Shown in pieces: positions 1 through 64,000 of a stretch of DNA of 64,000 nt. The DNA is taken from IMG/VR virus record IMGVR_UViG_3300031278_000001; one strand, given 5' to 3'. Position 1 is the first letter of the stretch, and every line of letters starts with the position of its first letter. This DNA comes from an uncultured virus (IMG/VR IMGVR_UViG_3300031278_000001). Taxonomy: Duplodnaviria; Heunggongvirae; Uroviricota; Caudoviricetes. Under the pieces are notes generated by a model. It ran no database searches and was not told where the DNA came from. It saw only the letters and a program-made list of their open reading frames with translations. The position numbers and the translations under genes were made by a program.

Positions 1-44
1 TTTGATAATTATATTGCTGAGATGCCATATGATCCTTTTAAGTA

Positions 45-791
45 TTACATACCAAATTCTTTAAATCGTTCTTCAGCGTGAAGAGGAACTTCATCCAGAT
101 TAATGTTCTGCCTTTTCATTTTATTCTTCCGAACAATTTTGTTTTCCTCTTTCCATAATCTGGCAAAGAAAGGATTATTATTCCTATTCACTTTTAAAGG
201 TATTTTAGTTCCATCTTCTGTAATTTCATATTGTTTTTCCAATTTATCTAAATCAGATTTTCTTGGTGCAATATCTTCTTGTTTAATTTCAGAAAGTTTC
301 ACCGCTTTCAAATCACCAGAACGTAAAGATTCTCTAATAGATTCTGAGTGTAAAACTTCTTTGGATGTAAACAATTTGGTTAAATTCACTAATTGTCTAG
401 CCTTGAGAGCAAAACCATTTTTACCAAGATCTGGTAAAACTAAAAGACCATTAGTAAGATTTAAAACATAATCAATTTTTTCAGTATCGATAGGTTTAAC
501 ATCACCGCTAAGCAATCCTCTAGTTTCAAGTTCCTTGATTTGATCAGCTGATAAATTAAAATTTTTACTAGGCGTTTCATAAACTTCATCATATCCATCT
601 TTTTCATTAAATTCTGAGTGTAAAACTTGTTCAGAAGAACCTACATTGTCATCATTGGCAGAAAATTTATTCTCATCTACCACCTTATCAGTTAAATCAT
701 CACCCGACTCTTCCGGGTTTACCTTAGGTTCTTGTCCTTCGATGTTATTATCATTTCTTTTTTTATCATCATCTGTCTTTGTTAAAGCCAT
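45..791 (-). CDS. Hypothetical protein downstream of the major capsid gene
   Basis: ORF track 45..827; GGAGG RBS precedes the ATG at 791 (MALTKTDD). Confidence 0.6.
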   Translation of the reverse strand: MALTKTDDDKKRNDNNIEGQEPKVNPEESGDDLTDKVVDENKFSANDDNVGSSEQVLHSEFNEKDGYDEVYETPSKNFNLSADQIKELETRGLLSGDVKPIDTEKIDYVLNLTNGLLVLPDLGKNGFALKARQLVNLTKLFTSKEVLHSESIRESLRSGDLKAVKLSEIKQEDIAPRKSDLDKLEKQYEITEDGTKIPLKVNRNNNPFFARLWKEENKIVRKNKMKRQNINLDEVPLHAEERFKEFGM

Positions 792-894
792 TATAGCCCT
801 CCATCTTTTTTTACAAAAAAAAGCCAAATCTACCCCTGGGCAGACTTGACCTTTTTTAATTTTACCATTCTTGTCTTAATTAATCAACAATATA

Positions 895-1827
895 TTAGGT
901 AGTCAGTTTGAATTTGCCACGTCCAACTGCACGACTATTATGCACAATCATACCAAGAAGCTCATAACCAACAAAACCCAATAATAGATTGTCAGGTTGA
1001 TCTGCTGGTATAATTTCGGCGTCTGCTCTCATAGGCATCCATGCAACAAACTCAGGAGCAGCTGTTACATAGAAATAACTCTGATTAGAATCATTTGGCT
1101 CTATAAGATTAGTTACGTAGAAATTAGCACCCCAGAGATTACCTAAATAACCAGTCTGACGAATTTCAATTCTAGCTACTTCATCAATATTAGTTCGATC
1201 CCAACGTCTGATACAGGAAATTCCATCGGGGTTGGTTATAATGGAAGTTCCTAACAAACGCCATTTTTCAACTTCTCTCATAACAAGTGCAACAGTATCA
1301 TCATTCAAAGGTCCTGCAACAGTGTGCTCTGAATTAGTTTGTGTTGCAGCGGTAAAAAGAAGCGAGAAAATATAAAGATCTTCTTTTATTGCTAAAGATT
1401 GTTTTAGTCTTTGTTTTACACGATCAAACACCTTATATTTACGAACCCTTAATTCCCTATAAGGAATCTTAGGATGACTTACTATCTGAAAATCCGGGAC
1501 TATTGTACGAATTGCATTGACAACAGTATAATGAGAAGCACCATCTTTACCAATTAAGGCACCACTCCATTCCTCAATATCGTTATCATAATACATCATA
1601 GCACCATCTGGAATAGTCTCGGTGACAGCTATCCGTCTTCCTATAGGAGCATAATCAAGATGCTTCCTTACCGGATTAGCAAGAGCAGCAGCTATCTTAG
1701 CTAAACCCGTTCTAGTCTGAAGAGCAAGGTTTAAAGCTGCTTCTTTTTTAAGAGAATCTCTTTGAGCCTCTTCAGGACTTTTTCTTACACTAAGTTTATT
1801 AGCAGTTACTTTAATTTCTTTACCCAT
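895..1827 (-). CDS. Major capsid protein (probable HK97 fold)
   Basis: 310 aa; last gene in portal-protease-scaffold-decoration order; LANPVRKHLDY..IGRR..V..IPDGA...YD and GYLGNLWGA motifs resemble large-phage MCPs; GGAGG RBS. Confidence 0.85.
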   Translation of the reverse strand: MGKEIKVTANKLSVRKSPEEAQRDSLKKEAALNLALQTRTGLAKIAAALANPVRKHLDYAPIGRRIAVTETIPDGAMMYYDNDIEEWSGALIGKDGASHYTVVNAIRTIVPDFQIVSHPKIPYRELRVRKYKVFDRVKQRLKQSLAIKEDLYIFSLLFTAATQTNSEHTVAGPLNDDTVALVMREVEKWRLLGTSIITNPDGISCIRRWDRTNIDEVARIEIRQTGYLGNLWGANFYVTNLIEPNDSNQSYFYVTAAPEFVAWMPMRADAEIIPADQPDNLLLGFVGYELLGMIVHNSRAVGRGKFKLTT

Positions 1828-1845
1828 GTTTATCCTCCACTTTCA

Positions 1846-2334
1846 TTAAGGCGCTATATAAGTAATGCCTAATTCAATTTTCATTGCAGTAATCCTAGTC
1901 CCATCAGGTCCACCAACCACCGAGAGAACCTTCGCATAACAAACATCATCAGCCGAAAGATTATTAGTCCAAACCAAATAGTCTACACCACCAACAGTCT
2001 GAGTGGTTGGTTTTAAAATATCACCCGAACCATAACTCTGAGCGGTATCCCAAGGAGCAGTCCCATCAGTATAGATAGCAAAATCACTTCCCTCATTGGA
2101 TCCTTCTTCCAATATAACTTCAGCAGGGCCTTTGATTAAATCGCCGGCACCACCTAACTTATCCATTTCCCAGTTATTCATAGCAATTCCTGAAAAATTA
2201 CCTCCACCTGTTATAGTATCAGATAATTCATCATCTATTATATTGAGAGGAGAACCCCCCATATAAAAAATATCAGTAGAAGGATAAGATTTTGAAATTT
2301 TGTATAGATACTTAATATCTCTTTTAAGTGCCAT
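1846..2334 (-). CDS. Probable head decoration/cement protein
   Basis: 162 aa, Gly-rich and beta-like, between scaffold and MCP. Confidence 0.6.
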   Translation of the reverse strand: MALKRDIKYLYKISKSYPSTDIFYMGGSPLNIIDDELSDTITGGGNFSGIAMNNWEMDKLGGAGDLIKGPAEVILEEGSNEGSDFAIYTDGTAPWDTAQSYGSGDILKPTTQTVGGVDYLVWTNNLSADDVCYAKVLSVVGGPDGTRITAMKIELGITYIAP

Positions 2335-2352
2335 ACTTTACCTCCAATTAAA

Positions 2353-3513
2353 TTATAAAATAGATTTAAGATTGATAAATTGTCCGTCCCTGACCAAACT
2401 AGCATTTCCGTCAGTGTCTTTAAATTCATCAACTTCTTTCTTTAACATATTCAGTTGTCTAGTATTCATAGATGTCAATGTCTTTTTCTCTTTAAGAGAT
2501 TCCTCAGATCCAATAAGACCTTTCGCTTCCATATTTTCTATCAGTTCAGCTACAATTTCTTTAGTTCCTTTCTTCGCACCGGCTGGGGTTTGTTCCGTTA
2601 AAGCCATCTCAGGTTTCTTTGAAACAGAAGGATCTTTAACATTCTCTTGTGCGTTGACAAGAGCTTCTTGCTTATTATCCCCCCCTTCTTGGGCCTTAAC
2701 AACCTCACCCTTGTAAGGAGGTTTAGCCTTCACATCCGTATCAATTACAGGATTATACTCAGCTTTCTTCTCAATTTTTACTGCTATGTTCTCATTATCG
2801 TTAGCCTCTGTCTTCTCCACCCCGGTGTCTTCACCCTCATCAGTCAATTGAATTTGTTTAGCAAATCCTTTGGAAACTACTCCCCTCTTATTATCTGAAG
2901 CTACATGAGAAATTAAAGCTTTAACTCGTGCTCCCCTCAAGACGTTAATAGCCTCTTCAGGGTCAAGATCATCAATAACATTAAACACAGCAGTAAGTCT
3001 TCTAACCATGCCCTTTGCCCTCTTACAAGCCATTCTCAATCTAGCAGCTTTAGGTTCGGAAATTTTCTTAACCCTAGATACAATATCAGATATCATATCT
3101 AAAGCTTCCTGAGGATTAAGTTTCTTATCGATGTCTTTTTTAATTCTAGATTTCTCTAAATCAACTTTCTCTTCAGGTTTTTTAGTCTTCCTCTTGGTGT
3201 CAATAGTTTCCGGAGTCGGAATTGTGGGTGTTGCTACCTCCCCAGGTTCGGCAAAATTAACATCAACTTTGTCCTTTGAAATTTTTTTCATGTCAAAAGT
3301 AAATTTGTTGACATTTTGATCAAACCAAAAACCAACCGGTTCAAGTTTATATTTTCCACCCAGTCTTTTAGCTAAATTATATAAATATTCTTTAGCTTTT
3401 TTATAGGCTTCCTTTTTTCCACCTTCTTTCTGGAAAAAATTCAAAACTTTTGAACCTGTCTTTTTGTCAAGATCAATTATAATTTTACCTTTTCGTCTCA
3501 TAGGTTTATTCAT
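2353..3513 (-). CDS. Probable scaffolding protein
   Basis: Highly charged, low complexity, between protease and MCP. Confidence 0.55.
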   Translation of the reverse strand: MNKPMRRKGKIIIDLDKKTGSKVLNFFQKEGGKKEAYKKAKEYLYNLAKRLGGKYKLEPVGFWFDQNVNKFTFDMKKISKDKVDVNFAEPGEVATPTIPTPETIDTKRKTKKPEEKVDLEKSRIKKDIDKKLNPQEALDMISDIVSRVKKISEPKAARLRMACKRAKGMVRRLTAVFNVIDDLDPEEAINVLRGARVKALISHVASDNKRGVVSKGFAKQIQLTDEGEDTGVEKTEANDNENIAVKIEKKAEYNPVIDTDVKAKPPYKGEVVKAQEGGDNKQEALVNAQENVKDPSVSKKPEMALTEQTPAGAKKGTKEIVAELIENMEAKGLIGSEESLKEKKTLTSMNTRQLNMLKKEVDEFKDTDGNASLVRDGQFINLKSIL

Positions 3514-3704
3514 ACTTTACCTCCAAAACCAAAAATTAGTGGGACTACTTCTCAACAATTTATTTCCATATTCCATAGATAACCATAAAAAAAAAAAGAT
3601 AAAGCAAATATGAAAAAGCATTAATCCCTTTCATAAAACACACTTTATCTTTTATCTAAACTTAACTTATAAATTACTTCAACACCTTTATATAAAAGGA
3701 AACC

Positions 3705-3728
3705 CCTTCCCGAAAAAGTATACAAAAT
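3705..3728 (-). promoter_or_regulatory. 24-bp element (copy 1) upstream of the scaffold/capsid operon
   Basis: ccttcccgaaaaagtatacaaaat, identical to 52355..52378; both copies intergenic. Confidence 0.6.
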
Positions 3729-3856
3729 TTTACCCCTAAAAATTAAGTACTTGATAGACAATGAGAAAAGAAGAAAAAAAAATTACCTTGCGTTCACCTT
3801 CTTGAGAATGAACCAACTTTTAATGTCTTCAAATCTCAAAAAAAGACAACCAACCT

Positions 3857-4987
3857 CTATATTAAATCTTCTTCATCGAAAAGATGAGTTTTTCCCTCAA
3901 TCTTCACCTCATAAAGGCAAGCACTTACTTTTTTATATACTTTTCCAACAGTATCAAGAGAAGTAATATAAACAAGACTGCCTCTCTTAAACCTCTCTTC
4001 TATTTCACTTCTCATCTTCTCTTCCGTCTGGACAATTTCATTATCAAGATCAAAAGCTTCACAAGCAGAACTAAAAGCTTCCGGAAAAGCCATATCTTCT
4101 TGTTTCATCTTAGTAATAAGAAAATCTAAAGCTGACTTATAAACATCAGTATCTTCTTTTACCTCAGATTCATCAAGAGACTGAGAAATTCTTTCAATCT
4201 GTTTTTTCCTATCCACAATATATCTATTTAAAGGAAAAGATGCTAATCTTTCAATCATTTTAGCGTCAGGATCCGCACCTTCTCCACCAGCAAGCCCACC
4301 TAAATTTTGAGGTACAATAATAGAATCTTCAAAAAAAGTAATATCAAAACAACTCTCATAACACAATTTCTCTTCACCAGAAGAAGTTTTGATCATAGTA
4401 CCTTTAAAACCATTTCCCGGTAGTATATGGTCACAATATTCCTCATCATTAGTTGCAATATTGCCACATATAGAACATTGAGTCTCTCCGGCAAAACAAC
4501 CCATACTAGTATCAGTAATCTTTCCATCTTCGATCCAATCAACCAACAATGGAAATCTAGATGAAGCAACCGCCTTTTTATCTATAGCTAGAACATTCTC
4601 AACATACCCACCATCCACAAACACATCTTTATCCCCTTCTCGCCTAAATTGAGGGGGTATATATAAAGAGTCCAAAACCATACCAATTATAATATCGTCT
4701 TGATGATCTACTGACAACCTACAACCAACAAAAGTCATATTTCTTGTCTTCAATTCCTCATTAGGAAACCCATCACCGTTTTCATTAGGTCCATACCATT
4801 CTTCCGCTGAAATAGACCTATTACGGATATAAATATATCTCTCTGGATCAAGCTTAATCGGTTCAATAGCCGCAATTCTTTTACCAAAATTAGAAAAACC
4901 TTTAGTATTTAATGAATCTACTAAATTATTTATATTGTGATGGACTTCTACTATTTTCGTTTTGGTTCCAAATTTCCAAAAACCCAT
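3857..4987 (-). CDS. Probable prohead maturation protease with Cys-rich insert and C-terminal SH3-like module
   Basis: NENGDGFP..EL, VDH, DTSMGC (putative catalytic Ser), CSICGN..YCDH, GADPDA; position in head module. Confidence 0.75.
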   Translation of the reverse strand: MGFWKFGTKTKIVEVHHNINNLVDSLNTKGFSNFGKRIAAIEPIKLDPERYIYIRNRSISAEEWYGPNENGDGFPNEELKTRNMTFVGCRLSVDHQDDIIIGMVLDSLYIPPQFRREGDKDVFVDGGYVENVLAIDKKAVASSRFPLLVDWIEDGKITDTSMGCFAGETQCSICGNIATNDEEYCDHILPGNGFKGTMIKTSSGEEKLCYESCFDITFFEDSIIVPQNLGGLAGGEGADPDAKMIERLASFPLNRYIVDRKKQIERISQSLDESEVKEDTDVYKSALDFLITKMKQEDMAFPEAFSSACEAFDLDNEIVQTEEKMRSEIEERFKRGSLVYITSLDTVGKVYKKVSACLYEVKIEGKTHLFDEEDLI

Positions 4988-5000
4988 GTTTCCTCCTACC

Positions 5001-5525
5001 TTAAATTGCTAATATATTGCCCTTTTGGGCTAATTCTTTTTCCAATTGTTTTTTAATAGCTTCGGTATTAGTGTTCATAACATTTGCCAACTGTCTAACT
5101 ATATCATAAGTTAATAATACTTCAACTCCACCTTTTTGAACAACTTCATCTCCCAAACGAGCTAGAGCTTCATTAAAAATACCCATCTCAGCAGAACCTA
5201 TTTTGAGTTTCTCCCGAATAAACAGCCAAGAATAATTCTTACCCTTTAAAGTGGGAATAAATTTTACAGAAATCTGCTGAAGTACTGTAAGAAATTTACC
5301 ACCTCTAAGAAGAGGAATATTCTCTAAATGTTCAATATTTACATAAACTTTGATAACATTATTTTCCTCATCAATAACATACCGGTTCACAAAGTCTTCA
5401 TAATGAAAACCCATATGTTCAAAGAATTTTTGCACTTCAATTTTAGCCAAATCCTCAACAGTTAAATCTTCTGATGGTTCCTCATAATCTAAATGTTTAC
5501 GCACTGGATTGTTTAATCCCATCAT
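5001..5525 (-). CDS. KH-like protein with an N-terminal MCP-identical peptide
   Basis: GGAGG RBS before ATG 5525; LLRGGKFLTVLQQI resembles the type-II KH GxxG loop; NPVRKHLDY shared with the MCP. Confidence 0.55.
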   Translation of the reverse strand: MMGLNNPVRKHLDYEEPSEDLTVEDLAKIEVQKFFEHMGFHYEDFVNRYVIDEENNVIKVYVNIEHLENIPLLRGGKFLTVLQQISVKFIPTLKGKNYSWLFIREKLKIGSAEMGIFNEALARLGDEVVQKGGVEVLLTYDIVRQLANVMNTNTEAIKKQLEKELAQKGNILAI

Positions 5526-5655
5526 CAGGTTTATCCTCCTTCTTTGGTTCCTCATCATCATATATTTTCTTTAATTCAAAATCATTGGAATTAACTTTCT
5601 TAATAAATCTAAAAACTTGTTTAATCTTTCCTTTTCCTATTTTAACAAATCCCAT
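5497..5655 (-). CDS. 52-aa small protein (MGFVKIGKGKIKQV...)
   Basis: Translated by hand; GGAGG RBS; N-terminus resembles that of the protease (MGFWKFGTKTKIVEV). Confidence 0.5.
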   Translation of the reverse strand: MGFVKIGKGKIKQVFRFIKKVNSNDFELKKIYDDEEPKKEDKPDDGIKQSSA

Positions 5656-5664
5656 CTTATCCTC

Positions 5665-6873
5665 CTATAATTTAATTGGATCCTTTTGATCAAGAAGTTT
5701 ATGAAGATAAATATCTCCACTCTGTTTATCCACTTTCCATCTCTCATCTGAATTAACACTATTCAATGCTTGATCATAAACTTTAGTCTCTTCTATTTCT
5801 GATCCCTTTTCATTGAGAATAATATCAGCAATAAATTCAACATTCTCAGGAATAATTTTCCTTCCATCATAAGTGCAATCTTTATTCTCTTTCATTAAAT
5901 AATTGAGAACTTTAACAATAGCTGCTTTTTTAGAACTCGCCTCTACTTTATAAACATCTTCACCCATTGGAACACTATAACCTTTAATCTTATAATATCC
6001 CTTAATTAGGTCAAAAAGACCATCAACTTGAATATCGCTTTCCTTAATAGAAGCAGTATATCTCATATTAACAGAAAAATCTTTATCCACTATACGAACA
6101 CTTCCAGTAACATTACCCTCATTTTTATTATCTTCTTCCGGAACCACACTATCTATATGAATTTCATCCAATTCCAAGTTCTCATCAATATCAGTCAGAA
6201 TATTAGTTATCTTATCAGATGTCATATCAATGAGCTTTTGATACTGTCTATCCTCTTTAACCGAGTCTGAAAATTCACTGTCTACCGAAATTAAAGGTGA
6301 TATATGAGATACCGGTTCTTTCTCAGTAGTTTTTTCCACAACAATATCAGGGATCTGATCCTTATACTCCTCTTCATCGATCTTTTCTTTATTAAAAGAT
6401 TCAACAATCCTTTTTTCAATAGAGGTGGATAAAAATTTCTCACTTTTCTTATCATATCTCTTATTATCAAGGCTCACTACCGGATATTCATCGAGAATAA
6501 GTTTCGCCAATTTCTCAGAAGCATGTTTAGGATTGAAAGCTTTTGTCTCAAAGAGACTACCACTAACATTAACATTAAATTTACGAAGACCTAATTTCCT
6601 CTCAAAAGAATCCGATTCCAAAATAATTTCACCTTCTTCAACACGATAAGGGACCTGTACATCATTGCCAATAGCAGCTATAGCTATGGTCACAACACCT
6701 TTATTAGAGTCACTTTTATCACTGGTAACAATACGAGTGACTTCTGCTTCGAGATTATATTCACTGTTAAAATAAGAAGCTATATTCTTACTTATAAATC
6801 TTTCTTTTTCCTGCCTTTGATCTCTCTCAAGAACTCGACCAACATCAGATTTAAAATCATCACGAAATATCAT
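5665..6873 (-). CDS. Hypothetical head-module protein
   Basis: 402-aa acidic ORF directly downstream of the portal; RBS present. Confidence 0.6.
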   Translation of the reverse strand: MIFRDDFKSDVGRVLERDQRQEKERFISKNIASYFNSEYNLEAEVTRIVTSDKSDSNKGVVTIAIAAIGNDVQVPYRVEEGEIILESDSFERKLGLRKFNVNVSGSLFETKAFNPKHASEKLAKLILDEYPVVSLDNKRYDKKSEKFLSTSIEKRIVESFNKEKIDEEEYKDQIPDIVVEKTTEKEPVSHISPLISVDSEFSDSVKEDRQYQKLIDMTSDKITNILTDIDENLELDEIHIDSVVPEEDNKNEGNVTGSVRIVDKDFSVNMRYTASIKESDIQVDGLFDLIKGYYKIKGYSVPMGEDVYKVEASSKKAAIVKVLNYLMKENKDCTYDGRKIIPENVEFIADIILNEKGSEIEETKVYDQALNSVNSDERWKVDKQSGDIYLHKLLDQKDPIKL

Positions 6874-6887
6874 GAAACTCCTCCCTT

Positions 6888-9800
6888 TTAATTAATATTT
6901 TTTTCCTTTCTTTTAGATTTTTGTTTTTTTACTCTCTCAATTTCTTTTTCCCCTAATTGATGTACTATTTTCTCAATACTCGCCTTTGTTTTTCTACCCA
7001 ATTGTCCATTTGTTATCGAATCCAAAGCCTTACCAGGAATAGTATAATCAACTGTTCCTGATTTTTTAAACTCAGGGGGTATCAACATATTTGTCTCATT
7101 AATATCTGATAATTTCAGATCTATATTAAGACCTTTTTTCTTAACAGCAGTTTTAACCTCCTCAAATACTTTCTTACGCATTTCTTGATATAGCTTATCA
7201 TGAACACTTCCCTGCTCTGCCAATAATTGTTCAACCTCATAATCAAAATCCATATCAAACACATTACACAAAGTCTTACTCGAAATGAGATTTTTATCCC
7301 ATAAATTTATAGCCATATTCTTATAATTAGTATCATCTAAAAGATTCGCCTTATATTGCCAATCAAAATCAGGAATAACAGGAGTCCTATCTTTGTAAGG
7401 TCTCCTAATACCATGATCAAGATCACACTTTTTAATCTCATAAAAATCATGCTCAACAGCTACCGGCAAAAACACATTTTTCTTCCAACTATTTTCCAAC
7501 ATTTGTCTTACTGGAATATATCTGGACAATAAAACTCTAGCGCCAATAGAAGCATTGTTATAAGTAGGACCAACACCAGATGTCAATGCTTTATTCGTAA
7601 ATAATGCCGTGAGAACTCGCTCTTCTATTTGCTGAAGATCCGCAAAAATATTAGGAAACTTACCAGCAGAGCCAACCACTTCATAACTAACTACATTCGG
7701 AACAACAAGTTTAAAATCTGGTTGCTGAGTGGAATCCAAAATTAAATTAGATAAAGATTGTAAATATTCTTGCGTTGGGAAAAAACTATCAGATCCTACC
7801 TTCCAAATTTCTTTAGGCGCAATATGTCTTTCAGCTACCGCCATCTGGGCCTCCCTCAAACGAGTTTCATGAATCAAATCTATCAAAGCACGTAAGACAA
7901 TCGAAGAACCCCTAATTGCATAAGGACTCTTCCTTTGCATAATCATCAGATTGAAAGTATCCAATTCGATAGCCTCAGTTGTTTCAATAGCTTCTACAAT
8001 ATCATGAGGCAATTTACCTTTCATGGATTCGCCTTCTTCACCACTGGTAAATAATTCTTTTATACTCTCTCCAAATCTCAATTTATAAATATAATCACTT
8101 TCATTACCAAGAATAGGAGTACCTATTATATCAACATATTCCGGTTGTAATAAAGCCGAATCACTCCACCAACCTTCTTTATCATCCCAATATAAATAGG
8201 TGAAAACCTCACCTATCAACCACCATTCTCTAAGTTGATCATACATCAACATCAAGGCATTCATTTGATCCAACATATCTTCATAAAATTGATGTATCTT
8301 GGGATCAGTAATACCTTTTATTCCAAAACGAGAAAGAGGTAGTTCAGTATGTAAGCTGATGCAATTAAAACACCCCACACCTTGCACCATATAAGTATGT
8401 TCTTTCTCTACCTCAATATTATAAACTACTCCATCAAAAGTCTCTTTTTCTATAGAAGAAATTTGCCTATATATTCTTTTATGTTCAGTATCAACAAAAA
8501 TATTTCTGCGAATTAAACTCTGAGTTAAACTCTTCTTACAATCACCACCATACACTTTTTCAAATGCCCAACGAGGCATAACCCCCCTCCATCTATTATG
8601 CTTTCCTACGATATTCCAACCATCTTTTCTGTTTCCTTCTGTAGGCACTATTTCTTTTAATGACACAGGAATATGCAACCTCTCTGCTATAAATTTAATT
8701 TGCCAAGCCAAATCTTTAGACACCGTAACATAAACAACTTCTTTTTTTCCAAAATGTCCGTCTCCTTTGAGATAGGATAACAAAAACACCTTTTGAAACT
8801 CAAGAGAAGCATATACAATATCATCACTCAATTTTTTAGTGGATGCCCCTTTCCCCACATGCTTAAGACAAAGACTGGCTAATTCTGTAGAACTGACAGC
8901 CACTTGATTATAATTTTTAGTGTATGATAAACCAAGATTATCCAAGCAAGAATAAATCTCCTCAATATATTCCTCTTCCGAACGATAAAAACACCATTGA
9001 ACTTTATCATTACCTACAACACCACCATTTAAGTCTTTTAAATGTTTATGTAATTTATCTGAATATTCTTTTTCGCTCCATTTTTTCTCAGCTCTTTCAT
9101 GTATTCTCTTACTTTCTTGATCACTGACCAATTTAGAACCAGGAAATCTTTTCAGATATTCTTCTCCCTTAACTCCATGTTTAAAGCAAATATGAGAACC
9201 TAACTGTAAAAACTCTTTACCGCATATTTTGCACTTAACTTTTTCATCTTTCCCATATTTCTTAATAGGACGAGAATATTTTCTATATTTATTAACAAAC
9301 CCTTCAGCGGCATAATATCCCAACAATATTGCATGCTCTATTTTTAAATCGTTCTCTTTAACAAAATCATTCATGGTTGTTATCAGATAATCTTTGGGTT
9401 TAATTTTTTCCACTGTTATCTGTTCAATTTTTAAATCATTAGAAGAACATTCATGATATTTACAACACCCACTTTCACCAAAATAACATCTCTTCGGGCT
9501 TTTTCTAACTTTACCATTCTTATCTTTATAATTTTTAAATTTACATTTAAATTCTTCTTCTCTTATGACAGGAAACTTATGTTCCCCTGTAACTTTAATT
9601 TCCTCCCTTACTCCCATAATTTTAAGTTTGAAAATTTCACCCTCATATTTAGGATTAAAAGTCTTAGTAACTTTCCTAGGTTGAGATAAATGATTTAACA
9701 CTTCTTCCCCAACTTTAATTTCCTCAATATTTTTAACAGTACCGTCAGCCATATTCACAGGTGTTCCTTCCACAAAACAATTCCCCACCAATGGGTGAAA

Positions 9801-10076
9801 AGTATCAAAATAGCGGCAATATTGGTTCAAAGTCGCCATGTCCCACGGGATATAGTAATTAATAAAACTAAGCAAAGGAGAATACCATTGTGGAGCTTCT
9901 GTCTTTAAATCACCGGTACGCCTCATATTAGATCCTGCAGTAACTGCCCTGGAAGTATAACCATTGCCATAACCACCATACCCACCCGCACCTTTGAAAA
10001 CAGGAGCACCTATTCCAGCGGATACTTTTCGTGTACCCACTTCTTCAATAAAATCCCTAGGTCTCTTATCAATCAT
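6888..10076 (-). CDS. Portal protein precursor containing an intein
   Basis: Extein motifs HPLVGN|CISLHTELPLS, REWWLIGEVF, RGSSIV.RAL, GPTYNNAS; about 590 aa after splicing. Confidence 0.85.
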   Translation of the reverse strand: MIDKRPRDFIEEVGTRKVSAGIGAPVFKGAGGYGGYGNGYTSRAVTAGSNMRRTGDLKTEAPQWYSPLLSFINYYIPWDMATLNQYCRYFDTFHPLVGNCFVEGTPVNMADGTVKNIEEIKVGEEVLNHLSQPRKVTKTFNPKYEGEIFKLKIMGVREEIKVTGEHKFPVIREEEFKCKFKNYKDKNGKVRKSPKRCYFGESGCCKYHECSSNDLKIEQITVEKIKPKDYLITTMNDFVKENDLKIEHAILLGYYAAEGFVNKYRKYSRPIKKYGKDEKVKCKICGKEFLQLGSHICFKHGVKGEEYLKRFPGSKLVSDQESKRIHERAEKKWSEKEYSDKLHKHLKDLNGGVVGNDKVQWCFYRSEEEYIEEIYSCLDNLGLSYTKNYNQVAVSSTELASLCLKHVGKGASTKKLSDDIVYASLEFQKVFLLSYLKGDGHFGKKEVVYVTVSKDLAWQIKFIAERLHIPVSLKEIVPTEGNRKDGWNIVGKHNRWRGVMPRWAFEKVYGGDCKKSLTQSLIRRNIFVDTEHKRIYRQISSIEKETFDGVVYNIEVEKEHTYMVQGVGCFNCISLHTELPLSRFGIKGITDPKIHQFYEDMLDQMNALMLMYDQLREWWLIGEVFTYLYWDDKEGWWSDSALLQPEYVDIIGTPILGNESDYIYKLRFGESIKELFTSGEEGESMKGKLPHDIVEAIETTEAIELDTFNLMIMQRKSPYAIRGSSIVLRALIDLIHETRLREAQMAVAERHIAPKEIWKVGSDSFFPTQEYLQSLSNLILDSTQQPDFKLVVPNVVSYEVVGSAGKFPNIFADLQQIEERVLTALFTNKALTSGVGPTYNNASIGARVLLSRYIPVRQMLENSWKKNVFLPVAVEHDFYEIKKCDLDHGIRRPYKDRTPVIPDFDWQYKANLLDDTNYKNMAINLWDKNLISSKTLCNVFDMDFDYEVEQLLAEQGSVHDKLYQEMRKKVFEEVKTAVKKKGLNIDLKLSDINETNMLIPPEFKKSGTVDYTIPGKALDSITNGQLGRKTKASIEKIVHQLGEKEIERVKKQKSKRKEKNIN
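8364..9779 (-). mobile_element. 472-aa intein with LAGLIDADG endonuclease and inserted C2H2 zinc finger
   Basis: Block A CFVEGTPV, block B VTGEHKF, LLGYYAAEG and FLLSYLKGDG, block F VYNIEVEKEHTY, terminal FN followed by Cys+1. Confidence 0.92.
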
Positions 10077-10088
10077 TTATTACTCCTT

Positions 10089-10727
10089 TTATTTCTCTAA
10101 TATATCATCACATTCAGGGCCTTGCAATCTTACTATTTCATCCGGAACTCCAACAATTTTACCCCTAGTATTAAGAAACATCTTCTTATATCCACCCTTT
10201 CCCCTATCAAAGGCTATAAGAAATTTACCATAATTATTAAGATTATCATAAGCAAATTGTTTCTGAAATACCATAGATCTCAATAAACTAATATGAATAT
10301 ATTCCCAAGTTTCTTGTGCAGAACTCCAATATACAATACTTTGTCCCAAAGGTAAATTTCTCTTCAAAGCTTCGTCCATAATCCATCTTTGAACTTCAAG
10401 AATAGAAGCTTCTTTAGGTATAAAGTCAGCAGCACCAACACCAAATTGATAAACCTCTGGATCTAAAAAAGAATGATCTGTAGCAGAACAAGGATCATAT
10501 TCATCGTCCTTAATCATAAAATCATTAATTTCTTTATTCCGGACACCTGAAATTATAACACATTTACCAAATTTATTAGCTATAGGTTGCATTATATCAT
10601 TTGCATGTTTTTTTATCAACCAAATTTGCACATCATTTATACTGACATAACCCTGCAATAAAAAACTCCATAAATAATCCTTCAACCAAAAATCCTTAGA
10701 GATTTTTATATTAACATCTTTCTCCAT
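10089..10727 (-). CDS. Peptidase M15-like (D-Ala-D-Ala/endolysin-type) metallopeptidase
   Basis: IISGVRN, S.TDH, GAADF and YIHIS motifs. Confidence 0.75.
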   Translation of the reverse strand: MEKDVNIKISKDFWLKDYLWSFLLQGYVSINDVQIWLIKKHANDIMQPIANKFGKCVIISGVRNKEINDFMIKDDEYDPCSATDHSFLDPEVYQFGVGAADFIPKEASILEVQRWIMDEALKRNLPLGQSIVYWSSAQETWEYIHISLLRSMVFQKQFAYDNLNNYGKFLIAFDRGKGGYKKMFLNTRGKIVGVPDEIVRLQGPECDDILEK

Positions 10728-10740
10728 ATTTCTTATACCT

Positions 10741-12194
10741 GGTTTACAAAACCTACCAAAATTAATAAGTTTTGAAGGACGCCTTTCTTCGCCCAGTTAA
10801 ATTGTTAAACATTTAAACTCCCAGAGACCAGTTCTTTCTGGAAGATTTTACTTGTGGGATTCCCGCTCACATAACAGAGATTATCACAATCTTCTTTTAG
10901 AGATTGCATTCTACTCTGAAGTCCTGTAAGGACAGCTTTCCGATTATCTCTCAATGTTCTCCATAAATACCAGGAATGAATTCGTTTTGTCTCTCTTCCT
11001 ACAAGGTTCAAGACTAATTCCTTCACCAATTTTGATGGGTACTTATAAAGAGATAACTTCTCATTAAACCCTAATCCTCTTCTTGCAATAACATAAGCAG
11101 CAGACTCATGAATAGATAAATTATACATTTGTTGATATTTAAGTTTTCCAATTACAGATGTAAATGCTGGATTGACTTTTTTATACATAATTCCGTTTTC
11201 AATACATTTTCGTTCAAGCAGTGTTAATAATTTCTTCCATACAAAATTGCTTTTAATGCGATTGAATCGTTTTCCCTGATTTTCAAACTCTTTTTTAAAT
11301 TTCAAATTTTCAAATATAATTCCTTTATTATTTTCAAGTGCGAATTTGATTATCTGTTTCACAAGGCATCCTATCTCATAATCTCTTTTATTTGTTGAAG
11401 CAAAAAACATTCTATTATTAACTACAGTAAAAGATTTGACCAAATTCCCATCATTGTTTATATTAGAAATTGCAATCTTGTCGGGATTTATATCTGCACC
11501 AATAACTCCATTTGAAAAATCAATCACCATTTCTGGATTTTCTACTTCATAATCAATAATCACTCTATAATGTTGTTCATCTTTTTTAAGTAATCGAATA
11601 TTATAAGAAATGCCTAAACCAAATAAAGAGAAAAGTCGTTTTTTAAACTTAACAGGGATAAACAAGTTGTATTCTTCAAATTTTCTGTTACCAATTGTTA
11701 CTCTTAAATAAAAATTACCATTCTTATTTAATAATCTAATATTCGGATTGCCTTTTTTGGTTACATCTCCTCTTGCATATATTTGATTATCTCTTTTAGA
11801 TTTCCACTCAGCATTGGATATTTTACCTTTTATAAGAGAATCCCAATTCTTTTTCCCGCCGAAAATTACTTTTTTGCCTTTGACCCTTATATACAACCCT
11901 TGAGCTTGTTTAACTGCATCTGAAATTTGACGAGTATTTAAAGATTTATATTTTATTTTTATTTGGTTTCTAACTTCATTAAAATTTAATTTATCTTTCT
12001 GAAATCTACAAAAAGCAAATCGATAAGCAGAGGACCAATCTGAAACTAATCGATTGAAGCTGCCAAAATTAGAACTATATATTTCACCATGTATTACTTG
12101 TCTCATATATCTAATTCTTTGTTTTCATCTTTGAAGTATTTTTTGGTTATTTTTGATGTGCATTGGTAATTATTTGGCAACTGTTCTTATACCT
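10741..12194 (-). mobile_element. Non-autonomous IS200/IS605/IS607-type element carrying only tnpB
   Basis: tnpB ORF with no tnpA; ttcttatacct at both flanks (10730..10740 and 12184..12194). Confidence 0.7.
10805..12106 (-). CDS. tnpB: TnpB-related RNA-guided nuclease
   Basis: RuvC-I GADINP, RuvC-II IFENL, VNPAFTS, RuvC-III region HESAAYVIARR; very basic protein. Confidence 0.85.
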   Translation of the reverse strand: MRQVIHGEIYSSNFGSFNRLVSDWSSAYRFAFCRFQKDKLNFNEVRNQIKIKYKSLNTRQISDAVKQAQGLYIRVKGKKVIFGGKKNWDSLIKGKISNAEWKSKRDNQIYARGDVTKKGNPNIRLLNKNGNFYLRVTIGNRKFEEYNLFIPVKFKKRLFSLFGLGISYNIRLLKKDEQHYRVIIDYEVENPEMVIDFSNGVIGADINPDKIAISNINNDGNLVKSFTVVNNRMFFASTNKRDYEIGCLVKQIIKFALENNKGIIFENLKFKKEFENQGKRFNRIKSNFVWKKLLTLLERKCIENGIMYKKVNPAFTSVIGKLKYQQMYNLSIHESAAYVIARRGLGFNEKLSLYKYPSKLVKELVLNLVGRETKRIHSWYLWRTLRDNRKAVLTGLQSRMQSLKEDCDNLCYVSGNPTSKIFQKELVSGSLNV

Positions 12195-13140
12195 CCTTTC
12201 TTTTTAGCATAAGATTAAACTGTTCTAATAACTTCCTAGTCTCTTCAGACTGTTCTTCTAAAGGCAAATCCTTTGTCTCAATATATCTTAAATTGGCCAA
12301 TAATGCTGCCAATCCATACCTCTCTAAAAATTTCCATTGAACATTTCCCGGACTCCAAGAAAGGCTTTGCCTCCATTCTTCACCATACCTCTGCAAATCT
12401 AACGACTCCTCTGAATAAGATTCTTTTCTCTGTTCGTGAACATCTGTAAACTTCTCTGAAATAACATCTAGATCTTCTTCAATTTCTTTCAATTTATTTT
12501 CCAACTTTATTCGAATTGATTCCATCTCCTCAGTTCCTAAAGTCTCTACATATTCATTTAAAATATCTACATCTGTTATATCTCGTTGCAATTCTCCGAT
12601 CTCCATCATGAAATTATTTAAAATATCTTCAGTTCCAGCCCAAACATCAGAATATTGTTCATGAGGATCATACCCCTCCGGAGGAGATTCTGGTTTAATA
12701 ATCCAATCATCACTCCTCAGTAAATATAAAACATCCCCCCTTAATTCTTGCATTCTCTCAGATTGTAAATAATAATTAATAATATGTTCCGAATTACCAG
12801 CCTTTCTCCCCGAAATCCCTTTTAAAAGAGATTGAACATCATCAAAAACTTCTTCCGATATATTGGCAGAGGGTATAATATGAACATCCAAATCAGTTCC
12901 CGGTAAATATTGAGTTGTACCAATAGAACCCGTCAAATGTTCCGATGAGACAATATCATAATAATGATAACCGTTTTCCAGCAAAACCTCATTCAATAAA
13001 AATATAATCTGTTTCTTAATCTCATCACGCAATATAGGAGGATCTTTAGATACATCCCATATTTTACTATCTAAATTTTTCCTCGGATAATCTAAAATAC
13101 TTCCAAAAAATAATTCTTTCATGTTTAAAACACTCTCCAC
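12187..13140 (-). CDS. Pol-beta superfamily nucleotidyltransferase
   Basis: LTGSIG...TDLDVHI motif; helical C-terminus (PGNVQWKFLERYG). Confidence 0.75.
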   Translation of the reverse strand: MESVLNMKELFFGSILDYPRKNLDSKIWDVSKDPPILRDEIKKQIIFLLNEVLLENGYHYYDIVSSEHLTGSIGTTQYLPGTDLDVHIIPSANISEEVFDDVQSLLKGISGRKAGNSEHIINYYLQSERMQELRGDVLYLLRSDDWIIKPESPPEGYDPHEQYSDVWAGTEDILNNFMMEIGELQRDITDVDILNEYVETLGTEEMESIRIKLENKLKEIEEDLDVISEKFTDVHEQRKESYSEESLDLQRYGEEWRQSLSWSPGNVQWKFLERYGLAALLANLRYIETKDLPLEEQSEETRKLLEQFNLMLKRKEV

Positions 13141-13772
13141 ATTAATTTCGCTTCTATTTTACCGCCAAATTTTTCCCCACTAAATATATTAATTTTATTA
13201 TAACTTGCTGTCAGAGATCCCTCTAAATTGAATGGCAAAAAACGTAATCGTGTTTCAGCCACAACACCAGGTCCATTAGATACACCAAACCACAATTTCT
13301 CCCAATCCCAATAATCTATATACCTATTTAACTTTACAGGCTCTTTATCATTGCCAGTGGTAACCAGTTCAAACCTCTCATGATATCCAAATACAATCCT
13401 CTTACCCATAGGAGTACCACATAATTGAGTTAATACCGTAATATGTTTCCCGTCAGAATCAATTGCCATTATCAAATGATTTACAGGTTCTTTCGATATA
13501 TATCTGACAGTATCATATACTTTGGTCGGAGGAACTTCTTTCTTCTTTAACTTTTCAAAAAATCCAATGTTTCCATCAGGAGCATGAATATCTATTGGTT
13601 CATAAATATATTCTGTTTTTATAACAAGTTCCGGATTAATAAAATCAGATATAACATTAAACATTCTTAAAATAAGCACTCCAACCACCATTATAAAAGC
13701 ACATACAATAACAAACCTAACTATAGAAGCACTGGTTTTAATTTTATCCCACACCTCTTTCATTCTATACAT
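13125..13772 (-). CDS. Membrane-anchored protein
   Basis: Single N-terminal hydrophobic helix. Confidence 0.55.
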   Translation of the reverse strand: MYRMKEVWDKIKTSASIVRFVIVCAFIMVVGVLILRMFNVISDFINPELVIKTEYIYEPIDIHAPDGNIGFFEKLKKKEVPPTKVYDTVRYISKEPVNHLIMAIDSDGKHITVLTQLCGTPMGKRIVFGYHERFELVTTGNDKEPVKLNRYIDYWDWEKLWFGVSNGPGVVAETRLRFLPFNLEGSLTASYNKINIFSGEKFGGKIEAKLMWRVF

Positions 13773-13846
13773 CCTAAATCCTCCAAATCCAATTTAATTT
13801 TATTATCTATATTTCTATCTTCATCTTATCTCCTTTGCTGGTTAAA

Positions 13847-14203
13847 TTATGAACTTATATCCCATGCCCTTTTCAAGACTTTTATTATTCCCAGAGTCTC
13901 TTTAGGAAAAATTTTTTCTTCTCCATTACTCCTATTCCATTTAAACTCATAAAAATATAAACCCAAAGCTATATTAGTTTCCGCCGATGATAAATGAAAA
14001 TAACCGGTGCCACTAGCACCTTGAGAAATCACATCAGCCTGCACCGTTAAAATAGCAATATCATCAGAATCATCAGGATCTACTTTCATTATAAACAATA
14101 ATTGGTCTTCATCTATAGGAACAGTATTATTATCTTTATCATATATTGTAGCTGAAAAAGTTACATCTGTAGCCACTTTAAAATCACTTACTTTATAATT
14201 CAT
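13847..14203 (-). CDS. Ig-like (BppU N-terminal-like) virion protein
   Basis: G...F.LSSAETNI..G.YFYE pattern. Confidence 0.55.
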   Translation of the reverse strand: MNYKVSDFKVATDVTFSATIYDKDNNTVPIDEDQLLFIMKVDPDDSDDIAILTVQADVISQGASGTGYFHLSSAETNIALGLYFYEFKWNRSNGEEKIFPKETLGIIKVLKRAWDISS

Positions 14204-14298
14204 TTTTCCTCTATTTTAGCTTGTGTTTTTCTTTGGTATTGTAATTCTTCTAATATTCTATCAGTCTTTCCCATTATATACCTTTAAGGATGAGCTAA

Positions 14299-14472
14299 TC
14301 ATTCTTTTTCTTCTATATTATGATAATTTCTATCTTTGAATTCTTCTCTTTTGCCTTCGTTCCAATCTTGAACTGGTCTATAATAACCGACCACACGAGA
14401 ATAAACTTCAGCCTTTACGGCTAAAACTTTCTCTTTCTTTTCTTCTGCTTTTTCCTTATTTATTTCTTCCAT
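14299..14472 (-). CDS. Stand-alone NrdD C-terminal glycyl-radical peptide (57 aa)
   Basis: Translated by hand: ...EVYSRVVGYYRPVQDWNEGKREEFKDR...; AGGAG RBS. Confidence 0.85.
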   Translation of the reverse strand: MEEINKEKAEEKKEKVLAVKAEVYSRVVGYYRPVQDWNEGKREEFKDRNYHNIEEKE

Positions 14473-14534
14473 AATCTTTCTCCTTTACATCAACGCAACT
14501 ATCATCAAAACTATTAGTAACGGCATATTGCCTC

Positions 14535-14870
14535 CTAAAAGATTGAATCCTTATCGAACACTTGTATTAAAGCCTTTAAAGAATCGTAAGCGTCTCTCAA
14601 TTCTACCCATCTTAAAATTCCTATATCGAATAGGTCTTTCTTTTGTTGAGTTGATAATTCTATTATTAATCCATTAGCTTGATATAAGGTATCTGGCACT
14701 GTTAAAACATTGCGAAGTCCATAGCTTTTTTGTTCTATTATCGTAAGCTGTTCTTGCATTAATGGCATAATAGAATAATCTTCACTAAATGGAATCACTT
14801 GTATAGGTATCATAAACATTATTAAAACTAACAATCCTGCTAAAATTTTCTTTTTCATTTCACCTCCCAT
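14535..14870 (-). CDS. Hypothetical protein with signal-peptide-like N-terminus
   Basis: MKKKILAGLLVLIMFMIP. Confidence 0.6.
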   Translation of the reverse strand: MGGEMKKKILAGLLVLIMFMIPIQVIPFSEDYSIMPLMQEQLTIIEQKSYGLRNVLTVPDTLYQANGLIIELSTQQKKDLFDIGILRWVELRDAYDSLKALIQVFDKDSIF

Positions 14871-15982
14871 ACGCTATTTAAAAAACATTTCATTGTATCT
14901 CCTCCACTTGTATCTATAAAAGTCCAACCCGTATTAGGAGTTGGCAACGTATCTGTTACTATAACAATAGAATCTCCTCCAAGATGATAACCTTCATGTA
15001 AATCTAATATTTGCGGTTTCAATAATCCATTTACAACAAGGGAGTCTTCAATTATGCAATCTCCGTTTACATCTAATCTTGCATTAGGGGTTACGTCATT
15101 AATACCTATCTTATTGGCACTTATTGTTATACCTGGGATTTGATTTGATGCTGTTCCGAATAATAGTTTTCCTGCTCTATTCCTATATACAATATCCCCT
15201 TCTACAGAACCATATACCCATTGATCGGCAGCTTTTACGTATGCAATCCAAGCCTCTTGTCCCACTCCACCACTTCCAATACCCGAAGGTCCAGTTGTTG
15301 GCAAGTTTATCCAACTTGCTGTATTAGATGCCCAAGATGATATGGCAAGTTGCCCAGTACCTACACCGATTTTAGCTTTAGGAGTTGTGATGGAATCGGT
15401 TGCCTCTTGGTATGCGTGGACGCTGTCTCTTATAACTGTATTAGTGTCGAGATATGCCCCAAGAGTATCCCAAATAATTGAATCATTATCGAACCAATTG
15501 TAATTATCATCCAATAAATTAGTAAGTTCTGCTTCTTTATTAAAAAAATTCCAACCATCCACATCTATACTATCAGTATAATCTAAAGCAAAAGTTAAAA
15601 CATAATCCGAAAGAGTATCCCAATCGGTTGTTCCAGAACTATCCGCATAATAAGCATCTACTGATATACCACTACTATCACTATATCCTACTCTGGGTAT
15701 TTCCAATTTAAAAGTTTCTCCCGAAAATATATAAATTGTATCATTATCATATTTTAGACTATCAATAATATTTTTATATTTTGTTGCATTTATTGAATCG
15801 GCTTCAAGATAATGTGCTAACCATTTGCTGTTACTCACATAAACAGTATCATACATGATAGTATTAATCAACATAATAGGGGGGTCCCACATCTCTAATG
15901 AGTCTTCATAAAACCAATTACTTTTTATAACACCAAAACAAAATAATGGTATTAATAACAACAATAAAAATATTTTCTTCAT
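14855..15982 (-). CDS. Fibre-like protein with signal-peptide-like N-terminus
   Basis: MKKIFLLLLLIPLFCFG; KIGINDVTPNARLDVNG fibre motif. Confidence 0.65.
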   Translation of the reverse strand: MKKIFLLLLLIPLFCFGVIKSNWFYEDSLEMWDPPIMLINTIMYDTVYVSNSKWLAHYLEADSINATKYKNIIDSLKYDNDTIYIFSGETFKLEIPRVGYSDSSGISVDAYYADSSGTTDWDTLSDYVLTFALDYTDSIDVDGWNFFNKEAELTNLLDDNYNWFDNDSIIWDTLGAYLDTNTVIRDSVHAYQEATDSITTPKAKIGVGTGQLAISSWASNTASWINLPTTGPSGIGSGGVGQEAWIAYVKAADQWVYGSVEGDIVYRNRAGKLLFGTASNQIPGITISANKIGINDVTPNARLDVNGDCIIEDSLVVNGLLKPQILDLHEGYHLGGDSIVIVTDTLPTPNTGWTFIDTSGGDTMKCFLNSVWEVK

Positions 15983-15999
15983 AATTATATTTCCTCCAT

Positions 16000-16536
16000 T
16001 TAAACTTCCCGGGGAATATTAGCCAATCCCCCTAAAATTTTAACCACAACAGGAAAGGGAAACACTGCCATACCACCGGGAGATGCTTGTAAGGTAATAG
16101 ACAACTCATCTATATTATTCTCCCCCGCTAAATACACTGATCTAGGTTCATAAGAATCACATCCAAGATAAAAAGCATTAGGTATTTGGCTGGGTAATAA
16201 ATGATCTTCTTCCAAATCCAACACATTATTATATACAACGGTTATAATATCTGCAGTCATAGATACAATGAAAGCAAATCCCCATTCATCTACTAATTGC
16301 ATATTACTATGCTTTAACACCGTATCCACATAAATATCATAGGCCTCACATATCACATGATAATTAGTAATAACATTAAAAGTGAAAGTATAACTACCAT
16401 TCTTATTATCAACAGCAGTTGTTCCATTGGAAACAGTGCCAGTTGGATATGCAATTACAGTAGATCCTATTTGAGCATTTCCAAACATATCAAGTACCGG
16501 AACAGTCCGAATTTTTTTATTCATCAAATATTCCAT
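16000..16536 (-). CDS. Probable virion structural protein
   Basis: Beta-rich; DNKNGSYTF motif. Confidence 0.45.
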   Translation of the reverse strand: MEYLMNKKIRTVPVLDMFGNAQIGSTVIAYPTGTVSNGTTAVDNKNGSYTFTFNVITNYHVICEAYDIYVDTVLKHSNMQLVDEWGFAFIVSMTADIITVVYNNVLDLEEDHLLPSQIPNAFYLGCDSYEPRSVYLAGENNIDELSITLQASPGGMAVFPFPVVVKILGGLANIPREV

Positions 16537-16688
16537 TTATTCTCCCATCATGACTATCCTGTTATTAAAATTAAACACTAGATATTCTCTAATCATTTCA
16601 CTTAAAGGTATCTGTTCAACTTTAATAGTGTACCCATCCTCAACAACATGAAGAGAATATTTATCTTCAATCACATTTATACGAAACA

Positions 16689-18425
16689 TTAACCCTCTTC
16701 TTTGAAATTATCCAACACTCTCTTACTAGTATCTACATAATTAAATAAAGATTTAATACCTACATCATCAAAATCATATTTCCTTCCCAATGAATCCCAA
16801 AAATAAGGTAAAACAGAAATCTTCTGTCCTTTTTTTATCATACGAATAAGAATATTTCTACTAGCCGTTTTTGTTCCCGCAATGTTCAAACTAATATCAA
16901 CTCTCTGCTCATCCCCCAGATCCTCCATCCCATACCAAGAAGCTGATAATACTGTCAATTTCAAAAATCTTTTAAGTTCAAATAACTTCTCATCAAGACT
17001 GGAAATCAATTTCTGATAATCATCCCGATTAAACATTGTATGAGTCTTTAACTTCCGGGTCAGAGGCAAATAACCAAGATCAAGACTTTCGCTCTTCACA
17101 AAAGTGGCCATATCGGTTTCTTTATTAATATCATCAGGAGCATGTTGATATTTATGGATCAAATTAGTTATCTCCGCATTTATATGGTCTAACTCAACAG
17201 TGTTCCCTGATTTTTCAGCCTCTTCCCTCTTGCTCACCCATTTATAATATTCCTCTCGGTCCAAGAAAGTAAATTGACTTATAATATCCGGTTCCACTTT
17301 CAGTTGTTCCCCGGACTTACCCTTATTAGGACCTACTGAGGGCAAACCACTCTTATCATTATCAACTTCCTCATCAAAGAAGCTTTCATCTATAATCGGC
17401 AAATCTTCCTCTTTCGGATTATTAGAAGTATCTTCCGAAACAGGATCCTCATTTTTAGGCGCTCCCTTATCAGTATCCGAAAAGTCTTGAGCTGTTTTCT
17501 TTGAAGCTATTTGATCAGAAGATTTATTTTCTTTCCAATTTTCAAAGTTCCGATCATAAGATAATTTAGAATCGTATGAATTCGTAAAAGATTGCCATAA
17601 TTCAACAGTTTCTGCCCCCGATTCCATACTCATATCTTCTTTGAATTTAGTAAAGTCAAGTGAAATTGAAGCATTTACATTCGATTTACCTTTACTCATC
17701 AATTCCACTATCTCTTCATGAGTGGGTTTATATTTGTCATGCAACCAAGATGGAAACATACCAAATTGACAACCAAATTTTTCATCATCATTCATTTTGT
17801 TCCACATTTCATCTATACGAGATCCTAATACTCTTGGGGATAACATTTTTGCTTTAGCTTCTTGTTCCGTCATTTTTACGAATTCTGTTAAAGGAACTGC
17901 AAAATCATAATCTCTATCATCAGAATCTATAAAATGAAATTTCCATGTTTTGTTACCATAAGCAATTCGCACATCTGGTTCCCCACCAGAACTTACTTCA
18001 ATATATCGCTTTGCCATTTTTTGTGCCATTTCAAAATCCTGTCCATCACTTACAAAAGCTGTTTTTTTATCAGCAACCATTACTTCCTCCTCAACTTCCT
18101 TACCAACTTCTTTTTCCTCCACATCACTCTTTCTTATTTGTAAATTCTCTAAACCAGTTCCTTCATACATTGGATCACGAGTACAATCAGCTGCCGGATC
18201 TAAACTTATACCAGTAGCTCCTATATCCGTATACATAAAGGGACCACTCTCAAGAGGATCGTGTATTCGCCTAATAAGTTTCTGAAAAAATATTTCCTCA
18301 GAGTGAGTATCCCTTATAGGGGCCAACAACACATCAAGAATTATTTCTTCTCCCGGCACGTAGGAGGGTACTGTAGGCAGCACCCTCTCATACCTACCGT
18401 GATGTTTTATCCTGCGGTCTTTCAT
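16689..18425 (-). CDS. Acidic modular protein (putative internal head cargo)
   Basis: Modules separated by DKKTA, SKKTA and TKTAS. Confidence 0.6.
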   Translation of the reverse strand: MKDRRIKHHGRYERVLPTVPSYVPGEEIILDVLLAPIRDTHSEEIFFQKLIRRIHDPLESGPFMYTDIGATGISLDPAADCTRDPMYEGTGLENLQIRKSDVEEKEVGKEVEEEVMVADKKTAFVSDGQDFEMAQKMAKRYIEVSSGGEPDVRIAYGNKTWKFHFIDSDDRDYDFAVPLTEFVKMTEQEAKAKMLSPRVLGSRIDEMWNKMNDDEKFGCQFGMFPSWLHDKYKPTHEEIVELMSKGKSNVNASISLDFTKFKEDMSMESGAETVELWQSFTNSYDSKLSYDRNFENWKENKSSDQIASKKTAQDFSDTDKGAPKNEDPVSEDTSNNPKEEDLPIIDESFFDEEVDNDKSGLPSVGPNKGKSGEQLKVEPDIISQFTFLDREEYYKWVSKREEAEKSGNTVELDHINAEITNLIHKYQHAPDDINKETDMATFVKSESLDLGYLPLTRKLKTHTMFNRDDYQKLISSLDEKLFELKRFLKLTVLSASWYGMEDLGDEQRVDISLNIAGTKTASRNILIRMIKKGQKISVLPYFWDSLGRKYDFDDVGIKSLFNYVDTSKRVLDNFKEEG

Positions 18426-18438
18426 ATTGTCCTACAAA

Positions 18439-18648
18439 TTAAAGATCTGATATTTGTACTTCTGAATCATGTCCAATAACTGTGTTGATTAAACCAACAG
18501 AAATTGCATTTGTCTGAACACCACCAGATTTCAATTCTAAAGAAGCTATACTGCCTGAGTATATAACACCATCATAGTAAGTACCCTCTTCATGAGTGTA
18601 AGCCTCATTAGGTGTTTGACTTGAGTTTGCGCTATCTGTATACTGCAT
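18439..18648 (-). CDS. Small hypothetical protein
   Basis: ORF with GGAGG RBS. Confidence 0.55.
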   Translation of the reverse strand: MQYTDSANSSQTPNEAYTHEEGTYYDGVIYSGSIASLELKSGGVQTNAISVGLINTVIGHDSEVQISDL

Positions 18649-18669
18649 AATTAATTCCCTCCATTTTTT

Positions 18670-19002
18670 TCAAATTAGTTTTTCTTTTTGTAAATACTTC
18701 ACAACCCCGGTATAAAAACCGGCATCAAATTTACCCTCTAACCAGGTCATTTCATCTATTAATTCCGATGTCGATGCATCATAATCTATATTATTACCAA
18801 CATCATTTCTCAATCTAAATGATAAATCATCTTTCCAAAAATCGTTCTCCTTATAAACAACCAAAAACTCTTTCATTAGATTTCTGTACTGTTCATGTGA
18901 ACTCTCTATACTGTGTATAAATTCATGTACATGTTCTCTGGCCAACTGACTACCAACATTTATTCCCTCTTTAAACCATTTCTTCTCAATTGCAGAATCC
19001 AT
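18670..19002 (-). CDS. Hypothetical protein
   Basis: ORF in operon. Confidence 0.55.
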   Translation of the reverse strand: MDSAIEKKWFKEGINVGSQLAREHVHEFIHSIESSHEQYRNLMKEFLVVYKENDFWKDDLSFRLRNDVGNNIDYDASTSELIDEMTWLEGKFDAGFYTGVVKYLQKEKLI

Positions 19003-19016
19003 TTTATACCCACTCG

Positions 19017-20813
19017 CTAAAGATTGTTATATAATTCTTCAGCCTCTTCTTGAGTTAATTTCTTGTTCTTTCTTTTTTCATATTCTTCAATTTCTCCTAC
19101 TTTCTTATAATGATCTGTAACAGAAGATCCTTTCTTCCTTTTTATTGTCCAAGACATATTTTTACCAGACTCTTCTTTTAATCCACTACCTCTGTCTGGT
19201 AACTCTTCAACTGTCTCCACCTTATCATCTGGATGTAACCTTTTATGACGTTCCAATCTATCTTTATCCGTAAATGGACGTCCCCTTCCTCGTTCCACAT
19301 TACGAGATGGCAATCCACTACCCCTGTCTGGTAACTCTTCCACTTTTTCTGCCTCATCTTTAGGATGAACTCTCTTATGTCTTTCCAATCTCTCAGCATC
19401 GGTCAATGGTTTTCCCCTTCCTCGATCCACCCTCGAAGATTCAGAAATATATCTACCACCTAAATCTTTATATATCTGATTCACTAGCACCCAATACCTT
19501 TCGCTAGATATTCTGGTATTAGCTTCATTGTATATTTCATCAGCTTTCTCTTTCGCCCTTGCTCGGATATCCTTATCCATCACCTTCTCCTCCTGATCAT
19601 CCAGAGAAGATATTATTTCTTCACCTTCCTGCTCTTTATATAACGCATCAAGAAAATCCATTTCTGTATAAGGAATATCAGGATAATTCACAGCTTTCTT
19701 TTTACTGCCTTCTAGTTCATCCCAGTTACCTTCCTGCTCTTTATCCTCTTTTCTCACTAAATTCCACACTTCTGAATCTATTATTTGATAAGCATAAGCA
19801 CAAGCTATCGCATCATAACCTGTTGCACCTAAAGTATCAAAATGAGAAGTATCACCCTCCCAATCCGTTACTATTAAATGACAATCATTATAATCTCCTA
19901 CATAAGGATCAATAAATTCAGATAATAAATCTAAAGCATCTTCCATATTATCATATATTCCATCTACTACATCACTTTTCAATTCATTATATATTTCTTG
20001 TGCTATATCATAAGGATCAGTCGATCTTTTAGTATAAAGACCTGATTCTTTAACCTTTTTCTCTACTACTCTTTTAGAAGATTCTATTCCAGGACCTTCT
20101 TCACCTCTTTCCGCTTTATCTATCTCATCCACTATCCTATCTTGTTCCTCTTCCCATTCATCTTTAACAGATTCTAAAGCAGAATAAGTTTCTTGTTCTA
20201 TAATCTGATAAGCATATGACTGAGCTATTTCATCATAACCTGTTGCACCCAAATCTTCCAAATTAGAAGTACTCCCCCCCCACCTTCTTATAATCTCATG
20301 ACAGTCAGAATAATAAGTAACATAAGGTTCAATCCACTCACTTAATCGATCTAATTTTTCTTCTAACAGAGATATTCTTTCATTATATATATCCATTGGA
20401 TCTACTTCTTCATCATGCTTAAAATATTCTGCCACATCTGGTTCCACTTCTTCTCTTAATTCATCGGCTATATATTTTGCTATTAAATAAGGATCAGTAT
20501 CATTATCTGCTTCTTTTTTCATCTCAGATACAAAAAGTTTACTTCTATCAGCTTCTTTCTCAAAACTATCATATTTCTTTAATATAGTAGCACCACCTTT
20601 ACGTTTCTTAATAGCACCACATATTTTTTCAGCTCTTTCTTGAGAATAATTTCCAACATTCATTTGATAATTCACACAACCACAAAATTTATTTGGGCCA
20701 CCACCATCCGGACACTTCTGAGATTTAAAAGTATCATCTTCATTTTGATACCTTTTATCTACATTCGCAATTTTTTTATTTAATTTCACTCTATTCCTAA
20801 TTTTTCTAGACAT
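19017..20813 (-). CDS. Modular protein with two Ocr-like acidic domains and two RGRG..TD..RLERH..ELPDRGSGL repeats
   Basis: Internal duplications visible in the translation; K-rich linkers. Confidence 0.7.
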   Translation of the reverse strand: MSRKIRNRVKLNKKIANVDKRYQNEDDTFKSQKCPDGGGPNKFCGCVNYQMNVGNYSQERAEKICGAIKKRKGGATILKKYDSFEKEADRSKLFVSEMKKEADNDTDPYLIAKYIADELREEVEPDVAEYFKHDEEVDPMDIYNERISLLEEKLDRLSEWIEPYVTYYSDCHEIIRRWGGSTSNLEDLGATGYDEIAQSYAYQIIEQETYSALESVKDEWEEEQDRIVDEIDKAERGEEGPGIESSKRVVEKKVKESGLYTKRSTDPYDIAQEIYNELKSDVVDGIYDNMEDALDLLSEFIDPYVGDYNDCHLIVTDWEGDTSHFDTLGATGYDAIACAYAYQIIDSEVWNLVRKEDKEQEGNWDELEGSKKKAVNYPDIPYTEMDFLDALYKEQEGEEIISSLDDQEEKVMDKDIRARAKEKADEIYNEANTRISSERYWVLVNQIYKDLGGRYISESSRVDRGRGKPLTDAERLERHKRVHPKDEAEKVEELPDRGSGLPSRNVERGRGRPFTDKDRLERHKRLHPDDKVETVEELPDRGSGLKEESGKNMSWTIKRKKGSSVTDHYKKVGEIEEYEKRKNKKLTQEEAEELYNNL

Positions 20814-20825
20814 TATACCTCCAAT

Positions 20826-21323
20826 TTAATCCCATATAATTTTTAGAATATTATTATCAACGACGTCCATCTCCATAGCACCCAACTGACTTAAAATATC
20901 ATAACTTCCTTCTATTTCATGTAAATCTCTTTCTACCCCCTCAAAATCAACATAAACACAAACACCCCCGCATCTACCAGTCTGAACTTTGACTGTCATA
21001 CATCCAAGAGCATCTCCTATAGGATCTAATTGATCCAACACTGAAGGTGTAAAAGTATTATATCCTCTCCAAAAACCTAAAGCAGATTCAAAATCCACCT
21101 CAGCTTCTTCAATAAGCAGCCATTTATCAGCTCTCCAATTAAGATCTCTCAATGTCATTGCAACTTCCATAATAGCTTTATCAAAAGGAGGTACATATAA
21201 TTCTCTAATTCTTTCCCTACTATCAACAAAATTAGTTATATACATCTCAAAATAAGCTCTTTCTATAGGAGAAGCTTTCCCATATATATCTTGTACTTGA
21301 TATGCCAATTCATTTAATTTCAT
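20826..21323 (-). CDS. Acidic hypothetical protein
   Basis: ORF with RBS. Confidence 0.55.
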   Translation of the reverse strand: MKLNELAYQVQDIYGKASPIERAYFEMYITNFVDSRERIRELYVPPFDKAIMEVAMTLRDLNWRADKWLLIEEAEVDFESALGFWRGYNTFTPSVLDQLDPIGDALGCMTVKVQTGRCGGVCVYVDFEGVERDLHEIEGSYDILSQLGAMEMDVVDNNILKIIWD

Positions 21324-21340
21324 TATACCCCCAAATTACA

Positions 21341-21480
21341 TGGAGTGGTTGGGAATCGAACCCAAGTTCTTGAGATAAAGAGCAGGAAGACCTACACTCC
21401 CTGACCGTTTTGTTAAAGCGGTTCCGTGAACACCGCTATAGGCTTTAGTTGTTCCATCCCAGTCAAAACCTTTCCACCCC
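21341..21480 (-). ncRNA. ssrA: Miniature tmRNA (140 nt)
   Basis: 5' GGGGTGGAAAGGTTTTGAC; acceptor GGGGTGG/CCACTCC-A with G3:U70; T-arm TTGGG-TTCGATT-CCCAA; P2 TGGGATGGA/TTTATCTCA. Confidence 0.8.
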
Positions 21481-21652
21481 AATTATTTTTTTCTATCCTT
21501 TATATTTACCATTAAAATAACTATAATAACAAAAATTCCAACAACACATGCAATAAAATCTGATAATGAATCAATCATATATTATATTCCTCACACCATT
21601 TACTGAATTATATTTTTATAAGAAAAGTAACTATCGACAGTAAAAAAGTACT

Positions 21653-22447
21653 TCAAATATGATGTCTCTTCCCACTAAAAAATTTAAACATATCCCGTCT
21701 GAGCTTGCATAACTTACTAATATCACCATCCCAATCTTTAGGATAAAAAACTATACCCTCTGCTGCCATTCCCTCAAAACCGATAGTCTTATTAACTCCC
21801 TGTGCTGTTCCACCAAAATCTACTTTCTTGGATCTCTTACGTTTACACAAACTCCATAACCCTTCAAACGCTTCTTTGACTATCGTATATTTCTCTGCCG
21901 ATGTCTTATCTTTACACAGTGGAACAATATCTTTATTCCAAAACTTATATTCATAATGCTTTTTCAAATATATAAATGGCATCCACAGATATCTATCCAA
22001 TTTATAGGGATTGCCATTCACCTTTGGGCCAATAAGCTCACCAAAATATTGTCCATTTTCCAAATCATTTAATTTTAGGTACTCTCTTTCAATAGATTTC
22101 TGTATTCCTTCAACAAACCGAAAACCACCTTTGCTCCAAAAAGGAATAGCATTTGTCCGGTTAAACATTCGGACAATATCATGATCTTCAATTACTATCG
22201 ATACACAGCTTCCATCCAATTTCTCCACTGCCACAACATTGTCTGTAAAGATCCACTCAAACCCGGGAGTTATTTCCGATGTCACCACATAATGATCTTC
22301 TTCATCTAATTGTCTTACAAACGGACTGCTTAATTTTGGCATGTCATGTATTTTTATTGGTTCCTTTTCTTCTTCTAACGGTTCAGTATGACATATATCA
22401 TCTATACAGGTTTCTACCGTATCCATTGCTTTATCTTCCTCACACAT
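21653..22447 (-). CDS. ATP-dependent RNA ligase-like protein
   Basis: Motif I EKLDGS, GELIGPKVNGNP, EGIVF, CKLRRDMF. Confidence 0.8.
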   Translation of the reverse strand: MCEEDKAMDTVETCIDDICHTEPLEEEKEPIKIHDMPKLSSPFVRQLDEEDHYVVTSEITPGFEWIFTDNVVAVEKLDGSCVSIVIEDHDIVRMFNRTNAIPFWSKGGFRFVEGIQKSIEREYLKLNDLENGQYFGELIGPKVNGNPYKLDRYLWMPFIYLKKHYEYKFWNKDIVPLCKDKTSAEKYTIVKEAFEGLWSLCKRKRSKKVDFGGTAQGVNKTIGFEGMAAEGIVFYPKDWDGDISKLCKLRRDMFKFFSGKRHHI

Positions 22448-22488
22448 TTTTATCTTCCTCCTTTTTCTTTATAATAATCTTTCATCTC

Positions 22489-23103
22489 TTATCCAACACC
22501 TTCCGCAAAATCTATAGCCATTTGTTTCGCATCATCCAATGTCTTAGCCTCCCACTCACCTTTACCCCATTTAGAAGGGAAATCCAAAAATGCCTCACCA
22601 ATATTTCCTCTTATTTTTTCATTAGGAGTGTTTTCACCAAACACCCATGAAACTCTTACTCCATCATCAACAAACTCACCTTTAATTTCTCTATGGTCTT
22701 TATCTTTCCAAAAGAGAAGACAAGAATCCAGAAAATCATCTTCATTTTTAGAACCATACCCAGCATCACCTTTTTTAACTTTTGAGCCTATTCCAAAACC
22801 ATAGAGTGCTCGATGTGACCAACCATACCATTTCTCTTGCTGAGGATTATAACCTATGTTGACAGTATGACCACTAATATTTTGTGAATTCTGCAATTGT
22901 TCTGTAATACCCAATCGAAGCAAAAATTTAAACCCATCCTTTTCCATTCCCTCCCGGGTGAAATACGATCCATCAATCTTAGAATAATAACACATCTCCT
23001 TATCATTTGGAATATCACTTGGTTTCTTCTCTGCAACCTCATCAATAAAACTCATTAACATTTTTTGTGTAATTCTTCTTTGTCTAACTTTTTCATCTTT
23101 CAT
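22489..23103 (-). CDS. Phage hypothetical protein
   Basis: KWYGWSHRA.YGFGIG and AKTLDDAKQMAIDFA motifs; GGAGG RBS before ATG 23103. Confidence 0.6.
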   Translation of the reverse strand: MKDEKVRQRRITQKMLMSFIDEVAEKKPSDIPNDKEMCYYSKIDGSYFTREGMEKDGFKFLLRLGITEQLQNSQNISGHTVNIGYNPQQEKWYGWSHRALYGFGIGSKVKKGDAGYGSKNEDDFLDSCLLFWKDKDHREIKGEFVDDGVRVSWVFGENTPNEKIRGNIGEAFLDFPSKWGKGEWEAKTLDDAKQMAIDFAEGVG

Positions 23104-23124
23104 AACTTTACCTCCAATCTTACG

Positions 23125-23181
23125 TATACAATTTGTATGCAATCATATACAATTTGTATGCAATCATATACAATTTGTATA
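23125..23181. repeat. 21-bp tandem repeat, about 2.7 copies, with palindromic core
   Basis: tatacaatttgtatgcaatca at 23125 and 23146, partial copy at 23167. Confidence 0.95.
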
Positions 23182-23183
23182 CA

Positions 23184-24068
23184 TTATTTATCAAACAACG
23201 ACTTTCCCTTAAGATCCTGTTCTAGAATATATTCCTCAGCTTTCTTTTTATTCTCCTTTGATTTATCCAAATCAGAAAAATCATCAACAACAGCATGCGC
23301 CCATTTAATAGTGACAGGTATATACCTTCCATCTTTCTCCATTCTCTCCAGCACCGAATAATGAACATTTTCTTCTATTTCATTGTCCAAAACTTTACCT
23401 GAATTTTCTAACATAATAGAGGCATTAACAGTTTCTTTTTTAGATTCGGTTTTTACCCCTTCTTGTTTGGACATTTCATACTCCTTATTCTCTTTATAAT
23501 CAGACACCCAGGATTCAGCCAACTCAGTATAATCAATCTCATCCATTCCCGCCCTGAGCAATCCTGTAAGTATAGCCGGTAATTCATATTCAGCTGCTAT
23601 ATCTTCAAGCCATTCTTTTATTTCCTCAGCTAATTTATAAACAGGAGCTTTATCTGCTGGCAATATATTATCTTTAACCATATCCATTCCAGAAACTTGC
23701 CCTATCAACTCTTCTATTCTTTCATTCCAATATTCTATATCTCCCGGACTATTATCAACCATAAGAGCAATGTGCCAAGTCTCATAATTCGTCCATCCCT
23801 GATAATCAGATTTCTTTTCTACACTACCCTTCTTCTCGTTGGAAGACTCTTCTATGATATTTATTTTACCTTTATCCTTATAATATTTCTCAGATTCTTC
23901 ATTTCTTTGAAGCCTATCATACGCTTTTAATTCTTCAATAAGATCCTCTCTAGATACATCTTCTTGAAATACATCACCTATCATGTCTTTCGCCATATCT
24001 AAAAGTTCTTCTAAAGACATACCTTCATAATTAACTGCTTCTACTTCAACACTCATATATTCCTCCAT
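23184..24068 (-). CDS. Acidic modular protein with a GWTNYETW domain
   Basis: EKKS|DYQGWTNYETW module; SKKE linker. Confidence 0.65.
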   Translation of the reverse strand: MEEYMSVEVEAVNYEGMSLEELLDMAKDMIGDVFQEDVSREDLIEELKAYDRLQRNEESEKYYKDKGKINIIEESSNEKKGSVEKKSDYQGWTNYETWHIALMVDNSPGDIEYWNERIEELIGQVSGMDMVKDNILPADKAPVYKLAEEIKEWLEDIAAEYELPAILTGLLRAGMDEIDYTELAESWVSDYKENKEYEMSKQEGVKTESKKETVNASIMLENSGKVLDNEIEENVHYSVLERMEKDGRYIPVTIKWAHAVVDDFSDLDKSKENKKKAEEYILEQDLKGKSLFDK

Positions 24069-24080
24069 AAATAATTTTAA

Positions 24081-24248
24081 GAATGTGGGGTGGGTTTCGT
24101 CAAATCAGAAGCTTATCCCTGATTATTACCCACAACCAACTACCCCATGTTTACGTCTTTATAAGTTGGAACCATTCTCTACTATCTGCTTCATAATAAA
24201 CAATGTGCATTAGGCCACGGGATCAGCCTTATTCTGCCACCCACATTC
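24081..24248 (-). ncRNA. tRNA-like RNA with hairpin insertions in the D, anticodon and T loops
   Basis: Terminal stem GAATGTGGG/CCCACATTC; TG-GCAG..TGC D-stem; T-stem GTGGG/CCCAC stacked on the acceptor. Confidence 0.6.
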
Positions 24249-24253
24249 AAATT

Positions 24254-24592
24254 TCATACTTTATTAGTTTCTCCCATTTTAAATTTACGTACATCCCCGG
24301 CCTTAGGAATAGTCAAATTACTCGTCTGTTGTATATACATATTTTTCATTTCTTCATTCAATAACACTGGAATCATTATCATCGCATGTTTATACAAAAA
24401 TATATCTTTATCGGGGAAAGGAATCCACCTGATAGCCATTCTACCTTGTTCATCGGGTGGAAATTTAATAACTTTATATGCTCTTCTTACTTGAATAGTA
24501 TCATCTTTTTCCTTAACAAATTTACCTACGATTGCCAGCCCATTAACTAACTCTACTTGTATTATTTCATCTTTTAACTGATCTAAACTCAT
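24254..24592 (-). CDS. Sm/LSm-like fold protein
   Basis: VELVNG..IVG, RWIPF, YIQQTSNL pattern seen in large phages. Confidence 0.45.
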   Translation of the reverse strand: MSLDQLKDEIIQVELVNGLAIVGKFVKEKDDTIQVRRAYKVIKFPPDEQGRMAIRWIPFPDKDIFLYKHAMIMIPVLLNEEMKNMYIQQTSNLTIPKAGDVRKFKMGETNKV

Positions 24593-24617
24593 TTATACCT
24601 CCAATCTTTATTGTTAT

Positions 24618-24645
24618 AATATAATGCATTTTCTTGTTTTGTCAA
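24618..24645 (-). promoter_or_regulatory. sigma70-type promoter
   Basis: TTGACA-N16-TATATT. Confidence 0.7.
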
Positions 24646-24651
24646 CTATTT

Positions 24652-24912
24652 CTACTTAATACCTTTACAAACAGCATTGTAATACTTTTCACCCTCCTGA
24701 GAATCAACAAGAGGTAAAAGTATTTCCTCTTTATCATCGATTATCAAACGCAAAATACGTTTATCACCAGAAGCCCATAATTCCGCCCTGCCATTCTTTC
24801 CAACATTGCGACCGGTCTTTTGACCCACCTCTTGGATCACACCCTCTTTAGAGTCTAATAAACGGGATTGACCATTATCTAGATCATCAAATGCGGAGTA
24901 TATCTTTCCCAC
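24652..24912 (-). CDS. Hypothetical protein
   Basis: ORF with GGGAG RBS. Confidence 0.5.
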   Translation of the reverse strand: MGKIYSAFDDLDNGQSRLLDSKEGVIQEVGQKTGRNVGKNGRAELWASGDKRILRLIIDDKEEILLPLVDSQEGEKYYNAVCKGIK

Positions 24913-24923
24913 AATATTCTCCC

Positions 24924-25976
24924 TTAAAAATAACTATCATGAATTATATTCTGAAGATTCTCAGCGGCATCCACAGATATACGTAACTTATTTGCAAGAT
25001 CCTCTTCATCCATTTCCACCAATCTTATTATTTCCTCATCAGTAGTATTAAAGTTAGAAACTTCTACCGGATCTTCATCCATATCAGTATATAAATCTTG
25101 TGCTTGTTTTTTAGAAGATTTTCTCACCCATTCTCCATCTTTATAAACAAAAATTCTAGTATGAGTTCCATCTCGGAATGTAACTTCATTGCCTTCTTCA
25201 GCCCTATTTTTTTCAGCAGGTGTAATTTCACTTATTAATTCCTCATCAGTAAATTCAGATACATCCCAAGTTACAGTATGTTCTTCCCCAGCTTCTTTTT
25301 TTGTTCCGGAAACTTTTTTATCTTCTATTGTATCAAGATATTCACTGATAGTCATATAATTAGAACCGGGTTCTATAACTATATCAATAGAATTTTGAAC
25401 TGTGTCATGTGCCAATCCACCACCATCAAATACACCTATATACACCAATTTATTTATAGCCTTAATCATCTCATCTTTATCTAAATTTTCAACCTCCCAT
25501 GTCATTCCATAAACTTCACCATCTAAACCAGCCAATCCCTCAAAAGAAGCAACAGAAGGTTTAAGCTCTGTCATTAAAGATTCTAATTCATTTAATATAG
25601 TATCATAATCCTCTCCATATGATTCCTCTTCTACTGCAATCCCAATACAATAAAGTTCATCATCCGGAAGTTTTGATATAATCTCTTCTTGAGAAGTATA
25701 TGCTAATTTCTTAGAAGATTTTTTATTTACTTTAATCAAATCATTTTTATAAACTCCCTCAGTCACACCAGAATCCCAGTGAACCCAAACCATTTTTTTA
25801 GCAGGATCTGTATAAATTCCATAACCAAGTGCCCCCCCTTCCTGAGCAACAATTATTCCTTCATCTCCTGGTCTCGCATGATAATCAAAAAGAAGAGAGG
25901 CATAAGTCATCTCAACTCTATCCCCTTCTCTAAATGATACAGCTCCTATTAATTCCTTTTTCTTAATTTCACTCAT
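24924..25976 (-). CDS. Acidic modular protein (SH3-like domain plus three modules)
   Basis: Linkers SSKKLA, TKKEA, SSKKQA. Confidence 0.65.
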   Translation of the reverse strand: MSEIKKKELIGAVSFREGDRVEMTYASLLFDYHARPGDEGIIVAQEGGALGYGIYTDPAKKMVWVHWDSGVTEGVYKNDLIKVNKKSSKKLAYTSQEEIISKLPDDELYCIGIAVEEESYGEDYDTILNELESLMTELKPSVASFEGLAGLDGEVYGMTWEVENLDKDEMIKAINKLVYIGVFDGGGLAHDTVQNSIDIVIEPGSNYMTISEYLDTIEDKKVSGTKKEAGEEHTVTWDVSEFTDEELISEITPAEKNRAEEGNEVTFRDGTHTRIFVYKDGEWVRKSSKKQAQDLYTDMDEDPVEVSNFNTTDEEIIRLVEMDEEDLANKLRISVDAAENLQNIIHDSYF

Positions 25977-25991
25977 AATAATTTCACTCCT

Positions 25992-26669
25992 TTACTCACA
26001 ATAATATTTAAAATTTCTAGCCTTTTTGTTGACAATAGATATAGCTTCCTCATCACCATTAACAGCCTTCGCTATTTCATCGGGGGTGCCTATCCAATCC
26101 TGCCAACCTAAATAAATATTAGGATAAACACCACAAGCAGTAATATCGTCAGCTCGTTTTTCTCCCTCTATTTGAGCTTGAACCATTGGTCCAATATCTT
26201 CATCCCCAGGTTCTACACCGATATATTTCAATTTACCTTTGGTTGCCACTTCTATACCCCTCACTATTCCCACCAAATCCTGGGCCGCCTCATAATATTC
26301 TCCACCTTCTTCTATATCCTCCTCAGATAAAGCAGCTCTCACTTTATGACCATAGATGCCCGGAACATATTTCACATCTATCTTAACCGGATAAGGGAGA
26401 TCAATTGGATTTACCTCATTTGAGTCCATAATTTTTTCTTCAAATAATTTATTTACATCATAAGATGTATAATTAGGATTGTTTGAAAATACATCCATTG
26501 CCTCATAGAGTTCCATACCCACCTCAGATACTTTTGCTTCTTCTTCTCCATCATAAGGACGCTCTTCTGGGGCAATAATAAACATAACATCATAATCTAG
26601 ATTACTAGAATTATATAACTGATCAGAATCCACTGTCACAGTTTTAGACATAATACTTACATCTGACAC
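25992..26669 (-). CDS. Acidic two-module protein
   Basis: HKVRA linker; GGAGG RBS. Confidence 0.6.
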   Translation of the reverse strand: MSDVSIMSKTVTVDSDQLYNSSNLDYDVMFIIAPEERPYDGEEEAKVSEVGMELYEAMDVFSNNPNYTSYDVNKLFEEKIMDSNEVNPIDLPYPVKIDVKYVPGIYGHKVRAALSEEDIEEGGEYYEAAQDLVGIVRGIEVATKGKLKYIGVEPGDEDIGPMVQAQIEGEKRADDITACGVYPNIYLGWQDWIGTPDEIAKAVNGDEEAISIVNKKARNFKYYCE

Positions 26670-26788
26670 AAATACCTCCCTTTATTGAATTTTTTAATAT
26701 AAAGATAAAAGGTAGCACTACATTTTATAGTCCACCAGGTTCATTTAATTAATTAATAGGTAGTAAGTAAAAAGTTTAGTTCATTAAT

Positions 26789-27100
26789 TTACAAACGTTC
26801 TATTGTCTTTCCCTCGTTGTTTAACAAATATACTTCTCTTCCACTCTCAATATAAAAATCATGGCGTTCCCCATTATCAAAATCAGCCTCAATTATAATA
26901 TATCTCGTGCCTTTATAATCTTCTGGAAGAGGATCTGGTAATTTACCAGGATCTTTACCCATAATATGTGAATATCTAATATCACCTCGACTTTGACCTT
27001 CTTCTCGGGGATCTATTTTCTTCTCACAATGATTTAACTTCCTAATACCATCCCACCATGTATAACCATTTGAATGATTCTCTTCTACTTTTAATATCAT
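26789..27100 (-). CDS. Hypothetical protein, paralog of 30250..30678
   Basis: MIL.(V/I)E.N and VY(L/I)LN.EGK..L shared. Confidence 0.65.
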   Translation of the reverse strand: MILKVEENHSNGYTWWDGIRKLNHCEKKIDPREEGQSRGDIRYSHIMGKDPGKLPDPLPEDYKGTRYIIIEADFDNGERHDFYIESGREVYLLNNEGKTIERL

Positions 27101-27559
27101 ACTCTACCTCTCTTTCTGTCTTTACTTACTACCTATCTCAATCAAAAAGATCTGATCCTTTGCTCAACTTTTCTACAATAAGAAAATCAAGATCCTTATA
27201 TTTATTAGATTTCTTATCCACCGACACTATTTTTCTACCCAACTTTATTTCTCCAACCATATATTCTAATAATTTAAGAGATTTATTTAAAAGATCTCGG
27301 GTACTATCCACCCCCATTTCTTTTTTTAATCTCTTTATTCTCTCGGGTTATTTATTTTTAAATTTACATCCATAAAATTCCTATATAAATCCTTCACCAA
27401 AAATTAATTCAAAGTCTTCTTGTACTAAAATAATAAGATCATCCGGTTGCGATAATAGATTATATCTGGTCATTATATCAGGATCGTATCCAGTGACTTC
27501 ACAAAAAGCTTGCCAATTACCATAATCATAAACTGTCCGGAGATCAGTTTTTATCACCA

Positions 27560-27994
27560 TTATTCCACATCCAATTTCTCAAACTTTCCATATCCCATAA
27601 CTTTAATTTTATCTATTAAAAGGCAATTGAAAAACATCTCTTGCCATTCTTCTTCTATCTCATCGATTATTTTAATTTTATAAGCCTGATAATCATCATC
27701 CCAATAAACATATCCTCTCTTAGTACCAGTAAGTCCAAGATACTTTATTGTGACCTCAACATCATCTCCCTCATAAATTGGAGTCCCTACACAATCATTC
27801 GTCCACACCAATTCTCCTACTGAATCCTGAGCTACCTCAACAGGTTCAGCATTTTTCATATGATATTCATTCTCTTCTTCCTTCTGTATAATAAAAGGAA
27901 TAATCCCATTGCCGGATGTAATCAGATCTCCATAAATCCATTTTCTTTTAGGATAACTGTGATACTTTATACCTCTAAACTTTCTTTCTCTCAT
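27560..27994 (-). CDS. YopX-family protein
   Basis: MRERKFRG, WIYGDL, G..IYEGD. Confidence 0.75.
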   Translation of the reverse strand: MRERKFRGIKYHSYPKRKWIYGDLITSGNGIIPFIIQKEEENEYHMKNAEPVEVAQDSVGELVWTNDCVGTPIYEGDDVEVTIKYLGLTGTKRGYVYWDDDYQAYKIKIIDEIEEEWQEMFFNCLLIDKIKVMGYGKFEKLDVE

Positions 27995-28669
27995 CTATTA
28001 TATCCTTTGAGTTTTCAATTCTTTCCTGATACAAATTAATATGTTCTGCAATCGGTTCAAAACATAACCACCTTATCCAACTAATCTTTTTCATCTTATC
28101 TCCTTTTTATTTATCTCTCTCTTCATCTTTATAACCCCAACTTCACTTCATATCAACGCCGCCCTGATACTTAAAATATATTATAACATTTTGTATAAAT
28201 GCAACTATAGCAACCAATCCAAAGAAGCATACAAAAATACCACCCAAAACATTTTCTGCAAATAAACTCTTAACTTGGAGACATACAAAAATAAAAAATA
28301 CCAAAAGCATAACATTGCTAAATATGACATCAAATTTATTAACACCCATTTATTCTCCTTTTATTTTTCAAACAATTCAACATCTTTCCAATCCCATATA
28401 GGAACCCAACACCTATCTTTACATGAAATACAAGAGTTAGTTGCCTTAGTTGCCTGGACAGTAACACTAATCCCCACATGTATATCACTAACCCAATAAA
28501 TCTCTCCGGTCTTTATATTCTTTGCCATCATATTCCAATTATCTTTATCTATCTTTTTCATCTCTTACTTTTACTAAGATAACACCCTTAAATACTTCTT
28601 ATAAATCTTATCCTCTCTTCTTCTTTTATTAACTTCTTCAGCATACTTAGGTTTTAATTCCAATACAAC

Positions 28670-29107
28670 TCAATTTTCAACTTCTTTATTCTTTTTTCGC
28701 ACTACAATCTTCTCTTTCAATATATCTGGATTCTCAAAAAAATTACCTATCTTTATCATCATATCATCAACCGAACATAAATCATAACGATTATAATACA
28801 TACTATCAGAAGGTTCTCCATCTATATAAAAAACAAGTTTAAATCCAGCTCCTTGATCATCCCATTCAATTAAGTATATTGCATTCGTGAAAATTGATTT
28901 CAAAATATCCTTATCATATAAATCATTTTCCTCTCTATCTTCTCTTCCAGTGAAATCCATCAGAATATAATCTCCGGGACCAATCATCCAATCATTGTTG
29001 TCTGCCACTATCATTATAATACCATTGTTGTTAATAGAACTGATCTCTTTATAACTATACATTCTTTTTTTCTTTATATCCCACACTCTACATTTTCTAT
29101 CTTTCAT
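28670..29107 (-). CDS. YopX-family protein
   Basis: RVWD.KKKRM, LMDFTG..D, IGNFFENPDIL. Confidence 0.8.
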   Translation of the reverse strand: MKDRKCRVWDIKKKRMYSYKEISSINNNGIIMIVADNNDWMIGPGDYILMDFTGREDREENDLYDKDILKSIFTNAIYLIEWDDQGAGFKLVFYIDGEPSDSMYYNRYDLCSVDDMMIKIGNFFENPDILKEKIVVRKKNKEVEN

Positions 29108-29130
29108 CTTATATCTCCTTTTGTATATAT

Positions 29131-29170
29131 AATATAATCAAAAAATGAAATTTGTCAAGGAGGCAATTTA
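29131..29170 (-). promoter_or_regulatory. Conserved early sigma70 promoter
   Basis: TAAATTGCCTCC-TTGACA-N16-TATATT. Confidence 0.8.
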
Positions 29171-29446
29171 CTTTTCTTAAATTTGGGTGTAACCACCTGC
29201 AATATCTTTAATCTCTTTTATCAGATGACCAAGAAGTTCATTGGCGGATGCCGGGGCCATTGCTTTGATCCTCTCATATCTTTCGGCAAAGAAATTACAA
29301 CTATCCACGTCCACATCATATTGATACCTAGTTCCACTGGGATATGTTATTATAATCTTCTCCTCTTCCGGAACTATTTCTAGAGTAAAAATATGACGCT
29401 TATAATGATCCTGACTGTGAGTTTTTCCTACTTTATCCATTAAGAT

Positions 29447-29794
29447 TTATCCTTTTTTCAAAACTTTATCCAAAAATGTACCCTCAACTAAAAGAGTTTT
29501 TTCATCCCCATATTTTGCTATAATATTACAAGATTCTATTAACATACCTCCAGGACTTCCCAACTCTTTATATCTATTAAAAACCACTTCTGAAATTCTA
29601 AAGAGAACATCATCATCCACCCGTACTCTTGATGACACATTTTCTCCTATATTCTTTACAATGCCTTTCATTAAATTATCATAGCCACATACAAAAACTT
29701 TCGATTCCATATCCATTTCCACTTCTTCTTTTGTATAACATTCGCATTCACTGACTTTTTCTATTAACACTTTACTACCTAAAGCTTCTAGCAT
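29447..29794 (-). CDS. GroES-like co-chaperonin (divergent)
   Basis: MLEALGSKVLIE..KGIVKNIG..VRVDDDVLF..NIIA. Confidence 0.55.
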   Translation of the reverse strand: MLEALGSKVLIEKVSECECYTKEEVEMDMESKVFVCGYDNLMKGIVKNIGENVSSRVRVDDDVLFRISEVVFNRYKELGSPGGMLIESCNIIAKYGDEKTLLVEGTFLDKVLKKG

Positions 29795-30249
29795 CTTATA
29801 CCTCCAATTTTTTAGAAAATAACAAAACCTCATTATTTTCTTTCTCTAACTTCCAACCTTTCTCTTTATATTTTTCCAACAATTTTTTCTTCACCCGATT
29901 ATCTTTCATAACTTTCAATAAACTAATCAAAGTATCAAGTTCCTCATCGGATATCTCTCCTTTTAGCCAAATAGGATAACCATTATCTTGTATACCTATC
30001 TTAATTTCTTTTTTCATATTTTAATTTCCTTTCTTTATCTGCTTACCTTTTCAATCTTTTTTTTTGGTACTTTTGGTACAAAAACACCTAATTTATATTT
30101 ATAAAGTTGATATCCTTGTTTTTCCAATTTTGCTACTTGTTTATAATGAAATAATATAATAAAAAATAATGGGATCAATACAAACACCCCACCACATATA
30201 AAACCAACTATAAATTCAGCCATTTTTCACCCCTTTTTACTTTTTAACT

Positions 30250-30678
30250 TCATTGTTTTCCATCAAATTTTTTTCTACCCTCAATTAACTCACGCAACAA
30301 CTTACCTTCATCATTTAGAATATAAACTCCTATACCTTGTTTAGCAACATAAAAAGTCCATTTATTATCCCAACAATAATAATTCTGAACAGCAATACCT
30401 CTTCTATCAGAAAAACATGCTTTAATTATTAAAAAATAATAACCCATTACTTCTTTGCCATCTTTATTAACTACTAATGTACAGGATCCCTTTTCTTTTT
30501 CTTCATCTCTTACCCAGGGGCTCGCCCCAAAACTTAAAACATTATCCAATAATATATCAGTAGGATTCCCCTCATTGGGAATTATTACTTCAGTATAATA
30601 ATTCAAATGAAGTATATTATCATACATATAAAACCCACCATATTCACCATTATAATTATCTTCTATCTGCAATATCAT
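30250..30678 (-). CDS. Hypothetical protein, paralog of 26789..27100
   Basis: Shared termini. Confidence 0.6.
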   Translation of the reverse strand: MILQIEDNYNGEYGGFYMYDNILHLNYYTEVIIPNEGNPTDILLDNVLSFGASPWVRDEEKEKGSCTLVVNKDGKEVMGYYFLIIKACFSDRRGIAVQNYYCWDNKWTFYVAKQGIGVYILNDEGKLLRELIEGRKKFDGKQ

Positions 30679-30885
30679 TCACCCCTCCTCTCTGGATGGT
30701 AAAATCAATTCCCTTATAATCTCTTCATCTTTTATTATAGCAAGTCCTTCACCCTCCCGTCTTCTTTTGAGAGAATAGTGTAATAATGCCAAAGCTATTC
30801 TTAAAGTTTCAGGAAAAGAACTTCCTGTCCACTCTTTAATCTCTTCTAAAACTTCATAGGCTCGTTTGTTAAATATCACCTTCAT
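30679..30885 (-). CDS. Ribbon-helix-helix-like DNA-binding protein
   Basis: V.F...AY..LEEI...TG.S..ETLR.ALAL. Confidence 0.55.
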   Translation of the reverse strand: MKVIFNKRAYEVLEEIKEWTGSSFPETLRIALALLHYSLKRRREGEGLAIIKDEEIIRELILPSREEG

Positions 30886-30995
30886 CTCTTTTGAACCATC
30901 TCATCTTATACCTCCAACTTTATCTTCCCATACATATTGTAAATACAATCAAAAAACATATACACAACAACAAAAAAATTAATAATTTTTTCATA

Positions 30996-31490
30996 TCAAT
31001 CACATAAGTTCAAAAAGTTCTTTTTAAACAATTCCAAACTTCTCTCCAATTTCTTATTGTTCCTTATCTCTTTCGCATATTTTACCTCCAATAATTCTCT
31101 TGGTTTTCCTTCTAATCCCTCAATACTTATAAAATCATTATCCTGATCCGCAACAAGTTGAAAACCTGAAATCATTTGATCCACTAAATAATCCCATATG
31201 TATTCAGTTAAATGAGTTGGATAATCATGTTGTATTCTCTTCATCTCAATCAACATCTCAGAAATAACTTTGCCAAGATAAGCATACATATCCCATATAT
31301 CACAATCAGCCCAACCCCTCTTTGCCCGCTGTCTTCTCCATTTTATATTCTTAATACAAAGTTCAAAGTCATAGACAAAATCACCACCAAATAAATATCT
31401 TAATGTCTCTTCTAAGACTTCAAACTTAGAAAATCTCTTATAATTATTACCTCTAAACCACCGAATTAAATCCGTTATTGAAACATACAT
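30996..31490 (-). CDS. Phage hypothetical protein
   Basis: QRAKRGWADCDIWDM..YL..VI..ML motif. Confidence 0.6.
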   Translation of the reverse strand: MYVSITDLIRWFRGNNYKRFSKFEVLEETLRYLFGGDFVYDFELCIKNIKWRRQRAKRGWADCDIWDMYAYLGKVISEMLIEMKRIQHDYPTHLTEYIWDYLVDQMISGFQLVADQDNDFISIEGLEGKPRELLEVKYAKEIRNNKKLERSLELFKKNFLNLCD

Positions 31491-31504
31491 CTTATATCTC
31501 CTTT

Positions 31505-31690
31505 TTAATCTTCACCAAAAACATCATCTTGACAATTCTAGCACAAACCTGATATCTTAAATTCTTTTAATGAAAGTTCATCTCTAAAATCTACTGCTTC
31601 TACTTTATCATTACAAAAAGGACAAACACTGTCCTCTACTTTTTTTATTATCTCTTCTCCAAAAATTGTTCTAATTATTTCCTTATTCAT
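31505..31690 (-). pseudogene. Small Zn-finger gene interrupted by an in-frame TAG
   Basis: CPFC..FRDELSLKEFKISGLC*NCQDDVFGED; TAG 31538..31540 falls inside the second CxxC. Confidence 0.6.
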
Positions 31691-32559
31691 TTTCTTTGAA
31701 ATCTTTACGCCTTTTATCATATAATAACTTGATGTCATTACGTTTTCCCTCTACCTCTAACTTAGAAAATTCATCTTCATCAGTATCGCTATAAAAATCC
31801 CATCCGCCTCTTAAACAATTATCAATATCATAAAGCATATCTCTTAAGCTCTTATGCACTTTCTTACCATGTAAAGTAATCTTTCCCCCACCATCTATAT
31901 TATAATATACAGAATCTATTTTAGTCTCAATTTTGTACGCATCTTCTAATAATATTAAACCCGGACAGGGAGAAAACGGAATCTCCACCTGACGTCTGAT
32001 CAACTCCACATTTCGGTGTGTCCAACAAACTCTTCTTACAACATCCACCTCATATCTGATCATATATTCATCTCTCCTAAACTTCTCCAAATTTTTATCT
32101 CAACCAATCTTGCATGTTGCTTACAATTATTGCTTAATTCATTTAAGTTTCTCATCTATACTATATCTTTTCTTTTCATTTCTACCTTCTTTAAATCTTT
32201 CTTCAATTGCAGGCAATATTCTATACTTAGAATAATTACGAACCCCTTCGTATATAGCATTAAAAACCCTCTGGTAAGACTCAAATCCATCTTGTAAAAT
32301 ATCATTCACTTTTTCAACCGTCAATTTTGTCTCAATTTTTATTTCCTCTTTCATCTTTATCTCCTATTTTCAAGCAATAAATCATCTACAATCTCTTTCC
32401 CCCACCCTCGATCTTTATTTTTCTCATCAAAATCTTTCAAACATTTTTCATTGAACTGAAGAATAAAGTTTAATAAATACTTACTATCTTTTCTCTCTAT
32501 CTTTCCCGATTCATCTTTCATATTCAATCTCCTTTATCTAAAAATTAATTTATATTCTG

Positions 32560-32917
32560 TGGTTCCAGCCGGGATTTGAACCCGGAATCCAGCTTTCGGC
32601 GGTAAAGCAAGTTTTCTTTATATTGTTTTTGTCACCCACCAGGGAGTCGCTGTTCCCATGTCATATATTATCGGGTAGATAACCATCTAACACCCACAAA
32701 GCTACCTTACACGCCCGGACTTGCCAGTATACCGAAATATCAGACATTTAATTTTATCATCCTATTAACCATCTCATCCTCAGGAATCTTTTGAATCCCT
32801 TACAAAGATTTATAATACAATGATAAACACTTCAAGTGGCTCCCCTATTAAGGTCAAATGTTAAATACTGCAGAACATTATCAGCCCTAGCCTCTACCAT
32901 TTTGGCTTACTGGAACC
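32560..32917 (-). ncRNA. 358-nt tRNA-like RNA with a structured insert of about 290 nt replacing the anticodon arm
   Basis: GGTTCCAG/CTGGAACC; D-arm AGCC-AAAATGGTAGA-GGCT; T-arm CCGGG-TTCAAAT-CCCGG; nested internal stems. Confidence 0.7.
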
Positions 32918-33013
32918 ATATTAGGCGGGCGAACCCCTTATACAATAATAAAAAAAATAAGGAGGTTATTTGCACTAAAAATAATATAAGAGATCCACTC
33001 ACATATCTTTATA

Positions 33014-33088
33014 TCGGGAAGCTTGGATTCGAACCAAGGATCCCGTGCTCCCAGGGCACGTGTGTTGACCTGGCTACACTACTTCCCG
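33014..33088 (-). tRNA. tRNA-Pro(TGG)
   Basis: CGGGAAG/CTTCCCG-A; anticodon arm CGTGC-CCTGGGA-GCACG; T-arm CTTGG-TTCGAAT-CCAAG; no encoded CCA. Confidence 0.92.
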
Positions 33089-33095
33089 AAATATT

Positions 33096-33181
33096 TGGTG
33101 CGGGAAAATAGGATTTCCCTATTCTGCACTTGTTCCCCATAGAGAGCGTTGCTTACTCAATCCATGAAGAAAATTTCCCGC
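33096..33181 (-). ncRNA. Degenerate tRNA-like RNA with encoded CCA
   Basis: GCGGGAA/TTCCCGC-A-CCA; T-like arm AATAG-GGAAATC-CTATT. Confidence 0.55.
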
Positions 33182-33223
33182 ATATATTATATTTTCAAAG
33201 AACAATACAACTTACTCTTATAT

Positions 33224-33263
33224 AGTATAATCAAACATTCTTATTTGTCAAGGGGGCAATTTA
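33224..33263 (-). promoter_or_regulatory. Conserved early sigma70 promoter upstream of the tRNA cluster
   Basis: TAAATTGCCCCC-TTGACA-N16-TATACT. Confidence 0.8.
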
Positions 33264-33484
33264 CTTTTTATTATATTACATGTGGGATAAAACTTTCCAT
33301 ACTTTTTCGCCTCTCTCAATCTGTTCTCTCAAAGTCAACTTTGATATCTTCGTATCCTTTTCAAATCTCTTCCTATCGAATATCCACACACATCCAACAC
33401 TTCGTAAAAGTCCTTTTTCTGAAACATATATCACTATACTCTCGGTATATAAAGTCACATACCCTCTCTTTATAAATCATTGTA

Positions 33485-33967
33485 TCACTTCGCCATAAAT
33501 TTTAGCATTCTTCGGGATTCCTCTTTAAGCATTTCAGATTGTTCCTTTTTTTCTTTCTCCTCTATATCCATCGCCACAGCCATCATCATCCTAAAAAAAG
33601 CATGAGCTAGATGATCCTCTTGTTCATCGCCGGCCAAGTATCCATAAATATGTGCAAGGGAATAATTCAAATGACTCTCCGCATCTATCAGTCTTCAATT
33701 ATCACGCTTATACCCTCTCTGGATCCCATAGTGTAAGACATCCGCCAGTTTAAATAACGCCTTCGAATCCATAAGATGAAAAGCATAAGGGAGATCTGAC
33801 TGCTCTCCGCCATTCTCATTTGTTACAACCGGTGTATCAGGTCCAACACCTTTTATAGAAGACCCTGCTTTGGGATGTCCCGGTCTGTCAGCAAAATATC
33901 TGTCTCTCACTCTCAACCCACCTTTACGTACATCTCCTGGTATAACTTTACTTAATCCATCTTTCAT
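33485..33967 (-). pseudogene. dATP/dGTP diphosphohydrolase-like (DUF5664-type) gene split by an in-frame TGA
   Basis: ADVLHYG...YKRDN*RLI..ESHLNYSLAHI..YLAGD..EDHLAHA; stop at 33695..33697 where Trp is expected. Confidence 0.7.
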
Positions 33968-34529
33968 CTTTCCTCCTTCTTTATCTTTTCTAAAACTTCT
34001 TTTGCCAAAAACCTTCCCAATTCTTTGGGATCTTTTTGAAGTTCAAGCAATTTCTTTTCCTGCGTTGCTTTCGGAAAATATATCTCATTAAATTCTTTTA
34101 TCGTTCTAATCATTTTCCCTTTTATATCTTTCATTTCAACTCAATAACATCTTCTCTATCAGATTTTTTCCAATAAGGTTTATCTTTTTTATCAAATACT
34201 TTTATATATATTTCATCTTTCATTTTTTCTTTACCTCCCAATTTATCTTTCATCTTTTACCTCCTACGCCATATTTCTTTTTTTACTTATCTCTTTTCTC
34301 CATTTCTCTAAACATTCTTTACAAAATATACTATTCATATCTTCTCTATACAACCATCCAATATACTTCAAATATTTTAAAAGATAATCTCCATATCTTT
34401 CATCACTATAATCAATATCAGATAAAACTTCTATTTCATTACCGCAACCATCACAAGACATTTTAAAATTCCACCAAATATGATAATTCAAATTGCCATC
34501 ATCACTGGCTTCCACCGCAATTTTCTCTA

Positions 34530-34910
34530 TCATCCAATCTTCTCCTTAATATATTTTGAATGGCTATCAACAAAATCATTGTACAACCATTCAGGAGTTT
34601 TTATCCTAATCTTTTCAACTTTCTCATGTTGCAATAACACTGTATATGCACCAAGATATATTTTTTTTCTATCACAATCTCTAAAACATAATTCTTCAAC
34701 CATCTCCCTAATATATCTCTTCACCAAAAAAGGTTCATAACCTTTCCAATTCTTAACCGCACTTTTCTTTGCCTTATGTTCATCAAACACACCCAATAAA
34801 ACTCTAGCGATATCCATGCACTCTATCATATGTTTCTCAAGAGTCCTATCTCTCAGAGAAGGAACAGCATTTACTATATCCGGATAAAAACCTTGCTTCT
34901 TCTTTTTCAT
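34530..34910 (-). CDS. Divergent pyrimidine-dimer DNA glycosylase-like protein
   Basis: L..RTLEKH.IE..DI, AVKNWKGYE..L..Y..EM..E, PEWL....DSH. Confidence 0.5.
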   Translation of the reverse strand: MKKKKQGFYPDIVNAVPSLRDRTLEKHMIECMDIARVLLGVFDEHKAKKSAVKNWKGYEPFLVKRYIREMVEELCFRDCDRKKIYLGAYTVLLQHEKVEKIRIKTPEWLYNDFVDSHSKYIKEKIG

Positions 34911-35210
34911 CTAATTTCTCTCAAGAAATCTTCCTATAAATTGATATAATTTACTGACTTCCACTTTATCCAACATGATCAGATCATCTCCCAAACATTC
35001 TATCCTGCCCCGGAAGATCTCCCACATTAGTTTAAGCTGATCTAACCACGTAAAATGATTACGTAATATAGGATATTTAACACTCCAAATAGAAACCGCT
35101 AGAAAAGGATGTTCATCATCTGGCAACTCCTCAACTTTCAAAGCACAATAATTACAACTACATAAAAAATATTCACCTTCTTTCTTATCTTTCTTCAATT
35201 TTACCTCCAA

Positions 35211-35747
35211 TTACTTTTTTAACAAAATAGCAATCTTTTCCTCAAGATCCTTTATAGAATCTTTAAACAAAGGAGTATCCAAAACATTACCCACCATATC
35301 TGGAAAAGGTATCACACTTAATAATAATCCATTTGACAAAAAAAGCAAGGCATCATAACACAATATAATACATTTCTGAACCTCTATTGGAATATTGCCA
35401 TTCACTTTTGCTTTCTCTTTGCCCGCTTTATGAAATAATATAAGAGATCTCTTTATCATATTATCCACAGAATATTGTATAAAATTATCATCTTTCTCCT
35501 CAATCAGTTCAAGAACTATATCCTCTTTACTGAATAGCTTCATATCCTCTTTAATAGAGGCTACAAACAAACAAATCTCTGCCGATAAATCTTTCCAACA
35601 AACACCCGGTTCACATGGTTGATGATATAAAAATAATCTATTTAAAATAGATATAATACTTCCAACTATTTTCTTAACTGCAAACTCATAACTACTAGCA
35701 CAACCCTCAAAAATATCTTCCGGAACTATTTCACATGTATCTATCAT
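35211..35747 (-). CDS. Hypothetical protein
   Basis: 178-aa ORF in operon. Confidence 0.55.
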   Translation of the reverse strand: MIDTCEIVPEDIFEGCASSYEFAVKKIVGSIISILNRLFLYHQPCEPGVCWKDLSAEICLFVASIKEDMKLFSKEDIVLELIEEKDDNFIQYSVDNMIKRSLILFHKAGKEKAKVNGNIPIEVQKCIILCYDALLFLSNGLLLSVIPFPDMVGNVLDTPLFKDSIKDLEEKIAILLKK

Positions 35748-37303
35748 CTATCTTATTCTCTTAACATCTTTTCATGCTCTTCACGCAACTCATTCATAGC
35801 CTCTTTTAAACTCTCTTCCGGTTCAAAACCATAACAAGCTCGATTCTCCTCCTCCCAAGTTAATTCTGTTAAATTAGGATCTACCATATCATCTCAACGA
35901 TGTAAATTCATTAACGCCAATTCAATTTCACCTTCCACCCAAGATACAAAAGCGGTTTCAAAAGTAAAATGTTCATCAATACTTATATCATTTTCCATAA
36001 AAGATATTTTCAACGCCTCAATAGATTCTTCATCCAAAGTTATTGGCACATTAATAGTTCGATCAGCCATTATCATTCCCCCTTATTACTGAGAAGAATT
36101 ACAATACAAGAATGCTGTGGTACACACAGCTTATGTTCAGTAGAGCAATTCTTATATGATTTACGTCTCTTCTCATTTATTTACAGTTTCTAATTTCCAT
36201 GACAAAAATTTAAACAACCTAGGTTTTTTCTCATCCTTCGCCAACCAACAAGTATTACAAATTTCTCTATCACTATCAGTGGGATCTAAAAATAATTTAT
36301 CAACTTCCTTATGACACTTATCACAACACCTTTTCATTTTCTATTCTCCCGGATTTTTTGTTTGCCTTAAATAATATCCGCAACTTCCCAGCCAACTTCT
36401 GTCGTAGCGTCATCTAATTTATGACCAGTTCTAATTAGTCCTAAATTGAAGGCTTCCATTTTCATGTTACTTAACCTGACGATAAAAGGTGCGAATCTTT
36501 CTTTTTGCTTTTGTTCTTTTGTTTTACAGATTCTCATATCAAACTAATTGATACAATATTTTCCAAGTCTAATTCAAATGCAGCCTGTTCCAATGCCTTA
36601 AGAATATTATCTGCCTTATAAGTATAGGTATGTTCAACTATATCATCCACATCATATACCACACTACAAATTACTTCATATTCATTCATTGGGATCCTCC
36701 TTATATCTTATCTCCACCTCTTTAACATTATGTTTATTTTTTATCATTTCTCTAATAGGCAATATAATCTGTTCTTCAACATTGTTATAACGTTCAAAAC
36801 CATCTTTTCCAACTATTTCTATATTATAAACATCTTCTTTATTTTTCATCTTTAGATCTCCTTCTTCCTCTTCATCTTATCATTTATTTTTTTCTTCTTG
36901 TCCCTTATCATTAATTTAATTCGTCTAACTTCTTCCTTCATATCTTCTTTGAAATTATAGTTATAATCAAACTCTAAATCCTCAACAGGTTCCTACATTA
37001 TTTACTTATCAAACTTTTCCATCCAAGCATATATACCAATAGTAAACAAAGCTCCCACAACAAAACTTACTATACAACAAAGAAAAAAAATTCTGTGGTA
37101 ATATTATTCACTTTGACTCCTTATCTTTCTTTTCTTTCTCCATTATCAAAACATTCAAGAGATCTTCAACCAACATCATTTTACCCATCAAAGCCTTCAT
37201 CCCTCTTCCAATATTATGAATCTCATCTTCGATGTTCATCAAAGGATCCACCTCAATAGACCTCAACGCCTCAATATGTGTTTTAGCTCTCTTCAATCTC
37301 TTC

Positions 37304-37981
37304 TTATACATTTAATTTCTTATTACATTCCGGACATAACTCCTGCTCATCATCTATCTTCCAGCTAGCAGTTATAGCCTCTTTATCCGCCTCATATTTG
37401 GTCCTTCCATAGAAAAGAGATTCTCCCTCACATTCAACACATTCATATTCAAATGGAAGAGATGTTGCCTGCACCAACCCATATTCAGATTTATTATCTT
37501 TCCAATCATTATACAGATCTTGGACTGTAACATTACATAATTCAACACTTGTTATCTCAAAATCATCTTCATTGCCAACCACCTTAAAATAATCAAAACC
37601 CCCATCTACCGCAACATGTCCACATGAACAACTTCTATAATCATGTTTTGTCCGGGAATAAACAACATCCCCACATATATTGCACTGTACCGCAGGGACA
37701 ATAATCCTATCATCCTCAATCTTGAGAACCATACCCGCATCTTCCTCAATAAATTTCAATAACTTCCGGAGACCACTATTTCTTAACTGTCGTACTCTCT
37801 CCCGAGTTATTCCAAAAATATCACCTATTTCCTGTAAAGTACGCATCCTTGAAGATAAAATACCATAATAATCCTTTTTCACCTTCTCCTCTAATTGTAG
37901 TATAGTACATCCTCCAACAACTTTATAATCCACAGTAATCCTCAGAATCTTTATACCCATATATATTTTTCCATCTATCAA
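37304..37981 (-). CDS. sigma70 region-4 HTH fused to Zn-binding domains
   Basis: RTLQEIGDIFGITRERVRQL; QCNICGD..S...HDYRSCSCG.VAVDGG; start uncertain. Confidence 0.7.
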   Translation of the reverse strand: MIDGKIYMGIKILRITVDYKVVGGCTILQLEEKVKKDYYGILSSRMRTLQEIGDIFGITRERVRQLRNSGLRKLLKFIEEDAGMVLKIEDDRIIVPAVQCNICGDVVYSRTKHDYRSCSCGHVAVDGGFDYFKVVGNEDDFEITSVELCNVTVQDLYNDWKDNKSEYGLVQATSLPFEYECVECEGESLFYGRTKYEADKEAITASWKIDDEQELCPECNKKLNV

Positions 37982-38163
37982 TCCACAACCGGTTAAATCT
38001 CTTCACTACATATTGATCAAACCACCACCACTTATAATAAGATAACATTACACTCTCTCCATATATCTGAGAGTGTGGCCTTCTTTTCATCTCACAATCA
38101 ACACCAAATAAAGAATTGATATCTTGCTTTATACCCATCGTACAGCCTCACTTTTATAATCAT

Positions 38164-38481
38164 CTATCTCTCCTTTAATCTTCTTAAAGCATTATCTTTG
38201 AGTTGACGAACTCTTTCTCGGGAAACACCTATCATATCTCCAATCTCTTTTAGACTATAAAACCGAATTGCATTCTCCTCTTCTGGAAAGTAATCTTTTA
38301 AAATATCCAACCCAAAATAAAGACCGAGAACAAACTTATCTCTCTCATTAAGTTGTTGATTATAACAATAATAAGCTTGACGATTCCAACCTCTTGTTAA
38401 ACTTTTAACTCCACTTTTTGAATTTAATATCTTTCTCATATCTTCTCTCGCCTTCAAATGTCTCTTATGAATTGTTCCCAT
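38164..38481 (-). CDS. Stand-alone sigma70 region-4 protein
   Basis: LNERDKFVL.LYFGL..YSLKEIG.MIGVSRERVRQLKDNALRRL. Confidence 0.85.
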   Translation of the reverse strand: MGTIHKRHLKAREDMRKILNSKSGVKSLTRGWNRQAYYCYNQQLNERDKFVLGLYFGLDILKDYFPEEENAIRFYSLKEIGDMIGVSRERVRQLKDNALRRLKER

Positions 38482-38487
38482 AATTTC

Positions 38488-38527
38488 ATTATAATCATTT
38501 TTTGCTGTTTGTCAAAGGGGTAATTTA
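38488..38527 (-). promoter_or_regulatory. Conserved early sigma70 promoter (probably leaderless transcript)
   Basis: TAAATTACCCCT-TTGACA-N16-TATAAT, ending 6 nt before ATG 38481. Confidence 0.75.
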
Positions 38528-38608
38528 ATACCCCACAAAAATAAGGAGTAATATTCACTAATTATAACCATACATATTTATTTTTAATAATATATAGTCA
38601 TAGACCTA

Positions 38609-38917
38609 TTAACTAATTTTCTCTTTAGATATCTTTTCAGCAAAATTCTGCCATATCTTTGTAGCACCGAAAGATATAAATGGGGCGATCCACACTGTTT
38701 TAATGGCAGCAAACATTTCTGTGTTCCTCCACAATCCTGCAAGTGATATAATAATTAATACATCAACAAAAGTTTCAAGTTGTTTTGCTTTGAAATAAAC
38801 AAGAATACCAGGTATACTACAAGGTATATTTGGATGTGCCTCACTAAGAAGTACCATCCCAACTTTTACAAGATAACCTATTAATAACATTATACTGAGC
38901 GCAAAAATATTCATCAC
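38609..38917 (-). CDS. Small multi-TM protein (holin candidate)
   Basis: Two to three hydrophobic helices and a basic C-terminus. Confidence 0.4.
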   Translation of the reverse strand: MMNIFALSIMLLIGYLVKVGMVLLSEAHPNIPCSIPGILVYFKAKQLETFVDVLIIISLAGLWRNTEMFAAIKTVWIAPFISFGATKIWQNFAEKISKEKIS

Positions 38918-38923
38918 TCCTCC

Positions 38924-39688
38924 TTACACAGTTAATTCTACTTCTTCTTCTTCCTCAAGACGAGAAATAATTTTTTTAACATCATATCCAGCAACTTCCA
39001 AGAAGTCCTGCAAATCCTCTTCATCAAGATAAAATTTATCTCCCCACTTTAAATAGTATCCAAATCCCTCACTACCCACAACTATTTTCTCATCAAACTT
39101 TTCATTGAAAAATTCGGAAGGCCGGCACTCATCTCCATTAACATAAAAAGATGAATCATAAGGATTGCCTTTACTTGCCCTTATTTTCCGATCACCTTTT
39201 AGAAAATAATAATCTCCATCGTCATCATACCTGACAATACTATCAAGTATATATTTTTCCATATCGTCCTGCTTTGCCCCCGTCTTCTCAGACAATGGGA
39301 TTACAAACGTAGTCAAATCAGTTATATCCGGAACAGTCATGTTCAACTGATCAAGATCTTTGGGTTCTCGGTCCTGATGTGCCGGACTATCTTCATTCCA
39401 TAAAGGTATTTTATCCTCATCACCTTTACCAATAAAATTCACATCAAACATGTTTATAACCGGATCGCCAACAACCCAATCGGATAACACTACTTCAACA
39501 GATCCGTCTTCCCACTCAACCCCTAGTATCATTTTTCTGGTATGGACATCTGTCCAAACCATCAAGATCTCTCCCTCGATACTGGCTCCTCTGCGTTTGT
39601 CATAGACTTTTCCACCAACTTCAAATATTTCTATCGGTCGTGGAGAATAATCCTGCACAGGTGTATCATAATTCAATTTTCCGCTCAT
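38924..39688 (-). CDS. Acidic modular protein with SH3-like N-terminal domain
   Basis: FEVGGKV..GEI..GVEWEDG; EKTG linker. Confidence 0.55.
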   Translation of the reverse strand: MSGKLNYDTPVQDYSPRPIEIFEVGGKVYDKRRGASIEGEILMVWTDVHTRKMILGVEWEDGSVEVVLSDWVVGDPVINMFDVNFIGKGDEDKIPLWNEDSPAHQDREPKDLDQLNMTVPDITDLTTFVIPLSEKTGAKQDDMEKYILDSIVRYDDDGDYYFLKGDRKIRASKGNPYDSSFYVNGDECRPSEFFNEKFDEKIVVGSEGFGYYLKWGDKFYLDEEDLQDFLEVAGYDVKKIISRLEEEEEVELTV

Positions 39689-39702
39689 GATATTACTCCT
39701 TA

Positions 39703-40770
39703 TTACGTTAATAAATTCCTATATGTTTCTTCCCATGAAACTATTTTCTCATCAAGATTATACTCACTTCTAATCTTTGATTCCATACTCTCCTGCATAA
39801 ATTTTCTTTTATCTGCATCTTCAATCATTTCCACCATTGCCTCTATCCATTTAGTATTTTTATTCTCCACCAATAATCCGTTTGTCCCACTACTAACCAT
39901 TTCATGGAATGTCACAATATCACTGGCTATTGAAACCATACCGGATACCGCACTCTCAGCGACTTTAATATCTGACTTCCCATGATTGAACTGAATATCT
40001 AAAAGAGGACACAATGCTATATCCCCATTTATCATCCACAGCGTTTTATAAAACCAATCATAAAGCACTTCGCCTAAAAAATAAGTTTGATCCATCGGCA
40101 GACTTGCCAAAAATTCTCCCGGTGGTGATCCTAATAATACTATCTCCGCATTCTTATACTTACCCAAAATATAAACTAGGGGCTCTAATATAATCTGTAG
40201 GTCCCCCTGATGATGTCTGGATCCGTGCCACACAAACCTAACCTTATCCCCTTTCTCCCACCGGTTCTTACCCTGCTTTTGATAGTAATCTATCATAGAC
40301 ATATGCTGACAATTTGGGAGTATAACCACATTCTCATTATAAGGTTGTGCATTAGGATGATGTCTGCCAAGAATCCAATCTTTTAATATCTCATTGGTGG
40401 TGGTTACCAAATCACAATGTCTCATCAACTCTCGGATCCTCATAAGTCGGTCAGATGATTTGTGCAACCACTTATAAGCAGGATTCCATTCCGGAACCTT
40501 ATCCACATAATCATCTATCTCGTATACAACCTTTCCACCCTGCTGATGAACCAAGTTAACCAGATCCATAGCCCAAGGATCTCCCAATCTCTGTAATACA
40601 AGAATATCACACCATTCAACATCTCTATGATCTATCTGACTCTTAAAGAATCTGACTTCCATCCCATTATCCCTCTGATCTATTAAATTGCCCGGGTTGA
40701 TTATCCGGTATCTACCTACTGCACCATCATTGGCATACAAGAAACCTATATGTATATTCCTATCTTTCAA
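39703..40770 (-). CDS. GT-B (GT4-like) glycosyltransferase
   Basis: YEIDD, DIALCPL...FN.GKSDIK..E, IASD. Confidence 0.85.
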   Translation of the reverse strand: MKDRNIHIGFLYANDGAVGRYRIINPGNLIDQRDNGMEVRFFKSQIDHRDVEWCDILVLQRLGDPWAMDLVNLVHQQGGKVVYEIDDYVDKVPEWNPAYKWLHKSSDRLMRIRELMRHCDLVTTTNEILKDWILGRHHPNAQPYNENVVILPNCQHMSMIDYYQKQGKNRWEKGDKVRFVWHGSRHHQGDLQIILEPLVYILGKYKNAEIVLLGSPPGEFLASLPMDQTYFLGEVLYDWFYKTLWMINGDIALCPLLDIQFNHGKSDIKVAESAVSGMVSIASDIVTFHEMVSSGTNGLLVENKNTKWIEAMVEMIEDADKRKFMQESMESKIRSEYNLDEKIVSWEETYRNLLT

Positions 40771-41546
40771 ATTACCTCCAAAAATCTAAATCCTCTTTTA
40801 TTTTTTCTCCTATCCATTCACTTACTTTTTTCTTAAATTCTTCCTCGTTCTTCGATTTGATCTGTTTAAAACATTCTAAAATTATCCTTATCAGCTCTAG
40901 TTCAATCTCATCCAGTTCAACTTCAATTATCATCCTTTTCATTTGAACAAAATTCCTTTCTCAATAACACACCGTCAAAATCCATCTTCCACACACTTTC
41001 TATATCACCAGTCTTATACTTACTATTTTCAATAGACTCTAAAACCTCTTTAAGATTTTCTCCCTCTACAAGTACACTTATCGTATCTTTACTAGGAACT
41101 CCTTCAAAACTCCAATACATTTCTACCTCATAATACCTCATTTTATACCCTCCCTTTAATCGGCAAAAGCTTCATCCAACTGTTTCTGTAAATTATTAAC
41201 TTCCATCAATTCCATAAAATTCTTTTGTGTAGATATTTTAGGAATATGTTTTACTTTATTATAATCTTTACTCTTGATACGTTTAAGCTCTTTCTTCATT
41301 GAGGCAACCACTTTCTTTGACATCGGACTGAGACCTTCCATCTTACTATCCTGCTTACTAGCCTCACGTTTCATATCTAAATAGCCGAGATAGGCAACCA
41401 CCTCTTTAGTATCACGATCTTTTTTCATTAGTTCATCATACTGTTCTTGCTTCAATATTTTACTGTCTAACATTCCTTTTAAAACCTTATTTAAATCTAA
41501 GTCTATTATTTTGCCCAGTTCATCGTCTATATTCATCTACCCTCCT

Positions 41547-42185
41547 TTAGAATAACTCCCTATAAAAATCAGTAAAACCATTAATGTACTTTTTATCTAT
41601 GTATTGTTTTTCATCTATCAAACCTCTGAAAAAACCCCTATTTCTTAAATGTTGATGTACGTCTTCTCTCAACACCCGTAAGTTTACAAACCCAGGACAT
41701 ATCTTTCTCAACTTAAACTTTTTATTCTGAAGAAACCATCCAGTTCCTTTTAACTCCCTATGACCTCTAATAAATCCCGGATTAATATTAAATTGAATAC
41801 AAAGATCTGCCAACCTTCCTACCAACCTTTTATATTGATCTACCGTAAGTTCTTCATAATCCATTTGATTGATTGAAATCCCATAACTATTCTTATTCCA
41901 ATTCCCAGCATGATATGTAATATCCTGAGAGTAAGATATTTCAAAAAACTCCACTTTTCCTTCAACTACTTCCATGATCTCATGATATGCAGGTGCCGGT
42001 AGTGGTTTACCCGGAGTGATGTGATTATCCTTGGAAGCAAAATATTTCAACAATCTATACACATCAGCCTTAATCGGTTCATCGTCCATCACCGTATGAT
42101 GAACCACAATATAATGTATATCCTTAAGATCTCTTTTCTTAATCTTTTCCTCTATTCTTGGGTACTCATCTATTATATTCGACAT
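41547..42185 (-). CDS. N-acetylmuramoyl-L-alanine amidase (Amidase_2 endolysin)
   Basis: YIVVHHT, AYH, YHAGNWN, GHREL, KICPG. Confidence 0.85.
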   Translation of the reverse strand: MSNIIDEYPRIEEKIKKRDLKDIHYIVVHHTVMDDEPIKADVYRLLKYFASKDNHITPGKPLPAPAYHEIMEVVEGKVEFFEISYSQDITYHAGNWNKNSYGISINQMDYEELTVDQYKRLVGRLADLCIQFNINPGFIRGHRELKGTGWFLQNKKFKLRKICPGFVNLRVLREDVHQHLRNRGFFRGLIDEKQYIDKKYINGFTDFYRELF

Positions 42186-42428
42186 CTTTAATTTTCCTTC
42201 ATATCGGGATACCAATCAGTAGCAGTTTCTCCATACACAGTTAAAGTATAATGACCAGTTCTTGTCCAACTATAACCACAGTCCTCACAAATATAATTCT
42301 CAACAATTGTATTTGGATGTAAAATAATATCTGTTTTTTGATTCCAACCCACATTTATACTATGACATAATGGACATTTAGGCATTGTCTGCAAATAGTT
42401 ATTCATATTTAACATAACCTACTTTCCT

Positions 42429-44282
42429 CTATCTCTCCTCAATACCAAATTCAGTCCCATCCGTTGTCCTGATAATTAATGAGTCAGGTGTGGTTCCAGT
42501 ATAGTATAGGGAATCTATTGTTATGGTAGTACTGATCCCGGGTAAACAAATTTGTCCATATATTTTTGTTTCTTTAAGATTCGTAGCACCTATCATAACC
42601 TGAGAAGTATCATCAGGTTCAGCATTATATCCAAGTGCAGTGGAGCGATTATATTTATAATTTGGCGATAAAGTATGGGTGCCACTTCCGAGAGTAGTAA
42701 AATTATCGGTATACAAAACCAATGAGTCAGCATGGATAATTTTCCATAAATACACCATTGAAGTATCAAAATTAGCAGGTGGAGTACCTGTTGTAGAAAA
42801 TTTAAGGTTCGCAAAATTTCCTACACTACCAAAGTCATGAGCTATAACATATGCTTTATCCTTAGGAGATACATTAATTAAAGCATCTATATTTTTAGCA
42901 TTTCCAGCATCTAAATTAAAATCATTAAAAGATTCATTTCCAATTGCAGTCACATCTTCTGCGGTATTATATGCAAGAGATTTAAACCCTATTGCAGTTG
43001 CACCATCAACTGTGTTTTGCAAAAGAGCAGAATCTCCTAACGCAATTGCTTTATTCCCCGAATTGTACCAAAGACTGTAATTCCCGAAAGCACTTACATT
43101 ATCACCAGTATTATATTGAAGACTATAATCACCGATACTAGAAGCATAATCTCCTGTATTGGTCTGAAGAGCATAGCTTCCGATACTAGTTACATGAGTA
43201 CCGGTATTAGTCTCAAGGGCATAGCTTCCGATACCAGTTACATAACTATTTGCATTATTAAAAAGAGCATAATATCCAAACGCATTGACATATGCTCCTG
43301 TGTTTTTCCATCCAGCATAACTTCCAAAAGCATTTGCTTTCGCTCCTTCATTATCATTTAACGCATAATATCCAAAAGCATTGACATCACTAGCTATATT
43401 GTCATGAGCAGCACTTCCGCCAAAAGCATTAACATAATTCCCACTATTAGAATATCCAGCTTGATAACCAAATCCATTAACATCATTTCCACTAATTTGA
43501 CGAAGCGCTTGATAACCAAATCCATTGTTATTATTACCAGTACTATTCCAGACTGCAAAAAATCCAAAAGCATTAGAATTATTAGAAGTGGAACTATATA
43601 AAGCTTCACAACCAAAAGCACTACATCCCGTTCCCGTATGACTGTCTAATGCCAAAAAACCAACACCACTACAATAATCGCCAGTATGCGCTCTCGCCGC
43701 CTTATATCCAACACCAGTTAAACGTATTCCAGAAGCATCCTTTCCCGCTTGGTATCCGAAGAAAGCACCATACTTTAGATTCTCTCCTGCATTTGTACCC
43801 ATCATCATTGCATAATTGGTATCAATAACTCTCAAAAAAGTATCTCCACCAACCATCATTATATGTCCATCTGCCTCAATATTAATAGGATCCAGAAAAG
43901 AAAATGCTGTCGAATCTTTAGTATCAGCAATATCAAATTCAATTTTCTTCCACGAACTATCAGAAGAACCCCCTCCAACACTATCATTCTTAGGCTCCCA
44001 TGTAGATGTTGCAGTACTCCATTTTGGAACCTGTCCATCTGTTGCACCGATAGAAACATCTGATATATCTGTAAGAATAGTATTGGTATCTAAATAAGCG
44101 CCAAGAGTATCCCAACTAATACTATCTCCGGATCCAACTGGTGCTTTCAATACATAAGGTAATTCCTGATAATGATAATACAAATATAGAGAATCACTTA
44201 CTACATTCATACTATCTATCTTAACCTCTCCCTTAGAGAACCCCAATAAAGACAGTGTTAAAAAAAACAATAATCTTTTCAT
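42429..44282 (-). CDS. Fibre/adhesin-like protein with 14-aa (N)AFGY.A repeats and a signal-peptide-like N-terminus
   Basis: Periodic repeats; DGQVPKW fibre motif; MKRLLFFLTLSLLGFS. Confidence 0.75.
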   Translation of the reverse strand: MKRLLFFLTLSLLGFSKGEVKIDSMNVVSDSLYLYYHYQELPYVLKAPVGSGDSISWDTLGAYLDTNTILTDISDVSIGATDGQVPKWSTATSTWEPKNDSVGGGSSDSSWKKIEFDIADTKDSTAFSFLDPINIEADGHIMMVGGDTFLRVIDTNYAMMMGTNAGENLKYGAFFGYQAGKDASGIRLTGVGYKAARAHTGDYCSGVGFLALDSHTGTGCSAFGCEALYSSTSNNSNAFGFFAVWNSTGNNNNGFGYQALRQISGNDVNGFGYQAGYSNSGNYVNAFGGSAAHDNIASDVNAFGYYALNDNEGAKANAFGSYAGWKNTGAYVNAFGYYALFNNANSYVTGIGSYALETNTGTHVTSIGSYALQTNTGDYASSIGDYSLQYNTGDNVSAFGNYSLWYNSGNKAIALGDSALLQNTVDGATAIGFKSLAYNTAEDVTAIGNESFNDFNLDAGNAKNIDALINVSPKDKAYVIAHDFGSVGNFANLKFSTTGTPPANFDTSMVYLWKIIHADSLVLYTDNFTTLGSGTHTLSPNYKYNRSTALGYNAEPDDTSQVMIGATNLKETKIYGQICLPGISTTITIDSLYYTGTTPDSLIIRTTDGTEFGIEER

Positions 44283-44292
44283 TTACACTCCT

Positions 44293-44742
44293 TTACATTC
44301 CTTCAAGTATATCATCTACTACTACAAAGAACAGTCTACAACCTGTTCTATTTTTAACCTTCTTAGAAATAATATAAAACTTTATTTTAACATCTGCCGC
44401 TAAATCCAGGGCGGTAAACAACTGAGGTTGTACACTTACATTGGCAATATTAGCAAGAAATATAAGATCCGGCCAATAGTTCTGAGTGAATTGTACTTCA
44501 TCACAAACAGTCATATAATAAACATCTACATCATCAAACGCACCACCAAGCTTTAAACTATAATAATCAAAATCACATATCGTGACCGCCGATGTTTCCA
44601 GTGTATCACCGTTCCCAGCATTCCAAGTCAAACTATCTACATAGTAATATCTAAAATTATTTCCCTTTACTTCTGTGAGTGTCACATCCTGTGTGGTTCC
44701 CCACAATATAAAAGGCATTAACAATAACAATAAAAATTTCAT
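44293..44742 (-). CDS. Beta-rich protein with signal-peptide-like N-terminus
   Basis: MKFLLLLLMPFILWG after a GGAGG RBS. Confidence 0.6.
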   Translation of the reverse strand: MKFLLLLLMPFILWGTTQDVTLTEVKGNNFRYYYVDSLTWNAGNGDTLETSAVTICDFDYYSLKLGGAFDDVDVYYMTVCDEVQFTQNYWPDLIFLANIANVSVQPQLFTALDLAADVKIKFYIISKKVKNRTGCRLFFVVVDDILEGM

Positions 44743-45206
44743 GAATCCTCCTCTCAACTTCTAATAATTTTTAGTACAATAACTGCACCAATCAAGATTA
44801 TAACATAACTAACACAAAAAATATTTAACGCTAACTCTATCATATTAACCACTTTGATGTTTATCATATATTAAAAGGCAAATAGATAAAACTAATAATA
44901 TCTTTCCCACCAATATACTATTAGAAAGAATAGATTCACAGCCTAGATGACTACCAGTTGGTGTCATATAACCTGCTACCCCACTAAATATTGCCAGTAC
45001 AAAACAACATATACTAACAAACAACATAAAAAATCCAACTAATTTTATCATCTATATCTCCATTTGAACTAAATTCTCCTCATATAACCCGAATTGCTCT
45101 ATCTCTATATCCACCGGCAGCCAACAAAAAGGACAATACGGATCTTCTTCAAGATGTTCTTCCACTAAAAATAATGTATTCTGACAATGAGGACAAACAT
45201 AGTTAA

Positions 45207-45527
45207 TCATCTTATTAACTTCTCGATAAGCATATCAACTTTATTATCGGTTTCTTCTACTGTCCCTTTAATACTTTCTACATCCTTTTGCATTCCGATC
45301 ATTTCTTTTTCACTCTCTTCTCTGCAATCATCTAAATGTTCCACCTTCTGGTTCGTTAATTTAATCTCCTCTTTGTTAACCGATATGCCATTATAGGCCA
45401 ACACTATTCGATTAAATATTCCAAATCCAATGCTGAAAATCGTCAGCCAGATTAAAATCTTTTTCGCCATCCCATTCACATTAACTTTCTTGAATAATGT
45501 TTTCTTTATATCCATATATTCCCCCAA
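45207..45527 (-). CDS. TM plus coiled-coil protein (lysis-associated candidate)
   Basis: Single TM followed by heptads. Confidence 0.45.
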   Translation of the reverse strand: MGEYMDIKKTLFKKVNVNGMAKKILIWLTIFSIGFGIFNRIVLAYNGISVNKEEIKLTNQKVEHLDDCREESEKEMIGMQKDVESIKGTVEETDNKVDMLIEKLIR

Positions 45528-45839
45528 TTCTTTCTACTTATTTACCAGAACAAATGAGCCAACAACATTAATACAAACGCTTGAACTTTGTTAATACAAC
45601 TGGTACCAAATACTGATCCTAAATAAAACCAGATCGCAATCCACAACAAGGGGAATGCATGATACGAATCTCTCAAATGAAAGGTAACAGGTTTCTTAAT
45701 CCTATGAATACATAACCAATAATATACTCTGACTAATAAAATAGCATCCGGGTTAATACCCACCACATCTTGTCCGGACTTGACCCATGGTTTGTATTCA
45801 CTTATAATCTGTAATCGTAGTCTAACCCATGTCTTAAAT

Positions 45840-46499
45840 TTATTCACGACCTTCCTCCTTTTTTAATTCATTCTCAATCCTATTTGCCACTTCCTTTAAC
45901 TCCCCTTCTCCAGAAATAGGTAGGAGAGCACCCGTGCTCTCATAATATTCTTTTAATGATCCAACTTCTTTTTCAAAAATATCTATCCTCTTTTTTATGA
46001 CATCAATCTGATCATCTTCTCTCTGAATCAACTTCTCACCACATACATCACATACACCTTCTCTTTCCGGAGGACTATTGATTAGATTATAAATAGCTTT
46101 ACAATGAGGACATACTCTTCTGTTCGTTAAACGATTTACAAGAACCTCCGGGTCAGCATATAAATAAACAGCATAATCTAATTTCTCCCCTCTATCTCTT
46201 AAAAAATCATCTAACAACTCAGCTTGATTCTTGTTCCGGGGATACCCATCTAATACCCAACCCCTCTCATTTACTTCTCTTGAAAGTATTTCTCTGACAA
46301 TTTCAAAAACTATTTCATCGGGAACAAGATCTCCCACATTAACATACTCTTCAAGTTCTTCACTTAAAGAAGATTTCTCTTTTAAAATATCTCTAAAAAT
46401 ATCTCCCGTAGAATAATAAGACACCCCCATTTCATCAGCAATGATAGTAGCATGTGTACCCTTACCAACACCGGGGGGACCGAGAAAAACTAATCTCAT
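45840..46499 (-). CDS. adk: Adenylate kinase (Zn-lid type)
   Basis: GPPGVGKGT, STGDIFR, GDLVPD, LDGYPR, CPHC..CDVC, QREDD. Confidence 0.95.
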   Translation of the reverse strand: MRLVFLGPPGVGKGTHATIIADEMGVSYYSTGDIFRDILKEKSSLSEELEEYVNVGDLVPDEIVFEIVREILSREVNERGWVLDGYPRNKNQAELLDDFLRDRGEKLDYAVYLYADPEVLVNRLTNRRVCPHCKAIYNLINSPPEREGVCDVCGEKLIQREDDQIDVIKKRIDIFEKEVGSLKEYYESTGALLPISGEGELKEVANRIENELKKEEGRE

Positions 46500-47801
46500 T
46501 TATAACACTCTCCTAAAATTAATACCATCAATTTCTTTCGCTGTTTCAATGTCTTTCTCCACTTGACTTATAGCCTCCTCTTTACTGACATTACCTAAAC
46601 TATTAAAACCGTTGGCAGTGGTATACATATAACCATCCTTTATCTCATATAAATCATAATAATATCTACCACCTCGGGTTTCCCATGAAGCAATTAAATG
46701 AGAAGTTCCGGGTAAAAAATAATCTCTTGGTGTATGTTTCATACCCTTGATTTTATTTTTCTTCCCCTCTTTCCTTTCATTATCACCCTCATAAAAATTC
46801 TTTCCTATTACCCATTGATATTCATCTAATCCTTTTTCATTGTCACCCTTATTCTGAATATATACAACTCCTACCTTAAAAAGCATTTCATCATATAACT
46901 GTGGATATTGCGTAACTTCTTTCACCACATCCTGTTCCACTAACTCCATAAACTTCTCTTCATTTTCCGGAGTGAAGTTATTAAGCCATTCTACTGTCTG
47001 GTCCGCTAAAGATACTCCGCCAACATCACTTTGCTTTTCCATCGTACTTTTTATCTCCCATTTCCAATTGAAAAGACCTTTTTCATTTTGATATGGATCG
47101 GGTTCAACTGCTCCAATTACTTGTCCACCAACTTCATATTCACTATATTCTCTATCTCCCTCCCCTATAGGTTTAACCACACCTTCTCCCTCCATCTGCA
47201 TGAAAAGATTCATCCCATAATAATCCCAGTTGTTCAAACAATATAAAGCCAACTCCGAGGATGACATTTTAGATTGAATCATTTTATCTCCTTTTACCTT
47301 TGAAACAATCCAATCTCCTAAAAAATGCGTAACAATTCCTCTGTCTAATTCATTCATAATCCACCATCTAAACTGGTCAAGAGTTTCATTGGGAGTGCTC
47401 TCAAAAGTAAAATTCTCTTCCCCACTTCTTCTGGCTCTATAATGTTTCACCCCATCAACAATATAAGGTTGTATATCAATATGAACAGCTTTAATATTAC
47501 TTTCTTTCTCCAAAGCCTTCTTACCCTCGGTCTCCATCTTATCCAGTCTATCATAATAGTCGGGGAACTCATTCAAGTGGGCTAATGCAATCTTAGCCAC
47601 TGACAGCGGATCATCACCTGTGACATCCGTGTTAGCGTCTACCGTCCCGTGTTCCAACTCCACATCCATTCCCCTACGGAACTGATCCACATCATAATCA
47701 TCCCAAGTTATTCCCAGCTGCTCACCTATTTCCTTAGCCTCTTCGGATGTGAAACTCTTTTTATTCTCAGCAATTTTCTCAAATTCAACATATGTTTTCA
47801 T
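46500..47801 (-). CDS. CTS-like leader, DUF5661-like domain and further modules
   Basis: MKTYVEFEKIA; QFRRGMDVELEHG..AKIALAHLNEFPDYYDRL. Confidence 0.75.
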   Translation of the reverse strand: MKTYVEFEKIAENKKSFTSEEAKEIGEQLGITWDDYDVDQFRRGMDVELEHGTVDANTDVTGDDPLSVAKIALAHLNEFPDYYDRLDKMETEGKKALEKESNIKAVHIDIQPYIVDGVKHYRARRSGEENFTFESTPNETLDQFRWWIMNELDRGIVTHFLGDWIVSKVKGDKMIQSKMSSSELALYCLNNWDYYGMNLFMQMEGEGVVKPIGEGDREYSEYEVGGQVIGAVEPDPYQNEKGLFNWKWEIKSTMEKQSDVGGVSLADQTVEWLNNFTPENEEKFMELVEQDVVKEVTQYPQLYDEMLFKVGVVYIQNKGDNEKGLDEYQWVIGKNFYEGDNERKEGKKNKIKGMKHTPRDYFLPGTSHLIASWETRGGRYYYDLYEIKDGYMYTTANGFNSLGNVSKEEAISQVEKDIETAKEIDGINFRRVL

Positions 47802-47804
47802 AGT

Positions 47805-48278
47805 TTATCCCTCATCCCCCAAAGGAGTGTGACCTTCTATCCCTTCATCATATTCATCTGGATCTTTTAATTGTTGTCCTGACGCATCATACCAATTTAA
47901 ACCATCATAATAAGCAAAAGAAAGTTCATTGTACTCCCCTGTGTTGCTATATTCTTTAAATTCCATTTTATCCAACTCTTCTCTACTTACATTATTCCCT
48001 TTCTTTACTTTCGCTGTTTTATCTCCCCTCTTTCTTTGTTCCATATATTCTTTAAAACGAGGGTCTGTTATTCTGGTTGTATGTTCTGCATCAATGCCAT
48101 CTAAAAAAGTAGTCTCAACTTTCTCATCGCCTTTTATAGTATCATAAGATACCAATTTCCAACCCATATAATCCTCTAAAAAATGCGTCTCATATCCTGT
48201 TAAATAAGGAAGATGTAAAGTGTCTGTCCAGTGAATAACTTCTTTACCATGTTTCTCAAATTTTGCATATACTTTCAT
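47805..48278 (-). CDS. CTS-like leader protein with two modules
   Basis: MKVYAKFEKHG; DKTA linker. Confidence 0.7.
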   Translation of the reverse strand: MKVYAKFEKHGKEVIHWTDTLHLPYLTGYETHFLEDYMGWKLVSYDTIKGDEKVETTFLDGIDAEHTTRITDPRFKEYMEQRKRGDKTAKVKKGNNVSREELDKMEFKEYSNTGEYNELSFAYYDGLNWYDASGQQLKDPDEYDEGIEGHTPLGDEG

Positions 48279-48291
48279 GTTATTTTCTTCC

Positions 48292-48492
48292 CTATGGAAT
48301 GAAGGCATGGGTGGAAAGTAAAACAATATCATCCACCACCAAATCTTGAGCCTTACAAACTCCTTCTAAACTATTTATCAAAACACCATCCCTTGTTATT
48401 TCTTCTTCACTTTTAGAAGTCAAGACCGATATTCGTATATCATAACCCCTTTCATATTGAGATTTCTTTTTAAATTTACTGTATACTTTCAT
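48292..48492 (-). CDS. Small CTS-like leader protein
   Basis: MKVYSKFKKKS. Confidence 0.7.
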   Translation of the reverse strand: MKVYSKFKKKSQYERGYDIRISVLTSKSEEEITRDGVLINSLEGVCKAQDLVVDDIVLLSTHAFIP

Positions 48493-48503
48493 TGATACCC
48501 CCA

Positions 48504-48707
48504 TCAGTGTACTCGTTTTATTTCTTCAACTAATACTAGATCCCCATTCCACTCAAAATCTTCATATTCCCCTTCTTTATTATAAATATCATTGAAAATA
48601 GATTCTGCTTCTTCTAAAAATGTTGCATCACTTATCACTCCTCCATCATCATACACAATATACCTAATTCCAGCACCTTTCTTTTTAAATTTACTATATA
48701 CTTTCAT
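48504..48707 (-). CDS. Small CTS-like leader protein
   Basis: MKVYSKFKKKG after a GGAGG RBS. Confidence 0.7.
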   Translation of the reverse strand: MKVYSKFKKKGAGIRYIVYDDGGVISDATFLEEAESIFNDIYNKEGEYEDFEWNGDLVLVEEIKRVH

Positions 48708-48788
48708 ATTTCCTCCCATATAAATAGATTAAACCCCATGATCGTAACCATAGGGAGTCCGGGAGATATATTACTCTCGGGGATGAAT

Positions 48789-49136
48789 TTATTTTATCAC
48801 AAACGGTAATTTCATATTCTGTTGGTTCAACAACAGATAGAAAACACAGAGAGTACTCCACACTATAATATCAAATAAACAACCAGTTACTAAACACACT
48901 CCAAGTCCTATACCAATCACATCACATATCAGGTCCTTGACACTAAAACCGTCATTCACCTTAGCATCATAACACTCTTTAATAACACCCGCTATTAATA
49001 GACTTATAACTATCTTAGGGATAGCTATATAATACAAGAGATAAGTTAACGCCATTGCAAAAAAGAAAAAGATAAGGTGCATAAACTTATCACTTATTTT
49101 CATATTCGTATTCCATGTATCATTTGATATTCTCAC
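48789..49136 (-). CDS. VanZ-like membrane protein
   Basis: DKFMH...F, KE..D, FS.KDL..D.IG. Confidence 0.6.
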   Translation of the reverse strand: MRISNDTWNTNMKISDKFMHLIFFFFAMALTYLLYYIAIPKIVISLLIAGVIKECYDAKVNDGFSVKDLICDVIGIGLGVCLVTGCLFDIIVWSTLCVFYLLLNQQNMKLPFVIK

Positions 49137-49144
49137 ACTTCCTC

Positions 49145-49759
49145 CTATTCATCAGTAGATGAAATTTTCAAAGCATCTTCCGGAACCAACAGGGTCAACC
49201 CAGAATCCAATTTCACATAATATACCCAAAAAATAGGTGCAGCTCCCCCTCCAATATTTTCATATTTAATAACTGTTCCGGGTTCATCTTTATCCAAATC
49301 AACATCAAGATATGTATCACCTTCTTCATCCTCTCTATTATATCCACCTTTCTCTACAATAACACTATCCCCTTCAGAGAACAATCCTTTATCACTGCTC
49401 GTTTTCTTGGAAGCGGTTCCAATCATAGAAAGACCAAAATCTTCTAATATTTTATCTCTAACTTTAGTAGTAAATTGAAGCATAACAAGTTCCACCAATT
49501 GATCAGGATCTTTTAATTCATAGTTTTCCGCATATCTATAATGTTTAGTCTCAGACATACCACATTCGTCAACCAAATAATCAAAATCATATAATTTCAA
49601 TAATCCTTTATCATCTAACCCATAAAAATCAATTAATGATTCTTTTAATTCCATAGCCATATCATAATAAGGCAATTCATCATATATCTTCTCCTCTATC
49701 TTCTCCTCAGCTTTCTTTTTAAATGTATCATAATGTTCCAATGTATCATAATGTTTCAT
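49145..49759 (-). CDS. CTS-like leader protein with acidic and SH3-like modules
   Basis: MKHYDTLEHYDTFKKKA; ASKKTS linker. Confidence 0.7.
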   Translation of the reverse strand: MKHYDTLEHYDTFKKKAEEKIEEKIYDELPYYDMAMELKESLIDFYGLDDKGLLKLYDFDYLVDECGMSETKHYRYAENYELKDPDQLVELVMLQFTTKVRDKILEDFGLSMIGTASKKTSSDKGLFSEGDSVIVEKGGYNREDEEGDTYLDVDLDKDEPGTVIKYENIGGGAAPIFWVYYVKLDSGLTLLVPEDALKISSTDE

Positions 49760-49769
49760 CACTTCTCCT

Positions 49770-50147
49770 TTAAATATCAAACCATTCTTGTTCTAAATTT
49801 TCATCATCATTCCATCCTGCCATATCAGTTAATTCACCTAATGTATATCTACTGGTCAATGGCTTAATATAATTCTCCCAAGCTTCTTTAGAAGGTCTCA
49901 CCCATACAGTCACATTCTCCGACTTCATGTCAGTAACTAATAAACCTTCTTCTAATAGATGAGATATATCCTCCCACTCAAACAATCCCCACAATCTAAT
50001 CTCATCCCAGTTCTCTGACCTATGAAATTGAAGTTTTCTTCTGGCCATCTCATCCCAAATTTCATCATCAGTGAAATCTTGTCCTTCTTTTTTAATTGCA
50101 CTATATCTCATAACAGCTTTCTTTTTAAATGTATCATAATGCTTCAT
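49770..50147 (-). CDS. CTS-like leader protein
   Basis: MKHYDTFKKKA..IKKEG. Confidence 0.7.
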   Translation of the reverse strand: MKHYDTFKKKAVMRYSAIKKEGQDFTDDEIWDEMARRKLQFHRSENWDEIRLWGLFEWEDISHLLEEGLLVTDMKSENVTVWVRPSKEAWENYIKPLTSRYTLGELTDMAGWNDDENLEQEWFDI

Positions 50148-51610
50148 TTCAACAATCCTCTCTTATGTAATACATCATTAAGCTGATCCATTATCTGTTC
50201 ACCAAAATATTCAAGGGCCTCTTTTATAGAATTATACTGATAGGTTTCAACCAACTCTTCAACACTCTCATAAAAATTATTTTCATCATCTTCTTTCCAC
50301 TCTGATTCAATCATATTAGCATAATCATCGGCAACCGCTTTGAAGAAAGAAAGTGCTATATCATTATCTATGGCAGATTTCTTTCTCATTCTCTTCTTAG
50401 ATGCGGTGCTAACCCAACGGTTTATTATACTATCCAACACATTTTCTATATTCACCCAGGTAGTATCATCCTCTAAGTCATATCCCTCTTTCTCTAACAT
50501 ACTATTGATCTGATCATCGGATAAGGTTATACTCAATTCTGCTTTTCGGGGCACAACAGATTTCTTCTTCATATCTCCGAACACATTCTTCACCTGCTTG
50601 GAAGTCATCTCACTGACCACTGATATAACCGCCCGGGTTATACCCCCACTGTTTTTGGTCCAATATTCGGGGGTCTCCATCTGACCACCGGGAATAGCAC
50701 TCTCTATCCTGGCCAATAACTCCTCGTTGTTCTCCAACTCCCTGAGTATTTTCTCCAAGATTACAGGAGCCAATTCCGGATCCGTCAGCGTATTGATAAT
50801 GAAATCCTCATACAGTCCTCCGCCTACCGATACCTCAGCATCCACATCCTCTGGTACCCCCCCACTATCGCCGGGTCCCATTTCTTTCTCTACCACAACA
50901 TCGGCATCCCCCTCCCCTTCCTCCTCATCTTCTTTAGGTGATGGAACTTTTATATGAGCATCATTGTTAGACTCGCCCTGAGCCGTCTTCCGACTCTCTT
51001 CTATCAAAAAAGCTTCATCGAATTCCTTCTCCTCTCCCGTATCCCTGTTCCGGACCCTGACCGTACCAGTATCACCCTTCTCTGTCACCGTCCACTGACT
51101 ACCATCTTCCTCCGTTACTATCTCTCCCATCTTCAACCCGACTCGCTGGATAGTAGCCCTAGGCTTCTTATTAAACTTCGTTCGGTATTCACTCTTAGGC
51201 TTATGATCAGTGCGGTACTCACTATCCACCGCAGATGGACTTATGCTCATGCCACCCGCATCAGATTTTATACTCACTCCCGGGCCATCAGCTTCCTCAC
51301 TGTCAAATTCTCTTGTCGCCTGGTCGCTTATAACCAGCTCATTATCGTCCTCTGGCTCGCCGAAGTTATCTGTGGTTCTAATACGACTTGATTTAACAGA
51401 TTGTCCTGGTTTATACACCGGGTTTTTACTATCACCAAATATAATATCATCCTCAAATTTTGTGTCATCTGCCAGTATAGTATCATCATCCTCATCAAAG
51501 AAACTGGAATCTAATTCACTTATACTAGATTGTCTCGCCATTTTCTTCATCTCATTTGCTACTTCCGGGTCTATACTGCCCTCTTTTTGCAGCCATTCTT
51601 GAAAGCCCAT
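50144..51610 (-). CDS. Acidic modular protein
   Basis: QKEG, SRKTA, KKKS, RKA and RKKSA linkers. Confidence 0.65.
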   Translation of the reverse strand: MGFQEWLQKEGSIDPEVANEMKKMARQSSISELDSSFFDEDDDTILADDTKFEDDIIFGDSKNPVYKPGQSVKSSRIRTTDNFGEPEDDNELVISDQATREFDSEEADGPGVSIKSDAGGMSISPSAVDSEYRTDHKPKSEYRTKFNKKPRATIQRVGLKMGEIVTEEDGSQWTVTEKGDTGTVRVRNRDTGEEKEFDEAFLIEESRKTAQGESNNDAHIKVPSPKEDEEEGEGDADVVVEKEMGPGDSGGVPEDVDAEVSVGGGLYEDFIINTLTDPELAPVILEKILRELENNEELLARIESAIPGGQMETPEYWTKNSGGITRAVISVVSEMTSKQVKNVFGDMKKKSVVPRKAELSITLSDDQINSMLEKEGYDLEDDTTWVNIENVLDSIINRWVSTASKKRMRKKSAIDNDIALSFFKAVADDYANMIESEWKEDDENNFYESVEELVETYQYNSIKEALEYFGEQIMDQLNDVLHKRGLLK

Positions 51611-51870
51611 AGTTCACCCCCTATTACTTTCCTATCAATTATTTATTTCTATTTTAAAACAGCACCCCAAAAATTCCACAAAAGTATTACAAAAGTATTA
51701 CAAATGAAGCAACAAAACCAAGAACCACTACTGCTGCTATTATACCACTAACAATATTTACTATCTTATCTATTTTTGGGTGTTCCTTTTTCCATTTTTC
51801 TATTTCTTCCCGTTCTTCAAATGTCATCTGAATCCTTCCCATCCATCTTTTTACTTCTCATATCAACTCC

Positions 51871-52242
51871 CTATATATTGCTATCCCTCAATATTATATC
51901 CAGCGCCTCTTCTTTAGAATGTCCTCTGTTTAATTCCTTTATGACATCCTCAAAATCACATCCTCTTTCATGTACAAACAACACATCTTCTGGTGTAAAC
52001 CCCACATCTCTCCAGTCACCTGCCATCACCGGATTCATCTCAACCCTCTTCCAAGTCTGTGCCTCATGTACCACAAACCCATATACTTTATTCCACTGAT
52101 ATGCTTGTTCAGGTTCAAATCCTTGATCTCTCCACTCTATTGCGCTCTCTATTTCAAAACCCATTGCACTCCATACTCGTGCATCTGCCTCATCAAATCC
52201 CACATCTTCCCACTCTTTAAAACTAAAATCAAACATCTGCAC
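51871..52242 (-). CDS. 13-aa W...GF..E.A repeat protein
   Basis: Five to six repeats visible. Confidence 0.65.
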   Translation of the reverse strand: MQMFDFSFKEWEDVGFDEADARVWSAMGFEIESAIEWRDQGFEPEQAYQWNKVYGFVVHEAQTWKRVEMNPVMAGDWRDVGFTPEDVLFVHERGCDFEDVIKELNRGHSKEEALDIILRDSNI

Positions 52243-52263
52243 CCCCTACTATTTCTATGTTAT

Positions 52264-52295
52264 AAAAACCTCACCCCCCGGGATATCCCGGGGAG
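52264..52295 (-). terminator. Probable intrinsic terminator
   Basis: Perfect palindrome CCCCGGGATATCCCGGGG (52276..52293) with a T-run shortly downstream. Confidence 0.55.
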
Positions 52296-52354
52296 CAAGA
52301 TTACAAAAGGAGATTAAAAAATGAAAAATAAATACTTCTCATTATAATGAAAAT

Positions 52355-52378
52355 CCTTCCCGAAAAAGTATACAAAAT
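52355..52378 (-). promoter_or_regulatory. 24-bp element (copy 2), upstream of TATAAT
   Basis: Identical to 3705..3728; TATAAT at 52346..52341. Confidence 0.6.
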
Positions 52379-52742
52379 CATTTACCTCTTCTTATTTATT
52401 TCTTTTATCTTATTCAGTCTAATAATCTTTTAACCTCTACCAACAGGTGAAATGCTTTGTCAACTTTATCTTTACACTCAACTCTATACCTCTCTAGTGA
52501 AAGTGGACTTGATATCTGGTGGAGAGGAATAACAACAGATGTAATTTTTCCCCATTTATCATGAATCTCAGAAAACTCACCAATAAAAATACCGTTCTTA
52601 ACTACCACACAACCTTCATTTCCAAAATAAACACCATCATTCAAAGTAACCCTATCCCCAACTTTAAAAGATTTTAGAGTACAATCTGCCTCAACCTTTA
52701 ACTGTACTTTTCCATAAGTATTATATATTCCCATTTAACCTC

Positions 52743-52934
52743 CTATTTACTGTTTTTATAAAAACCATCTCCCTTTAATATGATACCAAAATAATAATCA
52801 TATGATCTACGTAACCATCCACTACACTCCGGACACCCTTCTGGAAATTCTTCTAGGTGTTCCATTTCTTTTACACTTATCATTTTATCAATAGTATAAT
52901 TACACTTCTCACATTTATACGGATATTTTGGCAT
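52743..52934 (-). CDS. FmdB-family zinc ribbon protein
   Basis: MPKYPYKCEKC..CPECSG..ILKGDGFY. Confidence 0.8.
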   Translation of the reverse strand: MPKYPYKCEKCNYTIDKMISVKEMEHLEEFPEGCPECSGWLRRSYDYYFGIILKGDGFYKNSK

Positions 52935-54244
52935 ATTTTACCTCATTTTTGCTTAAAATTTGATCACTTTGCTTAAAAATTCATCCCCGTTCATCTGCTC
53001 TGTTCATCTCATCTGCTCTGTTCATCCTCTTTTTCTACCTCTTAAACAAATATCGCCATAAATATAATATTAGTTTCCACCCCCAATAAAAACTCGCACC
53101 AACAACAAACCAAAACCATTTTGTATTACTTATCTGCTTCCACATGACTGACATCCCCCTTCTTTTCCCCCAACTCTTTCTCTTTAGTCTGATCTTTAAA
53201 AAATCTTCCAAGTGGACTCATTTTTAATAACACATACTCCACAACATCTTTCAAAAGTTGGATCAAAACTTCATCCATCTCTCCACGAGCTTTGTCCATT
53301 ATCTCATCAAGACCCTCCTTCTCCGGTTTCTTAAAATCTTCGGGACTAACTTTACTAACTTTATCCATCTTCAACTCCTTTAAGATACTACTAAAAATTT
53401 ATTAAGCTCTTTAGCATTTCGTATCATTTGTTTTGTAATTTTTTCTTGCAAAAAATCATATAATACCTTAGCCTCATTGTCTATCCATATAATTCCTTGT
53501 TTCACTATCTCACCAATTTCCTTATCCAAAATCAGTTGAGGAACAGTATATCTTAAATATAAATATGTCATCTGCTCTATAATCATTTTTCTCTTTCTAT
53601 TAAATTCTTTCTAATATTATTAATATTAACCTTCTCCACTTTTGGTGCCCCTCTAATTACATGCTTCATCTTTTCTTCTGCGCCCCACCAACATTCACAA
53701 CCATAAACAACATTCCCATCATCGAGAACTATCTTAGGATTTTTAACTCTTTCTTTTTTTAAACAATCAGCAATCCAACCAACAGCTTCCACCGGAATTT
53801 CTTCTCCAACAAGTTCACCATAACCAAGAAATAATATTGTATCATAATTCTTCAATAAAAAAGCACCAACACGTTTCACTTCTTTCTTCCCTATCGTTTC
53901 CATAACATCACCTTATAGTTGGAATTATTCTCAAAATTAATTTAATATAATTCTTTTTTCGCTTCTCACCACTCACTCTGAATTTATAACCTTTCAACTT
54001 TAAATCTTCACCAATGTTAAATACATAATCACCCTTTCTTTTTTTCATGGATTCCCTTGTTATTTTCACAGTCAACTTGATATCGGTTAGTTTACAAATC
54101 TCACATTTATAACCATTTAATTCCACAACATCACCAACTCTAAATTTATAAGGTTCTTTCTTCTTAACTAATCTCTTTTTACCGAGACTAACAAGTTTAC
54201 CTTTACCTCTCAATGATTCTCTATCCACTTCCATTTTTTATCTT

Positions 54245-54895
54245 TCACTCCCTTTTACCTTTAGATAAACATTCTTCAATAGTTCTTCTCTTCATGTTTT
54301 TCACCATATAAATTAAATTACATACTTGATGAGAATCCTTTAAATGACGTTTCTCATATCCATAAAAAGAACTATCTATAGCAAAACTATCCGCATCTGT
54401 AGCAGAACTATCCGCATAATAAGGACCAGTGCTTTGTTTTATATCTTCCAATACCTTTATTAAAGTATCAACTAAATACGGATTATCAGTAATCAATTCA
54501 TCCATGTTATATACTATTCCTTTACTTAACTCTCGTATAGCATAAATAAAAGCAAGATCATCCCTCACATTCAACACAATATTATTAACTTTACAAGCAA
54601 GATCTAAACTCGCTTCCAAACTCTCTATATGATTAGATTTGTTTACCAAATTTGTATGAAAAGAAAAATAACACCATGATAACAAAAGAGTTATAGCAAT
54701 CATACATACACCTAATGCTATTCTAAAAAACTTAATGGTCCAACTATTATAATTCTCTCTGTAAAATTCAATAGCGTGTGGTATAAATGCATACCAATCA
54801 TCCGCCTTATCACTTACTTCTTCATAATGCTTCAAAGCATGATCACATAAATTATTAATAGAAACTTCACCTACTATTTCTCTTTTAAATTTCAT
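54245..54895 (-). CDS. Membrane-anchored hypothetical protein
   Basis: One TM segment. Confidence 0.5.
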   Translation of the reverse strand: MKFKREIVGEVSINNLCDHALKHYEEVSDKADDWYAFIPHAIEFYRENYNSWTIKFFRIALGVCMIAITLLLSWCYFSFHTNLVNKSNHIESLEASLDLACKVNNIVLNVRDDLAFIYAIRELSKGIVYNMDELITDNPYLVDTLIKVLEDIKQSTGPYYADSSATDADSFAIDSSFYGYEKRHLKDSHQVCNLIYMVKNMKRRTIEECLSKGKRE

Positions 54896-55164
54896 CCCTC
54901 AATTTCCTTGATTTTATTGAGTATTATTTGAAACACACTTTTGGGTTTATACTTCCCTTCCCATTCGTTAAGTTCTTGCATTACATTCACCCACCTCTTC
55001 AACTCCTCAACATCGAATTTGCGTTTGGTGTAGCCAGCAAGTATGATTTTTCTGGCTCCCTCTTGTGCTATCAGTTCTTCTGGATTGTCCCTGTATATTC
55101 CTATTTTAATAGAATATAAAATTCTTTCCAATTCCCTTAATTCCTTCTCCTTCTCAGTCATCAT
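54892..55164 (-). CDS. Small protein, tandem paralog of 55234..55449
   Basis: EKEKEL.EL.RI and GYTKRKFDVE.L shared. Confidence 0.7.
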   Translation of the reverse strand: MMTEKEKELRELERILYSIKIGIYRDNPEELIAQEGARKIILAGYTKRKFDVEELKRWVNVMQELNEWEGKYKPKSVFQIILNKIKEIEG

Positions 55165-55233
55165 TCCTCCTTTATTCTATCTATTATGCCCACTCTTTTG
55201 GGTAGTAAATCCCATAAGAACTTTCTCCATTTT

Positions 55234-55449
55234 TTAGGGGTGTTTATGAAATTTAGATAGTCTTGCCTTGTATCTAAAAAGTAATGCTTCCTCCAACTTC
55301 TCAACATCGAATTTGCGTTTGGTGTAGCCTAATTCTTGGATTTTCTCTGCAAGTTCTCTTGCTAATTCCATTGGAACCATAGTGTTTCTATTCCAAGTTA
55401 AAATTATTCTTTTTAATTCGCCTAATTCTTTTTCCTTCTCATCCATCAT
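55234..55449 (-). CDS. Small protein, tandem paralog of 54892..55164
   Basis: Shared motifs and a 29-bp identical stretch. Confidence 0.7.
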   Translation of the reverse strand: MMDEKEKELGELKRIILTWNRNTMVPMELARELAEKIQELGYTKRKFDVEKLEEALLFRYKARLSKFHKHP

Positions 55450-55467
55450 CCCTCCTTTTGTATATAC

Positions 55468-55507
55468 AATATAATCAAATATTATAATTTGTCAAGGGGT
55501 AAATTTA
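55468..55507 (-). promoter_or_regulatory. Conserved early sigma70 promoter
   Basis: TAAATTTACCCC-TTGACA-N16-TATATT. Confidence 0.8.
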
Positions 55508-55722
55508 ATTCTTCTCTAATAGCAGTAGTTTGATTTTTGTCAACTGAGCATACACCCAATCTTTCAAATTCTCCAACCAACCTTAAAGGCTCTTTCCACA
55601 TCTCCGGAATAATGCTTGGGTAATAAACCTTTTTCTATTTCTTCATCAAAAGTCATTAAGATTTGTCAGAAAGCATTTTCTCTATTTCCATATCAGAACT
55701 AAGTTATTTCCCAACCCAAATT

Positions 55723-56172
55723 TTATGCCCCTTCAAATATTATACCTTTTTCCCAATTAAACTTACATTCGGGACATTCTTCTGCGAGCATTTCCAATAA
55801 TTCTTTCTTATGTTTGTTTAAGGTTTTGTGATAAACATCCACTGCCTTACCGTAAACATCCACTGCCTTGCGGAAAACATCCCTCTCCTTATCGTAAACA
55901 CCCCCTGCCTTGCGGAAAACATCCCTCTCCTTATCGTAAACACCCTCTGCCTTGCGGAAAACAGCCCACGCCTTGCGGTAAACACCCTCTGCCTTAACTA
56001 TTTCTTTTGGCAATTCTCCTTTAACTTTTTTAAGACATTTTAATCTCATCTTTTGTTGATATTCTGGTTTATTTTCTTTGATAAAATTTATCCTATTTTT
56101 TATTGGTTCGATAGCACTCTCAACTATTATTTGATGATGAATACAAAAATACCATTTAAGTTTTTTATTCAT
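55723..56172 (-). CDS. Phage protein with a heptad (21/42-bp) repeat tract
   Basis: HH..E...EPI.NRI..IK.NKP; KA.GVY/KERDVFR repeats; ECPEC. Confidence 0.75.
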   Translation of the reverse strand: MNKKLKWYFCIHHQIIVESAIEPIKNRINFIKENKPEYQQKMRLKCLKKVKGELPKEIVKAEGVYRKAWAVFRKAEGVYDKERDVFRKAGGVYDKERDVFRKAVDVYGKAVDVYHKTLNKHKKELLEMLAEECPECKFNWEKGIIFEGA

Positions 56173-57328
56173 TTAAAAACTTCCTCTTTTCCATTTTTTC
56201 TTTTTATCATCCCAAACTCTTTTCCATTTTTTATGAGAAATAAAGGCCAATATTAATTCAATCCTAGAAAATTGTTTCCAATATTCTTTATATCCATCTC
56301 CAGTAGAAATATAGTTTTCTATTTCATTTATTAGATAATAACCTTTACGTTCATCTCCTAGTATATCAAACAACCTATCTATTGTAGGCACAAACACACA
56401 AATCTCTTTAAAAAATTTCTCATCATACTTAAAGGTCCTTACATTTCCTTTTATATCAGAAGCATGAAAATATCCTTCAATGTCTGACTCAAAAGTTAAA
56501 ACAATAAGATCTTCTCTCTGAACTTTGTCAGGCCAAATCTTTTTATCTATTTCTTTCCCGAACATAGTATACTTCCGATACACCCAATCACCTACCTGAG
56601 GAACCCAACTTTTTTGTAATGGGTTTAACATCTCACATTTCTTTATATATTCTTCTGTAAACATCTATAACCTCCAATCTTTATTTATCTTCTCTTTCCT
56701 CAAAGAAAACACATCCAAAATCTTTATGAGTAAATATATCAATATCCCCCTGAGACACAAAGGCATTAGCACAATGATAAACCAATCCAACAAAATCAGA
56801 ACTACTTTTAATATCCAACTCCGAAAGGTTTTTGACCGCAACTAAACAAGTAGATTTAAATGGAACGGCACTATCATCATCAGAACGGTCCCAATGAGCA
56901 CAATCTCTACATCTTCCTATTAATATTTTGTTATTCTTATCCAATCATTTACCTCCCACAATCATCAGCACCGAACAAACAAGAACTCCAACTACAAAAC
57001 CTATTAAAAATACTGAAGGTATTTTCATCAACTTAGATCTTGCATCAACATATTTAGTTGCTAAATCTGACATAAAACTCCTTGTCTTCTTCATTTCTTT
57101 TTCTAGTTCATCTAATGCACCAAGAAATTTCTCAACATCTTTTCTATTCACATTTCCCTCCATTAAATTTAAAACCATCTTCTCTTTTTTAATTACTTTA
57201 TCAAATAAAATTTTGATCTTGTTAATATCTTTTATATTGTCCTGAAACAATATGCAATGCCAAAAACAACTCCAACTCTTCATCTATTCTTTTCTTATCT
57301 ATCATAATCTCTCCTTTTATATATCTTT

Positions 57329-57367
57329 ATTATACTAAAAAATCTTAATTTGTCAAGGGGGCAATTT
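57329..57367 (-). promoter_or_regulatory. Conserved early sigma70 promoter
   Basis: TAAATTGCCCCC-TTGACA-N16-TATAAT. Confidence 0.8.
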
Positions 57368-57992
57368 AATAAATGCACTCAACATAATCACCATAGATAT
57401 AAAATCTCCAGTTCTTTCCAGCATAGTATCTTGCAATAGCTTCTCTATCATCCCCAGAAAATCTTTTTAGTTCTGAAATATATATACAGGCTAACAACAA
57501 ATTGTCTTCTAATCTAAACATATCCAGATCCCGATCCAATATCTTCTTTTTCTCCTCTTTTGTAAGAAAAAACTTAGTCATATCAAATTCTATTAAAGAC
57601 ATTAAGTATTCAGATGTCTCAGGCATTATCTGGAGGATTCCCTCAGCACCTTTACAACTAATAGCATCCGGAAAAAAATTAGACTCCACATTAACCCAAC
57701 GCAATAGCTGTTCATAATCTAAATTAAATCTCACAGAATAGTCATAAATTGTTTTAATGATATCCGAATCCGCTCTATAGCCAAGGGTCCTGGCCAAAAA
57801 CAAAGCACTTTTCCTCTCAGCATTATATTCTTCTACCACATAAAAAAAACAATCCCCCGATTTCTTGGCGGGGGATGTTATCAAAAAGAATAGAATACAA
57901 AATAAAATACCTATTCTCATATATATTTTATGTAAAAATACATCTCGTTTTCTAACTTCATCAAGATAATCGCATATCAATAATTGACCCAT
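57366..57992 (-). CDS. Lytic transglycosylase (SLT) with N-terminal anchor
   Basis: VESNF.P.AIS.KGA.GI.QIMPET; AIARYYAG. Confidence 0.85.
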   Translation of the reverse strand: MGQLLICDYLDEVRKRDVFLHKIYMRIGILFCILFFLITSPAKKSGDCFFYVVEEYNAERKSALFLARTLGYRADSDIIKTIYDYSVRFNLDYEQLLRWVNVESNFFPDAISCKGAEGILQIMPETSEYLMSLIEFDMTKFFLTKEEKKKILDRDLDMFRLEDNLLLACIYISELKRFSGDDREAIARYYAGKNWRFYIYGDYVECIY

Positions 57993-58029
57993 TACTATCC
58001 TCCTAATGAATTTTATATATAAAGCGTTT

Positions 58030-58860
58030 CTATAACATACTATCAGAGTTGTATTTATTATAAAATCTTTTCAAAGAACTATAAGTGTTTGTAGGTGAAT
58101 ACCTAAACACCTCACTATATTTCACCCATGCAGTTGAACCAGAAATATAATCTATAAACTTACGGATAGATGTCAACCTCAAAACAAGCTCCTTTCTCTG
58201 ATTGCGCCCAATCTTAATCATCAGATCCTGATTCGTGTTAAGCAAAACATATAGATCACTGAAAAATTTATCAACTTCTTTTTCATTGAATCTACCCATA
58301 GTAAAAGTTATTCTCGGTTGATTTTTTTCAAAGTCAAATTTACCTTTTTTCATATAAAAGTGTAAAACCACATTTGGATTTAAATTCATAGCAGGAATAT
58401 GTTTCTCCTTATCCACATACCAACGTTCCCAATAATTAAAGAACTCCGCATAGGAGAAAGTAGTCAATTGGAACCTATCAGCAGATTCCCTGATACCCTT
58501 ACTTTGTATTCCAAAAGATTTTAACTGATTATATAAACATTCAAGATAAAGTCGGTCCTGTGATGCCACCTCATAAACCGCACTACTATTTGAAATGGGA
58601 CGCATTGATGCACCACCTAGAATAGTACCATCCAATAAATCAACACAATCATTCCAATCTGCTCTCTTATCATCAAGATGATTACTAACATCTTTATCAT
58701 GAACACAATGCTTATAACCCTGGGGTTTAATGCCTAACTTATCACACCATTTAGAAATTGTAGCAATTGAACAACCACATTCTTCTGATATATCTTTTTG
58801 AGTGAGATGTCTAACTTCAATTGCATCCTTCATATATTCTATATCTTTATATTTTTTCAT
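58030..58860 (-). CDS. HTH plus LAGLIDADG-fold protein with degenerate active sites
   Basis: LTQKDISEECGCSIATISKW; GTILGGA; WY..KEK.IP; FYMKKG. Confidence 0.7.
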   Translation of the reverse strand: MKKYKDIEYMKDAIEVRHLTQKDISEECGCSIATISKWCDKLGIKPQGYKHCVHDKDVSNHLDDKRADWNDCVDLLDGTILGGASMRPISNSSAVYEVASQDRLYLECLYNQLKSFGIQSKGIRESADRFQLTTFSYAEFFNYWERWYVDKEKHIPAMNLNPNVVLHFYMKKGKFDFEKNQPRITFTMGRFNEKEVDKFFSDLYVLLNTNQDLMIKIGRNQRKELVLRLTSIRKFIDYISGSTAWVKYSEVFRYSPTNTYSSLKRFYNKYNSDSML

Positions 58861-58884
58861 AATTTCACCTTTCCCATATTATAT

Positions 58885-58912
58885 ATTATAACATTTTTCC
58901 CCGTTTTGTCAA
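58885..58912 (-). promoter_or_regulatory. sigma70 promoter with extended -10
   Basis: TTGACA-N16 (ending TGT)-TATAAT. Confidence 0.75.
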
Positions 58913-58990
58913 GGAGTTTCAAAAATATCTTCATATAACAAAACTATTAACTTTAACCGCATAATATAAATTATCTATTCTATTTTCATT

Positions 58991-59599
58991 CTATAGTTTT
59001 TGATATTCTTGCCATGATCTAAAATCATTTTTATTAAAATAAACTTTCCCTACATGAGCTTTACTGTGTAAAAAATGAAAGATTTTAATTTTATTCCAAT
59101 ATTTTTTTTCATCTTCAGGAGTAATATCATGAAAAGTCGCATTATAATAAAATGGCAATTCTTCTAATGGTAATTCCGAAGCAAATTCATTAAAAATCGA
59201 TTGATCTGCTTCCCCTTTTAAGATTTTATTTTGCTTCAGTCTTTCTTCATAAATTTGATTCCATTTTTTTGAAAAAAACAACATAATATCTTTAGCAAAA
59301 ACAATAAGCCCAGCATTCAATCTCCCATCTTTATGTCTAACGATCCCCACTTTATTGTTTTCAGCAACTTTAAATAAATAATCTAATTTGCCATTAATAT
59401 ACATATCTGTATCTATAACAACTGTATAATTAAAAGGAGTAAGAATAGCTGCTTTAGTTTTAATTCTAAAAACATCATCAACATTTTTTGCAATCCAAAT
59501 AGAAATGGGGTACTCCTTATGAAATTTAGATAAAGATAACAAAAACTTTCTTAATTCCTCAAATCTATCTAAGGTAATAACTATAAAAAATCCTTTCAT
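58991..59599 (-). CDS. GT-A (GT8-like) glycosyltransferase
   Basis: IDTD, LNAGL, DQSIFN, YN, IFHF. Confidence 0.75.
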   Translation of the reverse strand: MKGFFIVITLDRFEELRKFLLSLSKFHKEYPISIWIAKNVDDVFRIKTKAAILTPFNYTVVIDTDMYINGKLDYLFKVAENNKVGIVRHKDGRLNAGLIVFAKDIMLFFSKKWNQIYEERLKQNKILKGEADQSIFNEFASELPLEELPFYYNATFHDITPEDEKKYWNKIKIFHFLHSKAHVGKVYFNKNDFRSWQEYQKL

Positions 59600-60213
59600 A
59601 ACAATTTTACACCAACCATATAATTATTAAACTTTGGAAAAATATCTTTTGGCTCTAAAATATTTACTTTAAATGTTTTTCTATCCAATGAATCGATTAA
59701 CCTTTTACATCCTCTATTATTATTTTTATCCCAATAATCATCAAAAACAACTACAGTTGAATTATACATTAGTTTTTTACAATTTTTCCAATCACTAGCA
59801 ATCGTTTCAATACTATGCCCCCCATCTATAAAAATTAAATCCATTTTAGGGATCTTACTAACTACTTCCGGCATAACTTTTTTTGTGTTTCCTTTAAATA
59901 ATTCGATATTTATTCCCGTTACTTTTAATAAATTATATACCTGTTCTATTGATAAAGGAATAACTTTATCTGATCCTTCTCCCTTTATAATTTGAAAGTT
60001 AAAAGTTTCAAATAAATCAAAACCATAAAATTCCATCTCTTTATTTAAATGAAATTGTTTAGCTATGTTGATAAGTTTCAAAGAAGTCTTCGCTTTCCAA
60101 ATCCCAATTTCCATAATTCGTTTCGGTTTTACTTCCCTACAAATCCTAAATAACGCCTCATACCTTTTGCACCTATCAGGTATTCCATTAATCCAAAAAG
60201 TTTTATTTTCCAT
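59596..60213 (-). CDS. Class I SAM methyltransferase (Methyltransf_24-like)
   Basis: MEIG, GFDLF, DLIFIDGGH, VFDDY. Confidence 0.85.
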   Translation of the reverse strand: MENKTFWINGIPDRCKRYEALFRICREVKPKRIMEIGIWKAKTSLKLINIAKQFHLNKEMEFYGFDLFETFNFQIIKGEGSDKVIPLSIEQVYNLLKVTGINIELFKGNTKKVMPEVVSKIPKMDLIFIDGGHSIETIASDWKNCKKLMYNSTVVVFDDYWDKNNNRGCKRLIDSLDRKTFKVNILEPKDIFPKFNNYMVGVKLL

Positions 60214-60826
60214 TTTTATTTAATTGTTCTTTAAAAATTAATAACCGTTTATCTAATTTTACTTTTGGTGGGTGCCATACAGGAACATTACCTGTCCAAT
60301 TTTCACTTACCTCAAATAAAGGATAATCTATTATTTTTATTTTAGCTTTTTTTATAGCAAGTGCAAATATAAAATCAAACTCGTTTTTGTTAAAATAAGA
60401 AGATTCTTTTATATTAATATCTTTGACAGCCTTTTGGTCGACAGCATTGCATCCACCACGAATATAATTACCATATACAGAACTATGCACCACCCCCATT
60501 GCTTCCCTCTCTAAATTTTTTACAGCATTAAACAATCTTCCCTTATCTAATATCAAAGCATCCACATCTACTTTAATTAAAACATCAAATTTTTCCTTTT
60601 TGATTCTATTATAAAATAATTCACCTTTTAGTTGTATATTATTTTCAGATTCAATTATTTGTGGATCACAATAATATTTTTTAATTATTTCTCCAATATT
60701 TCCCGAACAAATAAAATAGCATTTATAATCCTTAGAAATTTCCTGTAGAAACTTATTGGCAATAGCAAACTCTATATTAGAAATATCAACAAATGTCCAA
60801 AAAATTATAGTGGATGAATCCGCCAC
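60203..60826 (-). CDS. GT-A fold glycosyltransferase-like protein
   Basis: LIKVDVD DxD motif; VWHP. Confidence 0.55.
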   Translation of the reverse strand: MADSSTIIFWTFVDISNIEFAIANKFLQEISKDYKCYFICSGNIGEIIKKYYCDPQIIESENNIQLKGELFYNRIKKEKFDVLIKVDVDALILDKGRLFNAVKNLEREAMGVVHSSVYGNYIRGGCNAVDQKAVKDINIKESSYFNKNEFDFIFALAIKKAKIKIIDYPLFEVSENWTGNVPVWHPPKVKLDKRLLIFKEQLNKNGK

Positions 60827-61527
60827 AATTCCTCCCTCTTCCAGTATGGAAGTTTAAATTTTTCTCTAAAACTTTTTCCGGAATCTTTCCAGGTATAATG
60901 TTGAATAATAGCATTTGAATTTAAAGAACTCCATTTAAAAAAATCATATGGCAAGGTTCCAACAGATAAATTTTCCTTTCTTACAGCACAGGCTAAACAT
61001 TGCATGTCTCTTCCACAACCAAATTCTTTCCAATATTTATTCCATCTTTCAAAAAATTTTTGGAGTTTTGAAGTGTTCCTAAAACACATCAAAGCACCAT
61101 GCCAAGCATCCAAGGGTAATTTCACGTTAAATGTCTCAATCGCTTTTTTATAAATATTGGGTAAATTCTTCATAGTTAAATGACTCCACAATGGAAAAAG
61201 TAAATCATATCCTTTCAGATATTCAAAAATCTTTTCTACTCCTCTTCTCTGTATTACAGCGTCACAATCAATATATAATGTTTCCTCAAATGGAGTATAT
61301 TTTATTATTTGTGTCTTAATATCACGATTAAGTTTTGTCGGTATATCAAATTTTTGGAAAGAAATACCAGAAATTTCTTTCCATTGTCCATCTCTTTGTC
61401 CCTCTGACAAATTAGTGAGTATACAGATAGGCAAATTAGTGTTCTGACGAGAAATTTTTACAGTAGATACAGCCAATCTATCATATTCCTTTCCAAAAAC
61501 TATTTGAATAATACCCTGTTTCATCAT
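60805..61527 (-). CDS. GT-A glycosyltransferase/nucleotide-diphospho-sugar transferase
   Basis: TPFEETLYIDCD, RDM..L, IQH. Confidence 0.75.
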   Translation of the reverse strand: MMKQGIIQIVFGKEYDRLAVSTVKISRQNTNLPICILTNLSEGQRDGQWKEISGISFQKFDIPTKLNRDIKTQIIKYTPFEETLYIDCDAVIQRRGVEKIFEYLKGYDLLFPLWSHLTMKNLPNIYKKAIETFNVKLPLDAWHGALMCFRNTSKLQKFFERWNKYWKEFGCGRDMQCLACAVRKENLSVGTLPYDFFKWSSLNSNAIIQHYTWKDSGKSFREKFKLPYWKREELWRIHPL

Positions 61528-62035
61528 TTCAAGCACCCCCAATCCCAGACTTTCACTTGAACCTTTAATTTATTTTTCAATGCCCACTCATCAACTGCTT
61601 GCTTTACACCAAATTTCCCTTCTACAGCAGGTCTATTGTAATCATGTCCTGCTATAACTCCACCCTTTTTGATTTTAAACAATAATTTTCTAAATCTTGT
61701 TTTACATATTTATAGCTATGGTTCCCATTTATATAAACAAAATCCAAATTATTAGGAATATCATTTGATTCAGACGATTTTCTTTTTACCCAAACTATTT
61801 TATTTTCAAACTTACTAAGCACCCGCTTTGCCGTTTCAAAATTTCCTTCAAAATTAAAGTTTAAGTTACACTTATATTCTTCATAATGAATATAAGGATC
61901 AATCAAATAAATTTTCTTTATAGGGAGATTTTGTAATATATCTTCTGCATTACCCCCTTGATACACCCCTATTTCAACACCAATTAAATCTTTCCCTAAA
62001 TTATTATTTTTAATAAATTGAATTGATGGTCTCAT
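61524..62035 (-). pseudogene. Methyltransf_24-like gene needing a -1 frameshift
   Basis: GVEIGV..G in frame 0; KIKKGGVIAGHDY..FGVKQAVDEW in the -1 frame; shift at T TTA AAA (61679..61673). Confidence 0.75.
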
Positions 62036-62916
62036 AAGAATCTCTTCTCTACTTTATTTTGCATCGTTCCATAAAACCCTTGTATGGGACAAGCACATCT
62101 TTTAAAAGAGCATATCCCACTCTTAAAATCAGGTAAAATAAAATTGGGATACAACTCCCCTATTTTTTCTTTACTACTAGTACAAGAATAAACATTACCC
62201 TGTTTTACTGTAAAAATACTTTCCCCAGCCAAACACCGTTGTCCCTTCCATGTATAATTTTTATCTTTATATACAGTGTACCATTTCCTATGTTGTGCTG
62301 TTGGCCATATTTTAGGCCAATCCTTTAATGAGTTTGAACCATTAACTAATGGTTTAATATGAACAGGACAATTTGATTTTTTTGCAAATATCAGGGCTTC
62401 ATTAAATTCTTCTCCTAAACCAACCGGATAAGCAACAAGAGTAATCATAACTGAATCTTTAATATTCTTTACAACCGCCTGAACATTTTTTAACCACCTA
62501 TCTAATACCTTTTTTTCCTTCATTTCAGCATAATGACAACTAATATTTACTATTGAATTTGGATTTAATCGCTTTAACCATTTATCATCACTTATCAACA
62601 AACCATTTGTATCAATCACACAAATAAAATCTTTGGGAATGAAATTTAATACCTCTTTAATTGCCTTAATAGAAAAGGGCTCACCTCCCCCAGTAAGTTT
62701 TAAACAAACTTCTTTATTTCTTGCAAGTTGCTTCATTCGTTCCCATATATCAATAGGAATATTTTTTTCAATTTCAGTTACCTGTTGTGAATGAGAATAA
62801 CAATAAGGACATTCCAAAAAACAACAATTAGTAGGACTCCATACTATATATACTACTTCCTTTTTACAAATCCTTTTGCACATTTCTTCTTCAATCTGAT
62901 AAAAATCTTCTTTCAT
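62032..62916 (-). CDS. Radical SAM protein with Cys-rich C-terminus
   Basis: CFLECPYC, GGGEP, DTNG. Confidence 0.85.
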   Translation of the reverse strand: MKEDFYQIEEEMCKRICKKEVVYIVWSPTNCCFLECPYCYSHSQQVTEIEKNIPIDIWERMKQLARNKEVCLKLTGGGEPFSIKAIKEVLNFIPKDFICVIDTNGLLISDDKWLKRLNPNSIVNISCHYAEMKEKKVLDRWLKNVQAVVKNIKDSVMITLVAYPVGLGEEFNEALIFAKKSNCPVHIKPLVNGSNSLKDWPKIWPTAQHRKWYTVYKDKNYTWKGQRCLAGESIFTVKQGNVYSCTSSKEKIGELYPNFILPDFKSGICSFKRCACPIQGFYGTMQNKVEKRFL

Positions 62917-63683
62917 TATAACCTCCCATATAAATTAGATAAAAAAGAAAGATACTGTTTTTTTAAATTAATAAAATCAATTTCAAATAACGAGTTTCTA
63001 CCATCAAATTTATCATATATATACGTTACATCTTTACCCCAAGATTTACCTAAAATAGCTCCATGCAATCTCCCGGTAATTATTTTTTTTGCCGAACCAT
63101 ATGCTTGTTTCATGTCTTCTATTATATCAATATTGAATTTTTTAAATATTTTAGTTTCAGATTGCTCATGACATACTCCTTTTATTAATTCTCCTTTATA
63201 CTCACTAACTATAGTTTTTAAAAGGTCTTCTGGATTGGATCGAGGGAGAGATACCAATAAATAATCTTCAGTGAGCACCCCTGGTTGAATAAATACCACA
63301 GGGCAGCCAATTAACTTTACAATATATCCTTCATTTCTTAAGAAACAATATGTAAAGGGGTCTCTAACTCCTATTGGTTCTACGCATTTTTTAGCTATTA
63401 TAGTAGAACAATTATTCCACAAACTACCCCCAACCATAATTATTTTACAATCTAAATTATATAAAAATCCAGCATTTCCTGTATTTGCACATAGAGATGT
63501 TGCCCCAACTGATATAATACGTTTATATTTAATAATTTCATTTGAGAATATGCTTTTTTCTTGGAGTTTAGGAAGCCCCGCAATTTGCCAAGCTATTCTA
63601 AATCCCCCATCAATTAATAAATTACCTTTGTTGATAGCATAATCACCAACTGTTCCTATTACCCACTCATTGACGTCCAACAC
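62916..63683 (-). CDS. Polysaccharide pyruvyl transferase-like protein
   Basis: NKGN, IGVRD..T, ITGRLHGAI. Confidence 0.75.
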   Translation of the reverse strand: MLDVNEWVIGTVGDYAINKGNLLIDGGFRIAWQIAGLPKLQEKSIFSNEIIKYKRIISVGATSLCANTGNAGFLYNLDCKIIMVGGSLWNNCSTIIAKKCVEPIGVRDPFTYCFLRNEGYIVKLIGCPVVFIQPGVLTEDYLLVSLPRSNPEDLLKTIVSEYKGELIKGVCHEQSETKIFKKFNIDIIEDMKQAYGSAKKIITGRLHGAILGKSWGKDVTYIYDKFDGRNSLFEIDFINLKKQYLSFLSNLYGRL

Positions 63684-64000
63684 CTTCTCCCCATTGATTG
63701 TTATCCCAAAGATTATCCCTTGCTATTTTAATATTTTTAACACTCCTTTTTTCCCAAAAAGACCCTTCTCCAGTTGTAATTCTACTTTCATGTTTTAAAT
63801 GATATAACGGATACTTACTAGTTTTTATTATTGTTATAAGATGAGATGCTCTTTCAAATAAATCTGTATCTTCTCCACCTAAACCAATTAAATTTTCGTT
63901 ATATCCTTTTAACCTGAACCAATCCACTTTCGTCATAGCAAAACAGGCTCCATATCCACCTTTTCTTTTTTTCATACTCTCCCAAGAAACATTATCAATT
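63667..64000 (-). CDS. Glycosyltransferase with GT7-C-like domain (5' end outside window)
   Basis: GYNENLIGLGGEDTDL..R, YHL.H; frame stays open to the window edge. Confidence 0.75.
   Translation of the reverse strand, partial: IDNVSWESMKKRKGGYGACFAMTKVDWFRLKGYNENLIGLGGEDTDLFERASHLITIIKTSKYPLYHLKHESRITTGEGSFWEKRSVKNIKIARDNLWDNNQWGEGVGRQ

What the first reader, a model, noticed from the sequence alone, without database searches (positions are those of the whole stretch)
32560..32917. tRNA scaffold carrying a branched RNA domain of about 290 nt in place of the anticodon arm
Seen: an 8-bp acceptor (a G-1:C73 His-like reading is possible), a D-arm with GG and a canonical T-arm enclose nested stems. 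These are GGGCT/AGTCC, CAGTAT/ATACTG, ACATTT/AAATGT, TTTATCAT/ATGATAAA, AATCTTT/AAAGATT, GGCG.GTAA/TTAC-CGCC, TAGAT/ATCTA and GGGA/TCCC. I find no anticodon loop and no complete group I core. It lies in a tRNA cluster behind a strong promoter. Inference: an unrecognised intron type, or a novel ncRNA that uses tRNA ends for processing and stability.
Basis: partly seen in the sequence, partly recalled or inferred. Interest (0 to 1): 0.8.

Follow-up and report, generated by a model that had tools for sequence, protein, structure and literature searches.

The report
Giant tRNA-shaped phage RNA, not decoding
A large uncultured salt-marsh phage carries, right behind a normal proline tRNA gene, a 358-base RNA gene that keeps the two ends and the corner of a histidine-type tRNA but has about 290 bases of folded RNA where the codon-reading part should be, so it most likely works as a tRNA look-alike and not as a tRNA.

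Summary
On the minus strand, 32917 to 32561, an 8-bp acceptor stem (G-1:C73), U8/A9, a D arm with GG and a consensus T arm enclose 297 nt, made up of two long arms and a 12-nt linker. ARAGORN in intron mode calls this one split tRNA frame in the window and none in 20 shuffled windows. The whole RNA folds better than shuffles (z about -4).

Rfam gives no group I, RNase P or tmRNA match at E<=10. None of 6468 single in-silico excisions gives a His anticodon or a canonical loop with group I splice-site bases.

A diverged relative in other salt-marsh runs keeps both ends and an 87-nt core. It replaces two segments with unlike sequence of nearly the same length (288 against 280 nt), in otherwise unalignable DNA.

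Best reading (about 0.5): a non-decoding, tRNA-framed structured RNA cut out of the tRNA operon by tRNA-processing enzymes. An unrecognised intron (about 0.17), a degenerate RNase P relative (about 0.07) and a relic remain possible. There are no RNA data and no covariation alignment. The same phage also has a 143-nt mini-tmRNA-like gene at 21338-21480.

The parts
33224..33251 (-). Sigma-70-type promoter-like site TTGACA-16-TATACT in front of the RNA operon
   Evidence: 11 of 12 matches. The scan found 10 such sites in the region against 9.1 expected, so the site itself is a consensus match only. Its sequence at 33216-33247 recurs in other contigs of runs X3-X5 (records 7, 11, 15).
33095..33182 (-). 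Structured Y-shaped leader RNA closed by a 7-bp stem GCGGGAA/UUCCCGC followed by ACCA
   Evidence: MFE -34.7 kcal/mol, z -3.28, 1 of 200 shuffles fold as well. The sequence was read. No Rfam match.
33013..33089 (-). Ordinary tRNA-Pro(UGG), first tRNA of the operon
   Evidence: ARAGORN (score 118.8). Rfam RF00005, 60.1 bits.
32918..33012 (-). 95-nt spacer that folds into one long hairpin
   Evidence: MFE -21 kcal/mol, z -2.44, 0 of 200 shuffles fold as well. Its last 50 nt are alignable in the relative (piece 32868-32967).
32910..32917 (-). Acceptor 5' strand GGUUCCAG (first G read as G-1)
   Evidence: Pair probability 0.99-1.0.
32889..32907 (-). D arm AGCC-AAAAUGGUAGA-GGCU, preceded by U8 and A9 at 32909-32908
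   Evidence: A14, G18, G19 and A21 equivalents are present.
32872..32888 (-). Conserved segment A-GGGCU-GAUAAUGUUCU. GGGCU pairs with AGUCC (32717-32721) in the MFE. Alternatively it forms the hairpin AGGGC-UGAUAAU-GUUCU.
   Evidence: MFE; the hairpin model costs 2.3 kcal/mol more, with pair probability 0.56 against 0.19. The segment lies in the piece conserved in the relative, 32868-32915.
32722..32882 (-). Arm 1: 161-nt irregular long hairpin at the position of the anticodon loop
   Evidence: One search lists the helices. z -2.02. Its distal 103 nt (32765-32867) are replaced by 107 unlike nt in the relative.
32678..32764 (-). Conserved core: 3' side of arm 1, AGUCC, and base of arm 2. It includes the stretch ACUGGCAAGUCCGGG that is unchanged in the relative.
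   Evidence: 11 differences in 87 nt in contigs of runs X4 and X5. Within 32714-32728 no difference is listed.
32598..32715 (-). Arm 2: 118-nt hairpin at the variable-arm position, closed by GGCG.GUAA/UUAC-CGCC
   Evidence: pair probabilities 0.90-0.99. z -2.77 sense against -0.98 antisense. In the relative, three closing pairs stay pairable through C-to-U changes.
32586..32597 (-). 12-nt linker GAAAGCUGGAUU between arm 2 and the T arm. GAAAG is kept and CUGGA is changed in the relative.
   Evidence: loose end of run X2 behind 32587, compared.
32569..32585 (-). T arm CCGGG-UUCAAAU-CCCGG
   Evidence: The tmRNA and tRNA T-arm consensus aligns to it at 9.6 bits.
32561..32568 (-). Acceptor 3' strand CUGGAACC (last C read as C73). 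It is followed by ACAG, so no CCA is encoded.

Best explanation
The region encodes a non-decoding, tRNA-framed structured RNA of about 358 nt.

Shown:
- It lies in an RNA operon: promoter-like site, structured leader, tRNA-Pro, spacer hairpin, this RNA, then small ORFs.
- It has a complete tRNA 'top half and corner': an 8-bp G-1:C73 acceptor stem, U8/A9, a D arm with GG, and a T arm.
- Two long arms, 161 nt and 118 nt, stand where the anticodon arm and the variable arm should be.
- No canonical anticodon loop is present.
- A diverged relative conserves the frame and an 87-nt core.

Inferred:
- RNase P and the 3' tRNA-processing enzymes cut it out of the transcript. RNase P leaves G-1, as it does for bacterial tRNA-His.
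- CCA is added, because none is encoded.
- The L-shaped frame gives stability and access to tRNA-binding proteins, possibly including histidyl-tRNA synthetase, whose main recognition element is G-1:C73.
- The conserved junction core and the two arms carry the actual function. Most plausibly the RNA acts as a tRNA mimic or decoy in an early, counter-defence-rich part of the phage genome.
- The target is not known.
For: - Frame: one split-tRNA call in the window and 0 in 20 shuffled windows. The cloverleaf drawing shows the 8-bp acceptor, the D arm and the T arm. The acceptor pairs have probability 0.99-1.0.
- Tertiary-pair positions read are all filled: U8/A14, A15/U48, G18G19 with U55C56, A26/G44 and U54/A58.
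- Structure: z -4.19. The insert alone gives z -2.33 and arm 2 gives -2.77, with the sense strand more stable than the antisense.
- No decoding: of 6468 single in-silico excisions, 754 gave an ARAGORN call. None gave GUG. The best forms carry A34 anticodons (AUA, AAU, ACC) or rest on a hairpin that the relative does not keep.
- No known family: Rfam gives nothing for group I, RNase P or tmRNA at E<=10 in three searches, of 901, 366 and 173 nt.
- Selection: in contigs of 3 of the 4 runs laid (X3, X4, X5) a relative keeps 32541-32587 (4 differences), 32678-32764 (11 of 87, seen in X4 and X5) and 32868-32915 or -32967. It replaces 90 nt by 94 and 103 nt by 107 unlike letters, 288 against 280 nt in all. 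The DNA beyond both ends of the element does not align at 80%.
- Context:
  - tRNA-Pro lies 95 nt upstream.
  - A ribosome-binding site and ORF start follow about 20-35 nt after the 3' end.
  - A second non-decoding tRNA-like RNA, mini-tmRNA-like, is in the same window.
  - A Tad6 Thoeris inhibitor gene and an RNA ligase gene lie about 10 kb away.
Against: - No RNA data: no listed run is on record as RNA. Neither the 358-nt species nor its ends have been seen.
- Only one diverged lineage is known, from one habitat, and I could not read its sequence. There is therefore no covariation test.
- The fine structure is unsettled. AGUCC can pair with GGGCU (31-35), with GGAUU (328-332) or, extended to AGUCCGGG, with the T-stem 3' strand CCCGGCU.
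- Arm 1 folds no better in the sense than in the antisense strand (z -2.02 against -2.24).
- The 5' strand of arm 1 is not conserved while its 3' strand is. This fits poorly with a simple conserved hairpin.
- The pattern 'conserved ends plus conserved core plus variable periphery' is also what a self-splicing intron in a conserved tRNA would show.
- The decoy function is pure inference.
Confidence: 0.5

Rival explanations
1. It is an intron-bearing tRNA gene. The roughly 280-nt insert is a self-splicing or protein-assisted intron of an unrecognised or very divergent type, and its removal yields a small tRNA or tRNA-like RNA.
For: [quoted passage not shown] The range is described in Williams 2020, bioRxiv 10.1101/2020.01.27.920355, read (part 1 of 2). 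Earlier notes of this scan list many such introns in phage tRNAs (these are leads only).
- ARAGORN's intron mode accepts it as a split tRNA with a 279-nt intron.
- The relative conserves the ends and a core while the periphery varies, as in ribozyme introns.
- The order ACAUUU ... GGAU ... AAAUGU - hairpin CUGA/UCGG - ... GUCC could be drawn as a P3/P7/P8-like pseudoknot. This is my reading and is untested.
- The phage carries an RNA ligase gene and a LAGLIDADG endonuclease gene elsewhere in the window.
Against: - Rfam gives no group I (or other intron) match at E<=10 in three searches of decreasing length.
- None of the eight insertion sites around either candidate anticodon stem combines U(-1) with G(omega). 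The forms that do combine them put the cut outside an anticodon loop (and hand enumeration).
- No internal guide sequence lies next to any candidate 5' splice site.
- The candidate anticodon would differ between the window and its relative: GCC against GUU, or CUU against CUC (loose end). The five bases CUGGA next to it are all replaced.
- No insert-less allele appeared among the contigs of the 4 runs. This is weak evidence.
- No tRNA-splicing endonuclease domain was found among the 73 ORFs scanned.
Confidence: 0.17
2. The insert is a strongly remodelled RNase P RNA relative. AAGUCCGGGC would be conserved region CR-I, pairing as helix P4 (with a bulged U) with CCCGGCU near the 3' end, and the terminal stem would be P1.
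For: - AAGUCCGGGC (i196-205) is identical to the Rfam RF00010 consensus at that place. It is followed by 4 nt and then an 8-nt stretch with a central AGG, as in the consensus CucC-AuAGGgcA (alignment).
- It lies in the 15 nt unchanged in the relative.
- A 7-bp P4-like helix with a bulged U can be drawn to CCCGGCU, which is preceded by UCAAAU; the consensus there is ACAGAA.
- Weak co-linear echoes exist: ACAG at i265 and GGGUGA at i281.
- Earlier notes of this scan report miniature RNase P RNAs next to phage tRNA genes (leads only).
Against: - Rfam RNase P models give nothing at E<=10.
- A profile of 30 class A RNase P RNAs finds only the 10-mer, E 0.53 on 360 nt with all filters off, and nothing in the window with default settings.
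- Forcing P4 costs 11.4 kcal/mol relative to the tRNA-frame fold.
- Only 26 nt lie between the would-be P5 3' strand and the P4 3' strand, so P15-P18 and P2 would all be missing.
- The conserved A before AAGUCC is a C here.
- The motif also looks like an ordinary tRNA variable loop plus T-stem start, and CCGGG is simply a repeat of the T-stem 5' strand.
Confidence: 0.07
3. It is a decaying relic: a former tRNA-His gene disrupted by inserted DNA and no longer functional.
For: - No anticodon is present.
- The ARAGORN score is marginal: 101.0, against 118.8 for tRNA-Pro.
- No homologue was found in GenBank phages, in IMG/VR by five DNA patterns taken from the element, in JGI metagenomes or in GTDB genomes.
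Against: - The element's ends and core are the only stretches that align at 80% or more in a 5.8-kb contig of the relative.
- The insert length is kept within 8 nt.
- All frame helices are perfect.
- The RNA folds far better than shuffles.
- It sits in a promoter-driven RNA operon.
Confidence: 0.1
4. It is a tmRNA-like rescue RNA, charged with histidine instead of alanine, whose insert holds pseudoknots and a tag-coding frame.
For: - Its size of 358 nt is that of a bacterial tmRNA (recalled).
- The ends are tRNA-like.
- The repeated GUGGGUG ... ACCC motifs allow alternative or pseudoknotted pairings.
- The phage has a separate tmRNA-like tRNA domain at 21338-21480.
Against: - ARAGORN finds no tmRNA at default settings. 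At 70% thresholds it gives only overlapping, mutually inconsistent calls.
- The Rfam tmRNA model matches only the 17-nt T arm, at 9.6 bits.
- There is no G3:U70 pair.
- It has a true D stem, which tmRNA lacks.
- No convincing tag frame is present.
Confidence: 0.03

Closest known systems
Stable tRNA-like RNAs of phage tRNA clusters (T4 species 1 and 2 RNAs, rnaC and rnaD; recalled, not read here). Earlier notes of this scan list 80-225-nt 'anticodon-less tRNA-shaped' phage RNAs (leads only).
   Same: - Encoded beside phage tRNA genes.
- tRNA-like acceptor and T arm.
- No usable anticodon.
- Presumably matured by tRNA-processing enzymes.
- Function unknown.
   Different: - This RNA is two to four times longer.
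- It keeps a full D arm.
- It carries two long arms, at the anticodon and the variable positions.
- It has a G-1:C73 end.
- No sequence relationship to any of them was tested or found.
Group I introns in bacterial and phage tRNA anticodon loops (Williams 2020, bioRxiv 10.1101/2020.01.27.920355; Rfam RF00028)
   Same: - A tRNA frame is interrupted by 200-300 nt of structured RNA.
- Standard tRNA finders miss it.
- Exons and core are conserved while the periphery varies.
   Different: - No Rfam match.
- No U(-1)/G(omega) pair that restores a 7-nt anticodon loop.
- No guide sequence next to a splice site.
- The insert extends into the variable-arm position.
tRNA-His (bacterial type)
   Same: - Encoded G-1 paired with C73, giving an 8-bp acceptor stem.
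- Normal U8, D arm and T arm.
   Different: No GUG anticodon and no canonical anticodon loop at all, and 297 extra nucleotides.
tmRNA and 'tRNA-like-domain only' mini-tmRNAs of phages (Rfam RF00023)
   Same: - A tRNA-like acceptor and T arm enclose a large non-tRNA interior.
- Phage-encoded examples exist, including one in this window.
   Different: - No alanine identity pair.
- A real D stem.
- The Rfam model matches the T arm only.
- No tag frame.
Engineered 'tRNA scaffold' for producing recombinant RNAs in E. coli (Ponchon and Dardel 2007; recalled, not read here)
   Same: A structured RNA is placed in a tRNA body in place of the anticodon arm, so that the cell processes and stabilises it like a tRNA.
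   Different: That is a laboratory design. This would be a natural case, and it carries a second arm at the variable position.
Bacterial class A RNase P RNA (Rfam RF00010)
   Same: - A 10-nt identity with the CR-I consensus.
- A drawable P4-like helix with a bulged U.
- A location next to a tRNA gene.
   Different: - No model match.
- No P2 and no P15-P18.
- The P4 partner is the T-stem strand of a perfect tRNA T arm.

Membership tests
tRNA (Rfam RF00005, cloverleaf) | Acceptor stem, D arm with G18G19, and T arm with the UUCRANU loop | tested here: met
   an 8-bp acceptor, a 4-bp D stem with GG, and a 5-bp T stem with UUCAAAU.
tRNA (Rfam RF00005, cloverleaf) | Anticodon arm with a 7-nt loop, U33 and a purine at 37, and total length about 70-95 nt | tested here: not met
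   RF00005 gives no match at E<=10. The only 7-nt-loop hairpin, UGAUAAU, has G at position 33. The RNA is 358 nt long.
tRNA-His | G-1 paired with C73 | tested here: met
   This reading needs no extra nucleotides at positions 7/8 or 65/66.
tRNA-His | Anticodon GUG | tested here: not met
   None of the 754 ARAGORN calls on 6468 excision forms has GUG.
Group I intron (Rfam RF00028 and related) | Match to the covariance model of the catalytic core (P3-P8) | tested here: not met
   No match at E<=10 in searches of 901, 366 and 173 nt.
Group I intron (Rfam RF00028 and related) | U (or C) at -1 in a P1 wobble pair with a nearby guide sequence, G at omega, and restoration of the host tRNA | tested here: not met
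   Enumeration and by hand. No anticodon-loop site has both U(-1) and G(omega), and no guide sequence is adjacent.
Group I intron (Rfam RF00028 and related) | Self-splicing with guanosine | not testable with these tools
   This needs an in vitro assay or RNA reads. No RNA run is listed.
tmRNA (Rfam RF00023) | G3:U70 alanine identity, a D-loop analogue without a stem, a tag reading frame, and a model match | tested here: not met
   No G:U pair in the acceptor. ARAGORN gives nothing at default settings. Rfam matches only the T arm, at 9.6 bits.
RNase P RNA, class A (Rfam RF00010) | Model match over P1-P18 | tested here: not met
   No match at E<=10. nhmmer with a 30-sequence profile finds only 10 nt, E 0.53.
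RNase P RNA, class A (Rfam RF00010) | CR-I and CR-V forming P4 with a bulged U | tested here: inconclusive
   The helix can be drawn (i197-204 with i345-351), but it costs 11.4 kcal/mol against the T-arm fold. Covariation could not be tested.
Phage non-decoding tRNA-like stable RNAs (T4 rnaC/rnaD type) | Lies in a phage tRNA operon, has a tRNA-like acceptor and T arm, and has no anticodon | tested here: met
Phage non-decoding tRNA-like stable RNAs (T4 rnaC/rnaD type) | Accumulates as a stable processed RNA | not testable with these tools
   No RNA run is listed.

The most novel reading that the evidence does not exclude
This is a new class of large phage tRNA mimic. A histidine-type tRNA chassis, possibly aminoacylatable through G-1:C73, has had its anticodon and variable arms rebuilt into two functional arms joined by a conserved core. 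It acts in trans on host tRNA-binding machinery: a tRNA-targeting defence nuclease, histidyl-tRNA synthetase, RNase P or the ribosome. It would be the first natural example of a tRNA scaffold carrying a roughly 290-nt structured RNA.
Probability: 0.3. Interest if true: 0.75.

Novelty: new variant of a known kind. Interest (0 to 1): 0.55.

Why it matters
Phages are known to carry tRNAs and a few small tRNA-like RNAs of unknown role. An RNA of tmRNA size built on a complete tRNA-His frame, kept under selection in two diverged phage lineages, would show that phages use the tRNA body as a chassis for much larger functional RNAs.

If it proves to be a decoy or hijacker of tRNA-binding enzymes or defence nucleases, it adds a new kind of weapon to phage-host conflict. 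It would also be a natural precedent for the engineered tRNA scaffold. If instead it splices, it would be an intron that current models do not recognise.

Either way it is invisible to standard annotation. ARAGORN at default settings and Rfam both miss it.

Tried and rejected
**Searches for homologues that led nowhere**
- blastn against GenBank phages: no match.
- Five exact or IUPAC patterns from the element in IMG/VR: 0 hits each. One pattern from the mini-tmRNA: 0 hits.
- Portal protein in IMG/VR: no close relative.
- One two-part pattern in JGI metagenomes: 9 loci, all chance matches upstream of ordinary tRNAs or in coding DNA.
- One pattern in GTDB genomes: 1 chance hit in a coding region.
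- No whole genome is held for the window.

**Expression**
- No RNA holder is listed among the 6 runs.

**Readings rejected**
- Group I reading: rejected on Rfam and on splice-site enumeration.
- Hammerhead reading of CUGAUAA ... GAAAG: rejected by hand. Only 3 nt stand where helix I should be, and G8 is an A.
- C/D-box hits (snoR15, Z165; E 0.6-4): judged chance, because the 'C box' lies inside a helix.
- tmRNA reading: rejected.
- RNase P reading: tested and found weak, using 31 fetched class A RNAs, of which 30 went into the profile.
- The hairpin GCUUU-ACCGCCG-AAAGC as an anticodon or variable arm: rejected, because the relative's sequence there cannot form it.
- The helix AGUCCG/UGGAUU: likewise not formable in the relative, if the X2 loose end belongs to the same lineage.

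**Other checks**
- No paralogue of the insert exists elsewhere in the window (blastn).
- Neighbouring small ORFs have no informative Pfam or PHROG family, so a synteny-based search for distant relatives was not attempted.

**Literature**
- Three searches found no description of a tRNA-framed RNA of this size in a phage. They cover only the held library.
Full report
**What is there**

The feature lies on the minus strand. I number the RNA as i = 32918 minus the window position, so i1 = 32917 and i357 = 32561. Read:
- GGUUCCAG (i1-8) pairs perfectly with CUGGAACC (i350-357).
- It is followed by U and A, the places of U8 and A9.
- Next comes a D arm, AGCC-AAAAUGGUAGA-GGCU.
- At the 3' side, directly abutting the acceptor strand, is a T arm CCGGG-UUCAAAU-CCCGG.

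With 8 pairs, two spacer bases and no base between the T stem and the acceptor, the economical reading is a 7-bp stem plus G-1:C73. That is the hallmark of bacterial tRNA-His (established knowledge). The positions of the usual tertiary pairs are all filled: U8/A14, A15/U48, G18G19 with U55C56, A26/G44 and U54/A58. No CCA is encoded; the trailer is ACAG. The neighbouring tRNA-Pro also lacks an encoded CCA.

Default ARAGORN and Rfam at gathering thresholds see only tRNA-Pro(UGG) at 33013-33089.

**Is it more than chance?**

- ARAGORN with introns of up to 600 nt makes exactly one split-tRNA call in the 64-kb window, both strands, at 32559-32917 with score 101.0. It makes none in 20 first-order shuffles of the window.
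- The 362-nt RNA folds at -111 kcal/mol, z -4.19, with 0 of 100 shuffles as good.
- My own run gave z -3.9 for the whole RNA, -2.33 for the insert alone, -2.02 for arm 1 and -2.77 for arm 2. The sense strand was much more stable than the antisense, except for arm 1.
Five are in the minimum-energy fold and three are alternatives it does not use.

**Anatomy**

In the minimum-energy fold the tRNA frame is intact.
- GGGCU (i31-35) pairs with AGUCC (i197-201), like an anticodon stem. This closes a 161-nt irregular arm, arm 1.
- One base later a second arm of 118 nt, arm 2 (i203-320), is closed by GGCG.GUAA/UUAC-CGCC with pair probabilities of 0.90-0.99. It stands where a class II tRNA has its variable arm.
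- A 12-nt linker, GAAAGCUGGAUU, leads to the T arm.

So the insert does not simply replace the anticodon arm. It occupies both the anticodon and the variable positions.

The fine structure is not settled:
- A hairpin AGGGC-UGAUAAU-GUUCU (i30-46) costs only 2.3 kcal/mol more.
- AGUCC can also pair with GGAUU (i328-332).
- Extended to AGUCCGGG, it can pair with the T-stem 3' strand.

**Context**

All genes of the window run on the minus strand.
- A promoter-like site, TTGACA-16-TATACT, matches 11 of 12 at 33251-33224.
- It is followed by a Y-shaped structured leader closed by GCGGGAA/UUCCCGC-ACCA (z -3.28).
- Then come tRNA-Pro, a 95-nt spacer hairpin (z -2.44) and the element.
- About 20-35 nt further on is a ribosome-binding site and the start of small ORFs.

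The contig is a large, very divergent phage:
- The portal matches PHROG portal families and is 29.5% identical to that of Bacillus phage G.
- Most ORFs have no family.
- The window also encodes an RNA ligase, a Tad6 Thoeris inhibitor, sigma-factor-like proteins, a TnpB-like protein and a LAGLIDADG endonuclease.

**Relatives**

No homologue was found in any collection searched:
- GenBank phages.
- IMG/VR, by five DNA patterns from the element and by the portal protein.
- JGI metagenomes: 9 loci, all chance.
- GTDB genomes: 1 chance hit.

The DNA is found only in six salt-marsh metagenome runs, none on record as RNA. I laid four of them.
- *The same strain:* some contigs are identical to the window, and in runs X2 and X3 these lack 32347-32513.
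- *A diverged relative:*
  - Contigs in X4 and X5 align at 32541-32587 (4 differences), 32678-32764 (11 of 87) and 32868-32967 (19 differences, 2 gaps).
  - The 90 nt and 103 nt between these pieces are replaced by 94 and 107 unlike letters.
  - The X3 contig shows the two end pieces with 288 letters for the window's 280. That equals 94+87+107, so I take all of these to be one lineage.
  - Beyond both ends of the element the relative's contig, 5.8 kb in X4, does not align at 80%. tRNA-Pro is not next to the element there.

The frame and an internal core are therefore better conserved than the surrounding DNA, and the insert length is held within 8 nt. This argues for selection on the RNA and against a decaying relic.

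The few readable differences fit pairing only weakly:
- C205 to U, and C319 and C320 to U, keep three closing pairs of arm 2 as G-U.
- A188 and U189 change to G and C, and the alignment of the opposite strand stops just where their partners lie.
- A 30-nt loose end from X2 gives the relative's sequence just 5' of the T arm. GAAAG and AAAACUUGCU are kept, UUACCGCC becomes CAUUGGUU, and CUGGA becomes UUUAC.

**Is it a split tRNA?**

I cut the RNA in silico at 42 x 154 = 6468 pairs of positions and ran ARAGORN on each form. Of these, 754 were called.
- None has the GUG anticodon that G-1:C73 predicts.
- The best form ('Tyr AUA', 117.4) uses the UGAUAAU hairpin, with G at position 33, plus a variable-arm hairpin that the relative cannot form.
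- The others carry A34 anticodons, or loops without U33 or without a purine at 37.
- For both candidate anticodon stems (GGCUG/AAGCU and GGGCU/AGCUG), none of the eight insertion sites combines U(-1) with G(omega). This is the group I signature described by Williams 2020 (I read part 1 of 2).
- The would-be anticodon would differ between the window and its relative.
- Rfam gives no group I or other intron or ribozyme match at E<=10 in searches of 901, 366 and 173 nt.

A P3/P7/P8-like order can be drawn by eye in i57-201. It needs unusually long junctions and has no P1. I therefore keep 'intron of an unrecognised kind' as a rival at about 0.17. The conservation pattern (ends plus core) would fit it too.

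**Is it an RNase P RNA?**

Earlier notes of this scan (leads, not evidence) report miniature RNase P RNAs beside phage tRNA genes. I noticed that the stretch unchanged in the relative contains AAGUCCGGGC, so I fetched real class A RNase P RNAs.

Points for this reading:
- The 10-mer is identical to the Rfam consensus of CR-I. The next 12 nt have the same layout: 4 nt, then 8 nt with a central AGG.
- A 7-bp helix with a bulged U can be drawn to CCCGGCU near the 3' end.

Points against it:
- The Rfam RNase P models do not match.
- A 30-sequence profile finds only that 10-mer, E 0.53 with filters off, and nothing otherwise.
- Forcing the helix costs 11.4 kcal/mol.
- There is no room for P2 or P15-P18.
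- The partner strand is the 3' strand of a perfect T arm.
- The motif also resembles an ordinary tRNA variable loop plus T-stem start.

I rate this reading at about 0.07 and record the motif as unexplained.

**tmRNA?**

- ARAGORN finds none at default settings, and only inconsistent calls at 70% thresholds.
- Rfam aligns the T arm alone.
- There is no G3:U70, and there is a true D stem.
- I reject this reading (0.03).

**Best explanation**

The element is a non-decoding, tRNA-framed structured RNA. Shown are the frame, the lack of an anticodon, the structure signal, the operon position and the conservation of frame, core and size. Inferred are:
- maturation by RNase P (leaving G-1), 3' trimming and CCA addition;
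- possible recognition by HisRS;
- action as a tRNA mimic through its arms and core.

The closest known things are:
- the small stable tRNA-like RNAs of phage tRNA clusters (T4 rnaC and rnaD; recalled, and two papers holding those names appeared only as listings);
- phage mini-tmRNAs;
- in engineering, the tRNA scaffold (recalled).

Devoto et al. 2019 (PMC6784885; passages read) reported 'enigmatic' introns in Lak phage tRNAs, but those restore recognisable tRNAs. Three literature searches found no description of a phage tRNA-framed RNA of this size in the held library.

**Verdict**

- The element is a new, unusually large variant of a known but poorly understood kind.
- What is missing: RNA data and a covariation alignment. 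Both are obtainable.

Noticed in passing
window 21338-21480 (-): A 143-nt RNA gene just downstream of the RNA ligase gene matches Rfam tmRNA RF00023 at 34.5 bits, E 1.9e-12, below the gathering score of 47. It has a full alanine-type tRNA-like domain (GGGGUGG..., G3:U70, T arm, CCACUCCA) but only 71 nt where the model has 300. This makes it a tag-less mini-tmRNA-like RNA. Default ARAGORN misses it, and the fold z is only -1.55.
   Followed up: partly
window 33095-33182 (-): The leader between the promoter and tRNA-Pro folds into a Y shape closed by a 7-bp stem GCGGGAA/UUCCCGC, directly followed by ACCA. This is an acceptor-stem-like end. z is -3.28 and there is no Rfam match.
   Followed up: partly
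window 32717-32722 with 32567-32573 (-): AAGUCCGGGC is identical to the RNase P CR-I consensus and unchanged in the relative. It can pair, with a bulged U, with the T-stem 3' strand plus two acceptor bases (CCCGGCU). It is either a chance or tRNA-derived motif, or an alternative conformer that competes with the T arm.
   Followed up: partly
window 32347-32513: Contigs of runs X2 and X3 that are otherwise identical to the window lack these 167 nt. The deletion removes the 56-aa ORF (32357-32527) and joins its first codons in frame to the next ORF, through an 8-nt shared start sequence.
   Followed up: partly
window 33216-33247: The promoter-like sequence recurs, with 2 differences, in short contigs of runs X3-X5 that continue differently on both sides. 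It looks like a repeated phage early-promoter box.
   Followed up: no
window 21653-23142 (-): An RNA ligase gene (PF09414, E 1.3e-8) lies next to a Tad6 Thoeris-inhibitor gene (PF25188, E 8.7e-38). This suggests a counter-defence and RNA-repair neighbourhood.
   Followed up: no
window 10805-12106 (-) and 58030-58860 (-): A 433-aa ORF has weak TnpB/Cas12f-like TNB and transposase matches, and there is a free-standing LAGLIDADG homing-endonuclease gene. Both are mobile-element genes inside the phage.
   Followed up: no
window 6888-10076 (-): A 1062-aa portal protein whose nearest GenBank phage relative is Bacillus phage G, at 29.5% identity over 38% of its length. The phage lineage is otherwise unrepresented in GenBank phages and IMG/VR.
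   Followed up: partly
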